Below are positions 1 through 64,000 of a stretch of DNA of 64,000 nucleotides, one piece after another (positions within the stretch are counted from its first letter, which is position 1; each line of letters opens with the position of its first letter). The notes beneath the pieces are model-generated. The model saw nothing but the letters and a program-made list of their open reading frames with translations, had not been told where the DNA came from and did not search any database. Source of the DNA: Sphagnum compactum (Eukaryota); contig OZ234494.1 of the NCBI GenBank assembly GCA_965153455.1, positions 11,098,001 through 11,162,000 on the forward strand, written 5' to 3'. The translations under genes and the position numbers were made by a program.

Positions 1-615
1 TTCAAACTAGTCTGAGTACAATTTGTAAATCACAAATGAGCCTCCTGCAAATTTTTTTTGTATCAGATGGAAATTCCCTACCTCAGGTTCCCTCCATTTT
101 CAAGCTCAGCTATGCTATACATGGCAAAAAAAGATGAAACTAATCAGTTTTTTTATGCTGGAACAGTACTGCAAATTTGTTGACATTTTGGAAAGAAAAA
201 ACCCCATGTATCCAATTGTGCTGGTTATGGTTTGTCAACTCTTTTGCTGTACAAAGGTATCTTGCTCTCCTCTTTTTCTCACATATAATAACACATGATT
301 TGACAACAAGTTAGTATATGTGGAGCTTACGATGTAAAGCTTGAGTTGGCAAAAACTCCAGTTGTTGGAATCTCCCCCACTAAGAAGTTTGATGACACAT
401 TTCTGCAAATTTGAACAAGCAAACTTGAAAACCATATTTTGCTTGTTCTTAGAATCAGCTCTACATAGATTTATAATCCAAAAGTGGTAACTAGTTCCTG
501 TGAAATGTGAACTGTGGGGGCATTCTTATGAAAATAAGTGTAGAAAGGATTTTTGTAATGCGGTTAGACTATTTTTTTTCTTCAGTTCCAACACTAGAGA
601 GTGGGGAGAACTTAC

Positions 616-3100
616 AGAAAGGTGAGATTGTGAAGTGAACCAAGTGAAGTTGGAATGGTGCCTGTCAGGCCATTGTTGGCCAGATCCCTGCACAAAGGAG
701 CAACTTCTAAGTTCTCCAAAGTATACAATCTAAACCTTGTTTCTGATCGATGTTTCAGAAAGTTGCCACCATAATCTAGACCAAAACATACTCTATATAT
801 CCAAGAAGAGAATACATCACTCTGGGAGATCAACCAGCAAAACAACATCAGGGGCACTTGTAGTAGTCAAAATTGGAATAAACTTAAGATTGAAAAGACT
901 GATACTAGGATCTTCAGATTCTCAGGCTTCATTTCCTGATTGAACTGATAAGTTGCACTTCTCAGAAAGCACAAAATTTGGAAAGCATTTCAGAATTTTC
1001 TCACAATGCCACGAGTTGTGAAAGATTTCCAAGTTCTACCGGGATATCCCCAGTAAGATAATTCCCTTCCAAATATCTGCAAAACTTGGACACACAGAAA
1101 ATTACACCTCCTGAACCCCATTGAAGAAACACTAGAGATTTTCGTCAAGTGCCAACATTACAGTTTTCTCACACTGGGCAGCTAAGGAGTAAGAAAACAA
1201 GGATTGCAACGATACTTCACTTTGTCTGTAGTGGGTATCACCTCTTGGGTCCGAGACCAGCCATGCTTAGCCAGGGATGGTCTGATCTGAACATCTCTAG
1301 TCCGCTATCAAGCAACATTAACCTCAAATTTGGTCCAAAATTCTTAAAAACAGCATGGATCTTCGTTGAAAGACTCAAATGAATGAGTGGGTGATGTTGG
1401 ACACAAACTTACAGGGACTTCAAAGATGAGCAGTTGCCAATTTCCGGTGGAATCTGACCAAAAAATTCATTTCTGTGAAGGCCTCTGCAATCAGATAGTG
1501 AAACAGCAATATATGTCAAACAAAAGATCCATTTGCTTGTGTAGCTGAGCCTGCAGCTGGCTCATGGCTTTGCCAAAAAAGTTCAGAGGTTACTGCTTGA
1601 ATATACTGGGGAACTGAACTCACAGGAGCAAACAAAGTAGAGAAATGGTCATGCCAGTGAGAGGACCAAGTACTGTAGCAACTTTGAGGTGGGACAGATT
1701 GAATCATGAAGTTCTTTGCTGTGGGGAGATCATCGTCCATGGTAGGGATTCTTACAAGCTAGACTTCATAATTGCAGCTTACAAAGCCTGACTAGAAATG
1801 GATTTCAAAACTATGTGAGTGGCAGCAGGAAGTCTGGAACAATATTACATAAAAGGAATTGTGATTTTGGAATTACAAAAGAAACTTTGGCCCCACTCAA
1901 AACATCAAGCTTGTTAAATCAGGGGACAAGAAACCCACTGGGGAGAGTAGAGGGCACTAAGAAATATATTCTCCTGAATGGACTCACAGTCTGTGTAACT
2001 TGTCAAGCTTCCCAAGCTCAGGTGATATGGATCCTCGCAGCCGGCAAAAGGGAACATTCCTGTAAACACAAAACGTTTGCAACAACGAATTCAACCAGAA
2101 ACACTTACCAACAAAGCAATGTATATATTCAAAGAGGAATCCAAAGTTGAGGTACCTGAGCTGATCCAACCCTGAGAGCTAAAGATCTGAGATTCAACTC
2201 TTGAGCAATTGATGATGAGATCAACACTTTGCAATCAGCTTTGTAATGATGACAAAAATTGCAGATGAAACAAAACAGAACTTCAAAAAACCTCTAGATA
2301 GATGTTGGATTCATCTTCCTGGACACTTACAGCCCAAAGACACGCCTGGTTGCATTTTGACATCGAATTCCAGACCAATTACAAGGATCAAGATCGTTTT
2401 CATTCCAGTTTGACAGTTGACCTCCTGGGTCCTGGAGAAGCCTCTTGAACGACAGCAATGCCTCTCCTGAAAACCAAAGCTCAAGAATGATAACTAGGTA
2501 CACTTGGGTGGCATGGTATGGTATGGTATGGATTCTTGGATGTGGAAAAAAGATTGAATCACCATTCCTTTAATATTCTATTACTTCATAGCATACCAAA
2601 AAATACCCCTTTATCTCACGTGTTCTATATTAAATACACAAAGAGTAACTTCTCCAAAGGTGTTTATGGTATGTTTGCAGCAGCAACACAGTTGAATCAA
2701 ATCTCTCACTCAATATCACAGACTTGTTACATGATTTTGTATGCCTCGGTACATAGTTAAAGACCAAGAATTGATGAAAGTTGCTTCAGGAAAATGAAGA
2801 ATCCCATCAACTACACAGACTTGCCGTAAGTTGCAGTTGCTGTAAGTACTAGGCTAAAAGACCATTTCAATCAGCAGCAAGCTTTGAAGAATCCCATTCA
2901 AACTCGTTTATATCACAGAAACATGGGTATAGTTCTATAGCAGATATGGTGTGTTTTACACAGTCATTGCAGTTGTGGGTGTGGTGGGAAATATACTCAC
3001 CATCTGGTGACAAGGCATCAGTTCTCATGGGAGCTTCGAGTGTCAAGCTTGCAATCAGGAAGAAGAAGAAGAGAAATGCAGTCATGATGCAGCCCATCAT
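616..3100 (-). CDS. FEI: FEI-like LRR receptor-like kinase (LRR-XIII type), 5' part only; gene continues beyond the left window edge
   Basis: GT-AG exons 3100-3001, 2466-2331, 2059-1988, 1484-1413, 1076-1005 and 687-616 splice in frame. They give a signal peptide (MMGCIMTAFLFFFFLIASLTL...), ALSPDGEALLSFK, an LRR N-cap (NWNENDLDPCNWSGIRC) and four 72-nt single-LRR exons (e.g. LRGSISPELGKLDKLHRL, FFGQIPPEIGNCSSLKSL). ALSPDGEALLSF matches the FEI1/2 N-terminus as recalled. Transmembrane and kinase domains are outside the window. Confidence 0.9.
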
Positions 3101-4296
3101 TTTTCAGAACTTTTAGTGTGAGCTGAATTTTAGATCTCTGAGCCTCTTCCTACATTTTCACATGTATCCCTGTTTGTCTTTATAGGATATCATGATCTCG
3201 ACTCTCTCAAAACTGCACTCAGAAGACATTGCCAAGTTATGATGCATGTGATCATCATATCTTCCCCCCTGCAAACAAACCGCATGTGGGCACCCACTCA
3301 CTCAGCTGGAGGACTTCATGAGATTCCTGTTGCAAGATCGTAAGTCATGGCCACTAAGGAATCTGATGATCAAAGGTGTGATGGACGTTTGCCAGATCAA
3401 TGGGTTTCCAGGATGATGAAGATGGGAGAGTCCTAGCCGTTTGAAATAAAGATTGGCTGCATTTCCAGATGCTGCTGCTGCATGGAAGAAGAAACAGCTT
3501 GTGAAATGGATACTTCCTGCAGATATGGACATCAGAGTACAGTTATTGGAAAGTTCTGTAGCTTGGAGAAATTTGTGAGAGGAAAAAGAGGGAAGTCCTC
3601 AGGGAAACAAGGGGATCAATTCTTCTCAAGAAAATTCCCATTCCTCATGACGGATGAGATTTTGTATCGCCATTTTGGACTTCACAACACTTCAAGAACT
3701 GAAAAAGAGTTGAAAGCACATAACAGAAACTGGAGTAGACGTATCCACAAGACCCCAACATTGAGCAAAAGCAGAACATGAGGAGAATTCAAGATGACTA
3801 GGAGGAAAATTAGAGGAAGAAGAGCTGAGGAGAACGAACGAACGAACGAACGAACGTGTTTGAGCTCAGTTTCAAACATTATGTACAAAACAAAAAATCC
3901 ACGAAACCAAAGGGACTAGTCTTGCTCCCAAGAAAGGACCACACAGTCTTTCTTTGTTTGTTTGTGCTGTTATAAGATGCGTCGGGTATACGTCTTGTTC
4001 TCCAGACTGAAAAGACGACCCACATGCAGCCAGCCAACATACACACATGAAATCCAATTTGGAGCGACAGCAAGCAACTGGTGAGAATATGAGAACAAGG
4101 AGAAAAGACGAAGAGGAAGAAGAAAAGAGAGAGATTCAGGTGAAAGAGCCCAAACTTCAGCGACACTGGGAGGCTCAGCAGCGAGGAGGAGGAGGAGGAG
4201 GAGGAGGAGGAGCTCAGGAGCTCGCAGCAGCAGCAGCAGCAGCAGTAGCGACAAAAGGCTGGACAAAAGACTCTGTAGCCATTTTTTTACTCTGTG

Positions 4297-4810
4297 GCCA
4301 GTTTTCGCCAAAAAGAGAATTTTCAACTCAAATATTCGAAAAAGAACTGGTTTTTGGAGGTTTTCAGTCGCCAAAAATTGAGGAAAAAGAAAAGTACGAA
4401 TAAGCATATTCTGATATTTGGTTTTTCATTGTATAGCCAAAAATATAGAAGGGTGATTAATGATTTATACTTTTCTGGTTTATAGTGAAATTTTGTGGCT
4501 ATCTAAATCTTGCTGGGGATGGATAATCGCCACTTTGGGCTACAAACCAAAAGTGCTATTAAAGAAAAAACCACAGGGCTGGAGACCAGTTTTAAATTGG
4601 ATAAAGAAGTGATTTTGGAGGTTTTCAGTCGCCAAAAGTAAGGAAAGGAAAAGTAAAAATCGCCATATACGTATATTTCATTATTCATTGTGTAGCCAAA
4701 AATAGAGAAGGATGATTAATAATAAGGATTTATACTTTATTTCTGGCTTGTAGTGAGATTTGGTGGCTAAATGTGGCTGCTGGAGATGATCGCCATTTTG
4801 GCTACAGACG
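4297..4810. repeat. Two tandem copies of a dispersed AT-rich repeat (MITE-like family)
   Basis: TTTGGAGGTTTTCAGTCGCCAAAA...TAGCCAAAAATA.AGAAG...GATCGCCA.TTTGG occurs at ~4353-4540 and again at ~4614-4805. Related fragments lie at ~5060-5660 and an inverted copy at ~60480-60775. Confidence 0.65.
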
Positions 4811-5685
4811 ACAAAGAAATGCTAAAAGAAAAAATCAAGGGGGTTGGAGACAGACGGTTAAAAGACGATTCCACGACAAAAACGTCCAAGTTTGGGAATT
4901 GAAAGCAGTTCTGTCAAATTTGCCGACTTGTTCTGCAAAACGCCAATGAGTGCATACTCCGGGAATTAAGTCAATTTGTCATTTTATTGCTGGAATGGAA
5001 TATTATAATGGAACAGTTATAAGACAGGAACTTAACTCCCAAATTTATTACTGCCAATTTTTTACTGCCAAATTTTCGCCAAATTTCGACCTGAAAAATA
5101 TGCTTTCCACTCCCCCATTGTTGTTGGGAGAAAAGTGGGGGGGCGAGGGGGGATTTTTTGGCTTTTTTGCCGACCTGAAATATACAATTGTGTCACATAC
5201 AAAGGATTTTTTAATTTTTAAATTGGAGAGAAATGATCCTAATTCGCCACATTTTGTAAAAAAATAATTATTTAATTGTCAGATTTCAATGTCAAGTTCC
5301 ATCTAGTAGCCCAAATATAAAAGGATTCTTATATTTTTCTACTTTTTGGTCTATAGCCAAACTTGGCTAAATATTCTTGTGGATTATTTCCTACATTACA
5401 AAATTGAAAAAAGAAAAAAAAGGAAAAAACCATCTTGATTTCCACCTATACAAAGGCTTTTTCATGGAGAAAGTGAACCCAATTTCGATTTATTTATTTT
5501 CCAAATCTCCAGAATTTTATGATTTGAAGGTTCCATAAGGTAGTCAAGGATAGAGAAGGATCCCTTTTTTTTTTTAAAAGGCTTTTCATGTCTAGTATAT
5601 AGCCAAATTTTGCTTTTCTTTGGGGGGGGGGATGATTGCCACTTTGGCTATTTCATAAAATCAGTAGGATAAAAAACACTAATAT

Positions 5686-5965
5686 TTGGTTTCACCTTGG
5701 TAACCAATTCTGTAGGAAATAATAGGTCCCATATATAGGTAGATAGGTAGGAAAATAGGTAACTACTAGTTAAGTAGATGGTTTATACACTGGTAAGGGG
5801 GCTGTTTTTTTTTACTATCTACCTACTAACAACCTGCTTGTGAGTTTTAGTAGGTAGGTAGTAAAAAAAAGCAACTGAGCTAACCACCATGGTTAACTTG
5901 GGATCTTGTGTGAAATGGTAACTTAACTACAATTAACACACAATATGTAGGCCAGGTGAAACCAA
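5686..5965. mobile_element. MITE with 12-bp terminal inverted repeats
   Basis: TTGGTTTCACCT (5686-5697) and AGGTGAAACCAA (5954-5965) are perfect reverse complements; the interior is rich in (T)AGGT repeats. A related left end (GTTTCACCCTTGGTAACC) starts near 6046. Confidence 0.55.
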
Positions 5966-6694
5966 CCAACATCCACCTGCACATCATCCATTGGAAGCCT
6001 GTTCCGACTCGGTTGTGGATGAATCCTAACCGAGTTCTTGTCTAGTTTCACCCTTGGTAACCGATCTCATAAAGGATAGGTCCTGTAGGTAGGTGGTTAT
6101 GTACTATGGACCAGGCCCATTCATGCACATAGGATGCCCCCCCCCTAAATACATGTAATAATCAATGTTGTTGTGCATGTATATGGTTTAGGACTTACAC
6201 TTTGTGTAAAGGTAAATGATATCTATGTGAAAATTTATTTACATTCATGTAAGTGTATAACCGGAGACATGGTAAGGAGTAGTGAGTTGTACATAGGAAA
6301 TAAATACAAATCAGAAACTGAGGTAACCCCTGTGGTTAGCCAGGGAACCAGAGCGAATGGAAAAGCGTTTTGTGTCCACCCACCATCCATCCCCCATGAT
6401 GATGATGATGATGTGCTGGTGGCTGTTGATTCAACCCTGGCCCAACACTTGTAGAGAGCAATCTGGAGTTCAGATTGATTTCTCTATTAAGAAGTAAGTT
6501 CAAGGGAGCCCAGGGAGGAGAGCAAGTGTATTCCTTTTATCTTGAAGAAAGAAATAAGCAAAATCTTCCCAACTAGCCTACAGTCAGTGAATTATCATTA
6601 TCATGTTTTCCCCACCCATACTTCACACCATAGCACTCCACCCAAGTTCAGTAAGAGATTCTTAATACATCTTTCAACAAGTTGTTCTAAGAGT

Positions 6695-6838
6695 TAAATT
6701 GTCAATTTGATTCCTGATCACTAAAAGTTGAAAATTGTCTCAATTTTTTATATATAGGTGATGTGCTACATATTATTGAAAAGCTCTCAACGAATATTAT
6801 AACTTTTTTTAAAACCTCACCTCAATCAAAGGTCTGCA
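6695..6838. mobile_element. Decayed fragment of an abundant repeat (probably LTR-retrotransposon derived)
   Basis: TGTCAATTTGATTCCTGATCACTAAAAGTTG...TTGAAAAGCTCTCAACGA...CCTCACCTCAATCAAAGGTCTGCA resembles, from memory only, a common moss repeat that has undergone C>T decay. No termini are visible. Confidence 0.35.
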
Positions 6839-7003
6839 GTTTTTTGGGCTTGTCTTTGTTTGTGTCATGTGTGGTTCTATGTGATTTTGCATAGAACCAC
6901 ACACAGCCCAATTCTGTTTCTAATTTTGCAAAAAAAGATCTTTACATTTTATTTTTGTTTTGCATGTTCTGCTACCCCACATCAAATTACAAACTCATCA
7001 CTA

Positions 7004-7257
7004 CCGTAGCCTAGGGTCAATTTCCACGTTGACAAAATGAATAATTATTTTTTTCAAAAAATGAATTTGTTTTTAAATTTTGAAATTACATATTTTTCCA
7101 TCATCTACTATAATATTGTGATATGAATAATGAAATTATTCAGAGTGCAGCCGATGATAATTATGATGATTTTCAACATATCAATGCCATGTTTTCATAA
7201 ATTTTCATTTCACTATTTTTAGGATTATTTAATGACGAAATTGACCTTAGGGTAAGG
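7004..7257. mobile_element. 254-bp Tc1/mariner-type (TA-target) MITE
   Basis: TIRs CCGTAGCCTAGGGTCAATTT and AAATTGACCTTAGGGTAAGG (17/20 complementary). TA is duplicated at 7002-7003 and 7258-7259. An empty-site paralog (CATCAC-TA-CTTCTC) lies at 7343-7356. Confidence 0.9.
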
Positions 7258-8216
7258 TACTTCTCAAGAGAGAATGAAAATACCTACCATCAATATAGCA
7301 ATTCTTGTAGCTTGGTCTGCTGTCCCACACCAATTACAAACTCATCACTACTTCTCAAGAGAAAATGAAAATACCAACCATCAACATAACAATTCTTGTA
7401 GCAATTCTCCATATTTTGTATGTATCATCAAAATAGAGTAAAATCGGTGAAACCCATATGACAGAACCACACAGCTCTTCTGTACAGGGCTGAGCACTGC
7501 TGTCAGCCAAGAAATGTGCAGAACAGAAGAGCTCAGTGCAGAGGGGAGAGGATGTTTAGCATTCTTCCGAGTTCAGTTCAGCAGACTCAAACTAAATTAT
7601 CATAACAAGAGATTACATGAGCTTTGCTTTTGCACCCCCATCGTACATTGTCTACAGCAGGGTCTGTGAGAGGCTGCTGATGAGTGCACTCTCCTTAAGA
7701 GGTCTTCAAATGTGTGCATGGGCCTCTCTCTCTCTCTCTCTGTCTCTCTCTGGCCTTTTGGGCAGCTACAAGTACAAGTAATCGTGTCATGACAATAGAT
7801 AAGCTGGTCTGTCAGTACTTGTCTACATGAGTAGTATTTAAAACTGACTATTTGTTAACCATGTCTGTATACAGACAGACAAGGGTTATAGGATCAGTGT
7901 AAGAAGTATACAGAAATATAATACTGGGTCCTCTCTGAAATAGGCTTGTGCCTAGAGAGGGATTTGTAAGCAAATGACATTGTTCAAATTGGTGTTTTTT
8001 GAATCCTTTCTTAAGAGTTTTGCCTTAGTGAATTTAGTAGGCTACTTACATGTTGCATGCCAAAAGAACATGTTGCATGCCAAAGATTTGCACATTGCAA
8101 GGAGCTTTTAACAAGAATTTGGAGTTTTTTACATATCTTTCTTCGACTTGACTGATGTATTTGACTCAAGGTGCTCCTCGTATTAATAGGCAGTGTTCTG
8201 GCACATTACTCTTCCT

Positions 8217-8970
8217 GTTTGTTGGTCGTGCCTTGTAAGGCAGGGATATTGTGTTGAGAATCATTATAAAGTATAGTAGCTTCAAGGGATTTTGGCCTCT
8301 CACAACTAGGTGAGATGATTCATCTTAATTTGGTTGTAAAAAGATTCATATTCCTCTTTTTCACATTTTGTTTTCGTCCCCCACCTCTTCAAATGTGCAC
8401 CCAGCCCCTCGTGACTTTGTCACCAATCCATAACTCACAAAATTAAATATGAAACTATCTTCATTAAAAAAAAAGATTAAGGCACCCATCATACATTAAA
8501 ATTCATGTAATTCTTTCCAAATGTGAAAATGTGATTGAAAACATTTCAAATACACATGTCACAATAGGTCTTTTTTTTTTGTTTTGGAAATTTTTCTTAA
8601 ATATGAAAAATAAAATGAAAAAGGAATATTCAATCATTATTATTTTTAATAGAAAAAAGTCATTAGATTTCTAAAAAAATTAAAAATCATGCTGTGATAT
8701 TTCACTATCGGTTTTGGTTTGGTAACAATTTTTTTATAAACTTTTAGAACTTGTCATCAATTAATGTGAGATCCCTTTTGGGTTCCTTGTAACTAATGTG
8801 ATGTAAAAAATTGAAAATAATAATCATGACAATTTGTCTTTTACAACATGATTATATGTATATATATATATATACACATATATATGAATTTTTCTCCTAG
8901 ATATGACCATCATACAATAATCATTTTATTAAATGAATGGCAGGGTCATTGTGTATAACACACCTTTTTT
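8217..8970 (+). mobile_element. Non-autonomous Helentron/Helitron2-like element, copy 1
   Basis: Direct-repeat homolog of 11558-12290. It has a 5' hairpin TGCCTT-GT-AAGGCA, a 3' subterminal CAGGGTCA followed by the TGTGT-ATA-ACACA stem-loop, a T-rich end, and an internal (TA)n at ~8859-8885. Confidence 0.6.
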
Positions 8971-9429
8971 CGTAAAGGAAGTCATATGATATTATTTATG
9001 ATTACCACAACAATGTCACATGGCTTCCTTTATGAACCAAATACTGCTCAAAAAATTTGGAAGTCAGTAGAGTTATCTGTCAAGTCAAGCCGTCTTTGGG
9101 CCTTAGTTTGACCCTCTATTCCTGACTGGAGTGTATCTGTAAAGTGAGCAAAATGAGTTACCATTTCATCAAACTGGGTACCAGTTCAGAAGATTTGCCA
9201 GATCTTCTTCTGACAACACTTGATCTTGTATGAGCAGCAGTTGAGGCAAATCCAAAACTGGCGGAGAAACTCCCCTAAGGATCAATTTAGACGAGACAAC
9301 TAGTTTGGTCCCCTTTTTTTCCCCCTGTATACTACTGATTGTATTCTTACTTCTCATTTCGTCCCCGGTTCTGGCAAAACTTGGGGCCCAGAAGCCCCAA
9401 GTAGTCTTGCTTTGGCATACTTTATGGAT

Positions 9430-9968
9430 GACTCTATTGTTTATTTGAGTTTGTAGTGATTGTTGGTTTATGTATGGCATTCAATTTTGACTCTATTGTT
9501 TTGTTGAGTTTGTAGTGATTGTTGGTTTATGTATGGCATTCAATTTTGACTCTATTGTTTTGCTGAGTTTGTAGTGATTGTTGGTTTATGTATGGCACTC
9601 AATTTTGACTCTATTGTTATGTTGAGTTTGTAGTGATTGTTGGTTTAATGTTTGGCATTGAATTTTGACTCTATTGTTTTGTTGAGTTTGTAGTGATTGT
9701 TGGTTTAATGTTTGGCATTGAATTTTGACTCTATTGTTTTGTTGAGTTCGTAGTGATTATTGGTTTAACGTTTGGCATTGAATTTTGACTCTATTGTTTT
9801 GTTGAGTTTGTAGTGATTGTTTGTTTAATGTTTTGGCATTGAATTTTGACTCTATTGTTTTGTTGAGTTTGTAGTGATTGGTGGTTTAATGTTTGGCATT
9901 GAATTTTGACTCTATTGTTTTGTTGAGTTTGTAGTGATTGTTGGTTTCTGTTTGGCATTAAATTTTGA
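9430..9968. repeat. Minisatellite, ~9 copies of a 59-61 bp unit
   Basis: Unit GACTCTATTGTTTTGTTGAGTTTGTAGTGATTGTTGGTTTA(A)TGT[AT]TGGCATT[CG]AATTTT, with starts near 9430, 9489, 9548, 9607, 9667, 9727, 9787, 9848 and 9908. Confidence 0.95.
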
Positions 9969-11557
9969 TTCCACAGGCACCATGCAGATTGCTCTTGTCC
10001 ATCAGTTTGGATTCTGTTTTTGGGGGGTTACTCTAACTGTTGTCATGTTGTAGATTGTAAGATAGCACAATTTGTTGGTTTCATTTGATACATGTGAGTT
10101 GAGGAGGTTATTGTGAACATTAGCTCTAAGTTGAAACTATCCAATCATTTCACAATCTCGAATTCACAGCTCGTGCCTGGTAAGCTCCTGGGAAAGGTGC
10201 AAAGGGTGAACTAAATTGTTGGAATCTTTCAGATCCCGTGCGGGATCTGGATGAAATGATGCATCAATAGAAATGGCACATGGACTCAGAGAGACAATGG
10301 AAGAATTGATGTTTTCTGAACCCATCATCGGATGTAGAAGCCCACCCATTACCTGGCATGGAATTTATGAACTGGATGAGAGAACATGGGGCCCCCAATG
10401 TCATTTGTCAGTAGTTCCACTAGACCCGATCATAGCTTTTTCTCTCACACTTTTGGATGGCAAATCGTAGAGTTTTAACTATCTGTCTGTCCAGTGCCAT
10501 GCTCAATGATTTTGTAGTGTTGCACAAGTTGCTATCATTCTTAAGAGAAATTGACCAGTTTGGCCCAAAAACAAAAACAAAAAAGAAAAGTAATTAAGAC
10601 AATTATGCATCCTATTGGAACCTGATATAAAATGTAGCAATTTATTCATTTACTTATTTGACATTTGACAATCATACACCTCAGAAAATCACTCATTTTT
10701 AGCATTTTTATTTTTAGAAATCACCAACTGTTGAAAGTTTGCCTATTAAAAAATATACTGACACTTCAAAGCTCATGATCACTGGGATTTAAAGGCCAGA
10801 GTAGGTAATAGAGTTATCTGGAAAGTCTTTGCGCATCCTTTCATCCCCTAGCCCCTCTTTGAGTAGTATCCGCCACTTAAGGAAATTTTATTAAATCTCA
10901 GTATGAAATGCTGAAACTCTTAATGCACAAGGTTTGAGAGTAATTATAGTAGTTGTACAAGTAGGAGCAGCGAAAATACATGTAGTAGCAGTGGAGGCAC
11001 TCGGGAAAAAGGAAAGATAGGATGAAACTCAGTTTACCGGCGAAATTGACGGTTTACCGATTTTCACCTCTGTTGCATGCTAATGTACTTTTATGCAGGT
11101 TTTCCTTAAATATCATCCCCTCTATGAGCAAAGGTAGGGTTTTGGTGCAATGTGTTTTCCTTACTTTATGGATAACTCTATTGTGTTCATGACTATATGT
11201 TAAAAGCCTTCAGCTTGTAAAATCATTTCATTTTGGACATTTTGGGGGGATTGTGTTGGTGTCAATTCATCTAATGATCTTTTGGGTTATGTGTATGGAG
11301 ACAATCAAACCCATGTTAAAAATATTGGATTGCAGAATCCTTAGACAATGAAGATTTCTGCACTTGTGTTGGCATCATTTCATATCTTTATCTTGGTGGC
11401 TATAAATGGACAAGAGTCCATGTTACAGCTACAAGACCACAGGTACTGACAAGCATTAGATTTGGCATCATGCACCAATGATGTGCACATGCATATGTGC
11501 ATGTTGCTTGGTGGGTATGAAAATTTATCACTTAAGGAAGGTAGTTTTGTTTGCTTG

Positions 11558-12290
11558 GTTTGTTGGCCCTGCCTTACAAGGCAGGGATATTGTGTTGAGA
11601 ATCATTATAGAGTATAGTAGCTTCAAGGGATTTTACCCTTTAGAATTTAGGTGAGATGATTCATCTTAATTTGGTAGGAAAAAGATTCATATTCATTTTG
11701 CGATGTTTTGTTTTCTCCTCAACCTTCTCAAATTTGCACTAAGTCCCAAGCGACTATATCACCAATCCATAACCCACAAAATTAAATATGAAACTACTTT
11801 CTTCCAAAATGGTTATGGCATGCATCATATGCAAAATTCATGTAATTCTTTCAAAATGTGACATTGTGATTGAAAACATTCAAATACACATTTTTTCTTT
11901 CTTTGAAAATTTGCATCACTGTGAAAAACAAATATGAAAAGTGAATATCTAATCACTTTTGGTTTTTGAAAAAAAAAATCATTAGATTTTCAAAAATTGA
12001 AAATCATGTTGTGACATTTTTAAATTGGTTTTGGTTTGGTTTTTTAAAAAATAAAATAAGTTCCTAGAACATGTCATCATTTAATGTGAGATCCCTTTTG
12101 GGTTCTTCATAACTAATGTGATGTTTAAAAAAAAGAATCATGACATTTTTTCTTTTACAACAACATGATGATGTACATTAAAATAGATTTATTTTTTATT
12201 TTTTCCTTAGTTATGACCAATTTATCATACAATATCAATTGTTGATATTAAATTAACGACAGGGCCATTGTGTATAACACACCTTGTTTT
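11558..12290 (+). mobile_element. Non-autonomous Helentron/Helitron2-like element, copy 2
   Basis: Asymmetric inverted repeats TGGCCCTG (11564-11571) and CAGGGCCA (12260-12267). 5' hairpin CCCTGCCTT-AC-AAGGCAGGG, 3' stem-loop TGTGT-ATA-ACACA, ending in CCTTGTTTT. Homologous throughout to 8217-8970. Confidence 0.65.
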
Positions 12291-12329
12291 GCTTGTCTCT
12301 ACCAATTCATGGTGCCCTTCCGGCACACT

Positions 12330-12635
12330 CGATACTATTGAAAAGCCCTAAATGAGTATAGGGGTACACCCAGGCGGTTTCATGATGTTTAGACCTATGG
12401 TGCAAGTCTGGGTATTGATTATTGAACAACTTTGTCATTGAAAACTTAATGAAATCAAAATAAAAAATTTAAGGAAAGTTGGGGGCACACTTTTGATATT
12501 ATTAGGAAAGTGCTCAATGAGTAGGATTTTGTGGAGGTGATTTTATAATTTTTGGAACAAAGGTGTGGAAGATATTGAATTTTGAGTAATCCTTGTTGTT
12601 GAAAATTCAATAAAAATTCAAATTTACTTGGGCAA
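12330..12635. repeat. Dispersed repeat fragment (inverted relative at ~51270-51390)
   Basis: GATACTATTG(G)AAAA.CCCT and ATATTGAA...GAAAATTCAA motifs recur in reverse complement at 51279-51385 (GGGTTTTCCAATAGTATC, TTGAATTTTC, TTCAATATTCAATA). Confidence 0.45.
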
Positions 12636-15600
12636 ATCCACACTTGTGCCAACAACATAGGCCACACTAGTAATATTAGAAATTGTTTGCAAAGTCACTA
12701 AACCACCCCCGAGTTAACTTAGTCTAGCACCTTCCTTGGCCAATAATGCTAGCCAAGCACAAAGCCATGTGGTTCTATTGTAGGTTTGACTACTTGGATC
12801 CCACTTTCAAGCTAAATTAAAAATCGGATTGTTATTATTTAATGCAAAAAACTATGTAAAACATAAGTATCCTTGTTCTCTTTTAAGAAATGTTAGGTTC
12901 AAAATGAGTGAGGGACAACAAAACATCCACAACACAAATATTTAGATTTTATTTTTTTTGCAAAACAAGCAAAATCACACAACATGGTTTGACACAAAAA
13001 CACACACCGCACAAAAAGACAAGCATAAAACTGCGTCTAATAGTGTTCATGAGGGTATTTAACATCTCCCCTAGAAGACATAAAAATCCCTATTGAGCTA
13101 TACTTGGGTGTCAAAACAATGGCAAAAGGTGAAAAAAAATTATGTGGCACATTGTAAAGAGCCTTATGGTTCTACCGCATGGTTTGCTTACAGCAAACCT
13201 AATTAAAGGTTAATTGAAAAAAGGCACATCTTAATCCCAATGCTCAAGACTACGCTACTCATAAAAGTACCGACTCTCTTCAAAAAGCTCATGGGTTCAA
13301 ATTTGATGCAGAATTGCAAAACATGCAAAACAAAACATGTAAAACAATGTTCCACAAATTGGCACAAACATTCTACATGCACCAAAAGATGATTGCACCA
13401 AAAAAAATTAATGACAAGTTCAAAAACTCAAAATAATTTGTTAATGACAAGAAACAATACTTACAAATATTGTATCATGCTTCCAAGACCAGTTTTACAC
13501 CATACCACCAAATTTTTTATTAAATTAAAATTCTCAACTTAAATTTAATTTCTTTTTTGAAATACAACATATATTCTTCAAATATATAATAATGAACTTT
13601 TGAGGTTAAAAAAATGGATTAGTCTTTAGTCTATGGCTTTATATAAACACATTTTTGTTTATGAATTTTGTTTGGGATCTTATAGAACACAATATATGAT
13701 ATGGTAAAAGGAAAAGTAACAAAAATGCAAAATATATATATTTAAAACTTAACTCAAACAAACATTATGGATTTTTGAATGTCTTAAAATGGACCTTATT
13801 TTCAAAAGTCCATATCATATTCAATTATTGATGATTTTTTTCCCCTCTTAATATGGATGTTAAAAAATAATATAGTGGGTTTTTATTCACATAATTTTTA
13901 TTAGTTCATTAACCATCTTTAATCCCCCACTTAAGTAATAATATCACAATAAAATATAATTAAACATTATCAAATGAACTTTTATGAATTTTTTTATCCT
14001 TTGAAATTGGTCCACTTTACCTTGCAACCATTCAAGAGCCACCAAATGGGTTTCCAAATGTGAAAGTTTACATTGTACATAGTTGGTTGGTTTGCACATA
14101 AGACATATCAATTATTTGCTCAAATTTTTAATTAGAATTTTCTTTAAATATGTTATGCATAGATGTCACCTTTACCTTGATCTAGTGTTCAAAGCCATAT
14201 AAGGAGGGATGTCTAGCAAATTGCAGCTCAGTATTGTTACAATGTTTCAAACATCCACCTCTTTTCAAAACATTGGAACAACTTATGTTTAGTAATCAAT
14301 TGTTGAACTAGTTTTAGGGCATTTAATTATAAAGGAGCAAGATAATTTTGTTAATGTAGATAGGACTACAAAAGAAACATGGTATATTTCAAATAGTTGT
14401 GTACCAATTGCTATGTATTTGAATAAAATGCCTAATGTTTTGCAAACAAATCCCTATATATTTTTATAGATACATATTCTCAAAACATGAATATCCTATG
14501 AACTTGAATTTATTGGGCACATGACCAAAAGCCAAAGTAGGTGCTTATGTAAAAATAAAATTTATTGTTATGAAAATTTTATAACTATGTAAAATGTCTT
14601 ATCCATTAAATGAAAACTTTAAGTTACATGTTCAAGAAATGAAAACTTTTAAGTCACTTGTTAAAAACCATCCATGGTTTGCAATGTACATAATTTCCAA
14701 TGATGATGGTACATTGGAATTGGTTTAAAAATAGCATCTTTAAGTTCCATTAGGGACCTTGTCTTTTTGGACAACAAACTTCTAAAAGTTGATCATGGCC
14801 TAGATTGTTTCAAAATTGATTAACTCTTTTGAAAATAAATATTTTGTGAGCTTTCATTGCTAAGTTCAAACAATGCAATGACAATACAAATGTACTTGAT
14901 CCTTTCCATCCATAGCCAAGATTTTTTCTACAAAAATAATTTAGTGGAATAGATGAAAATCTATTCCTATTTCATGGCTTGACACCCATAAAAGTTTTCA
15001 TTAGTAGCTAAAAAAATGGAACTCCCACACACTGCAACTCTTTTAGTTTTTGGATCTATTGTGTTTCTAAAGAAATTAGATCATAAGTTTAAATGAGAAT
15101 TTAAAACTTATAAAAACCTATATGGAAGCAAAAACATAATGAATTTTGAATTTGAAATAGACAAGCAAAGTCGTAGAAATATTGATGCAAGCACTTATTT
15201 TGTAATGTGGATGGACAAAAGACTAAATTCATGTGATTGGATTCTCACAAGGAGCAATAATAGCTTTGGATATGTCTTGTAGAAAATGTGGACATTACCA
15301 CTTGGGAAGCAATGTGGTGGTCATTTTTTCCTCACTTTTGCCCAAATATTTATTACAAAGCACTAAATAAATAGATGTGGTGAACAAGATGCTCACACAC
15401 AATGTTGACAAGATATCCTATTCACCAAGAAACTTTGCAACCATGTTACAAGGAACAAGAGATTCTCAATTAAAGATGCAAAGGCTCTCAACACCAACAC
15501 TAAGTCATCAAGGTGGATTATATGAAATGATACATTTATTGGATCTACAATCACACAAGTAGAGGTTGCAATATCATTCATGAAGCTTGCATTTCTTTCT

Positions 15601-18600
15601 TTCTTTCTTGTTGAGAGAAAAAAAAATTGCTACTATGAACAAACACCTTCTTTTTTCCCCAATTTGATGTTCTAAGCATGAGTCCAATGTTGCATTATCC
15701 TACCTCTATGGTTTGTTGTGTGGTTTGCAACCTTCATTAATGAATGTCCACTAATACAAAATTTAATTTTTCACGACAATTAGCATTGGTTGCAAAAAGA
15801 TCATGCATGCAATATAAAATTATTGCACAATTCTATATTATATATTGCACCAATACACTACAATTTGAAATGCTTATGTGCAAATAATTCGTAAAAACTT
15901 TCACATTTCTTTGTGTGATATTTAGAATAGACAAGCATATATGATTTCATCATTTTTTTAAAAACTTGACCAAATTTGTCAACATGGTTAATGTTTGTGA
16001 TTTCAAGGTTTATCAATCTTGCATCTTGCACAAACCTTCATGTGAAAATCAACTTGTAATGTAATAGGTACATAATTAGTACAACATGGATATGTAGTTG
16101 ATATTTAGGTTGATTTATGTATTTCTTAATGAAAATTTGTAATCACCTTTATGGTTTTATCAAAATTTAAATTCTTAATGTAGCAATTAATGCAACAACT
16201 AATGAAGCCTTGAACATTTGACAAGTAATCAAAGTCTAGTTATCGCTTGTTTTTTGTTGACTACTAATATGACATTAGCGATAATTATGTGTGTACCTTT
16301 TGTCTATTGGATGTTGTATGAAGTTTGTCATAAATTTTTTATGGCAAAGACTATGTAGCAATTTGTTAATCATGATGTAAAAGTAATTCTTGCACCAACA
16401 ATATGTATACAAAACAAAAGATTTTGTGTGGGTTGAAGGTTGGATGGGTTGGCACATTTCAATGGGAATGGACAAAATTTGCCAAATAACCCCAAGTCAC
16501 AAGCTTACTTGGCACAAAGAATCAAAAGTTGTATGCAGTGTTGGAATAGACAATAGACAACCAACAACAAGAAGTTCAAATGACAAAAACAAGGATGCAT
16601 TATAGGGAACTTTGACCAATAAAATAAACTAAATACATGATTCCTCCTCCCATTTGTGGACATATTAAAATATGACCTATAGTTTAAAAGAATGAAAACC
16701 AACCAAATAGTAGGAGGTTTGGTTTTTAAAACTCACTCACACACCATTATCATCCCTCCCACCCATAGTTGTGCCAATTATGGTTTACATGCTTGCACCT
16801 TTTTTGTGTGGTAAATAAACAAAATTTACGATTATAATCAACATGATTTTTCTCATATCACTTGCTTTAATCAATGACAACCTAATTTGGGAATTTTTTT
16901 GTCAACAATAGTCTCACATTGAAGAGGAGGAGGTACCAATAAGCTCTATTGGAAAGATAGGGTTTTAATGTATAAAAGAAAGGTCAACTCCTAATCTTAC
17001 AAAAACTTCTACTACTAGCCATTCGCATTCCACTCACACATTTGGAGTCTTAGCTTGTTCAACTTTTTTTTTTTTTTGCATTGGGTTAGGTTGGTTGCTT
17101 GTCCATTTCTTTGGTCATTGGGTCACTTGGTTTTGTTCAAGAAGTGCATATATTTTCCATGGTGGCGTTTGAACTTTGGACTTTGTATTCCAAACTTCTT
17201 TACAAGTGTTTCTTTTGTTAGTTGTGGACTTGGTTATTATTGTTTTTCTCCAGAATTTGTTTCAAAAATTTATAAATTTTACCCATGAATTAATTATATA
17301 TGCACCTCTAATTCTACACTACCTTTATGTGATTTATTTATTTTTCTTTCATTAGTTATGCAAAAACATTTACACTATATGTGGGCCCATGATTTGTTAA
17401 AAAAAATTGGCATTGTCTTGGAAAATGTGATTAATTGATGGACCCACATTAACAATCTACAAGTATATAACACAAACCAAGCTTACAATATATTTCATTT
17501 TAAAAATAGTATCCTAAACAATAGTCAAGAAAATAACTCAATGGACCAAGAGTTCAAAATTAGAATGCATCTAATGATTTTTAAAAATGAGGTACAACAT
17601 TTGCATATGATATAGAGAAAGAAAAAACTAGTTTTTTGATGTGAAAGGGTTTAAAGTTTAATGTTCATCCAAGACGTTGCGGATCATGGTTTATACAAAA
17701 CTCCCAAAGGAAGAAGAAACAATGGTCTACCAACCTAACAATCATTGGACCGGAACCAAATGATTTGTTTTCATATACCTTGTGTCAATCTTATGAGATA
17801 TTATTACCACTATTTGTCCATTGTGGCATGCTTAGTTTTATGAAAACATCAAATTATTTAACTCAAAGGGAGATCACATTAGATTACAAATAGTCATGCA
17901 TTGGTCCCTTAGTGCATATATGTAGTTACAAATAATCATGTGTGGACACAAAATTATTTTATGAAGAATAAAAAATGTGATTCCCACTTCCAACAATCAA
18001 GAATCAATTGCATATGAAAAGAAAAATCACACAAAACATGTTAATAATGTTGAATGGAAAATAAATGATTGTTACTAGTAGTGCAAAGGAACATAGAGCC
18101 CAACTAATTGAATAGAAGATGTTTTTGATTTTTATCAATGGAATGCCAATTAACATAATATTCGAGGCATATGCTAGGGATATATGGCTAGTGGGATATA
18201 GTTAAGGTTCAAGTGTAGTAGTGTAAGGAGTCATGGCACCTTTATTTGTCCCATTTATTTTACTAGAGAGCATTTGACTCTACTACTTTTTCTTTACATT
18301 GTTTTTTCGGAAAGACAATGGCCATTATTAGCTAGGTGATGGCTAATAAAGGAAGAAATAAAATTACACATAACGTACTAGAACATTGGTTATAATGAAG
18401 AGATTGCAACGTTGAACATGCAAGTAATCAAGAATTTTTTTGTTAAATAATGGGATGCCATTTAAAGTTATTTCTTTCAATCACAATGTTCTTCACTCCA
18501 CCTTGCATATCTTTTGTGTAGGTAAGGCCCTTGGAGTAGGGCACTTGCCTTGTGTAAAGTACATGCGTACCTTATAGGACAGGCCTCACATGCATATGGG

Positions 18601-19488
18601 GGGAAATTTTGAGATGAAATTTATTGCCATGTGTGTTAACGAGCTCATTGCATGGAATTCACATCATAGTGAGTGTTTCACATTGAAATGGAATGGTTAT
18701 GGGCAAGAGTTATTTACACATACAAATTTTTGACCATAAGCAAAAGACAAGCAAATATTTTTCCTTTTGTTTGAAATTTTGCACAAATGTCAAAAATAAA
18801 TATGAAAAGGGAATATTTGATCTCTTTTTTTTGGGAAAAAACACTCATTTCAACTACAATATTAAACTTTAAATTGGTAGTTCATTCAAGAAAACTTTTC
18901 AAAACAATTATAATCACCAATCTCATTAATCCAAAGGTTTTTTTTCCATATCAAGTACAAGCCTATGAAACTCTTTTACAATATTCAACTTTATTTCACT
19001 CAACATAACTCTTGTGGCATAATTCAAGTCACTAGTTCCTAACAATTTCATAGGCCAAAATGTTTTTTTTAAACATATAATCATAAGCTTGTTAAAAGGG
19101 TCCCTATACTTGTGAATGTTTTATGTGTAGAGTAAAGCCTAATGGTGAGGCCATTATTCGAATAAAGGCCCATGTGAGGCAAAGCCAAATATAATATAAT
19201 ACTAGTTATGCCTTCACCTTTAGGCTATACTTGGTGTAATGAATGCATCAAATTTGATTTTCTTTCAAGGGTCTTTTAATTTCTTTCCATTTAGAGGGTT
19301 TTTGAAAAGTGAGGTTCAATTTAAGATTTTTGAAAATGGTCCATTTTAAGATTTCAAGAATGAGGCGTACTAGTTCACTACAAAGTTAGGTCATATTTAA
19401 GATGTTGAAAGCAAAGACTTACCAATCAAACATTGAAAAATAGGGACCATTTGAAAACAAGGTTGTATCCAATGTTGGGTGGGTGTAA

Positions 19489-20390
19489 GGGTAGATGCAA
19501 GCTACGGTGGCTCATTTTTGTGACAAAATGGTGTTTATTCCCTGGGTACCCCTTATTCAAATGCATATGGTGGTTAATATATCCATAGATCTACTAATTG
19601 GGACTTGGATCTAAATTAATAATTTCATTATGAAAAGGATTATGTGGTTATTTATTGATAACAAATTCATTTGTTAGTAGTAATGAACTTTTGAGGTCGA
19701 AAAATATGGATTAGTCGTTTGACTAGAACATCACAAAATTTAAAAAATTATATTGATTCACATTCCAAATTTGTTATTGGGATTCAATATATAATGTAAT
19801 ACAAGATGATAAACTCATATGAGGAATTTTTTCTTTGAAAACCTTAATCATTTAATAGTTAAGGACTTTTGAATGGTTAAAATTTGATAATGTTTTCATA
19901 AGTCCATATGAGATGTAGTTTTTGTTATTTTTCAAATTTTTTGTTCCAAAAGTATATTTTTGAAAGTTTTAGATGGGGCATTATTTTTATGGACTTTGTG
20001 GTTTTTTTTAAGACTTCCAAATTTAAAAATGACATCAATTACATTAAATACAAGTTTTTACATATATTTGGGAAGGTTTGTAGGTGATTAAACACGTATT
20101 ATTCAAAGATTAAAATAACACTACAACAAAAGGTGTCCCTGTACATCAAGTGATTTCACTAGATTTTGAGTGAATTCATTGGTTGTAATGAATAGGGACT
20201 AGTGAAGAAGCAGTGAATTCACTGGTCTAGTGAACGGGGACTAGTGAACTGCACCCACATTTTGTAGTGGTGTAATAACATTTTAAAAAATAACAACCAT
20301 GTCCATTTGAATCATTGTAAAGAATCTTGTGTGGACTTGTAGGGAGTGTAATTCATGTCAATATTGAGCCACTGTAGTTTGCATCTACCC
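19489..20390. mobile_element. ~900-bp MITE with 26-bp TIRs (PIF/Harbinger-like GGG ends) inserted in the left end of the hAT element
   Basis: GGGTAGATGCAAGCTACGGTGGCTCA and TGAGCCACTGTAGTTTGCATCTACCC (24/26 complementary). Left flank is TAA and right flank ATA, so the TSD is imperfect. Internal sequence recurs at ~13590-13810. Confidence 0.75.
20119..20269. mobile_element. Miniature CACTA element nested in the MITE
   Basis: CACTACAA...TTGTAGTG ends and many AGTGAA/TTCACT subterminal repeats; no clean TSD. Confidence 0.6.
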
Positions 20391-21413
20391 ATAAAAAAAA
20401 AGGTTAGAACCAGTTAAAGTTTCAAGCTAGTTTTCACTTTGAATACCTTTTAGTATCACCAAAGGTGATACCTTTTTTGAAACTTGTCTCCTAATTCTCA
20501 TTGGGCTAAGAACCAAACATTTGAAACCATTTCACAATTTAAAAAAAATGGATACCCTATTAAGGTATTAAAGAGTAAAAAGGTCAGGGTTTTAATAATT
20601 AATGAGAAGTAGGTTTAAGGTGGTAGGTAGGGTTTTAAAACAAATTAAAAAGTTAGGTTTACTAAAGAAAACATCACAAAGTCGTTAATTCTATGGCAAG
20701 TTCCTCCTTCAAGTTTTTTTCCTTGATACAAAATAAAGGATGTTTAATGTGTATGACATGTGTTTGTTGGGTTTTTTGTTAATGTAGTTAAATTAGTCAA
20801 GTTCAATTTATTTGAGATTAGTTATGTCCTTGAGTTATCGTTTCTTTGTTGTGTGTTTGTGTTGTTTTTTGGCACTTGATTATTGTGCATGATTGGTCCC
20901 TTCAACACCTCCTTGTTTTTTTCGACACCTCCTTGTTATGTGTTCTTGGTGTTCTTCGATGCTTCCTTACCATGCACTTTCAATGTTTTTTAATCACCTC
21001 TTGCTATGTGTTTTTTTGTGTTTTTCACCTCCTCCTTATCGTGTGTTCATGGTGCTTTTTGGTGCCTTCTTATTTTGTGTTGCCAATGTTTTTTGGTGCT
21101 TCCTTCTTGTGCACTCTTAGTGTTTTTTGGTGATGTTTTTAATGTGTTTTTAACGTTTTTCAGTGCCATTTTGTTTCACGCAACTCCTAGTGTTCTTTGA
21201 TACCTTTTTATTGCACTTTCTTAATTTCCTTGATTAGGTACCTCTCTAACCTTTTAGTTCTCTTCATCACTTCCTTGTAAATTCTGCAACTCTAGTCGTT
21301 TGGTTTTTTTTCAAATTGGTATCCTACCCCTTTTTTTATGTGCAAATGTGGGAGAAGATTTTTTTGCAATTTCTTCAACTACTAACCTCATGTATTTTTA
21401 TTTTCTTTAGTTT

Positions 21414-23215
21414 CACTATGAACAAAATGAGTGTTTTACAACTGGCCTTGCAACTCACTATATTTATACATTGTGAATGTTAATGGACAAGTTGCATGAG
21501 TTGCAAAATTATAACTCACTATATATACAATGCAATTTAATTGTAATTCTGTGAAAACAATTTATTATTTACTACTATGCAACACCATTATAATTGCACC
21601 CATGATGTCATGTTGATGTCATTAATTATCATCCATCTATTAAAATTTGACACATGGCACAATAAAAAAAATTCACACAAAATATTAATTTTATTTTAGA
21701 AGAAATAAATAAAATTATAAAAATTATTTCAGTAGCTAAATAGGTCACATGATTACATACCTACATATTTATTTAGGACTTACTTACTTACATAAGTAGG
21801 TAAAAAAATAGGGCCTATTTATTTACCTAGGTAGATAAATAGGTAGGAAAGCACAAGACTAAATGAATTAAAAAATAGTCATGAATTTTATTTTATTTAT
21901 TTTATTTATTACTTTTAAGGTTAAATGTTTTTGAGTTCATCCCAAAATAGTACTGTATTTTAATGTGAAAACATAAGAGAACAAATTTGTATCAAAGGAT
22001 TCAAAAACAAAACATATGGGTTAAATATTTTAGTTATTCCTTAATTGCAATTGAGTTGCATTTAAGTTGCAATTATAGAAAGATTTTTCCACATGTTTTG
22101 TGCTTGCTTTTCATTATGTAAGTTATACAATTAAATTGGTGATTTTATAATAATTAAATACATGAATTAATTATTTGAAAGTGTGATTTGAATTAATTAT
22201 TTTAATCAATTAACTGGTGAATTAGTTATCTAAATTAATTAATTTAATTCAAATAATTAGTCACTTATCATTTGAAGTTTTTAAATGTATATTTTTTAAA
22301 TTAATTAATTAACTAATAATATGAATCAAATTTATTCATAATTCATAATAATTAAGTGAATTACATATTAATTATTAATTAATTATTGAAAAATAACTCA
22401 TTACTAAATATTAAATATTAAATATCAATTTGGGTATAAAACGTGAAGGTATGAATAAGCATATCCATATGTACATCGAATTGAATTATTAATAAATATA
22501 CACATTACTTTTAGTTTCAAAACTAAATTAATTATATGTATCCAAATAATTAATTAGTTAATGAATTTAAATAATTAATGATTCAATAGTTATTGATGAA
22601 TTAATAATTATTTTAAATAATTGATCTAATTCATTATGAAATACCCCTAACTTGGATAAATATTCATCTAATTAATATTTAATAAATAAATAATTTTAAA
22701 ATTAATGTAAAATTAATGATATGAGTTACCCCTATTTATTCATTTTTAAATCAAATTATTGAAACAATAATTATCTATAAAACATTACATATGAATATGT
22801 ATTCTTATTAAGTTATAAGTAGTTGTATTATAATCATAACATAGTTGAACAATAGTACTTTAATATTGGTGCACTAGTTGTTATATTAGCCATCACCACC
22901 CATTATAATCATTGCTTTAATAACACATTTACAATAATTATAAAGTAGTTGCCACATGCAACTACAATGCAACTTTTGAAAAAATCAAACATGGTTGATT
23001 ATGTATGTATGTACAATGTGTATAAATTATTATATAAAAGACCCATTTTCAACTCACTTGCAACTATAATACAATTAATTGACTTTTTGACGTGACAATT
23101 TATTTATTAATACACTGTATTTTTAGGGGGATAATTGCATCATAGTTGTAATACCCAAGGGATAGTTGCACAATAGTTGTATATGAGTTGTTTTTTGAGT
23201 AGTTGCAGGGTAGTG
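21414..23215. mobile_element. Probable non-autonomous CACTA element nested in the hAT element
   Basis: Starts CACTA and ends TAGTG, with TGCAAC/GTTGCA subterminal repeats at both ends as in the 44352-45231 element, and an extremely AT-rich core. The TIR match is only 5 bp and there is no TSD. Confidence 0.45.
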
Positions 23216-23879
23216 TGGTTTCGATGAACGCAATTTTTCATAATGTTTATTTCTTTAAGTTTTTTTAAAAATAAATTTTTGATTTTTTCTTCCTTTTTTT
23301 TTCATTATGTGTATTTTGCCATTATATTTATGCAATGTGAAAGAAGGAAAAGGAAACAATTTCTTGCTTCCATTTTCTTTAACAAAGTGGGATTTCATTT
23401 TTTTTTTGTTTTTTTTGTTTTAATTTTTTTTCCTTTTTTATTTTTCAGCTTTTAATTTTTAATTATATTTTTTAAATTACTTGACATGTACGTGTTATGT
23501 GCAAAACTAAAACCCCACCTACACAAAAAAAAAAATCACACATTGTAACATCCATTTATTTATTTTTCACATCTTTTACATGGTGGAAAGAGGAAGGAAA
23601 AAGGTCAATGGTTTTTTCCTTATAATTTTTTTTAATTGCCTTGATAATGTTTATTTGATATCCATAACATAAATTAAAGAACTAAAATCTAAAAAACCCA
23701 CAATTTTGGGAAAATTAAATTTATTTCTTATTTCTCCACCATGTTATGTAATATATGATGAAAAATGGAGTCAAGTCAAAATGAAAATACATGTAATCTT
23801 AATTGATGGTGAAAATGAAAATTTTGAATGAAAGTTTCCAAATAGAACAAAGCATATTAGAAAGCATAACAAAAGGAAA

Positions 23880-25900
23880 TGAAAAAATAACAATACAAAC
23901 AAATCTTCAAAAATTACATGCTCAAAGGAAAAACGGAGAAATCTTGAAATCTTGAGATGTATGTTTTGTTACACTAATCATGTGCATGTTCATAATTCAA
24001 GCACAAAAGAAAAAAAAGGTCTTATAACATATTATAAAACACATGGAATAATAACTTTGAAAAACCATGTGGATGTATATCATGTTTTAATTATCAAAAA
24101 ATTTGAGGAAGAGGTGAATGGTCTAATAAAAGGAATTCTTGAAAGTCAATCGACAAAGAAAAGGTTTAATGTGTTAAGTAATGCAATATTATTATTTTTT
24201 GTTGTCAAAGATCTTTTCAAAAAAATGATGAGCAACAAAAAGGTTTTTTGTAAGATCTTGACCTTTTAAATGTGAAAAATCAATTGCCATTGCAATTTGT
24301 GAAAAGTGTAGGTTCAAGCATTTTGTTTTACATTTGTGTCCTCAAGTTGTTTTCCCTTCCAAATTTTCTTTTTTCTTATGAAATATTGCATAACCTGGTG
24401 GAAAAGACAAAACAAGTATATGTTTTATCAAAATTGATAGATTGTACATATGTAACAATAAGTTTTCACTTGTGGATGTCCAAGGGGGCACATGATATAT
24501 TTGTTTTTGTCATTAATTTTTTGGGATCTCATTGACAACCTAAATACGTGATTATTGGTCTATGTGAAGCAATAGAAAATATTGGTTAAGCCTTGGTCAA
24601 CAATCTGACAAAATTGTTCAATCAATATGGATTGAGAAAAAAATTATAGCATATTTCAAAGACAAGGGGTCAAATTTGAATGCAACAATGACTACCTTGG
24701 AATTAATTATAAAATGTGAAGTTTTGGGTTTGGATGAAAATTTTCAAGGTACTAATTTTGGCCATGTTTTTTTTTAAGGCTTGTTAGTATGTTGCAAATG
24801 ATGAAAAGGTTTACAAAAACCTTAGATTTGTTTCCATCAAGTTTGCCTAGTTGAATTTGCAAAAATGTATGACTCGGCTTTAAAAGTTTGGGAAGGGCAG
24901 ACATGAATGGAACAAGGCATGTTTAAATTCGAACATTCACCTAATTTTTTTGAATATTCCAATGAAGAAAAATGAATTTTAAATGTTTTATAAACTTTTT
25001 TTTTCCTTCTTTCTAATCTGATTATGTTGATTGGTTATAATAACATTTTTGATCTAAGATTTTCTTCTTTCTTATTCAATTATGCTCGTTGGATATATAT
25101 TAACATTGCATGTGTAATTCTTATTGCAAGTTTGCTATTAAAATCATTATGTTCCAAGAGGCCTTGCATTTCAAAGATGTTATTAGTATCCTTTGTTACA
25201 ATAGGCAAAATATTATCAAAGTTAATGGGAGGGTACCACCTCTTCTTGCTTTGCACATTTCTCAAATAATTAGGATTTTTTTTTCTCTTATTGTGAGTGC
25301 TTGTGTTTTGAACCGATCTAATAGCAATTGGTTATTATTTGATGCATTGCAATTGCCATTACCATGTGCTTGAAATGCAAGGAAGAAGTTACAAACTTGG
25401 CCCGTTGATTTTGAATTGTATTTGTTTACTACCAATATCAAGAGGGAAATTTATGATGTTCTAAAATCTTTCCTTTCTTTTTAAAGGAGATATGGGGAAA
25501 AAAAACTCTCACAACATGCTATGACCCTAGATTTAAAGCCTTCATCTAGTATCTTATTTTTTTGGTTGTGAAGAAGGTGTGAACATTATTGAGGAATATG
25601 ATAGACTTCGTTGTATCCTATGCTTTTGAAATGTTATCATTATTCACATCCAATGGAAAATTTTGAAATTGGATGTGCAAATCAAACAACAAATGTAGAT
25701 TCCAATCTGAATTTTTTTTTAGCATGCATGTTTACAAACCTAAGGAAATGTTTACAATTAAACAATTTATTTTGTGAGCAAAAATTGGCCAAATGATCTT
25801 ATAATTGATTGTGAACCACCTTCTAATTTGGTGGAGGTGATTGAAAAGGATTTTTGGAAAAATAATTAAAGGAATTTGAATGTTTTAGCAAAATGAACTT
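23880..25900 (+). pseudogene. Degenerate hAT transposase
   Basis: BED-finger-like RCMFC...LKNHVDVYH, the first catalytic block SFHLWMSKGAHDIFVFVINFL (normally SFDLW), and DKGSNLNA at ~24661. Many stops and frameshifts. Confidence 0.8.
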
Positions 25901-26512
25901 GTGGACATATAAAATGCTGGAAGAAGAATTTATATGTTTTTTATTCTCTTAAACCTTTTTGTAGTTTATTTTTTATAAAAAAAATAGTGTTTGAAATAAT
26001 ATAATTGTTGATAATTGTTGTGTGAGGACTACCTTTGAAAATTGACTAATATGAACTGTTTGAAAACCAACACTTTGAAACCTAGGTGAAATTTTTTTTA
26101 CAGTTTTTTGAAACCCTCCTTGGGTATGTTAAATATTTTTTTTGGAAAAAAAAACTAGAGTGAATTTCATAAAATCTTTTAAAACCCTAACATGATGATT
26201 TTTTGAAAAAATAGATAATCACCCAACATTGGTCATAACATAAAGCACATACCAAATGTAGTCGTTCGAGTCTTAATAAAGGGGAACATGTATTTTAAAA
26301 AGGAAACTAAGAGAAATCCATGTATTTTGGAAAGATGTCTTTAAGCAAAAAAAATTCAAAAGGAACGAGAATTTTATGTTTTTCATAAAACATGTTTTGA
26401 AAAATGTAACACCTAACTAAAAATGTAATGCCCATGAAAGATGCAAAGGCAAATTATCCATTATAATGTGTCGTCCAAATACATTAAAAATAATATGTTA
26501 GATTTTTATAAC

Positions 26513-26820
26513 CAATGTTGGGTAGGTATTTGATTTTTATAACAACAACCAATTTTAGTTATTCTATAAACCTCATATAACCACCAAGTTTCATGAAAAA
26601 CCTAACAAAAAACTAGTCATTTTTTAAGTGATTATTTAACTTTTTCAAAAACTTGAGAACCATGGCAATATTTCAAAACATGGTATTTGATTTGTCAATA
26701 ACTATGGTTATGTATCAAAATTAGGTATTTGATTTATTTAAAGCCATGGTTATCAACCCTAATAATCACCTTCATACCTAGCAAGGGTTTGGTGTAATTT
26801 TTAATAACCATCCAACAATA
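26513..26820. mobile_element. 308-bp hAT-family MITE
   Basis: Ends CAATGTTGGGTAG and CATCCAACAATA are related to the TIR of the adjacent hAT. 8-bp TSD TTTATAAC / TTTTTAAC. Confidence 0.7.
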
Positions 26821-28139
26821 TTTTTAACTTTTTATGTATTGGAACTATAACCTTTTTTTTAAAAAAAAGTTTGGCCATTGTCCATGTCTAAGGCAATGTA
26901 GGGCAAGTATGAAGTAGTCAGATTGAAAATTAGGCTAGGTATTAACTAGATTTCTTGAAATTAACCATGCTAGTATCATTCAAGGTGTTATTTAGGTTGA
27001 TATGCAAAGGGTAGGGTATAGATATGGAAAAAATTGATTCACAAATAATTTTTTGGTTTTCATGATGTTTTATTTTTAATGTGAACCTTGGGGGGTAGGT
27101 TATATGGATAACCTACCTTCAAATCCAATTCTAAATAATAGTCTAGAGTCTAAATTCTAAGTTTCAGGCTATTACTTAAGGTTAGTCATTTTTCTCTCAT
27201 GGGGAGTGAGATTTCAACAACATAAAAAATTAAACTATTTTTTTTGGTTATTTTTGTTTGCTTCATTTTTTGTTCTTTGTTCGTTTTTGTGTGTTCTTAT
27301 GTTTCATTTCTTGTTGTGAAGTTGTTTTCTTGCTTTTGGAGAATTTTAATTTTTTTTGGCTTGTTTATTTTCTTTGTGTTTTTCCTTTGTTAATTTGTCT
27401 TTTGTTTTGTAGGTGTTGCCCATGAGTTGGAAACACTGTTCGTGTGCTTTCACAATGTTGCTTGCATGTTATTATAATTGTTGTCCAAGTCTTATAGGTG
27501 TTGCACATGGTGCTTCTCATGACATGGCTCTAGGTACCACCACTTAACTCCTTCTATGTTTTTGATTGTGGTGTTTTCCCCTTGTGTGGTTAATACTATT
27601 CCATACCTTGATGTGCATGTTGGGGTTGTGGTTAGAGGTTGGAGTATTTTGGTTATTACAACCTCCATCAACAACTTTTTCAATTCAACACTTTATATGT
27701 TTTCAACTTTTCTCAAGATTTTTTTCCTTTTATATTTGTGTCTTTGTTAGTTTTGTTTAGTGTATGTTTTTTTTTTTTTTTGTTTATTTGGTTTTTGTAT
27801 GTTTAATTTTATTTGTTCTTTGTACGTTTTGTGTAATGTTTGATGTTATGTTTCTTTGTTTGGATTTATTTGTGCAAGATCAATTTGCAAATTCCAAATT
27901 CATGCTTGGAAGTTTGAAATGAAAGAGTTTTTTTTAAACTTTCAAAGTTTTTATTTTTTTAAGTACATTTTGTGACTCACATTTACATTTGCATATCTTC
28001 ATCAACATAGTTTTTGCATAACACGTCATGTGAAAAATGAGTGATTATGTGTAAATCATATTTGTAAATGTTTGTAAATGCTTCAATTGTTGGCATTGTT
28101 CAAATTCATAAATTATTAGAAGTAAAAAATAAATGCATA

Positions 28140-30520
28140 ATCTAGAAAATTGAAAAAATATAATTGTTTGGTTTTCCAACTTGGTCCATTAACACACCTT
28201 GACAAAATGGAACCAAGTTTTATAGACGAAAGATGTTCTATTTTTATGAATGAGAATGAAATATTAATGGAAGAGAGGAATGAACATGAAAGGTCTGAAA
28301 GATCTAAAGCATCCCAAGTTTTTAATTTAAAAATGATGATTCAACGCAATTATTTATGAAGAAATTGCATTTCAAACAAAGAGTTAGTTGGAAACTCCAT
28401 GGAAGAAATTCTTCAACTTAAGCATTTATTTTTCAATGATGAATCAAAAGTTGATGTAAAGGTGTCACAAATCATGTGTTTTGTTTTACTAATGTTATAA
28501 TAGACCGGTTGGGTCTTGTGATTTTGAACTAAAGAACAAGGTTGAAAAACCAATCTAGCTTCATATTTTAAAAGTAATGGGAGAATTGCATTGAAAAAAA
28601 CATGTATATGTAGGCCATGGGTAAATTGAAAACGAAATGAGCAACATCGTGAAATGTCCAATGGAAATACAAGTTGTAAAAAAAAGGCTTGCAGTAAATT
28701 TAAGTGTCATCTCTAACTTCTTTTAGGGCCATAGATCCTTTCAAAAATGATGACATGCACCATAAAGATTTTTTCGAGAACCTAGGTCTTTTTGTTGCAA
28801 AAAAACATCTACACACCCATTTACATACACATCTTGTTGATAATATCTAGTTAAAGTGTTTGGTAATGAAATTATGCCCTCGTGTTGTTTTCTCTTCTAT
28901 AAAAACTTTAGTCAAAAAGTATTACTAGACCTAATTGAGAAGACAAAATAAACATTTGTTTTACTAGTTTTAGTAGATTGTGTTTTTGTTATCGCAAGCT
29001 TCAATTCTTAGATGTCTAAAGGGGCACATGAGGTTTTTGCATTGGTTGTGAAATTTTTAGGGGAGGATTGGGTGCTAAAACATATTATAATGGCTTGTTT
29101 GAAACATTTAATACTTTAGGGCAAACATTATCAAGAAATTTGCAAAACTTTTTAAAGGAATATGGATTGACAAAAAATCCTTACTTATGTGAAGGATAAA
29201 AGGTCAAAATATTTGAATACCATGATAATTATTTAGTCCATAGTCAATTGTGAAACTTTGGGTGTTGCAGAAAGTTTTCAAAGCACATGTTTTGGACATA
29301 TTTTTTCTAAGACTTGTCAGTATAATGCAACTACTTCAAAAAAAAAAAGTGTAAACATTTAACATATGGCTCCATCAAATTCTCTTAACATATTTGTAGA
29401 AAAGTATAACATGGTTTTAAAAAATCAAGTAAAGGAAGACAAGAATGGGTGAAAGCTTAAAGCTTGCAATATTGTTATAAGCCTTTGGGCCCAAAAATTG
29501 ATCACATCGATTAAAACAAGGTAACATGTAATTTTTATTTTTGAATTTTTAAATTTTACTATTTAGAATCTTGTTATTATAAATTTTTTCCTTATAATTA
29601 AATAATACATAATTTGTATAGGTATGCAATCAAAATGATCATGTTTTAAAAAGCTGTGCAATTCCAAAAAACTTTTCGTTCAAGTTGTTATAGCAAGTAG
29701 ACTAATGCTAGAGACACTAGTTGGGTACCCCCCTCCTTCTACATTACATCTATCATTAATTATTGTAGACATTTTGTTTCTTGTTATCACTACTTTTGTT
29801 TTAAACTAGTCAAGGGGTCATTCATTACTGAGTGATTCCTTGCATGCAACCACATCCATGAATTTTACACCAAAGGAAGAAATGAATTATCCTCTTGTTT
29901 TGAATACTTTGATTGATGATGATGTAGATCTAAATATTGAGTTAAGTACTCTTGCAATGAACATGAAAAATGAAGTTTTGTGAGGTCATTGATTATTTTC
30001 TCTTTTTTTCGATAAAATATGATGAAAAGAGAGCTCATAATTTGTTATCCTTGATGTTAGACCTTAAATTCAAATGTTAAAGGTCAACTTTTTTTATTAG
30101 TCATGAATAAGGGGTGATCATAGTTGAAAGTATGATAGGAGTTGTTGAGATCCTTGTTTCCTATGTTCTTAAAGTTTTATCGTCATTTGCATCCATTATT
30201 GAAAGTTGAAAATTCTTTTGCGTACAAAAGTGATGAAAATAATAATTTGGATATAATTGAGATAGTAACAAACACCAATGAACATGTGAAGGAGTTTGTT
30301 GATACATCAAATGGATGTAAAGACTTCAAGTGCATTTGGAGTGGTGGTGGAAACATGAATCCATGTTTTCAACTGTTGACTTTTTAGCTTCACAAATATT
30401 GGGGATTGGTTTTGGAATTGAAATTAAGAAAATATTATCCCTATTGGTATATTCACCAATTATATCGTTTGGAGTTAGATAACTTTGAGAAGTTAATTTT
30501 TGTGAGTAAGAATAAGTCTA
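28140..30520 (+). pseudogene. Second degenerate hAT transposase (same family as 23880-25900)
   Basis: *MSKGAHEVFALVVKFLGEDW at ~29010-29070 parallels WMSKGAHDIFVFVINFLG of copy 1. YVKDK at ~29186 and the C-terminal dimerisation-like WWWKHESMFSTVDFLASQILG at ~30340-30405. Heavily disrupted. Confidence 0.75.
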
Positions 30521-31322
30521 ACGATGTGCATATTTGCAACATTTTTTATGCACGTTTTCATGATCCATAGTAGGTTGTTGTTCAATGGAGAAAAAATTTG
30601 TGTGACAATGTTAAATACACAAGCGTCTAGAAATGAAAGCTTTTTCATGCTATGCTTTCACTATTGCATAATAAATGACATCTTCTCTCATTCACCATCT
30701 TTGTGACACATTTCCTCATCTTTGTGACAATTCTACTACTTGTGCCACAAACCCCCCATACACATTTGCAAGAGAAAAATGGGAAGTTATAAGATTAAAA
30801 TCATGCATATCCAAAAGCATTAGTAATGCAAGTCCTAGAAAAGCTCTTGATGTAATAGTCATATCAATTCCAAGCCATGGCAACTTTGAAGAAAAACCTC
30901 CAAATACATAACAAATCAAAAGCTTTTGCGATTTTATTGTAAACCACAAAAACACCCATACACATTTGTAAAAAAGAAATGAGGAATTGCAAGATGGAGA
31001 GTCATGCCTGTCAAAAAGTATCAAATGTCCACTTTCAAGCCATGATAACCTTGAAAAATTGCCCCAAAATGCATAATAGATCAAAAGGGTTTTGTAACCT
31101 TCTTACAACCATCGAAACACCCAAACACACTTACAAAACAAAAATGGGCCATTATTCACATGGAAATGCCAGGTCCTCCATACCTTGCCATGCCTAGCAT
31201 TTTCTTGTGAAAATGTCAAGTGACAACGTCAAGAATTATTGTAGTGACAACCACTAATGGACCCTATACCTAGTTCACCTAAGCCAGTTCCCATTATCAT
31301 TTTCATTGGAATTTATCTTCCA

Positions 31323-31323
<1 letters not shown>

Positions 31324-31356
<33 letters not shown>
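31324..31356. repeat. (TG)n microsatellite
   Basis: About 16 TG units seen directly. Confidence 0.95.
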
Positions 31357-31361
<5 letters not shown>

Positions 31362-31768
31362 CAATTTTTTTAATGAAACATCATTACTAAATATAACAAT
31401 CCTTTTGAAAAACATTAACTAGCAACATGTTTCTAAAAAATTGTCAAATAGTAAGAAAAATATGGGCAATAAAAAGTGACCCAAAACTAAAAACTCAATA
31501 AAATTTCCCCCAAAACAATTTTTGTAAAAAAAATGACAGTTTTTTTTCCTTAAGGAAACTAATAGTTTGAAACTAATTATACCCATTATACTTTCCGAGG
31601 TCACCTGGATGCAAAGATTAACCACACCCAAAAAAAAAAACCACTATTTACCTACTTATTATAGCCATAGGGTAAACTAAAGACAAATGAGAAACCATTT
31701 ACCCCAGGGTAAAAAGCCTGCCCTTACACTGCGATTTGAAAATAACAGAAATTGACCGTTACGTATTC

Positions 31769-31873
31769 GTACAGAGTCCAGACTGTATCTACGTACATAC
31801 TCTTGCACCCGCCGTATTTATACAGTCCATTTGTACTTGTCTTTCCAATCCGTATTTTCTAAATTGTACGTAC
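31769..31873 (+). promoter_or_regulatory. Cluster of five GTAC cores (candidate SBP/SPL-binding, copper-response-type elements)
   Basis: GTAC at 31769, 31793, 31833, 31866 and 31870, immediately upstream of the GC-rich then CT-rich leader of the 32933 gene. Confidence 0.45.
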
Positions 31874-32932
31874 AGAGATACGAGCGCGGTGAAGGAGGCG
31901 AGCCAAGAGGGGTGCGGGCGAGGGAGGGAGAGGCCAGTTGGGAACGAGAGCTGGGAAGCAGTCACTAGCGGCCAGCTGCAGCAGCTGTTCGCGCTTTTTG
32001 CATCTCTTCGCCGCAGAAGACTTGGTTTTGTAATCTCTCTCTTCTGTTCTACCTTTGCTTCCCATCTCTTTTCCTATCTCTCTCTTTGGTAGAACGCGTT
32101 TTGAATCTCTGTGCTCTTTACAGTCTCTCTTCTTCTTCTTCTTCTTCTAATTCTTCTGTGTCCTTGCTTTGCCTTTCGGAAAGCGGCTGAACGTCGTTTG
32201 CTGCTCGCCTAGGTTCTTCAGCTGGTCCACTGGGTTGCTGGTACATTCCTCCTACACATTCAGGCTAAAATTTTCTTTTTTTAAAATATTAGGGTTTTTG
32301 AATTTGTTTCCGTATTGCAGTTTTCGGGGAATCGAGACCACCGTGACAACACTTGTGTTTTCCAAGAAAACTCTGCTGAAAAGGACAAGGACGAGAACTT
32401 GTTGAAAGGTGCGTGAGAGAGCTCCTGAACCTAGCTTTCTTTCTTCCGTGACTATTGCTTTTGGTGGTTCGAGGGAGAGGTCTTGAAATCCTTTTCTCTC
32501 TTACTTGCGTAGTATGTTCTTCTTCTTCTTCTTCATCTTCTGGGAGTCTTTGGCATTCTCTCAGTTGCTGGGCTTGAATTACTGTAAGTCAGCTGCAAAA
32601 TTGGGTGATGGTTTTTTTTTCCTTGTTCTTGCTTCTCCTTCTCTTCGGTTCATGGGGTTTCGTGCTGTTTTTTTTTCACATGTGTTTCTCATGTGTAAGT
32701 ATGTGTGGAGAGAAATTGTTTGAGTGCAGTCTCAGCTCTCTGCCTTTTCATCTATGTATGGAGACTGCATTTTCGCTTGTGCTGATTCATTCCCACACAA
32801 ACAGATGGGCTACAGAAAATTCAGCTCCTCTCTGACATGTGTTCTCTTTTGGTCTCCATCTCACAAGCACAGACTCCCATTGAAGCCTGCAAAAAGCTCT
32901 ACAGACAAAAAAGAAAAGAAAAGCTGGACAAG

Positions 32933-35900
32933 ATGAGTTCAGGGACGGCTCCCTATGCCACTTTGAGTGATCTGCCTAGGTTTGAGAAGCGAGGCGAAGT
33001 CACATCTGCCCCTTGGATGAAGGAACAGGCTGTTCCTCACAATGGCCGGGCTCACAACCATGAGCCTTACATTACCTGCAACTCGCAGACTGCTCCTTTC
33101 GCTACTTTCCACAACCAGCCTCTTCCACTTGAGGTTAGGGTTCCTCCTCTCTGTCTCTTGAGCCATTGAACTTTTTGGTGAACTAGGTTCTTCCTCTCTC
33201 TTGAGCCCTTGATCTTTTTGTGAGTCTATTAGTAATGGGTTTTCTGCTGCTAGGTAGCTGCTGGAGTCTTAGCTGTGGTTCTTCAACAGGAAATTGTTCG
33301 CTGCTTTAAGGATGTGTTTCTTGTGGAAGACAATATGTGCCAAGAAGGGTTGGTTACCCATGTGTTCTGCTAACCATGGAAAGTTCACAAAAGAAACCTA
33401 GGTCAATAAGATTGATGGGTTGCAGAAGAAGATTAGTATGTCCATGAATGGAAATGAGAACAAGTATCATAGAAACCTACCAACAAGATTTATGGGTGAC
33501 AGAAGAAGAATAGTATGTTCATGAAAGGATATAAGAACAAGTATCAGGGGCCACAGTGCAGGTGCAGAGTATCTCTATCCTCTGAAACAGCACCTTTTGG
33601 AACCTCTGAGAACATTGTACAATTGAATCAGGCATGTCATCATTTCTCATATCCCCCTCCCCACTCCACCAAAATTCTTGGAATTGCTTAGGTTCAACAG
33701 TTCTCACAAATATCTGGAAGAAGGTGAAGGTTGGTGACTATCAACCTAAGTAGCTTTATGAAGTGAGATCTATGTTCATCCTCTAAATGGGTTTAGAATT
33801 ATGTTTCTCTTTCAGATGCTTGTTGCCCTCACACTTCATTTGCACTTATCTCCAAATAGCCTTCAAATTGAGTTTGGTTTTTTCTATTTTTCTCACTTCA
33901 CATCCATGTTCTCCAATGATGACCTTAGTGTATGTCAGGGAGCTGATTCTTCTCAGCTCTGTGCTAAAGCTCAGTATCTCTCTGTTTCAAACTCCTTGAA
34001 ACATGGTTGTGGCTAGAATATCTTTGTCTTTCTGGCAGTGTTTTTGCTGCGTATAGTGAGACAAGGACTAGAACCCTTGAGCATAATTTGTTCAACTGTT
34101 CCTTGTCTCAACATAATGCCTAATGGCAGTACACTGGACCAATGCTGGATGCTCCATGGGATAAGGATCAACAACAGGCAAACCAATGGCAAGGATCTCA
34201 TAGAGAGTACACCAAGTACTCCTTATGCAACTTCTGATGATAGGCAGGCATGTGCTACATTTTGTTTTAATCTTTTCAGTTATCTTCTCTCACTGAACAT
34301 GCAACTTCCAATCCTGGATGGAAATTGTGCATAGTAAACAATTTTCATCCAGCAGTTCAAAGGGTTTAGATGATCTGTTCCCAGAGAAGACTATTTCTTT
34401 GGGATAATAGACTTCAACCAAATTCGATAAGGACATAGAAAATCTTTCCAAGAATATGTCTACTGTATGCAATTTGCCTTGAGATTGGGTTAAACACTAT
34501 GTATGGAGAATAGTGGCCATAGTTGTGCAATAAAGTAGCTGAAATGAATCAATCCTCCAATATAAGGCTTGGTTCAGGATTGGGTTTGAGAATGTTGCCA
34601 GTACCTTAATATGTTGCCTAAAATATATGACATGCTCGGGATCAAAGTCAAGCAGCAGTCATAAAACAGGGAGGGATCCTTGTGAAGGTACCAGGTGTAT
34701 CATAACATGTGCATGCCATGATCAGACAGAAGAAGTACTAGTGCTGAGCCTGTTTTATTGTCACCTTCTTGCACTGCCCCATATGCAACATCTAGTAATT
34801 CTCTCATGCAAAATGTTCTTACATGCCCCCTATAAATCTACCCATGTCTTTTCCCTGTCTTAGAATTATGAGTTGAATCGTCTCTGAATGTTTGGACCAA
34901 TCTGAGGGTGAAGCCCTAGTCTTTGAAAACTGTTGAACCCCTTAACCTGTTTCTTTTGGTGCTTGTTTCAGCTGTTATCCCTGTTGACACATCTTATAAG
35001 AGTTTTTCAGTGTTTGTATACATACCATGTGGTGAGATAATGTTTGCTGGCTTTTGAGTCATGGTATTCAACAGATGTCTAAACTTTTGATATAGGCTCT
35101 TTCAAGAGGCAGTTTGTCTCATGACCAAATTGGACTCCTGCTCTCTGGGCCTAAAGGGAGAAAAAATTATGGGGGTTTGTTTCTGGCAGCCAAATAAATC
35201 AAAAGTGCAGCAAGCACCATGGGATCGTGATGAACTCAATGACACCAAGGTGCAATTTCATAACCTTGATTTGTTTCTCTCACCTTTTTACCTATACCTG
35301 TACTTAGAAGGAGAATATTCATGTTTTATCTTTGGAGTAGAAATGTTATTTTGTTATCAGGACCTAAGCAATTTCTGTACCTCCCATGCCCTATTATGCT
35401 CTTTGGGTTTAGGTATTGCCTGAAGCAATAGTTTTCTGGTGACCCAACAGATACAAAATTATCCATTTAGATGAGAAAGAAGGAAAGTATGTCTCAGGAG
35501 TATCCCTGCATTCACCTATTTCCATCATGTCCTCAGATTGAGTGCTTAGTTTTCTTGAAGACAGGATTTGTAGTTTCCACATCCAATGCCAGTAAGTGAA
35601 GATCTAGGTGGTCCTCTTTATGATTCTCATGGTATCTGATTTGCCACCTCATCTTTCTTTGATGTATTTGGGCACTAATGTCAATAATTGCACAATATGT
35701 TGATCTGACAATATGAGCAAGGCTTTTCACTCCTGAACTTTTTCTTTCACATGGATTGCAGCTAGTACATTTAAATGTGATATACAAAGGTAGTTGAGAT
35801 GTGGATGCTTGGAGACATACTGACAACAGGTTGGATTGTTGATTTAGGCGTCAAATCATCCGATTCCCAATCCTGCTCCATTTGCAACTGAGCCAATCGA

Positions 35901-35940
35901 TTCTTCGTCTGAAGATCCATGTCAAACTACTTTCACCTAA
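32933..35940 (+). CDS. Uncharacterised small protein with alternating AP[FY]AT / APW repeats (apparent frameshift in exon 2)
   Basis: Exons 32933-33133, 34130-34247 (118 nt, GC donor), 35190-35249 and 35848-35940 (stop TAA) carry TAPYATL, SAPWMKE, TAPFATF, DAPWDKD, TPYATS, QAPWDRD and PAPFATE. Exons 1, 3 and 4 have canonical phase-0 splice sites. Confidence 0.7.
33392..33545. repeat. Intronic tandem duplication (~77-79 bp x2)
   Basis: AGAAACCTA...AAGATT.ATGGGT..CAGAAGAAGA.TAGTATGT.CATGAA.GGA...AGAACAAGTATCA occurs twice. Confidence 0.8.
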
Positions 35941-37099
35941 GGGTGTGCAAAACCTCTCACCGCTTCATCTGCCTGTCTTGGATCAGTTCTGCGAGGTGGA
36001 GTTATTGTGTGTATACATGTGCAATTTGCAACTTGCTGGTAATGTTCATTAAGTGCTTTGAACAACCATTTTTCTCACAAAGGAAACCCCTTTTTGATCA
36101 ATATGCTTCTGCTGTTCTTAACATTAGTGCATCACTATGAGCAAAACTCTTATGCTCGGTGGGCATTTGGTGTGTAGTTCTGAGGCTAAGAAATGTGAAG
36201 ATATTAAGCTATGCTGTATTGGCTTTGATTTATCTTGTATCAACTATTGATCCTGAGTAATATCTCTATCAACTGAGCTGTGGTTTGCAAGGTATACAAT
36301 TGAATACTAAATCTGTCTTTTCCTATACATTCTATTGTGTCTACTAATTTTCTGAATATGTTTGTAGAGTTCTCCTTCTCTTTTTCTCTGGCAGCAGCAG
36401 CTTGGATAATGTAAGTGCTAATCAATAACTAAATTGAATTCTTCCATAAGATGGAAATTGTTTGTCTCATGCACTTATAGCATGCTTCTTCATAAGTTCA
36501 TGAACACAAACTGAATTGTTTTGTGCCTTTCAATGTTCCTTTGGTGTGTTTATATCCTGTTTATATCCTGCTGAAAAAATTAGTGTTGCAGTTCTACATC
36601 CAGCAGGAGGGACTAGGGATTGGAGTGGGGTTTAGCGTTTTAGGGTCCAGAACTTGAAAGTGAAGTCTGTCATGAATGTGGCTCGCAGGTTTTACATTAA
36701 ATATAATCAAATATTCAATGAAGGTTTTGGGAACATCAGCAGTATTTTTGTTAGACACTGGAAGAAACAAACACAAGTTTTGCAATCATATTCAAATAGA
36801 GCACATGCACAAACATGCAGAATTTCACTGACCCAACACCAGTAGCAGCAGATGCATTAATGTTTCCAATTTCCATTGTTGAACTATGAATAACAGATTT
36901 TAAAATTATGAGTGATGTATGTCTGCAAAAAGATGCCATTTATACAGAACTGTAGTTTGCAAAGTAGAGTTGTCAGTACACTAGTTGGTTCCCTTGAATC
37001 TAGAATGGAACAATACAATAACCTCCATAATATTATATCAGAATTTCTGAGGTAACTGTACAAGAAGAGAAAGGACATTTTCCCATTGCTACTAGAGAT

Positions 37100-38140
37100 T
37101 TAGCCATAGCAACGAATGGGATCAGTACACATTTTAGCTGCTGATTGTTGCTTTCCTCCTCCACCTCCCTTCTGGAGATACTGCTGGTGATATTCTTCAG
37201 CCATGTAGAAGGGACCAGCAGGCAAGATCTCGGTTGCAATCTTCTTCCAAAGATGGGACTGATGCTCTTTCGTTGATGCGATTGCTTCCTCCTTTTGTTC
37301 CGGTGTATGGAAGTAAATGCCTGATCGGTATTGTGATCCAACATCATTTCCCTGCCCAACAGAGTCATGTCAGGAAAGGAAATGACAGACTCAGACAAAA
37401 GCAATTCAATTCAATAAAGCACCCTGAGAGAAGTCATAAGAGGGAAAAGGAAAAAATCGGTGAGCAATAACATCATTGAAAGACAATCCATATGTGAGAA
37501 AGACAAGTCAAAGATTGAACAACAGGACTGAAGGTTGAAGACATGGTAAAGAGGGTTTAGGGTTTATGGAAGAGACATGGTGGAGACATGGTGAAGAGGG
37601 TTTAGGGTTTATGGAAGAGACATGGTGGAGACATGTTGAAGAGGGTTTAGGGAAGAGACGTGGTGAAGACGGTTTACGGAAGAGGCATGGTGAGAACAGA
37701 CATACCTGGCGGTTCACTTGGGTAGGATCGTGCTTCTTCCAGAAGACATCAAGCAATTGTTTGTAAGAGACTTGAGCAGGGTCATATTCCAGTTGTACAG
37801 CTTCTGTATGGCCTGTCCTGCCACTGCAGACTTGGCGGTATGTTGGATCCACCGTCTTGCCTCCTGTGTAACCGACTGCTGTCTGCACATCCGTAAGGCA
37901 AGCAAGCACACTGCCAACGATCAGTTCTACTGCCCATTTTCCATTTCCGTGACAACACCACCAAACGCTTGAAATCTTGGAGACAAGGGGAAAAGTTCTC
38001 CAACTAGGTACACAAAGAAGGAATTTTGTATTCTTCCGCGATGTGAATTTTTTTACCTTGATGACGCCAGGAACGCGCTGGAAAGCCAATTCGACGCTCC
38101 AGAAACAGCCGGCTGCAAATGTGGCTTGCTGCTGTGCCAT
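37100..38140 (-). CDS. MSRA: Peptide methionine sulfoxide reductase A (170 aa from the ATG at 38140)
   Basis: Exons 38140-38057, 37882-37706 and 37351-37100 (GT-AG, phase 0). Catalytic motif [57 protein letters not shown] and the plant C-terminus CTDPIRCYG*. Confidence 0.97.
37540..37695. repeat. 45-bp tandem repeat with telomere-like GGGTTTAGGGTTTA in MSRA intron 2
   Basis: GAGGGTTTAGGGTTTATGGAAGAGACATGGTGGAGACATG(G/T)TGAA at 37551 and 37596, with degenerate copies from 37641. Confidence 0.9.
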
Positions 38141-38786
38141 TTTCACTCTCCGAATAAAAAAATCCGAAAACAAAATCCGTGCACTACCTAACTACTAGTA
38201 CTACTCCCCTCTACACACAAAACAAGAAATTTTTTCTCTTTCTCTCTCTCGTGTCTGAACCCCAACAGCCCAAATCTCAATCTCCAAAAACTCAGCAAAG
38301 ATCTCACTCCCCAAAACTCCACCAGCCAGCCCAAAAAAAAACACTCGTTCCAAGGTTTCCGCTTTACGAAGACGTTCAAGATAACTCAAAATCAGACAAT
38401 TGAAATACATACAGTCTACAGAAGCAGGGTCAAATATATGCCAAGTGCACAGAGAGACGAGAAGAGTCGAGAAGCGAAGAGAAGAGACGAAGCACCCCAA
38501 GAAGAAGCAAAACAACAGCGAGAGAGGCGAGAGAGAGAGATCTGGGAAAGAAGAGTTCTCTTCGGGAGTAGTGTAGCGAAGGAGAGGAGCAGACGAAGCA
38601 TCATCGTCGGGCAGCAGAACGTCGGGCAGAAAAAAAAAGGAGTGAGTCATGGGAAATATAAGAAATATAGGCCTATGTTTAGGGTCAGTTTAGATGAGGG
38701 TCTAATGTCCAGGGTCCCATGAAATAGAGCAGTCCTATTGGCTGAGAGCCATAAATTGGACCCATGGCCTTTAGAGAGTGACCCAT

Positions 38787-39117
38787 GGCAAATCAAGGCT
38801 AAACCTACATGGCACCATTTAGATGCAGGTCCAAGACCATAAAGTGGCAAATCCAGGCTAAATCTACATGGCACCGTTTACATGAGGGTCCAAGACCAAA
38901 AAGTGGCAAATTGAGGCTAAACCTACATGGTACCCTTTAGATGAGGGTCCAAGACCAAAAAGTGGCAAATGGAGGCTAAAACATACACGCCACCATTTCG
39001 ACTAGGGTCCAAGACCCAAAAGTGGCAAATTGAGGCTAAACATACACACCACCATTTCGACTAGGGTCCAAGACCAAAAAGTCGCAAATTGAGGCTCAAT
39101 CTACATGGCACCATTTT
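38787..39117. repeat. Minisatellite, ~5.6 copies of a 59-60 bp unit upstream of MSRA
   Basis: Unit GGCAAATTGAGGCTAAACCTACATGGCACCATTTAGATGAGGGTCCAAGACCAAAAAGT, with starts at 38787, 38846, 38905, 38964, 39024 and 39083. Confidence 0.92.
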
Positions 39118-42100
39118 GGAGGGAAAATCAATTGGTTCAGACCCCCAAAGAAAGAGCTCAAAAGGAAAGCTCATGAATTGGAAAACCCAGATGCAAGCTA
39201 CGGTCCAACTCAAGGATTCAAATTTTGCTTCAAGTGAATCCCAAATTGGTTCCCAGGAATTTGGACCCAGGACTCCATCTAAAGAGGGCCTTAGTTTACC
39301 CATTTTAGTCCTTGTAACTGGTCTTCCTTCCATGTCTTTGTTCAGGTACTTTTTGAGGCTTTTTTCCTATGTGAGGGACACTCTCAAACAAAGCTCTACT
39401 TACGAATGGACAATGGAAGACGCTAAATAGCCCCTAATGAACATTGTTTGGGCGTCAGTGCAACACACTGCACAAGAGCCACACAGAGTTCACCATAGAA
39501 CCAACACAGGGCACAAAAAGGGCGCAAAAAGACAAAGCCCAGACAAAGCTCATTCGGGGTGTTCAGCATTCTCGCATGGATGGACAATGGATGAATGGAC
39601 CCTACCACCAGGCCTAAGGTTTCATCCATGAGCAGGTTCTTAGGCTTGGAAATGTTTCCAGATCTTTCAAACTCTTAAAGATTTGCTTGTTTTGTTTGCA
39701 CTCCAATTCATCTTTGTGGGCAACTTTCACTTTGGTGTTTTCAAATCCACAACTCAATTATATATGTGTAATGAATAGGACCAAGTACAAGGCAGTTGTG
39801 GAAATGAGGAGGGCCTGGCACCAGGAAGGATGGATCCGAGTGCAGGACCTGAATTTCCAAAATTGACTTGTTTGAGGTCCTTACGCAGAAGAAGGATCTG
39901 GTAGAATTTTAAATGGCTGCGCTTTTGTTTGAGAAGGAGAGGAGCAACCTTACATGGAAGGTGCGATCCTCTATTGAGGCAGAAATTTTAATGAGGGTTA
40001 TGTGCATTCCACATCTATTTCAAAAATTCTACCAGTTCTTTATCTTTATGCGTTGCAGATGATAGTACATGCGCCAAGTAAATATGGTTTTATCATGTAG
40101 TTGAAAGGTTGTATTGTAGCTATGTTTGTGTCTTGTTTCTCGTTTGAAGTAGTTGTTACTTAGAAGGAAGTGCTTTCTCTTGCATAATGGCCGAGGGCCC
40201 AAATGGCACTTACTCAAACTTTCCTTGCACCACAACAACTCAAATTAGTTTACAAAAAAAATTCATGTTTTCTTATAAGAAACCTCTTGCTTCAAGTTGA
40301 CGAGGGAATTGCACCTTATAAGAAGGCACTTTGAAAGTATATTCTGCACATCTGTCAAGGTCATTGTGAAGATGTTTTTTCATAGTTATTTTTCATCATT
40401 ATGTTACGTGCCACTAATGAGAAAAGATGCCAAATAGATTGTGGTTTTATCATGCACTTCGCAAGGGTATATTATTAGTTGGATATTGGAGTGTCGTTTC
40501 TAGATTTGCAAGCTTGTGCAAGCAAGTGGAGAAGGTGCATCAATGTTGATTGTCGTTAATTTATCATACCCATGCTCCTCGTGAAAGCTTTCTATGTAAG
40601 ATGCACAACAAATTCAGAAATGGTTTTTTTGTAGCATTTGATACTTTTGAATTCCTTATTTGCCGAGGATGAATTGTTTTGCAACACCTCTAACTTATGT
40701 ATGGAAATGGAAGTTTGCGTGTTTGCAATCATCCAACACAATAAGCTTCTACGTTAAACTTGAATGCCTACAAGGATAATTGGCCTTTAATAATAGACAT
40801 ACTATGTATCTCTTCATCTAAATTACAAGTTATCCCTATCTTCTAGCAATTATGTATGTTATTTTGAAGTTTGCCACGATTGCCATAAACTTGAACCTTG
40901 CAATTGGGAAAGTGACAAGTTGATCTTTTAGCGCAATATTTTTTAACGATACGATGAGCTACATTTTGTTCCATAAACCCTTTCATAAGTTTTATGAATT
41001 TGAAGCAATCCAATAAGAGACATCATAAGTTGTGTGTTTTTAAGCATAAGACAAATAACAAGAATCTAATTATGGAGTTAAGTACAAAAAGGTATTTTGT
41101 ATAGGTATTTTGATTTGTAATGCAAATATTTCGAAATCATATGTAACAAAAGATTTGGTGTTTCATCTTCAAGGGACAAATGCTTCACATGGCACAAATG
41201 GATAAAAAAAAACATTCATTGCAATAAAAACAATATAGTGCAATTGTTATATTTCACAATCATTCATATTAACTTGGGATTCTTGATGCACACAAGTACT
41301 ATTATTGGAATGTTGATATATAATCAAATTCGTATCTAGTCTCTTATTATTACTCATTGATAATGTGACTTTTCCATGAGAGAAATTTTCTATTAATCAA
41401 ACATTTTGATTGAACCCTTTTTTTTTTATCAATAAATTCATAGAATTAAAAATTCATTTCAGCTAATTGAAATTTTTCAAATTGTTTCTTCTTAAGTACT
41501 AGAGAGATTTGTGCCAATATAACTAATGCAAAAAAAAGCAAAAGACCCTAAACACGTAAAGGATCTTGAAGTCCAAAGTGAGCAATTAATCCGCTGATGA
41601 GTTGTTTTATGGCAGTTCTATCCATCATCGTTTAATTATTTTGTAACTTTAAATGATTAAGATTTTTTTGGGATGGCTACAAGCTTTCTTTGAACAAATT
41701 AATGGTTTAATTTGAAGCACAATTTGTTGTTTAGTGTGTTTTTAATTCAAATGCATGGCCACAATCAAGACCTATTTTTTGCATATCAATTACAACAATC
41801 AGCAAACTTGATTCTATTTATTTTTAAAGCTATAAAGAGAGTTCAAAAAAACTATTTACATATTCTAAACAATTATGATTGGGTATGTTTTCCTTTTTCA
41901 AAAAACCAAACAAACTCTTAGAACCAATAAACAATAAACATGACGTAGAAACCTCAAACAAAAACAACACAAACTTGAAGGAGGGTGTTCATTTCCTTCT
42001 CCAATTATGCTTTAAACTTTGGACTTCGAATGGCCAAATGGGCATAAGATATATGAGGAAGCATTCAACATACAATAAGTTTTTTTTAATTACAACAACT

Positions 42101-44351
42101 TACAACAAATTAATTTTAAATTACAATACTTGATGAAGCAAAATCATTGGTGATATGGACATCAACCTGATCAACAAATGCCATTTATTAGAAGATTAAT
42201 GTAACCCAAGGTTAGTTTCATCATTAAATAATCTAAAAAATCCTAAAACCAATTTCTTTAAAATGTCCACATGGGTAATGATAGTGTGGATTATTTCACC
42301 TTCATGTGAAAGTAAGAAATAATGGAACATTTCAAAAGTGGAAAATGCTTAAAAAATGTAGCCAACTTTGAAAAATCACCATGGGAACATCATAATTTGG
42401 AATATTAATTTATTTTTTGAAATAATCTTCTATACTTGCAAAGTTGCAATCAACAAAATTCATGTTTCAAAATTCTTGTTATATGTTTAAAGCATTTTTA
42501 AAATAAGGATGTGGACAACTCTTTTTTTTACCCAAAAATATTTTTTCCTTATCAAACATGCATGAAATCTTTTTAAACTTATTGTGAGCTTTAATATACC
42601 TCACAAGAAGGACCATAAGTGTTCAACCATTAAAATTTATTTTTACAGGCACTTCATTGAATTCTAATTTTTGAAAGTCCTTAATGATTAAAATAATTCG
42701 CAATTTGTGCTCACGGTTCAAACCAAAGTCATATACTTTATTATAATGTAGGGTTTGATGCAAAATTTTCAAAGTTTTATTATATTATGGGTCATATTTG
42801 GTTTGAAAATTTGAATGAAAAATGCAAAGAAATGGTACAATAGACCAACAAATGAACACCACATGTGTAAAAATGCAATCATTGGAAAGAACTTTGGGCT
42901 TGACACCCTTGGCTCCACCCTTCTTTGATGATGAAATTTGTGACCATGAAGTATAGGCATTTGTGTATACAACCACCTTTTGCAAGTAATCCACTTGATG
43001 TTTCCTCTTTCTTATGAGTGAAATTGATTGTTTCAATGGTTGTTTTGAGGCCATCTTTGATCCTTTAGATACATCAACACTATGACAAAGTGCTTACTTT
43101 TGTGTTTGATTGATAACTTGGATTAGGTGTGCTTGATGATGAACATCCATGCACTATAAAAGTGTGAATTGATAGGCATGAACTATAAGGCATTTAACCA
43201 TGCATTGAATGCCATGATTTGCCACAAACATCCAATATTTGTATATGCACATTCAAAATATGACAAATTTCAAAAATGATAATAATTCCATTATGCAAAA
43301 ACGAAATTTGTGAAAAAAAAATATTCATTTTTATGGCGACAAATTTGACCCTAGGCTATGGTAACCTGGAAGAACATTAAAATAGTTGCAACAAATTGAA
43401 TGTAACACCAAGTTCAATGTTTCTACAAGACAAATGCCCAAACAAGAAAGGTTTTTTGTTTTTCACAATAAGCATTTTAAGTATGCTTCACATTAATCAT
43501 TTTTCAATGAAAGATATGTAATGCAACAATTTAAGATCAATCCTTTAAGTGAAAGGATTAAGGTTGAAATTTACTGTGTTAATTCTTACCACTTAACCTT
43601 TTTCCCAATAGTCATCACCTTCAAATGCTAAGTCCCTTAAAATGCCTTACAACTTTTGGAAAGTTCAACAATGAATGGAAATTGAGCTAGTTGGGAAAGT
43701 TGGGAAAGTTGGACAATTGGAACAAAATCAACCAATTTAAACCTTGGGTAGTTGGATAATGGAGTTTCATCCACCATCCCATTTTCTTGAGGAAATTGCG
43801 TCAATTTCATTTTTTTCCATTCGTTGCGCAACTTTCCCAAATGCTTTCATTTCTTTGGGCTTTCATCCATTGTGCAACTTCCCCAAGGAGATGGGGCAAA
43901 CATTCTTGGATTTTAGTCCATTATGCAATTTCTTAAGGGAGCAAGACCAATTGTTTCTTGGATTTACATCCATTTTGCAACTTCCATAGATATTTTCCCT
44001 TGAGAGACGAGGCTACATTTCTTGGAAAAGTCTGGCCAACTTCCCCATATCTTTATCCTCTATGCAACTTTCATGGGAACATTTGTTACATTTTTCAAAT
44101 GCTTTCATCAAGGGAATAATTGGCCAAATTGCCTCCAATGTTATCCTTGGGGAAATGAGGCCATTTTTTTCATATTTTCATTCACTATGCAATTTCCTTA
44201 AATCATTTCCTTGAAGGAGCAAGCCAAGTTCCTTTGTTGCCTTCCTTAGCAAAATGGGGCCAACTTCCCTAAAATTTCATCCATTTCACAATTTTTACAT
44301 ACACTTTCCAAATGAAGGGTGATAAAGTTTGCTAGGTTTTTATTCATTCAA

Positions 44352-45231
44352 CACTAGAAGAAATCTTCTCATATGCAACCAATCATTTTTCAATTGTGTG
44401 CAATTGGTTGTTTACAACTAGATTGGCCATGCTTGCAATTACAAAATTGGCATTGTATATTTTTTTGGGTTATATGATTGTGTGTTCAACTAATGGTGTA
44501 CATATGGGTTATTATAAGTAATATACATAGGTTAATACACCTAATGGTGTACATATGGGTTAGTATAACTAATATACATAAGTTAATATACTATAAAACT
44601 AATAAAAATGTGGTGTACTAAATTGTGGTACATAGGTGCACTAAACATGTTCACAAACCAAATGCCATTTGGGATGAACCAATAAAAAAGGCCAAACCTC
44701 ACACTATATATATATATACATACCTATCTAAGTGCCATGTGTCAACATCCTATTGACCTTAAATTGGACGATCTAGATTTAATCAATTAATTTAAAATAA
44801 TAAATAAAATATGAACTTAAAATTGCTAGATGTCACCAAATAATTGGTTTTAAAATGGACAAAGTTTGAAATCTAATTCACACTTTATTGGATGGTTTAG
44901 ATATTATTAATTATATTGAATTTTAGGATATGGTTCAAATGGCATGTGTCACCATATAATTTGACATTCAAAATTGGACATGTGTCATGAAAAGATAGGT
45001 CAACATTTTAATTGCATATAATTAGTTACATCTATAATTTCTTAACAAGAATATGAATGGATCAAAGTGTATAATGATATTGTATATACATGTTAAGTAT
45101 GATCTATCACATGCAATTGAAAAGTTGTGTGTGATTTGTCTTTGGCAACTAAAAGTTGTATTTGCGTGTGTTGCATGCAACTAAAAATTAGTTGCAAATG
45201 ATAGTTGCAAAACCCTATTTTTCTTCTAATG
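44352..45231. mobile_element. 880-bp non-autonomous CACTA element
   Basis: TIRs CACTAGAAGAAA and TTTCTTCTAATG (11/12). 3-bp TSD CAA at 44349-44351 and 45232-45234. TGCAAC/GTTGCA subterminal repeats and an internal 52-bp tandem duplication at ~44490-44590. Confidence 0.88.
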
Positions 45232-47997
45232 CAACAACATTTCAAAAATTGTAAGGAATTTAAAACAAATCAATTGATAGCTGATTGGGGAAAAAATAAA
45301 TTAAAGCAATGCCCATCTTTCAACACAAAAGATTAGATCTAAACCAATGGATCACATTCTTTTTAAACCCTTATAAGCCAAAAAGACCCAAATTTGATCA
45401 ATCCTATTTTTGAAGGGAATAAGTGAAACGAAATTCCACCAAATTAATTCAATTTTTTTGTTGCGCAATAAAGGGAAAAAAGTTCTAGCTAGGATTTGCC
45501 CATTTTTATGCATGCAATTTCTATTTATATTTTCTACATCCCCAAGAGTGGGAAGATGTCAAAAATTAACCCATACATACCAAGCTAATTTTGCATGCTA
45601 GTTGTGAAGGGGGCACCGCATTGCATCCTTTGTCAAAAGGTTGTTATAATCATTTGCCCACACTGGTTGGGTAGAAATCAAAGGTTCAAGGTGTGAATGC
45701 TTACATGTGCCCACCTATTGGGTGAAAGGCCATTCACCTTTGGTTTTTCTTTTTCTTTTTTTTAAATATATATTTTAAATTTATAAATTTAAGGCAATGT
45801 AACCATTATTCAAATGTTGTGGCAAGGTTAGAGATTTTTAGAACATTTGAGACCACACTTGTAATGAATGATGAGGCAATGATTCAATTTTTTTTGAAAC
45901 CTTGAACTTAGAAGAAAATACTTTGGATTTGGTCAATTTGAAGCCAATATCTTTTTCACAATTTTAAGTTTAATTGAAGTTTTTGTTACACTAGGTCTTT
46001 TGTATATCTGGCATGTATTCGCCATAATAATTTTTGGCAGAATGATTTTGGGTATGACCTAAGGGATTGAATAAGTTCAATGAGTGGAACTTGACAAGGA
46101 TAATGCACGGATCAAATCATTTTGCAAATGGAAGTGAAAAATGTTTATATGTGATATGAAAGTAATTGACATATGCTTTTGACAAAATGTCATGAAAAAA
46201 AAAAATCCTAAATATTGATTTTTTTTTAAATGCAAAAGTGACACTACTTGTCCTTTCTCTTTTGGGATTCTTCATTTTTATCAAACTTTGGCTTATATCT
46301 TACTCATCTCTCCATGTTTAGCTCTAAAATTTTTACTTTCATGTTTAACCTTAAAGTTTTGATTTCTTGGACTATGTTTACTCATATCCAACTACTAAAA
46401 TTTCTAACAATGGCCTCAAATTGTGACAAGTTCAATTCATCTCATAATAAAAGAAGAAGACAAATTTACCTCCATTTATTCCTTTAAAAGTTAAGGCATA
46501 CTTATAGTTTAAATATAGAAATTTGATTACATACCAAATTTTTGAAATATATTTCCATGTTGAGCACCACTAACATGCATAGTGCACATTGCATACTCAA
46601 ACTTGTGGACTTTTGCATAGGAGTTTAAGTTACATTTAATTTGATCCACTTATGAGTGCATGTTTTTTTTTATTGCAAAACATCTTCCATGTGATAATAA
46701 GAAATTTTGATAATTTTTAGGGAAGCACAAAAAGTTATGATCTTTGGAGTTCTTTCAATTTTGCATAGAAATAAAAGATTCAATAGTAGAGAAATGTGAA
46801 AGCAATTTTTTTTTTGTTACTTAAATATCTTCTTGGAACCTTTTCATCACACCAGTTAAGGTCTTTACCCATTAGACCATTGTGATCACAAGTTCTACTC
46901 CAACAACTTTCCATTACATTTGTATAATGTAATCGTGTTCACAACCACTTCATAGGTCTATAAGGCAAACATTCACCAAATGCAAAGTTGTGTGATCTAT
47001 GAATCAATGTGTGAATCATTTGAAAATGAGACCTATCATCCTCTTTTATGGGATCATATGTTTTCATAAGTTCCTTACAAAGTTCCCTACATGTGAAATG
47101 TTCCCAAACATTTTAACATTAATTAACATACTTGCAACTAATGCTTGGTGGTAATTAATTCTCAAGAAAACAAGTCAATTTTTTTAAAAAAATTGTGCAT
47201 ATTGTGAAAAATTTAAGGAGAATTGAACCATGCACCCAATAAATAGTTTTAGCCATTGAACTACCACAATGATTTTGAAAGATATGAAGAAACTTAACAT
47301 CCTTAATTTATATTATTGAAACTATGAACTATTCAAAATGGGATTGCCAAACCCCATTTTTTCACAAAATAAATATATCAATGAAAGTTGCCAATTATTA
47401 ATCTTAAATATAATATCTATAGATTGCCAACCTGCTGGTAGTTTTCCAATGTAAAACATGTGTCCATGCAACAAGAAATAAGGTTCCATTTCAATGGCTT
47501 CCCATTAGCACATGTGTTTGATCACAATAACCTAATGAAAAAAGACCTTAGGAAACCTTGCCTTAAGAACGTACAACCATCATGAGTTTTATGAAGCACA
47601 TGCATGAGACTTTTGGAATGATGTCATAATTTTAAGTATGCTATTCCAATATAGATCAAAATATGGGGACAAAGAACATTATTAATTTTCAAGATGAAGG
47701 AATGCAAACTATGGTACTAATGAAACACTTGTGACATATTATTATTGCTTGAAACCCATCAATACTAGCAAGGAGGGTTGGAACTTCAATGAACATTAAT
47801 AAAAAAACCATAAAGAACCAATATAAGTTTTTTAGTGCATTACCCTACGTTACATTTCTTACATCAAAAGAAGATGGCAACTTACATTTAAGGATTTATA
47901 CTACACATAAATTAACACTGAAGGTTCATCCTCTCCTTTCAAATTGTTTGTTTTACGACAAGAATATACCCATTGGTTATTAACATTGGGTAAGGAC

Positions 47998-48574
47998 TAA
48001 TGTTGGTAGGTTCTTGGACTTTTACAAGTTTAGGTTTAGGTTATACATCAAGTTTTAGGGTTTTAAGACCAAAAGTTCCAAGTTTTTTTGGAACCATCAC
48101 TACAACCTAACGAAGGAACTTACCTATTTTCAAAATTGAATTAAAACTTAACCCGGGGGTGCTATGTACCCTACTTTAGAAAGGTTTAATTCTTTAGGTA
48201 AATAAATACAATTTTATTTAAAAATATAAACTTGGACTTAAATTTTTAACAAATTATTACAATTGATTTATTGTACATAATCAATATTATGTAGTCTTTA
48301 TATTGAAATGTGCATTAGTTGAACAAATTAATATTAAACAATTTTTTTTGGTTTAGTTGTGTGTAATAGAGACAAAACTAAACTTTGTTTTAAATCAGAC
48401 GCATTTTATGAAAAAATTAAATGTTTTAGAAATTCAAAAAACAATTCTCAAGATTAGACTAAAGGTTCCATAAAATTAAAAAAAGTTAGAACCAAGACCA
48501 AAAGTTCCTTTTCAGGCCGAAGGCTACGCCTTCTATAATTTCTTTCCAGTCAAATCAAGAACCAAACAACATTC
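47998..48574. mobile_element. 577-bp hAT-family MITE
   Basis: TIRs TAATGTTGGTAGGTTCTTG and CAAGAACCAAACAACATTC; 8-bp TSD GTAAGGAC / ATAAGGAC. Confidence 0.78.
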
Positions 48575-48872
48575 ATAAGGACCTTGAAAAGAATTATTTT
48601 GAGAATTTGGGTCCTACATTCAACTCACGCCTAACATGGGGCCTTTGTTCTCAAAACAATCCCATGTTCAATCCTTATTATATAAAAAACCTCAAAGGAA
48701 ACTATTGCACATTTTTAAAGAGAAAATGCAACACATTAAACAAACTTGGGGATACATAATTGACTCCATCCACTTCACATTTTTCAATTATCCTTGTGAA
48801 ATTGGTGTTATAGTTTTGACAACAAATAAATATTGCAAAGAATTAGAATATAATCTCAATTCTTTGGACTAA

Positions 48873-50664
48873 CACTTCACTAAAAGGCGCCATTTATGAC
48901 TCCATCCATAACTAAAAATGTCAGTCATATATGCCTTAACAACTAAATGATTATGCAATCAATTCAAACTTGTCACTTATGCCATCTAGTTGCCATGATA
49001 ATAGTCATTTACCCCATTCCATACCATTTTTGTGACTACAATCATGGATTGACAATCACGATTTTATGATCATGCGAACACAATCATCAAAATTTTAAAT
49101 ATTAAATAAAATTATATTCTTTCATAACAAATTAAACATGTACACATGTGGCACATTGCAATTAAGACATGTGTGACACTTAAACATAGGCCACTTAGGC
49201 TAGGCTAAGCCATGTGGCACCTAAGCTAAGCTTAGGCCCCAATAGCCTTTGTGGCACATAGGTTAGGTATGGACTTAAACCACATGGCACCCATGTTATA
49301 CCTAGACCTAGGCCACATGGCACTTAGCCTAGGCCTAGACCTAAACACCTAGGTTAAGCTTAAACATAGGCCATGTGGCACCTAATTAGGAAAATCTTAT
49401 TTCATTTTTAATTTGATTTTAAAAGTTGAACCTTTTTTATTGGCTCATACCACATGACATTTCATTTTTTGGATGTTTGTAGTGCACCCATTTATATTGT
49501 TTACAAGTTTGAAAGGATGATAAACAATATGGGATAATCTTTTGGGAAAGGGAAACATTTCCATATCCCATATAACATTATCCCACATTGTAGTAATTAA
49601 ATAGGTACATTAATCAAGTAGGTAGGTAAGTAATTAAATATGCAAGTAAATTAATTAAGTAAGTAGGTCCATAACTAAGGAGGTAAGTAGATACATATGT
49701 TGATTAGGTTAATGTAATAGTTAATTATAATAATTAATGCCTAGGTATTTAGTTTCACATTATTACACCCATGTCAATAATAAGAGTTAGTTACAATAGT
49801 TAACACTTATATTTATAACTAGTTATCTTAGCCTAGGTATGTTGGTAGTTTATTTTAGCTTACATATTTAGACTACCTAGACTACGTAAACCACCTACAT
49901 AACATATTGAGGTTACCTAAACTAGGTAGGCATGTAATTTAAGCTTAATATACATGTAGCTTAGCCTAGGTTTGTAGGTGGTATAAGCTAGCCTAGATAG
50001 ATAGGTAGTTGGAAGGTAGGAATTAACAAGTAGTTGGATAATGGTAATTTAATCTAGGTAGGTAGGCTAACTTAGCTACCTACATAGGTAAGCATATACT
50101 AACTTAACTTATATACTTACCTTGGTAGGTATTTAAACCTATGCTAGCTACCTATGCATTTGTAGTGTGGGGGCATTTTAATATCGCTTGTCAAAAAGAA
50201 AAATGTTCAATGACCTAATGTTGGATTAAGTTTATTTTTGTGGTTCATGTGCAAAATCACAATATTTAATAGCATTCACAATTGGTTAATGATTATATGT
50301 TATTTCAAATAGTTAAATAAAAATTGAGGTTACTTTTGACAATGTTCTCAATTATACATCATTTTTCTCCCCTATTGATAATTATGAACATATTGTTCTT
50401 AAGTGCATGCATTTAACCAACAAGTTTTTTTAATATGTAATTTTCACATTTTTTTAACATGTCCAATTTTTTGGTTAATTAATCAAATTTGATCTTGAAG
50501 TCAAATCATATGCCTTAATCATGTAGTAATGAACATCATGACATGATTAGTCGTGTAATTATTATACACATGACTAAATCATGCTACATGACTAATGACA
50601 TGACTAAAACTTAATCATAGTTATAAAAATGTTGAAGTCATGGCTGTCACCTTTTAGCATAATG
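48873..50664. mobile_element. ~1.8-kb non-autonomous CACTA element
   Basis: Decayed TIRs CACTTCACTAAAAGGCG and CACCTTTTAGCATAATG (consensus near CACTACGCTAAAAGGCG). TSD TAA on both sides. CATGAC/GTCATG subterminal repeats and an internal GCCACATGGC/CCTAGG repeat block at ~49150-49390. Confidence 0.78.
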
Positions 50665-53113
50665 TAATAATGTTGAACAAGATTACAACTTGACACCCCC
50701 AAAAAAAATTTAAATTCTTCAACCATTCACCATTAGGTAAAGATGCCTTGAATCTATTGTTGTAAATGTTATTCATTTGTTTTTTTATTTCTTATCTTAG
50801 TTGGATTTTGTTTCAAGAAAATGGCTTCACTTTTGGAATGCAAGTTACAAGTAGTTAGTTGTCTCTCCTTCAATTGCCAAAGCGTCATTCTTGTGCACAA
50901 TTATACATATATCAATTTTTCTCACCTTTTTTTAACATTCACTTGCTTATTTATATTTGTAGGATACATGTGAGACAAGGAGGTGATAATGATTTAATTT
51001 TATCCTTATCAAGGATGATAAATTTTCAAGCTTATTTTACCTTTATCCTTACCCAAATTGGGAATTTCAATTAAATACTTAGCTGATATAATAATTGATA
51101 CTAGTGTGGCTTGTGCCATTGGCTCAAGTGTGAATACGACCGAGGTGATAGAGCCCAGTTTTGAAAAACTTATATAAGATGAATATCTAGAGACAAAAAA
51201 GTATTCAAAATTCAGTATCTCCCCTCCCACCTTAAGTCTAAAAATTATGAAATCACTTCCAAGAAATCTCACTCACCAAGGGTTTTCCAATAGTATCAAG
51301 AGCTTGCCCCAATTTCCCTAGCATTTTTAGTTTTGAGATTTTGTTGAATTTTCTTTGACAAAATTGTTCAATATTCAATATTTCTTCCATCATATGTCTA
51401 ATGAAACAACCTCAGGTAATTAAGTAACTAATTAATTAATCAAACTTTTAAAAGGGCTAATGACTTGGGGGAATTGTTAACACATAAAACTCATGATGAA
51501 ACTCATGGGTAGTTTTGTGCTAGGTTCTATTTGCAACAACCAATTGTGGATTTGAGATATCATCTGGATGCCCAAGAGTTGGCACTTGGGAGAGAGAAGA
51601 TGGGTGTGCAAGCTAGAATTGTGTGCTATTGTCTAACTACTGGCTGTTAGAGACACACTTTTGGTATGCTCAACCTCTCAATACCCATGTAAGGGAAAAC
51701 CTTTTCCATGCTTTGATTGCTTCCATAATGCACACACAAGTAGTCCACCCCCACACACCCCTCCCCCGCCTCCTCTTCCTCTCTCTCTCTCTCTCCCTCT
51801 CTCTCTCTCTTACAAGAGTCCTTCCTATCAGCTCTCATGTGTGATCATCAACCAGCAACCAGCAACCAGGCGTAACTTTCAACTTTCAGCAAGAAAAAGA
51901 AAGAAAGTGAAGAAAGAAAGTGATAAAACTTCCAAATGTTTTATTTTCTCAATTTGTCTAATTTTTGCTAAGCAAAAGATCAGGCTGCTTATAGTAGTTT
52001 TTACTACTCTGGGGAGTCTCTACAAATAATGCCATATCAAGCACAAAGTAGAGTAAAATAGTAGCAAATGGACTGTGTATAGAAGGATTTACATTCCATC
52101 TACTCCTAATGCATATTGAGTTTTGCATGCCAAAAAAGGAATTACAGTTGTAGTGTGGATTACATTAGATTGTGCCCTATCCACCAGTAGCAGATTCATA
52201 GCTTTGTAATTCTAGCAAGAAAAAAGGAAAAAAAGAATCTTATCCCCAAAACTCCCATCAAAGAGTTATACAAGGTTCATATAGAATATGATCTAGTCCC
52301 CAAAAATGAGGTCAAGATTATGCAACATATATTTATACTGGTTGAATATCCAAACCAATGATTGAACCATGAGAAAATGATCGTGTGAGATAAATCTGCC
52401 ATGATCAGTCCAAAAGAGTGACCATCATGACCAAAACTATCACCGGCTTGCTCCAGTTGGATTACCCTGAAGCAAAGCAAAGAATACCCAACAAGTTTAG
52501 AACCAAGAAATTCTGTTGTTATGGGGCCATAACGATATACATATATTACGAGATTCCTTGTAATTATGTTTTGAGAAGATCAAATTGTGAAAGGAGAATT
52601 TGATAAAGGCAAAGAAAAAAAGAAAAAAAAAACAGAAAAGGATCGGTTGGTTGCAAGTATTAGATTAGAGAAACTAAAAAGATTGAGACTAAAAAATTGT
52701 AAAGTGAGACTGAAGTGTTGCAGGATATAATTTGTGCCTCTGATTTTGCCACTACCCAAATCACCAAAAAAACTAAACAAAAAACCAAACAGAGTTGACC
52801 AGAATAAACCATGAAAAGAAGGACAACATATGCATGCAGTGCAGCAGTTCCGTGGTCATCATCAGATAGTTCAACTGTTGTCCAGTGAGAGGTGAAGAAG
52901 ATGATTGCTCAGATCACCAGTGTTGGTTGCTGTTGCTGCTGCTGTTGCTGTTGTTGCAGCTGCGACGAGAAAAAGGTGCACCATGACATTTGTCTTGTGC
53001 ATGATTCAGTTATGAAGTCAGACAGTCAAATTGGAAAGCTGGTGTGTGAGTTCACTTGCTGGTCAATTTTTTCTTCTTCCTCCTCTTCTTTCACTTTCCA
53101 TCCAGTTTTTTGA

Positions 53114-53134
53114 CCAATCCTCTCCTCATAAATA
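53114..53134 (+). promoter_or_regulatory. Candidate PAL core promoter (CCAAT plus TATA-like CATAAATA)
   Basis: CCAAT at 53114 and CATAAATA at 53127-53134. They precede a putative 5'UTR exon and a 5'UTR intron 53285-53567 (AG|GTAACT...CCAG|GGTGATG). Confidence 0.45.
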
Positions 53135-53571
53135 CTGCATTCCCATTCTGCCTCTGCTACTTATCTGCAAACAGAACCCAATTTTACCCCAAAATTCACA
53201 CTTGTTGATCTCCCTGGACCAGCTAGCCTTCAGTCTTCAACATAGCTCCAGTCCAGGCTCAGTCTGGGTCCAGTTGCTGGACAGGTAACTTTCCTCAGCT
53301 CTGGTACCTTGAGAAAGCAAAAGAGTTTCAGTACAAACAGTCGCCAGCAATATTTGTCCTTAGTCTCTCAGGTCACAAGTTCGTCAAAGTTGAGCTGATG
53401 TGAAGTGGGTTCTGTGGAACTTGTCTGAGTTTGAATCACTTAGATGTGGAGAGAATTGCTCTTGGATCTCCAAGGAGTAGAGTTCTAAAGAAACATGTTT
53501 GGGTGAGAATTGTGTTGAGAGATAGACCTGGTATTGATCTGGATTGAACTTTTGTCACTGTAACCAGGGTG

Positions 53572-56384
53572 ATGGCAAAGACTGGCTCTCTAGCCTTGAC
53601 GGATATGGTTGATGGGAGTGATCCAATCATCAGCAAGAAGAATCATGTGGCAGCACTTGAATCAAGTCTCTGCATAGGTAGTGTTGTGATTGAATCAGAA
53701 ACCAGCTGCTCAGATCCTCTTCGATGGGCTCGAGCAGCTGCAGAGTTACAATGCAGCCATTTAGAGGAGGTGAGAGGTATGGTGAAGACATTCACTGAGT
53801 GCAAGGAGGTGGTGCTTGAGGGTGTGAGCTTGACTGCCGCCCATGTGGCTGCAGTTGCTCGGCGACTGGAAGTAAGAGTGGTGTTGGATATTGCTGTTGC
53901 GAAGACCAGAGTGGACAAAAGCTCCAATTGGGTGCTTTCAAAAATCATGAAAGGTTCTGACATCTATGGTGTCACCACTGGATTTGGAGCAACCTCTCAT
54001 CGCCGCACTCAGCAAGGAGTAGAGCTCCAGAAGGAGCTCATCAGGTGCCTTGTTTCATGGGTCTTGAATCTCATTCAACTCCTGCTTCACACAATGGCCC
54101 AAACATAAGAGCCTCTGTTCTGTGCTTGAATCCTCTGTGCTGCTTGTGGAAGAAATACTGCTGGTTGTCATGAGTGGAATTTTTCTGACCTTGAGTTTTG
54201 GCGAACAGATTTTTGAATGCAGGAGTGTTTGGAAAGGGTGATGCAGATACGCTTCCTGCATGCACAACGCGAGCAGCTATGTTGGTGCGCACTAACACGC
54301 TGCTCCAAGGCTACTCAGGCATTCGCTGGGAAATTTTGGAGGCAATGGAGAAGCTCCTGAATGCTCATGTGACACCGAAGTTGCCACTTCGAGGCACCAT
54401 TTCATCATCAGGAGACCTTGTTCCCTTGTCATACATTGCTGGTGTGTTGTGTCAAACATGTCTGTGTGTGTCTGATGAACTCTCTATTATGCAAATTGCA
54501 TGCAACACTAGTTTTGCAGTTGAAGAACTTTGAAATGTTCTGGTTACAGTTTTGGGTCACATTTCATTCAATTGCAGGGCTTCTCACTGCAAGACCAAAC
54601 TCAAGAGCAATCACCAAGGATGGTTCTGAAGTATCAGGCGAGATTGCTCTCAGGCTTGCTGGAATACAAAAGCCATTTGAGTTGCAGCCAAAGGAAGGAC
54701 TTGCAATGGTGAATGGAACAGCCGTGGGTTCTGCCTTGGCATGCACTGCATGCTTCGATGCCAATGTGCTGGTCCTGCTTGCTGAAGTCCTTTCAGCTCT
54801 CTTTTGTGAGGTGATGCAGGGGAAGCCTGAATTTGCAGATCCCTTGACTCACAAACTGAAGCATCACCCAGGTCAAATTGAGGCTGCAGCCATCATGGAA
54901 TGGCTCCTTGCTGGAAGCTCATACATGAAGGCAGCTGCAAAACTGCATGAGACTGATCCTTTGAAGAAACCCAAGCAGGACCGTTATGCTCTTCGTACTT
55001 CCCCACAATGGCTCGGTCCTCAGGTACCATCACCAAGCAAATCACTGTTTTGTTGTGTTCGTTTCTTGACACCTCTGAGCCTTTCATCCCTGCTTGAACA
55101 ACAACAAAGCAGGGATTTTGTTCAAAATCCCCACTTTGTCATTGTTCAGAGATTTCTTTCTTGGCAAAATATCTTCTCTCTGGTCACACTGAATGCAAGC
55201 ACTAGGATCAGGAAAAAGATGTGCAAGAAAAGAGTTGCAAAAGATGACGAAGCCAAAAGGGATGTTACCAGCAAGAAGCAACTGATGGTCTCTGGTGTTG
55301 TCAGGTAGAGGCAATACGGTATGCCACACATGCCATCCAGAGGGAGATCAATTCAGTAAATGACAACCCACTCATTGATGCTGCAGGAGACAGGGCTGTC
55401 CATGGTGGAAACTTCCAAGGAACCGCCATCGGGGTCTCAATGGACAACTTACGGCTGGCCATTGCTGCTATTGGCAAGCTCATGTTTGCACAATTCTCTG
55501 AGCTTGTGAATGATTATTACAACAATGGGCTGCCTTCAAACCTCAGTGGAGGGCCTAATCCAAGCCTGGATTATGGCATGAAGGGAGCAGAGATAGCTAT
55601 GGCTTCATATCTCTCAGAACTTAACTACCTTGCGAATCCAGTGACAACCCATGTTCAAAGTGCTGAGCAACACAACCAGGATGTGAACTCTCTTGGGTTG
55701 GTGTCTGCACGCAAGACAGAAGAATCCATCCAAATTCTGAAGCTCATGAGTTCAACATACCTGGTGGCTCTTTGCCAGGCAATTGATCTGCGCCATATCG
55801 AGGAGATGATGCAGGCCACTGTAAAGCAAATTGTTGCACAAGTGGCAAAGAAGACTTTGTTTGCAGGAGCAGATGGCACTCTTCTACCATCACAATTTGC
55901 TGAGAAGGATCTACTGCAGGTAGTGGACCATCAACCACCATTCACATACATCGACAATGCTTCCAGCCAGACTTACCCACTCATGGAAAAGCTCCGACAA
56001 GTGCTAGTTGAGCACACACTCAAGAGCTCCACCAGTGAGAACCCTGCACCCACCTCCATTTTCCACAAAATCTCCAACTTCGAGGAGGAGCTGAAGGAGA
56101 GGTTAGATGCTGAAGTTCCTCATGTGCGAGAAGCATATGACAACAACAAGGGTTACTCCCCAGTTCCCAACAGAATTACAGATTGTCGGACATACCCTCT
56201 CTACAGATTTGTTCGCTCTGAACTCCAAACCCAGCTACTGTCAGGCTTGCAGACCATCTCTCCTGGTGAAGAGATTGAAAAGGTCTATGAAGCTATCTTG
56301 GATGGCAAACACGTTGCCCCTTTGATGCAGTGCATTGATGGCTGGACTGGAGTTCCAGGTCCTTTTCTCTGCAGATCTATCTAA
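53572..56384 (+). CDS. PAL: Phenylalanine ammonia-lyase, 743 aa, 4 coding exons, Ser-Ser-Gly MIO triad
   Basis: Exons 53572-54044, 54209-54441, 54578-55023 and 55305-56384 total 2232 nt in an open frame. Motifs [76 protein letters not shown] and [13 protein letters not shown]. Confidence 0.97.
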
Positions 56385-56986
56385 GGACAAAAGTACACTG
56401 AAGCTAAGATCTAAATTTCACACTCCAAAATTCATCTCTCCACAAGATTCATTTGAAGTTGTTGCCTTCTGAAAAGTGATGAGTTATGATATACTATCAC
56501 AGCATTTGCAACTGAGAGAAACTGTGAAGGAATGACACAGAAGTCAAGGCTCTTACTTTCAAGCATCAACATGAAAGTTTTAACTGATAAGGAGTCGCTC
56601 TTCCAGTGAATAAGCCAAAAAGAACAGTGAGCTTCATTTCTGACAAAGTGATTGAGAACACCACACACAAGAGACCAGCGATGTAGATTTGCACTTACAA
56701 TGAACGACATCATACACGAAGTGCAACAGTTATAGAACCTTTGCCTGATTGAACTGTCAAAAATGGAGAACTCAACTTTATCTCCCAATTGGACAATGAG
56801 AAATCTTCCCCATAGTTGCAAAGAGAAATTTTTAACTGACTTTCTGCATCCAGCATCAGCCCAAGTGCAAGATGCTTCTAGACAACACAAATGCAACCTC
56901 AATTATCCTCCACATACTAATCCACATTATGACAAAAACTGTAAAGCCCTGATTGAAACTTGCTCAAACCTGGAACTCCAAAATTA

Positions 56987-59900
56987 CTAGAATCTCAGGA
57001 CTGTGGGTATATAATAGCTGTAAGCCTCATAGTTAATGGTTTGCCCAAGTGTACTTAGCCTTGAGAATGCTGTAATAAGATCCACCTGCCACAAAAAAGG
57101 TAAGATTTGTGTCAGCACTAATCAGGTTCTGAATACAATACATCATCTCCTCACATCTGCTTCAAGAAACTGACACAAAATCTGTCTTCCAGGGCTAAAC
57201 CACATTTTCAAACCCTATTCCCTCTGCTCCCTCGTGTTTGTGAAATGATCAAGACGTTGGGGAGGTTGCCTTTTACCTCATAGTCAGTCTGAGAGACTGT
57301 TTTCCTGCTGTCCTGATATTTCTTCACCCAAGGGGCAATATCAGGGTCAGTGGCTAGCTTCACCTCTGTCTCAACTTGATTGGGGCCAAGGAATGCAGAT
57401 AAAACTGCCACCTGTGTGATATCCCAACAAACTACACTTAGAATGTAAAAAGACCAAGATCTGCATATGGATTTGGGTTCAAATTGATAGGAGCACAGTA
57501 ACAGCAGCAGTAGGTGAATCTGGATTTTTTTCCTTACCTGTCGTGGCTTGAATCCCAAGTTGGCAAACCTTTCCTTAATCTCTGCTGGTGATGCTTTCTC
57601 CCATGATAGCACTCTTCCATCTGGATCAGGTTCTGATGTCTCAAAGCGACCTAATAGCTTGTCAAATTGACTCCACTGTAGGATGACAGAGAGAAAGCAA
57701 GTCAGATGGATCGGAAGTTCATGCCATTGAACAGGCAGAAGGGAATCCAGAAGTTGTATACCCAGATGCAAGATTTAAAAATACAGAATCTCTGCCCGAG
57801 CCAAAAGGGAGAGGAAAGTGTGCTCAACCTGCCCATTTGAGCCATATGCACCATATAGTTGGAGACCCTTTTGCTCATTACCTCCACACTTGCGGATTGC
57901 TGAGTCAATGAATGTTCTCTTGCAGGCTGATTGTGCTGCCAAACAACACATTAAAAAAGACTAAATGGTAAGGTAAGGATCTCAGTGGAATCTGGACATA
58001 ATACAATTTAAACCATCAGCCTTCACCCTATTTTCCTGAAATATAATTCAATGAACTGGCTTAGACAGCAAACAGTGATCCACAAAGCCATACATGCAAC
58101 GATAATAAATTTGCAAGCAAAGCACGGCAATGCAACAGGAATGTATACCTCCTATGTGAATGAGATCAGACCAAGTAATGGGACCACCCTTAGCCCCTTC
58201 ATCAATCTCCTTCTTCAGATCTTGAAGCACGTTTATTGCTTTCTCTAGCCCTTGGTTTTCTGGCCTGCTCAGCTCTGTACTGCACACCATTAATGTCAGG
58301 CAGGTTTTTTAGCAGACGAGACAATTGGCAACAACAAGCAAACAAACAAACAACAAACAACAAGCCAAGCTAACAAAAGGTCTTAGCAAGAAAGGCAGGG
58401 ATGTACCGTACTGATCCATTGGCTCCACCAGTCTTGGAGCCCTGTTCAACATTCAAGCACAAATAGCAAAGTTACAAATACTTCGTGTGTTCTACAGAAA
58501 CTTGTGGTGTCAAAAGTGATGAGTGATGATGCCTTGAGAGCAGGTGTTGGAGAAGAAAAAAGGTATAGACATGACCCCCAAAAAAACTTCCTTCTGTCCT
58601 TCAAAGTGGCTGAAAACACAAACCTTATCATAGGTTAAAGCATCATTAAGGGATAAACGTAGCAAGTCTGGCACCAGTTCTGGACTAGCCTGCATAATCA
58701 TCCAATACAAGTCCACAAATTCATAAACTCCATGATAGCACCAGACAAAAATTGCCACCATAGCTACACCACCTCCACAAAACCATGACCAATTGCATGG
58801 TGAAACTTTGGTGAATAGATTATTCAAGGATGAGAGGAGAAGGAAAAACAAAAATAACACTCCCAAAATACATCAAAGTGTCTAAAGGAAGAATAAGTCA
58901 TATGAGGAAATTGACCTTGATAGCAGCTTGAAGCTTCTCCTTCACACTAGCTTCACCCCCACCATACCATTGACCAAAGGAAAACAGGTTAGAGAACAGG
59001 AATCACCAAGTGACTTTGAAATTTGTCAAAATGGTTTTGAGTTCTTTGTATCAGATTTTTTGGAGGCACCTTTTACAGCAGCCAAGTACAGAAAAGAGAA
59101 ACTGAATGCTCATCTGCTTGATGATAAACCTATTTCATGTGCAGAAGAATTTTGTAGAGCAATTGGGAAAAGCTCCAGAGCTCCTCATTGAGGAAGAATA
59201 TTTCATGAAAGGATGTGAAAGAGGAGATCACATCTCATTCTTCAGGGAAAGAAAACCAATGCAAAGAAAACTGAGAAATGCTTCAAACTCAAGAAGAATC
59301 TCCAGTGAATGAGGGGAAATTTTATTTGTACTTAGAAATTTCGATCGCTGTTGTCTCTGAATCAAATCAGCAGCATTTGCTTCTGGAGTCATCGGTGACA
59401 AGCTCCACACTCCTGCCTGCATGCATCACAATCCCTCAATAATGCCAGGTGTGTTTTTTGATCTTTTGTCAAAATTCCAGATTTCAGTAGTTTTGCAGTG
59501 TGAAGAAAAAAACGGAAATGAAAAGAAAAGAAACTTTCTTTGGAGAAACACACAAATCTCTCTCTCTCTTTCTGTCTCTCGCTCTCTCTCAATTTTTGGT
59601 GGCCTTCAGTGATGGAAAATACTTACGGCAATGGTGGAAGCACCGAGAGCAACGAAAATGTCCCGTCTCTTGACTGACGACGACGACGACGCTTCTTCAT
59701 CATCCGCATTGGCTGCTGCTATCTGGCATCTGATGCCAACCTAAACAATCATCGCATGGTAGAGCCATTAAAAAAAACCAGAAGAGTAACTGCGTCGGAG
59801 CATCAGCATTACTCCATACAACCAATCCACTGAAAAAAAGCTAGACAAAAAAGCAAGCATATCCATGACCAAAAGAACCATGACAGATGATAATAATAAT

Positions 59901-60242
59901 AATAACAATAATAGAAAGCATTTGCATCAAACACACACGGAAGGCATGAATCGATAATCCTTGAAATCAAAAACCGAAAACCGCAGCTCACAACACACAA
60001 TTTTCTTTCTTCCGATTCAGCAAATAGACAAACCAAAAGAGAAAGAAAGAAAGAAAGCAAGCCGCACACACCTTGACAGCAGAAGAAGAAGCAGCCGCAG
60101 GAGCAGCAGCAACAAAAACTCCAACTCCGGATACGGAACGAGATGAGGAAGGAAGGCGAGCAGAGCTAGTAAAGGAGGGAGAAGAAGCGAGCAACGTCAA
60201 TGACGAAGAAAGCGCGCAAGAAGAAGCCAAGAGAGCCGCCAT
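56987..60242 (-). CDS. TL29: Thylakoid lumen 29 kDa protein (ascorbate peroxidase-like APX4/TL29), 371 aa
   Basis: Eleven GT-AG exons: 60242-60072, 59740-59627, 59416-59332, 58950-58916, 58689-58624, 58441-58407, 58279-58149, 57935-57829, 57675-57538, 57411-57277 and 57085-56987 (1116 nt). Ser/Ala-rich transit peptide, Tat motif KRRD, ANA|ADLIQRQQR cleavage site, LNDALTYDK, GGANGS, AIRKCGGNE, SQTDYEVDLIT and INYEAY. Confidence 0.95.
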
Positions 60243-60479
60243 CGCTGCACACCTCTCGTCTCCCGTCTCTCTCTCTCTCTCTGTGCTTGTGTGTCTCGTC
60301 TCCTCTTCCAAAACAAACCCACCTTGAAAACCAAAGTGGAACTTGCACTATGCCAAAATGATAACTTATATTATTATTTTTATTTTTATATCACATATGT
60401 TTTATTTATCCAATCCTCCAATGTGACTAAATATAAAGCACATAATAATCAATTTTATTTTTTTCAGGAATTTCTATAA

Positions 60480-60775
60480 GTAGCTAAAATGATGTTTTCC
60501 GTAAAAACAAGTTTAAAAAGTGACGATCATCCCTAGGAACATTTAGCCATAAATATGGATATAAACCAGAAATTAACTAAAAAATCTTTTAATCATCCCG
60601 ATACATTTTTGGCTACAAAACGAAAACCAAGTACATTAAAAAAAAATCTAGCAATTTTTCTAACCCTTTTTTCCCTCTCACAGTTCTAGCCACTAAAAAC
60701 CTCCAAAACCACCTTTTTCACATTTAAAGATTTTTTAAAAATTTAGTTTCATGGCGAAATTTCGCCATTAAAAAA
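60480..60775. repeat. Dispersed repeat (inverted relative of 4297-4810) upstream of TL29
   Basis: GACGATCATCC...TTTAGCC...TTTTTGGCTACA...AAAACCTCCAAAA...ATGGCGAAATTTCGCCAT is the reverse complement of motifs at 4297-4810. Confidence 0.6.
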
Positions 60776-61230
60776 ACGCTCATAATAATAATAATAATAA
60801 TAATATACTAATACTGATGATAGTAATATGATAGGATGAGTAATAAAATAAATTGAAAACAGATAAAATGATTTTTTTTTTTAAAAATTTTTTTAAAAGG
60901 ATAAATGAGTGCTGGCTGCCAGTCACTACCTACGTAGGTGGCGTTTGGTAGGCTAGGGAGTGATGTGGGGGTGTTGTTTGGTTCCTTATCCTCTGCTGCT
61001 GGGCCCACTTGCGTGCCACCAAAGTGGGCTAGGTTAATCTGTACTCAGTCTTTTGTAGTCCGGTTCTTTAAAAGCTCACTCTGCTCTGCCTATTCCTTTT
61101 GCTTTTGTTGGCAAACAGAGTTTTTCTCTTCTTTTTTTCTTTCTTTTTTAATTTTAATTTTAAAAAGCTGGCGAAATTTTTCTATTTTTTAACAAAAAAA
61201 AATTTTGGAAATTTTTGGTGAGGGCTCTTA

Positions 61231-61610
61231 TTTGTTGGCTCCTTATTCAGAAAATGGCCCCGGTTATCAACAAGGGTATTATTAGTGTTTGTTGGCTCCT
61301 TATTCAGAAAATGTGCGCGGTTATCAGCAAGGGTCCAAGGGTAAGTTATTCATTGGTGACTTGTTAGGTCTGAAATTGGTTAAGAACCAAACACAAACCT
61401 TACTTATTTGGTTTTTTTTTTCCTGGTCTTATTACTAGTGTTTTGTTGGTTTGTTATTTGGAAAAATGCCGGTTATCAACAACGGCCCAAGGGTAAATTG
61501 TTCATAAGTGTCTTGTTGGGTCTGAAATCGGTTAAGAACCAAACAAAAACGTTACTTATTATTATTGAGTATACATTTCATCTTGTTATTAGTGTTTGTC
61601 GGTTATCAAT
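61231..61610. repeat. Degenerate tandem repeats
   Basis: TTTGTTGGCTCCTTATTCAGAAAATG...GGTTATCA.CAAGGGT occurs twice. A ~150-bp block (GGTTATCA...CCAAGGGTAA...TCTGAAAT.GGTTAAGAACCAAAC) is duplicated. Confidence 0.75.
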
Positions 61611-64000
61611 AATGGTTAGTATTTAATCATTTAAAAAAAATCATAGCTTTATTTCTTGAATTTTTATAGCTTTTTATTCATTTTTTAATATTAAATTGAG
61701 TTTCATAGATACAAAAAGACAATTTAGAGTTGTGATATTAGCAAATTTTGTTTGATAAAAGCAAGATGATCTAGTTTAGAACAATATTTTATCAAAGTGT
61801 GTTTGATAAAAACCAGACGATAATCTCGAACAACAATTTTACAAGTATTTTGTTTGAGTGTTCAATGAAAGATGAAAAATAAGAAATTATAAGAAATTTC
61901 ATTTATTTCTATTTTCAAAAAAGTTACAAATGAAGAAGAAAGAAAGGTTGCACTACAACATAACATAGACTTCCTCAATGCATATGTTGTACTAATCAAC
62001 ACCATTTCAAAGCAAGTGGGAAAATGGCCAATAAGTAGGTCACACAAGTTTGTTGCAAAGTAGACTAAGAGATTGAACACGAGTGAAAGGAAGGGCAACA
62101 CAAAAGGATTCAAAAACGGTAGAAGACAAATGAGGAATACATCGATTAGTTTTTACCAAATCTTTGGCCACCCATCAAGTTGTGAAGAAACATAATAATA
62201 ATTCACAAGACATGCACTTCTTCAAAACAACATACAAGAAGCCATGAGTTCCAAGTCTATATGAGAAACTAGGAAGGGCAAGTTTGTGAGATTGGTTTAC
62301 ACCTTAAAGTGATTTGAAATCAAATGACATCTCAAGTGCATAGCAACTTGAGATTGCAATTTAAAAAATAAACAAAATATGTTGGTACTTGAGTAGTACC
62401 CAATGCTTCAAGATACCTTGGTTATTATGTTACAAGAAATGAGAAGGGGGGTTAATCACTTGCTACCTCAACAAATAACCCATTGTGCATGGGAAGGTAA
62501 AGTCTTTTGCTCTTGAAATCATTCATGATGCACATGGAGGTTTCAAGGTCACAAGAAAATGGATTCGTCAATTCTTAAGACAATATATGAATTGGACTTT
62601 CAAAATGATAACAACTGCAATAAGTATACTTCTTGTTTATTAGAAAGAACAAAGGCAAGACATAAGTTTCAAAGTTACTTACCTTTTCATGTAACTTCAA
62701 TGAGAAAACAAGGGTACAAAACATACCAGAGTTTTAGGGCTAAAAGATAAATGACAAGTGACATTTTTCCTTTTATCATTTGCAAATTGGTTATTGCTCC
62801 TTCTTCGAGTCATATTTACACATACCACACATAGAATAATACTGCTTGCAGACAATGAAAAAAAATTCATCTGTAGCAATAGTGGATGGGATCTCATTTT
62901 AATGAGAATCATTGGTTAACTTTGGAGATTGGTACAAAAAAACTTGTTCAAAAATCTTGTTGCTATATTTGTATCCATAGATCAAATAATTGGCTTTACC
63001 AAAATATCATAAAATGATTTGGTTATTGGATTGTTGGTCAATACACAAGAGCAAGGAGCTTTTTAATTCAATGAAGGAAGATCACCTTCAACATTTTGAT
63101 CATTTTAAATGAATTACAACCTATCAAGGTGATTTTCCAAAAATCACTAAAACATGTTTTTAAAGTTCAATTGGGTGCAAATGGGATAAGAAGAACCATT
63201 AGCAATGTTTAAACAATTCTTGAATTTAGTTTTGATTGTGTTGAACAAACTACTTAAACAATGTTTATTTATTTATTTAAAATTGTTTCAGATTTTTAAA
63301 ATATAATTTATGATCATTGCATTACTTTCAAACTTATCCAAATGCTAGAGTAATATATAAAGGTGTGTCACAAATAAAACTACATTCTCAACATTAATTT
63401 AATGTGAAACACCCTTTTTAATATATTAATTTATGGACTAGTTATCAAAAGATTGGTTCTTTTGTTCATGTTTACATCCAATTCAATACATGGATAGTAG
63501 TAATTATGAAAGAATGGATGGACAATGGACAAGAACCTTGTATTGACTTAAAGATGAATAACTTCAAACCCAAAGTGTATACATGGTTGCATGTTGCATG
63601 GATGAAGATTAAGGATATGATGAGCATGATTGTGAAGGGATGGGACAAGACATGATTCACAAGAACATTCAAACTTGATTTTTAACTTGATGCATTGGAG
63701 GCTAATGCTGTTACACCATTGTTCACAATTATTAAAACATTGAGGAGCAAATGGAAGAAGATTTGGATGATGACCCTACATTGTTAATATCAACAATTAT
63801 GGAAGAGTGTGCGCAGGAAAATTTTGTTTTAGTTTAGTCATCAACTATACATGTATGAACACATCAAAAATCTAAAATGAAAAAGTTAGTTAAGAAAAAA
63901 ATGTGAAAAAAGGCTAAAGTTACTTATTGTAGCATTTTGTCAAAAACTCCCTAATATGTTTTTACACTAGCCCATAATATTTTCAAACTTTGATGCTCAC

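What the first reader, a model, noticed from the sequence alone, without database searches (positions are those of the whole stretch)
32933..35940. Unannotated small protein built from strictly alternating AP[FY]AT and APW[DM]x[DE] motifs
No single ORF reveals this gene. Four short exons spread over 3 kb carry the same motif pair in the order APYAT - APWMKE - APFAT - APWDKD - TPYAT - APWDRD - APFAT, separated by low-complexity polar linkers of ~15-30 aa. I recognise no folded domain. This looks like a disordered, multivalent short-linear-motif protein. One hypothesis (inference only) is a microtubule or flagellar lattice-binding repeat protein, which would fit a plant with motile sperm. A scaffold for some other polymeric partner is equally possible.
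Basis: partly seen in the sequence, partly recalled or inferred. Interest (0 to 1): 0.75.

Follow-up and report, generated by a model that had tools for sequence, protein, structure and literature searches.

The report
Disordered five-motif moss protein, three coding exons

Summary
The motifs are real: 8 strict matches lie on the + strand at 32948-35889, against a mean of 0.05 in 200 shuffles. The four-exon model is wrong. It is 472 nt and out of frame, with the frame breaking inside exon 2. Stranded poly(A) RNA reads join 33133 to 35190 (88 reads) and 35249 to 35848 (98 reads). No read joins 34130 or 34247. The true CDS is 32933-33133 + 35190-35249 + 35848-35940. It encodes 117 aa with the motif order APYAT-APWMKE-APFAT-APWDRD-APFAT, and is 117/117 identical to an annotated Sphagnum compactum product. 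The protein is predicted to be unfolded and matches no Pfam or PDB entry. Homologues occur in mosses, liverworts, a hornwort and the streptophyte algae Klebsormidium, Chara, Coleochaete and Netrium. No named vascular plant or chlorophyte was found. Netrium has no flagella, which weakens the flagellar idea. One liverwort homologue carries an automatic "RITA1, tubulin-associated" label, which no test here supported. The most likely role is a multivalent linear-motif docking protein with an unknown partner.

The parts
31947..32408 (+). Non-coding first exon (5' UTR). The donor follows 32408.
   Evidence: The spliced metatranscriptome contig L004 aligns to 31947-32408, then jumps to 32871/3. 95 X24 reads carry a loose end before 32871, and its consensus matches window 32378-32406, followed by ag|gtgcgt. 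The 5' limit is taken from a relative's contig and is not mapped in this species.
32873..33133 (+). Exon 2, the first coding exon. The ATG is at 32933. It encodes 67 aa carrying APYAT, APWMKE and APFAT, and ends in phase 0 before gt.
   Evidence: (X24 bin depths 87-139).
33134..35189 (+). Intron of 2,056 nt that contains three relics of former coding exons.
   Evidence: Junction 33133/35190, GT..AG, 88 reads at 44 start places in X24 and one X1 contig. The spliced contig L004 shows the same junction.
33548..33631 (+). Relic exon A (APFGT). An 84-nt, phase 0-0 open frame is possible, with a GC donor (CAG|gcatgt). It may be used at a low level.
   Evidence: tblastn shows 33578-33631 is collinear with Ceratodon residues 152-169 and S. 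balticum long-form residues 134-151. 5 reads (3 starts) join 33631 to 35190, against 88 for the main junction. Depth is 3.3-5.3 over 33246-33668. The acceptor at 33547 is inferred, not observed.
34130..34247 (+). APWDKD and TPYAT are in different frames after a 2-nt deletion. It has a GC donor and is not spliced in.
   Evidence: depth 2.8, no junctions. It is 63% identical to Ceratodon residues 169-198, E 1.4e-6. 5 of 5 orthologous genomic loci have two extra bases (AA) after 34213, giving 120 nt. Two of these, L005 and L006, carry an in-frame TAA and a changed donor instead.
34731..34799 (+). Relic exon C (APYAT), with an upstream in-frame stop.
   Evidence: Weak collinear tblastn matches to the fifth-exon type of the long forms, E 0.16-4. 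Conserved in the orthologous loci at the intron rate. This is the weakest of the three relics.
35190..35249 (+). Exon 3, the second coding exon: 20 aa with APWDRD, phase 0-0.
35250..35847 (+). Intron of 598 nt.
   Evidence: Junction 35249/35848, GT..AG, 98 reads at 55 start places. L004 agrees.
35848..36340 (+). Last exon. It encodes 30 aa with APFAT, has its stop at 35938-35940, and continues as 3' UTR.
   Evidence: X24 depth is 81-115 up to 36065, 61 to 36206, 12.5 to 36347 and 0 beyond. A relative's contig, L004, runs on to 36750, so the 3' end is approximate.

Best explanation
The locus is an expressed nuclear gene of a Sphagnum moss with four exons, the first of them non-coding. It encodes a 117-aa, 13-kDa, proline-rich protein with no fold.

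Shown:
- The exon structure.
- The strand.
- The identity of the product to an annotated S. compactum protein.
- A family, deposited in public databases without a function, that runs from Klebsormidium, Chara, Coleochaete and Netrium through a hornwort and liverworts to mosses.
- A conserved core order Y-W-Y-W-Y, where Y is AP[FY][AG]T and W is APWx[KR][DE]. The first Y lies 5-20 residues from the N-terminus and the last Y lies at or near the C-terminus.
- Long moss paralogues in which internal exons encode W...Y units or parts of them.
- Dead remnants of three such exons inside this gene's large intron.

Inferred mechanism: the protein is a multivalent linear-motif ligand. Only the motifs are conserved over this span, and the linkers vary freely in length and sequence. 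Each motif is therefore most likely a docking peptide for a pocket on one or two folded partners. Valency would be set by gain, loss or skipping of internal exons. The exon boundaries I could check (window exons, relic A, and the intact form of relic B) are phase 0-0, so dropping an exon keeps the frame. This gene would be a minimal-valency copy derived from a longer one. The partner is unknown, and tubulin is one candidate.
For: Gene model:
- junctions of 88 and 98 reads. The first mate falls almost only on the - strand of a stranded library, so the RNA is from the + strand.
- the spliced contig L004 has the same four blocks and a 117-aa ORF.
- the product is 117/117 identical to P0084 (S. 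compactum).
- of the 15 members listed for the 16-member 90% cluster, 8 are 117 aa, and none of the 9 sequences I read contains exon B.

Family:
- 13 of 19 candidates at E<=0.01.
- an exhaustive phmmer of 1.84 billion representatives with exon 1 found 24 at E<=0.001. I discard one of these as chance, the 1,679-aa repeat protein P0030.
- 54 at E<=0.01 among 2,480 candidates.
- 54 at E<=1 among 2,146 candidates, including Netrium (1.3e-16), Klebsormidium (1.9e-5) and Chara (1.5e-2).
- One search also gave Coleochaete at 2.2e-6.
- supply the organism names.

Motif conservation:
- invariant or >=90% conserved columns are M1, P7, Y8, A9, T10, A26, P27, W28, A54, P55 and P77.
- 19 of 35 family proteins alternate strictly, and 12 of 35 are exactly Y-W-Y-W-Y.

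Disorder.

Exon modularity and relics:
- paralogue C (locus L024) has seven collinear blocks matching P0010, and paralogue B (L018) has six.
- collinear relics in the window.
- the relics diverge from orthologue L001 at 7/241 = 2.9%, the rest of the intron at 60/1815 = 3.3%, and coding exon 1 at 3/201 = 1.5%. Exon B carries a 2-nt deletion here and a TAA in L005/L006, which are independent lesions.
- the window's exons are phase 0-0, and relics A and B have GC donors.
Against: - No partner, localisation or phenotype is known for any member. The docking mechanism rests only on the conservation pattern.
- Alternation is not strict across the family. 16 of 35 members have runs of one motif type, such as six W in a row in P0049 or five Y in a row in P0094. 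The alternation itself may therefore not be functional.
- AlphaFold gives pLDDT 70-90 for 32 residues, mainly in residues 11-30. Some local structure or binding-induced folding is possible.
- Evenly spaced aromatic residues in polar linkers would fit condensate-forming "stickers" equally well.
- The 2-nt deletion in relic B is supported on the RNA side by a single X24 read, so an assembly error there cannot be excluded. This would not change the fact that the exon is skipped.
- The phases of the long paralogues' internal exons were not worked out exactly. One search printed tblastn block ends, not verified splice sites.
Confidence: 0.6

Rival explanations
1. The family is a divergent plant branch of the animal RITA1 family. 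It would bind tubulin or coat microtubules through its repeated motifs, which is the reader's lattice-binding idea without the flagellum.
For: - UniRef names the Riccia fluitans homologue P0024 "RBPJ-interacting and tubulin-associated protein 1".
- RITA is described as a small protein that binds tubulin and coats microtubules (abstract listings; passages of PMC11747798).
- Most algal and liverwort members are basic. The family median pI is 9.0 over 31 proteins, as is usual for lattice binders (recalled).
- From memory only, animal RITA also has aromatic motifs and a Pro-Trp motif in a disordered chain.
Against: - Pfam found no family at all for the 5 window pieces. For 11 homologues and 28 aligned members it gave only isolated sub-threshold matches at E<=10, none of them RITA.
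- The PDB profile search returned 0 hits at E<=10.
- Only 1 of the roughly 20 named homologues carries the label. Three members of this gene's own 90% cluster are named "DNA modification methylase" by another source, which shows how unreliable automatic names are here.
- The literature passage I read says RITA is conserved in deuterostomes including Placozoa and is absent from insects (PMC6337844).
- A search for the RITA name together with "plant" found 0 papers.
- The window's own protein is acidic (pI 5.4).
Confidence: 0.15
2. The protein is an abundant hydrophilic protectant or a condensate-forming "sticker and spacer" protein of poikilohydric streptophytes. Its aromatic motifs would act by weak multivalent self-association or association with clients, not by specific docking.
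For: - The protein is strongly hydrophilic and unfolded.
- The transcript is present in 16 listed RNA runs, with exon contig depths of 363-543 in metatranscriptome X1.
- The family is found in streptophyte algae and bryophytes, with no named vascular-plant hit.
- Motif copy number varies freely.
Against: - No LEA, dehydrin or other hydrophilin family is hit in Pfam.
- Glycine is only 3 of 117 residues. Hydrophilins are glycine-rich (recalled criterion).
- The motifs are conserved letter for letter (AP-Y-A-T, A-P-W) over a span that includes Klebsormidium. That is more than generic stickers need.
- Contig depth is a poor measure of expression, as one search's own caveat says.
Confidence: 0.15
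3. The protein is a sperm flagellum or basal-body lattice protein.
For: No named seed-plant homologue was found in four searches. The family is present in Coleochaete, Chara and bryophytes, all of which make flagellate cells (established knowledge).
Against: - It is present in Netrium digitus, a zygnematophyte. That class has no flagella (established knowledge).
- No chlorophyte, lycophyte or fern hit carried a name, although those lineages have flagella.
- The transcript is readily found in bulk poly(A) RNA and in field moss metatranscriptomes.
Confidence: 0.04
4. The reader's four-exon, seven-motif protein is the true product in this genome.
For: Exon B has an AG acceptor and a possible GC donor, and is in frame (120 nt) in three related loci, L001-L003.
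Against: - It is out of frame in this genome.
- There are no junction reads and only background depth.
- It is absent from the 9 cluster sequences I read and from the spliced contig L004.
Confidence: 0.02

Closest known systems
Deposited but uncharacterised orthologues and homologues: Sphagnum compactum CAM6043091.1, S. fallax KAH8970227.1, S. magellanicum KAH9571125.1, Marchantia polymorpha Mp3g19650 (MARPO_0049s0069), Physcomitrium patens LOC112280867, Ceratodon purpureus M758_6G204700, Klebsormidium nitens KFL_001740100, Chara braunii CBR_g21023
   Same: The S. compactum product has the same sequence (117/117). The others share the same motif core and order.
   Different: None has a described function or a Pfam family. 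The long moss forms (287-308 aa) carry 11-13 motifs against 5 here.
RITA1 (RBPJ-interacting and tubulin-associated protein 1) of animals
   Same: Both are small proteins. One liverwort homologue carries this name automatically. RITA binds tubulin and coats microtubules (passages).
   Different: Pfam gave no RITA match. The hydrophobic-W-hydrophobic-P motif by which RITA binds RBPJ (passage of PMC6337844) is absent: here W is preceded by P and followed by M or D, then K or R. The literature I read places RITA in animals only.
Endocytic accessory proteins with repeated DPW/DPF/NPF motifs in disordered tails, such as epsin and Eps15 (recalled, analogy only)
   Same: Many copies of a three-residue aromatic-proline motif are spaced by polar disordered linkers, and act by multivalent docking to a folded domain.
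   Different: Those proteins have folded N-terminal domains, and their motif is D/N-P-aromatic. Here there is no folded domain and the motifs are A-P-aromatic with fixed flanks. No homology was tested or claimed.
SPIRAL1, a small plant microtubule-associated protein (recalled, analogy only)
   Same: Both are small, unfolded plant proteins whose conserved motif sits at both ends of a variable linker.
   Different: The motif sequence is different. SPIRAL1 is present in seed plants. There was no Pfam hit of any kind here.

Membership tests
Unnamed streptophyte Y-W-Y-W-Y family (Sphagnum CAM6043091.1, Mp3g19650, LOC112280867) | Significant profile match over the whole length | tested here: met
   The 117-aa orthologue cluster P0054 scores E 1.5e-32 against profile A2 and 1.1e-33 against A3. 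The window's product is 117/117 identical to cluster member P0084.
Unnamed streptophyte Y-W-Y-W-Y family | N-terminal AP[YF]AT, then APWxK[DE] about 20 residues on, then AP[FY][AG]T, then APW[DE]R[DE], then a near-C-terminal AP[FY]AT | tested here: met
   The window's product reads APYAT, APWMKE, APFAT, APWDRD, APFAT in that order (alignment).
RITA (Pfam PF17066; accession recalled) | Match to the family model | tested here: not met
   No match to this family at E<=10 in 5 window pieces, 11 homologues or 28 aligned members. HMMER filters drop most matches above about E 0.1, so a very weak similarity is not excluded. The PANTHER model that may lie behind the UniRef name could not be run.
RITA | RBPJ-binding tetrapeptide: hydrophobic-W-hydrophobic-P | tested here: not met
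   The motif is defined in a passage of PMC6337844. The window's two W sites read P-W-M-K and P-W-D-R.
RITA | Binds tubulin or microtubules | not testable with these tools
This needs co-sedimentation or imaging.
Flagellar or ciliary proteins | Phylogenetic profile restricted to lineages with flagellate cells | tested here: not met
   There is a homologue in Netrium digitus (Zygnematophyceae). No named chlorophyte, lycophyte or fern hit was found.
Flagellar or ciliary proteins | Expression confined to antheridia or sperm | tested here: inconclusive
   The transcript is present in bulk poly(A) RNA and in 16 listed RNA runs, but the tissues sampled are not known to me.
LEA proteins / hydrophilins | Match to a LEA or dehydrin family, or a high glycine content together with high hydrophilicity (criterion recalled) | tested here: not met
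   No Pfam LEA family was hit. Glycine is 3 of 117 residues, although GRAVY is -0.95.

The most novel reading that the evidence does not exclude
This would be the plant branch of an ancient eukaryotic family of unfolded tubulin-binding proteins that includes animal RITA1. The AP-aromatic and APW motifs would be the ancestral tubulin-docking elements. RBPJ binding would be a later animal addition. Vascular plants would have lost the family, or diverged beyond recognition.
Probability: 0.1. Interest if true: 0.7.

Novelty: new variant of a known kind. Interest (0 to 1): 0.45.

Why it matters
The family is small and easy to test. Its only conserved parts, from Klebsormidium to mosses, are two five- to six-residue motifs. 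It has no Pfam entry. I found no paper on it: the gene-identifier search returned 0 papers, and the motif-string search returned only 2 irrelevant ones. No named vascular-plant member appeared. Single-copy short forms in Marchantia (110 aa) make knockouts and motif mutants straightforward, and the motifs are natural baits for finding an unknown conserved partner. The locus also shows valency evolving by exon gain and death. Long paralogues keep their internal motif-bearing exons, while this copy keeps three decaying ones inside its intron. Different lesions hit the same dead exon in different Sphagnum lineages. For annotation, it warns that motif-bearing open frames inside introns can be relics.

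Tried and rejected
- Own-genome search: no genome is held for this window.
- ESM Atlas: no usable feature hit for the Ceratodon or Riccia homologues. The structural rows all had TM below 0.5 to unrelated folds.
- PDB profile search: 0 hits at E<=10.
- Pfam: only isolated sub-threshold matches, each in 1 of the proteins scanned (DUF1467, BH3, DUF6264, DUF4512, NAM-associated, Molybdopterin_N, Bin2_C). I rejected them as noise.
- P0030, a 1,679-aa repeat protein at E 4.5e-4, was rejected as a chance match after reading it.
- Earlier findings of this scan: nothing by place, sequence or words.
- Literature:
  - The gene identifiers of the Marchantia and Physcomitrium homologues returned 0 papers.
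  - The motif strings returned 2 irrelevant papers.
  - "RBPJ-interacting and tubulin-associated" with "plant" returned 0 papers.
  - "RITA1" with "cilia" returned 9 papers. Judged from the listing alone, none is about the family's distribution.
  - The two primary RITA papers are not held, so I know the RITA domain map only from passages in PMC6337844 and PMC11747798 and from recall.
- Cluster members of 159 and 172 aa might have been exon-B isoforms. They are the 117-aa ORF with the 5' UTR read through.
- Divergence in the relics against the intron does not separate them. I report this as consistent with neutrality, not as proof.
- No complex prediction was run, because no candidate partner sequence was available.
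Full report
**1. What is in the sequence**

I scanned all six frames of the 64-kb window with the strict pattern AP[FY][AG]T or APWx[KR][DE]. It found 8 matches, all on the + strand between 32948 and 35889. 200 shuffles of the window gave a mean of 0.05 matches and never more than 1. A looser pattern added TPYAT at 34218 and four scattered matches elsewhere in the window. The cluster is therefore not chance.

**2. The gene model**

The break is inside exon 2 (34130-34247, 118 nt). APWDKD is read in the frame that enters from exon 1, and that frame stops at TGA 34235-34237. TPYAT is in the frame that leaves towards 35190.

I laid four public runs on 32400-36600. Run X24 holds raw, stranded poly(A) reads with the same species label.

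| Junction (run X24) | Splice sites | Reads | Start places |
|---|---|---|---|
| 33133 / 35190 | GT..AG | 88 | 44 |
| 35249 / 35848 | GT..AG | 98 | 55 |
| 33631 / 35190 (minor) | GC..AG | 5 | 3 |
| 33133 / 34130 or 34247 / 35190 | - | none listed (threshold 3) | - |

- A contig of metatranscriptome X1 carries the 33133/35190 joint as well.
- Depth over 34092-34232 is 2.8, which is intron background (0.2-5.7). The exon-rich bins reach 81-139.
- Nearly all first mates lie on the - strand, as expected for RNA from the + strand in the usual stranded library.
- 95 reads have a loose end before 32871. Its consensus matches window 32378-32406, followed by a GT donor. There is therefore a non-coding first exon.
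- A 1,671-nt spliced metatranscriptome contig, L004, found independently, aligns as 31947-32408 | 32873-33133 | 35190-35249 | 35848-36750 and holds a 117-aa ORF.

The CDS is therefore 201 + 60 + 93 = 354 nt, or 117 aa. The motif order is APYAT, APWMKE, APFAT, APWDRD, APFAT.

This product is identical, 117 of 117, to P0084, an "unnamed protein product" of Sphagnum compactum. It is 111-113 of 117 identical to products of the same length from S. fallax, S. magellanicum, S. jensenii, S. troendelagicum and S. balticum. The gene is thus annotated in public records, but only as hypothetical or unnamed.

**3.

tblastn with the long homologues shows that the 2,056-nt intron holds three collinear remnants of exons that the long forms still use. 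The homologues were Ceratodon purpureus (308 aa) and Sphagnum balticum (287 aa).

| Relic | Window coordinates | Matches | Strength |
|---|---|---|---|
| A | 33578-33631 (SSETAPFGTSENIVQLNQ) | Ceratodon residues 152-169 | E 0.84; collinear |
| C | 34731-34799 | APYAT end of the next exon type | E 0.16-4; weakest |

- In metagenomic loci of two long Sphagnum paralogues, L018 and L024, the matching blocks lie about 0.1 to 1 kb apart. Most carry an APW...AP[FY]xT unit or part of one.
- I aligned five orthologous genomic loci (L001-L003, L005, L006; about 94% identical) to the window. All five have two extra bases (AA) after 34213, which makes relic B 120 nt long.
- L001-L003 are then open in frame. 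L005 and L006 carry an in-frame TAA and a changed donor.
- The window has the 2-nt deletion instead. The same run-laying shows the AA insertion in contigs of X18, X19 and X1.
- Different lesions in different lineages fit a dead exon. So does a divergence equal to the intron's: 7/241 in the relics, 60/1815 in the rest of the intron, and 3/201 in coding exon 1, all against L001.
- Relics A and B both have GC donors (CAG|gcatgt), while the exons in use have GT.
- Relic A may still be used a little. 5 reads join 33631 to 35190, and an 84-nt phase 0-0 frame is possible. Its acceptor was not observed.

**4. The family**

I ran four searches.

| Query and method | Result |
|---|---|
| Exon 1 against longer proteins | 13 of 19 candidates at E<=0.01 |
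| Exhaustive phmmer of 1.84 billion representatives | 24 at E<=0.001 (one discarded as chance after reading it) |
| Profile A2 | 54 at E<=0.01 among 2,480 candidates |
| Profile A3 | 54 at E<=1 among 2,146 candidates |

The named members are:

- Mosses: seven Sphagnum species, Ceratodon purpureus and Physcomitrium patens.
- Liverworts: Marchantia polymorpha and M. paleacea, Riccia fluitans and R. sorocarpa, Calypogeia fissa.
- Hornwort: Nothoceros aenigmaticus.
- Streptophyte algae: Coleochaete scutata, Netrium digitus, Klebsormidium nitens and K. subtile, Chara braunii and C. vulgaris.

No named vascular plant or chlorophyte appeared. Three of the four searches depend on shared five-residue words, and the exhaustive one used a single 67-aa query. 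Absence is therefore suggestive, not proven.

Alignments show that only motif residues and the initiator Met are invariant or nearly so. Among 35 family proteins, 12 read exactly Y-W-Y-W-Y and 19 alternate strictly. The other 16 have runs of one type, up to six W or five Y. Alternation is therefore the core state, not a rule.

Metagenome loci show at least four paralogues in Sphagnum. Their exon 1 is 97-99%, 75-78%, 66% and 60% identical to the query. Reads of the roughly 77% paralogue are visible in X24 as replaced or loose segments.

**5. Nature of the protein**

- The protein is 13.0 kDa, with pI 5.4 and GRAVY -0.95. It has 16 Pro, 11 Thr, 11 Ala and 10 Ser, and only 15 residues of I/L/V/M/C.
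- AlphaFold2 on a 28-row alignment, headed by the identical P0084, gives pTM 0.15 and mean pLDDT 63, with no secondary-structure element of useful length.
- The ESM Atlas model of the Ceratodon homologue has pLDDT 0.33.
- Pfam gave no match for the window pieces and only isolated sub-threshold matches for the homologues. The PDB gave none.

**6. Function**

Nothing is known experimentally for any member that I could find. My preferred mechanism is specific multivalent docking to a folded partner. I infer it from letter-perfect motif conservation across freely varying linkers, with copy number set by exon gain and loss.

The flagellar idea is weakened. Netrium belongs to a class without flagella (plus established knowledge). 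Chlorophyte hits are lacking. The transcript is also easy to find in bulk and field RNA.

The microtubule idea has one lead, the UniRef name "RBPJ-interacting and tubulin-associated protein 1" on the Riccia homologue.

- I could not reproduce it. Pfam gave no RITA match, and the protein lacks RITA's RBPJ-binding tetrapeptide (motif from a passage of PMC6337844).
- That paper places RITA in animals only.
- Three members of this gene's own cluster are automatically called "DNA modification methylase", so such names carry little weight here.
- Net charge does not decide the matter. The family's median pI is 9.0, but the range is 5.2-10.1, and this copy is acidic.

**7. Verdict**

The motifs, the family and two of the four exons are fully right, and a third is right except for its acceptor partner. 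The fourth is a dead relic. The gene is real and ordinary in structure. Its family is uncharacterised, old and compact enough to be worth a knockout and a partner screen.

Noticed in passing
window 37508-38191 (- strand): An open frame with a strong match to peptide methionine sulfoxide reductase (PMSR, E 1.8e-33). It is probably an exon of a neighbouring gene.
   Followed up: no
window 53548-56384 (+ strand): Three consecutive open frames match successive parts of the aromatic amino acid lyase family (profile positions 1-73, 154-283 and 283-464 of 466). This looks like a phenylalanine ammonia-lyase-type gene with introns.
   Followed up: no
window about 33405-33547: Two adjacent copies of a unit of about 75 nt lie just upstream of relic exon A, seen on reading. 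blastn against loci L005 and L006 gives a second, 83% match for 33471-33546. Low RNA depth (3-5) covers this part of the intron.
   Followed up: no
window 35235-35856, 35187 and 35896-35906 (reads of run X24): 31 reads replace 22 letters across the last junction. Loose ends at 35187 (15 reads) and at 35896/35906 (26 reads) carry the sequence of the roughly 77% paralogue (the P0003 type). That paralogue is therefore expressed too, and also joins its exon 1 directly to the APWDR exon.
   Followed up: partly
loci L016-L021 (paralogue B) and L022-L025 (paralogue C): Sphagnum keeps two long paralogues with six to seven motif-bearing blocks. The paralogue B unit at L018 7857-7997 also ends in CAG|gcatgc, a GC donor like the window's relics. 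Public products for paralogue B are only 88-90 aa; the 88-aa one I read is exon 1 read through into the intron. That gene may be mis-modelled, or decaying as well.
   Followed up: partly
window 32507-32546: A simple TTC/GAA-type repeat in the first intron. The read-laying tool skipped it as a repeat.
   Followed up: no
protein cluster of P0054: Three members of the 90% cluster of this 117-aa protein are named "DNA modification methylase" by one source. This is an evident annotation error that could propagate.
   Followed up: no
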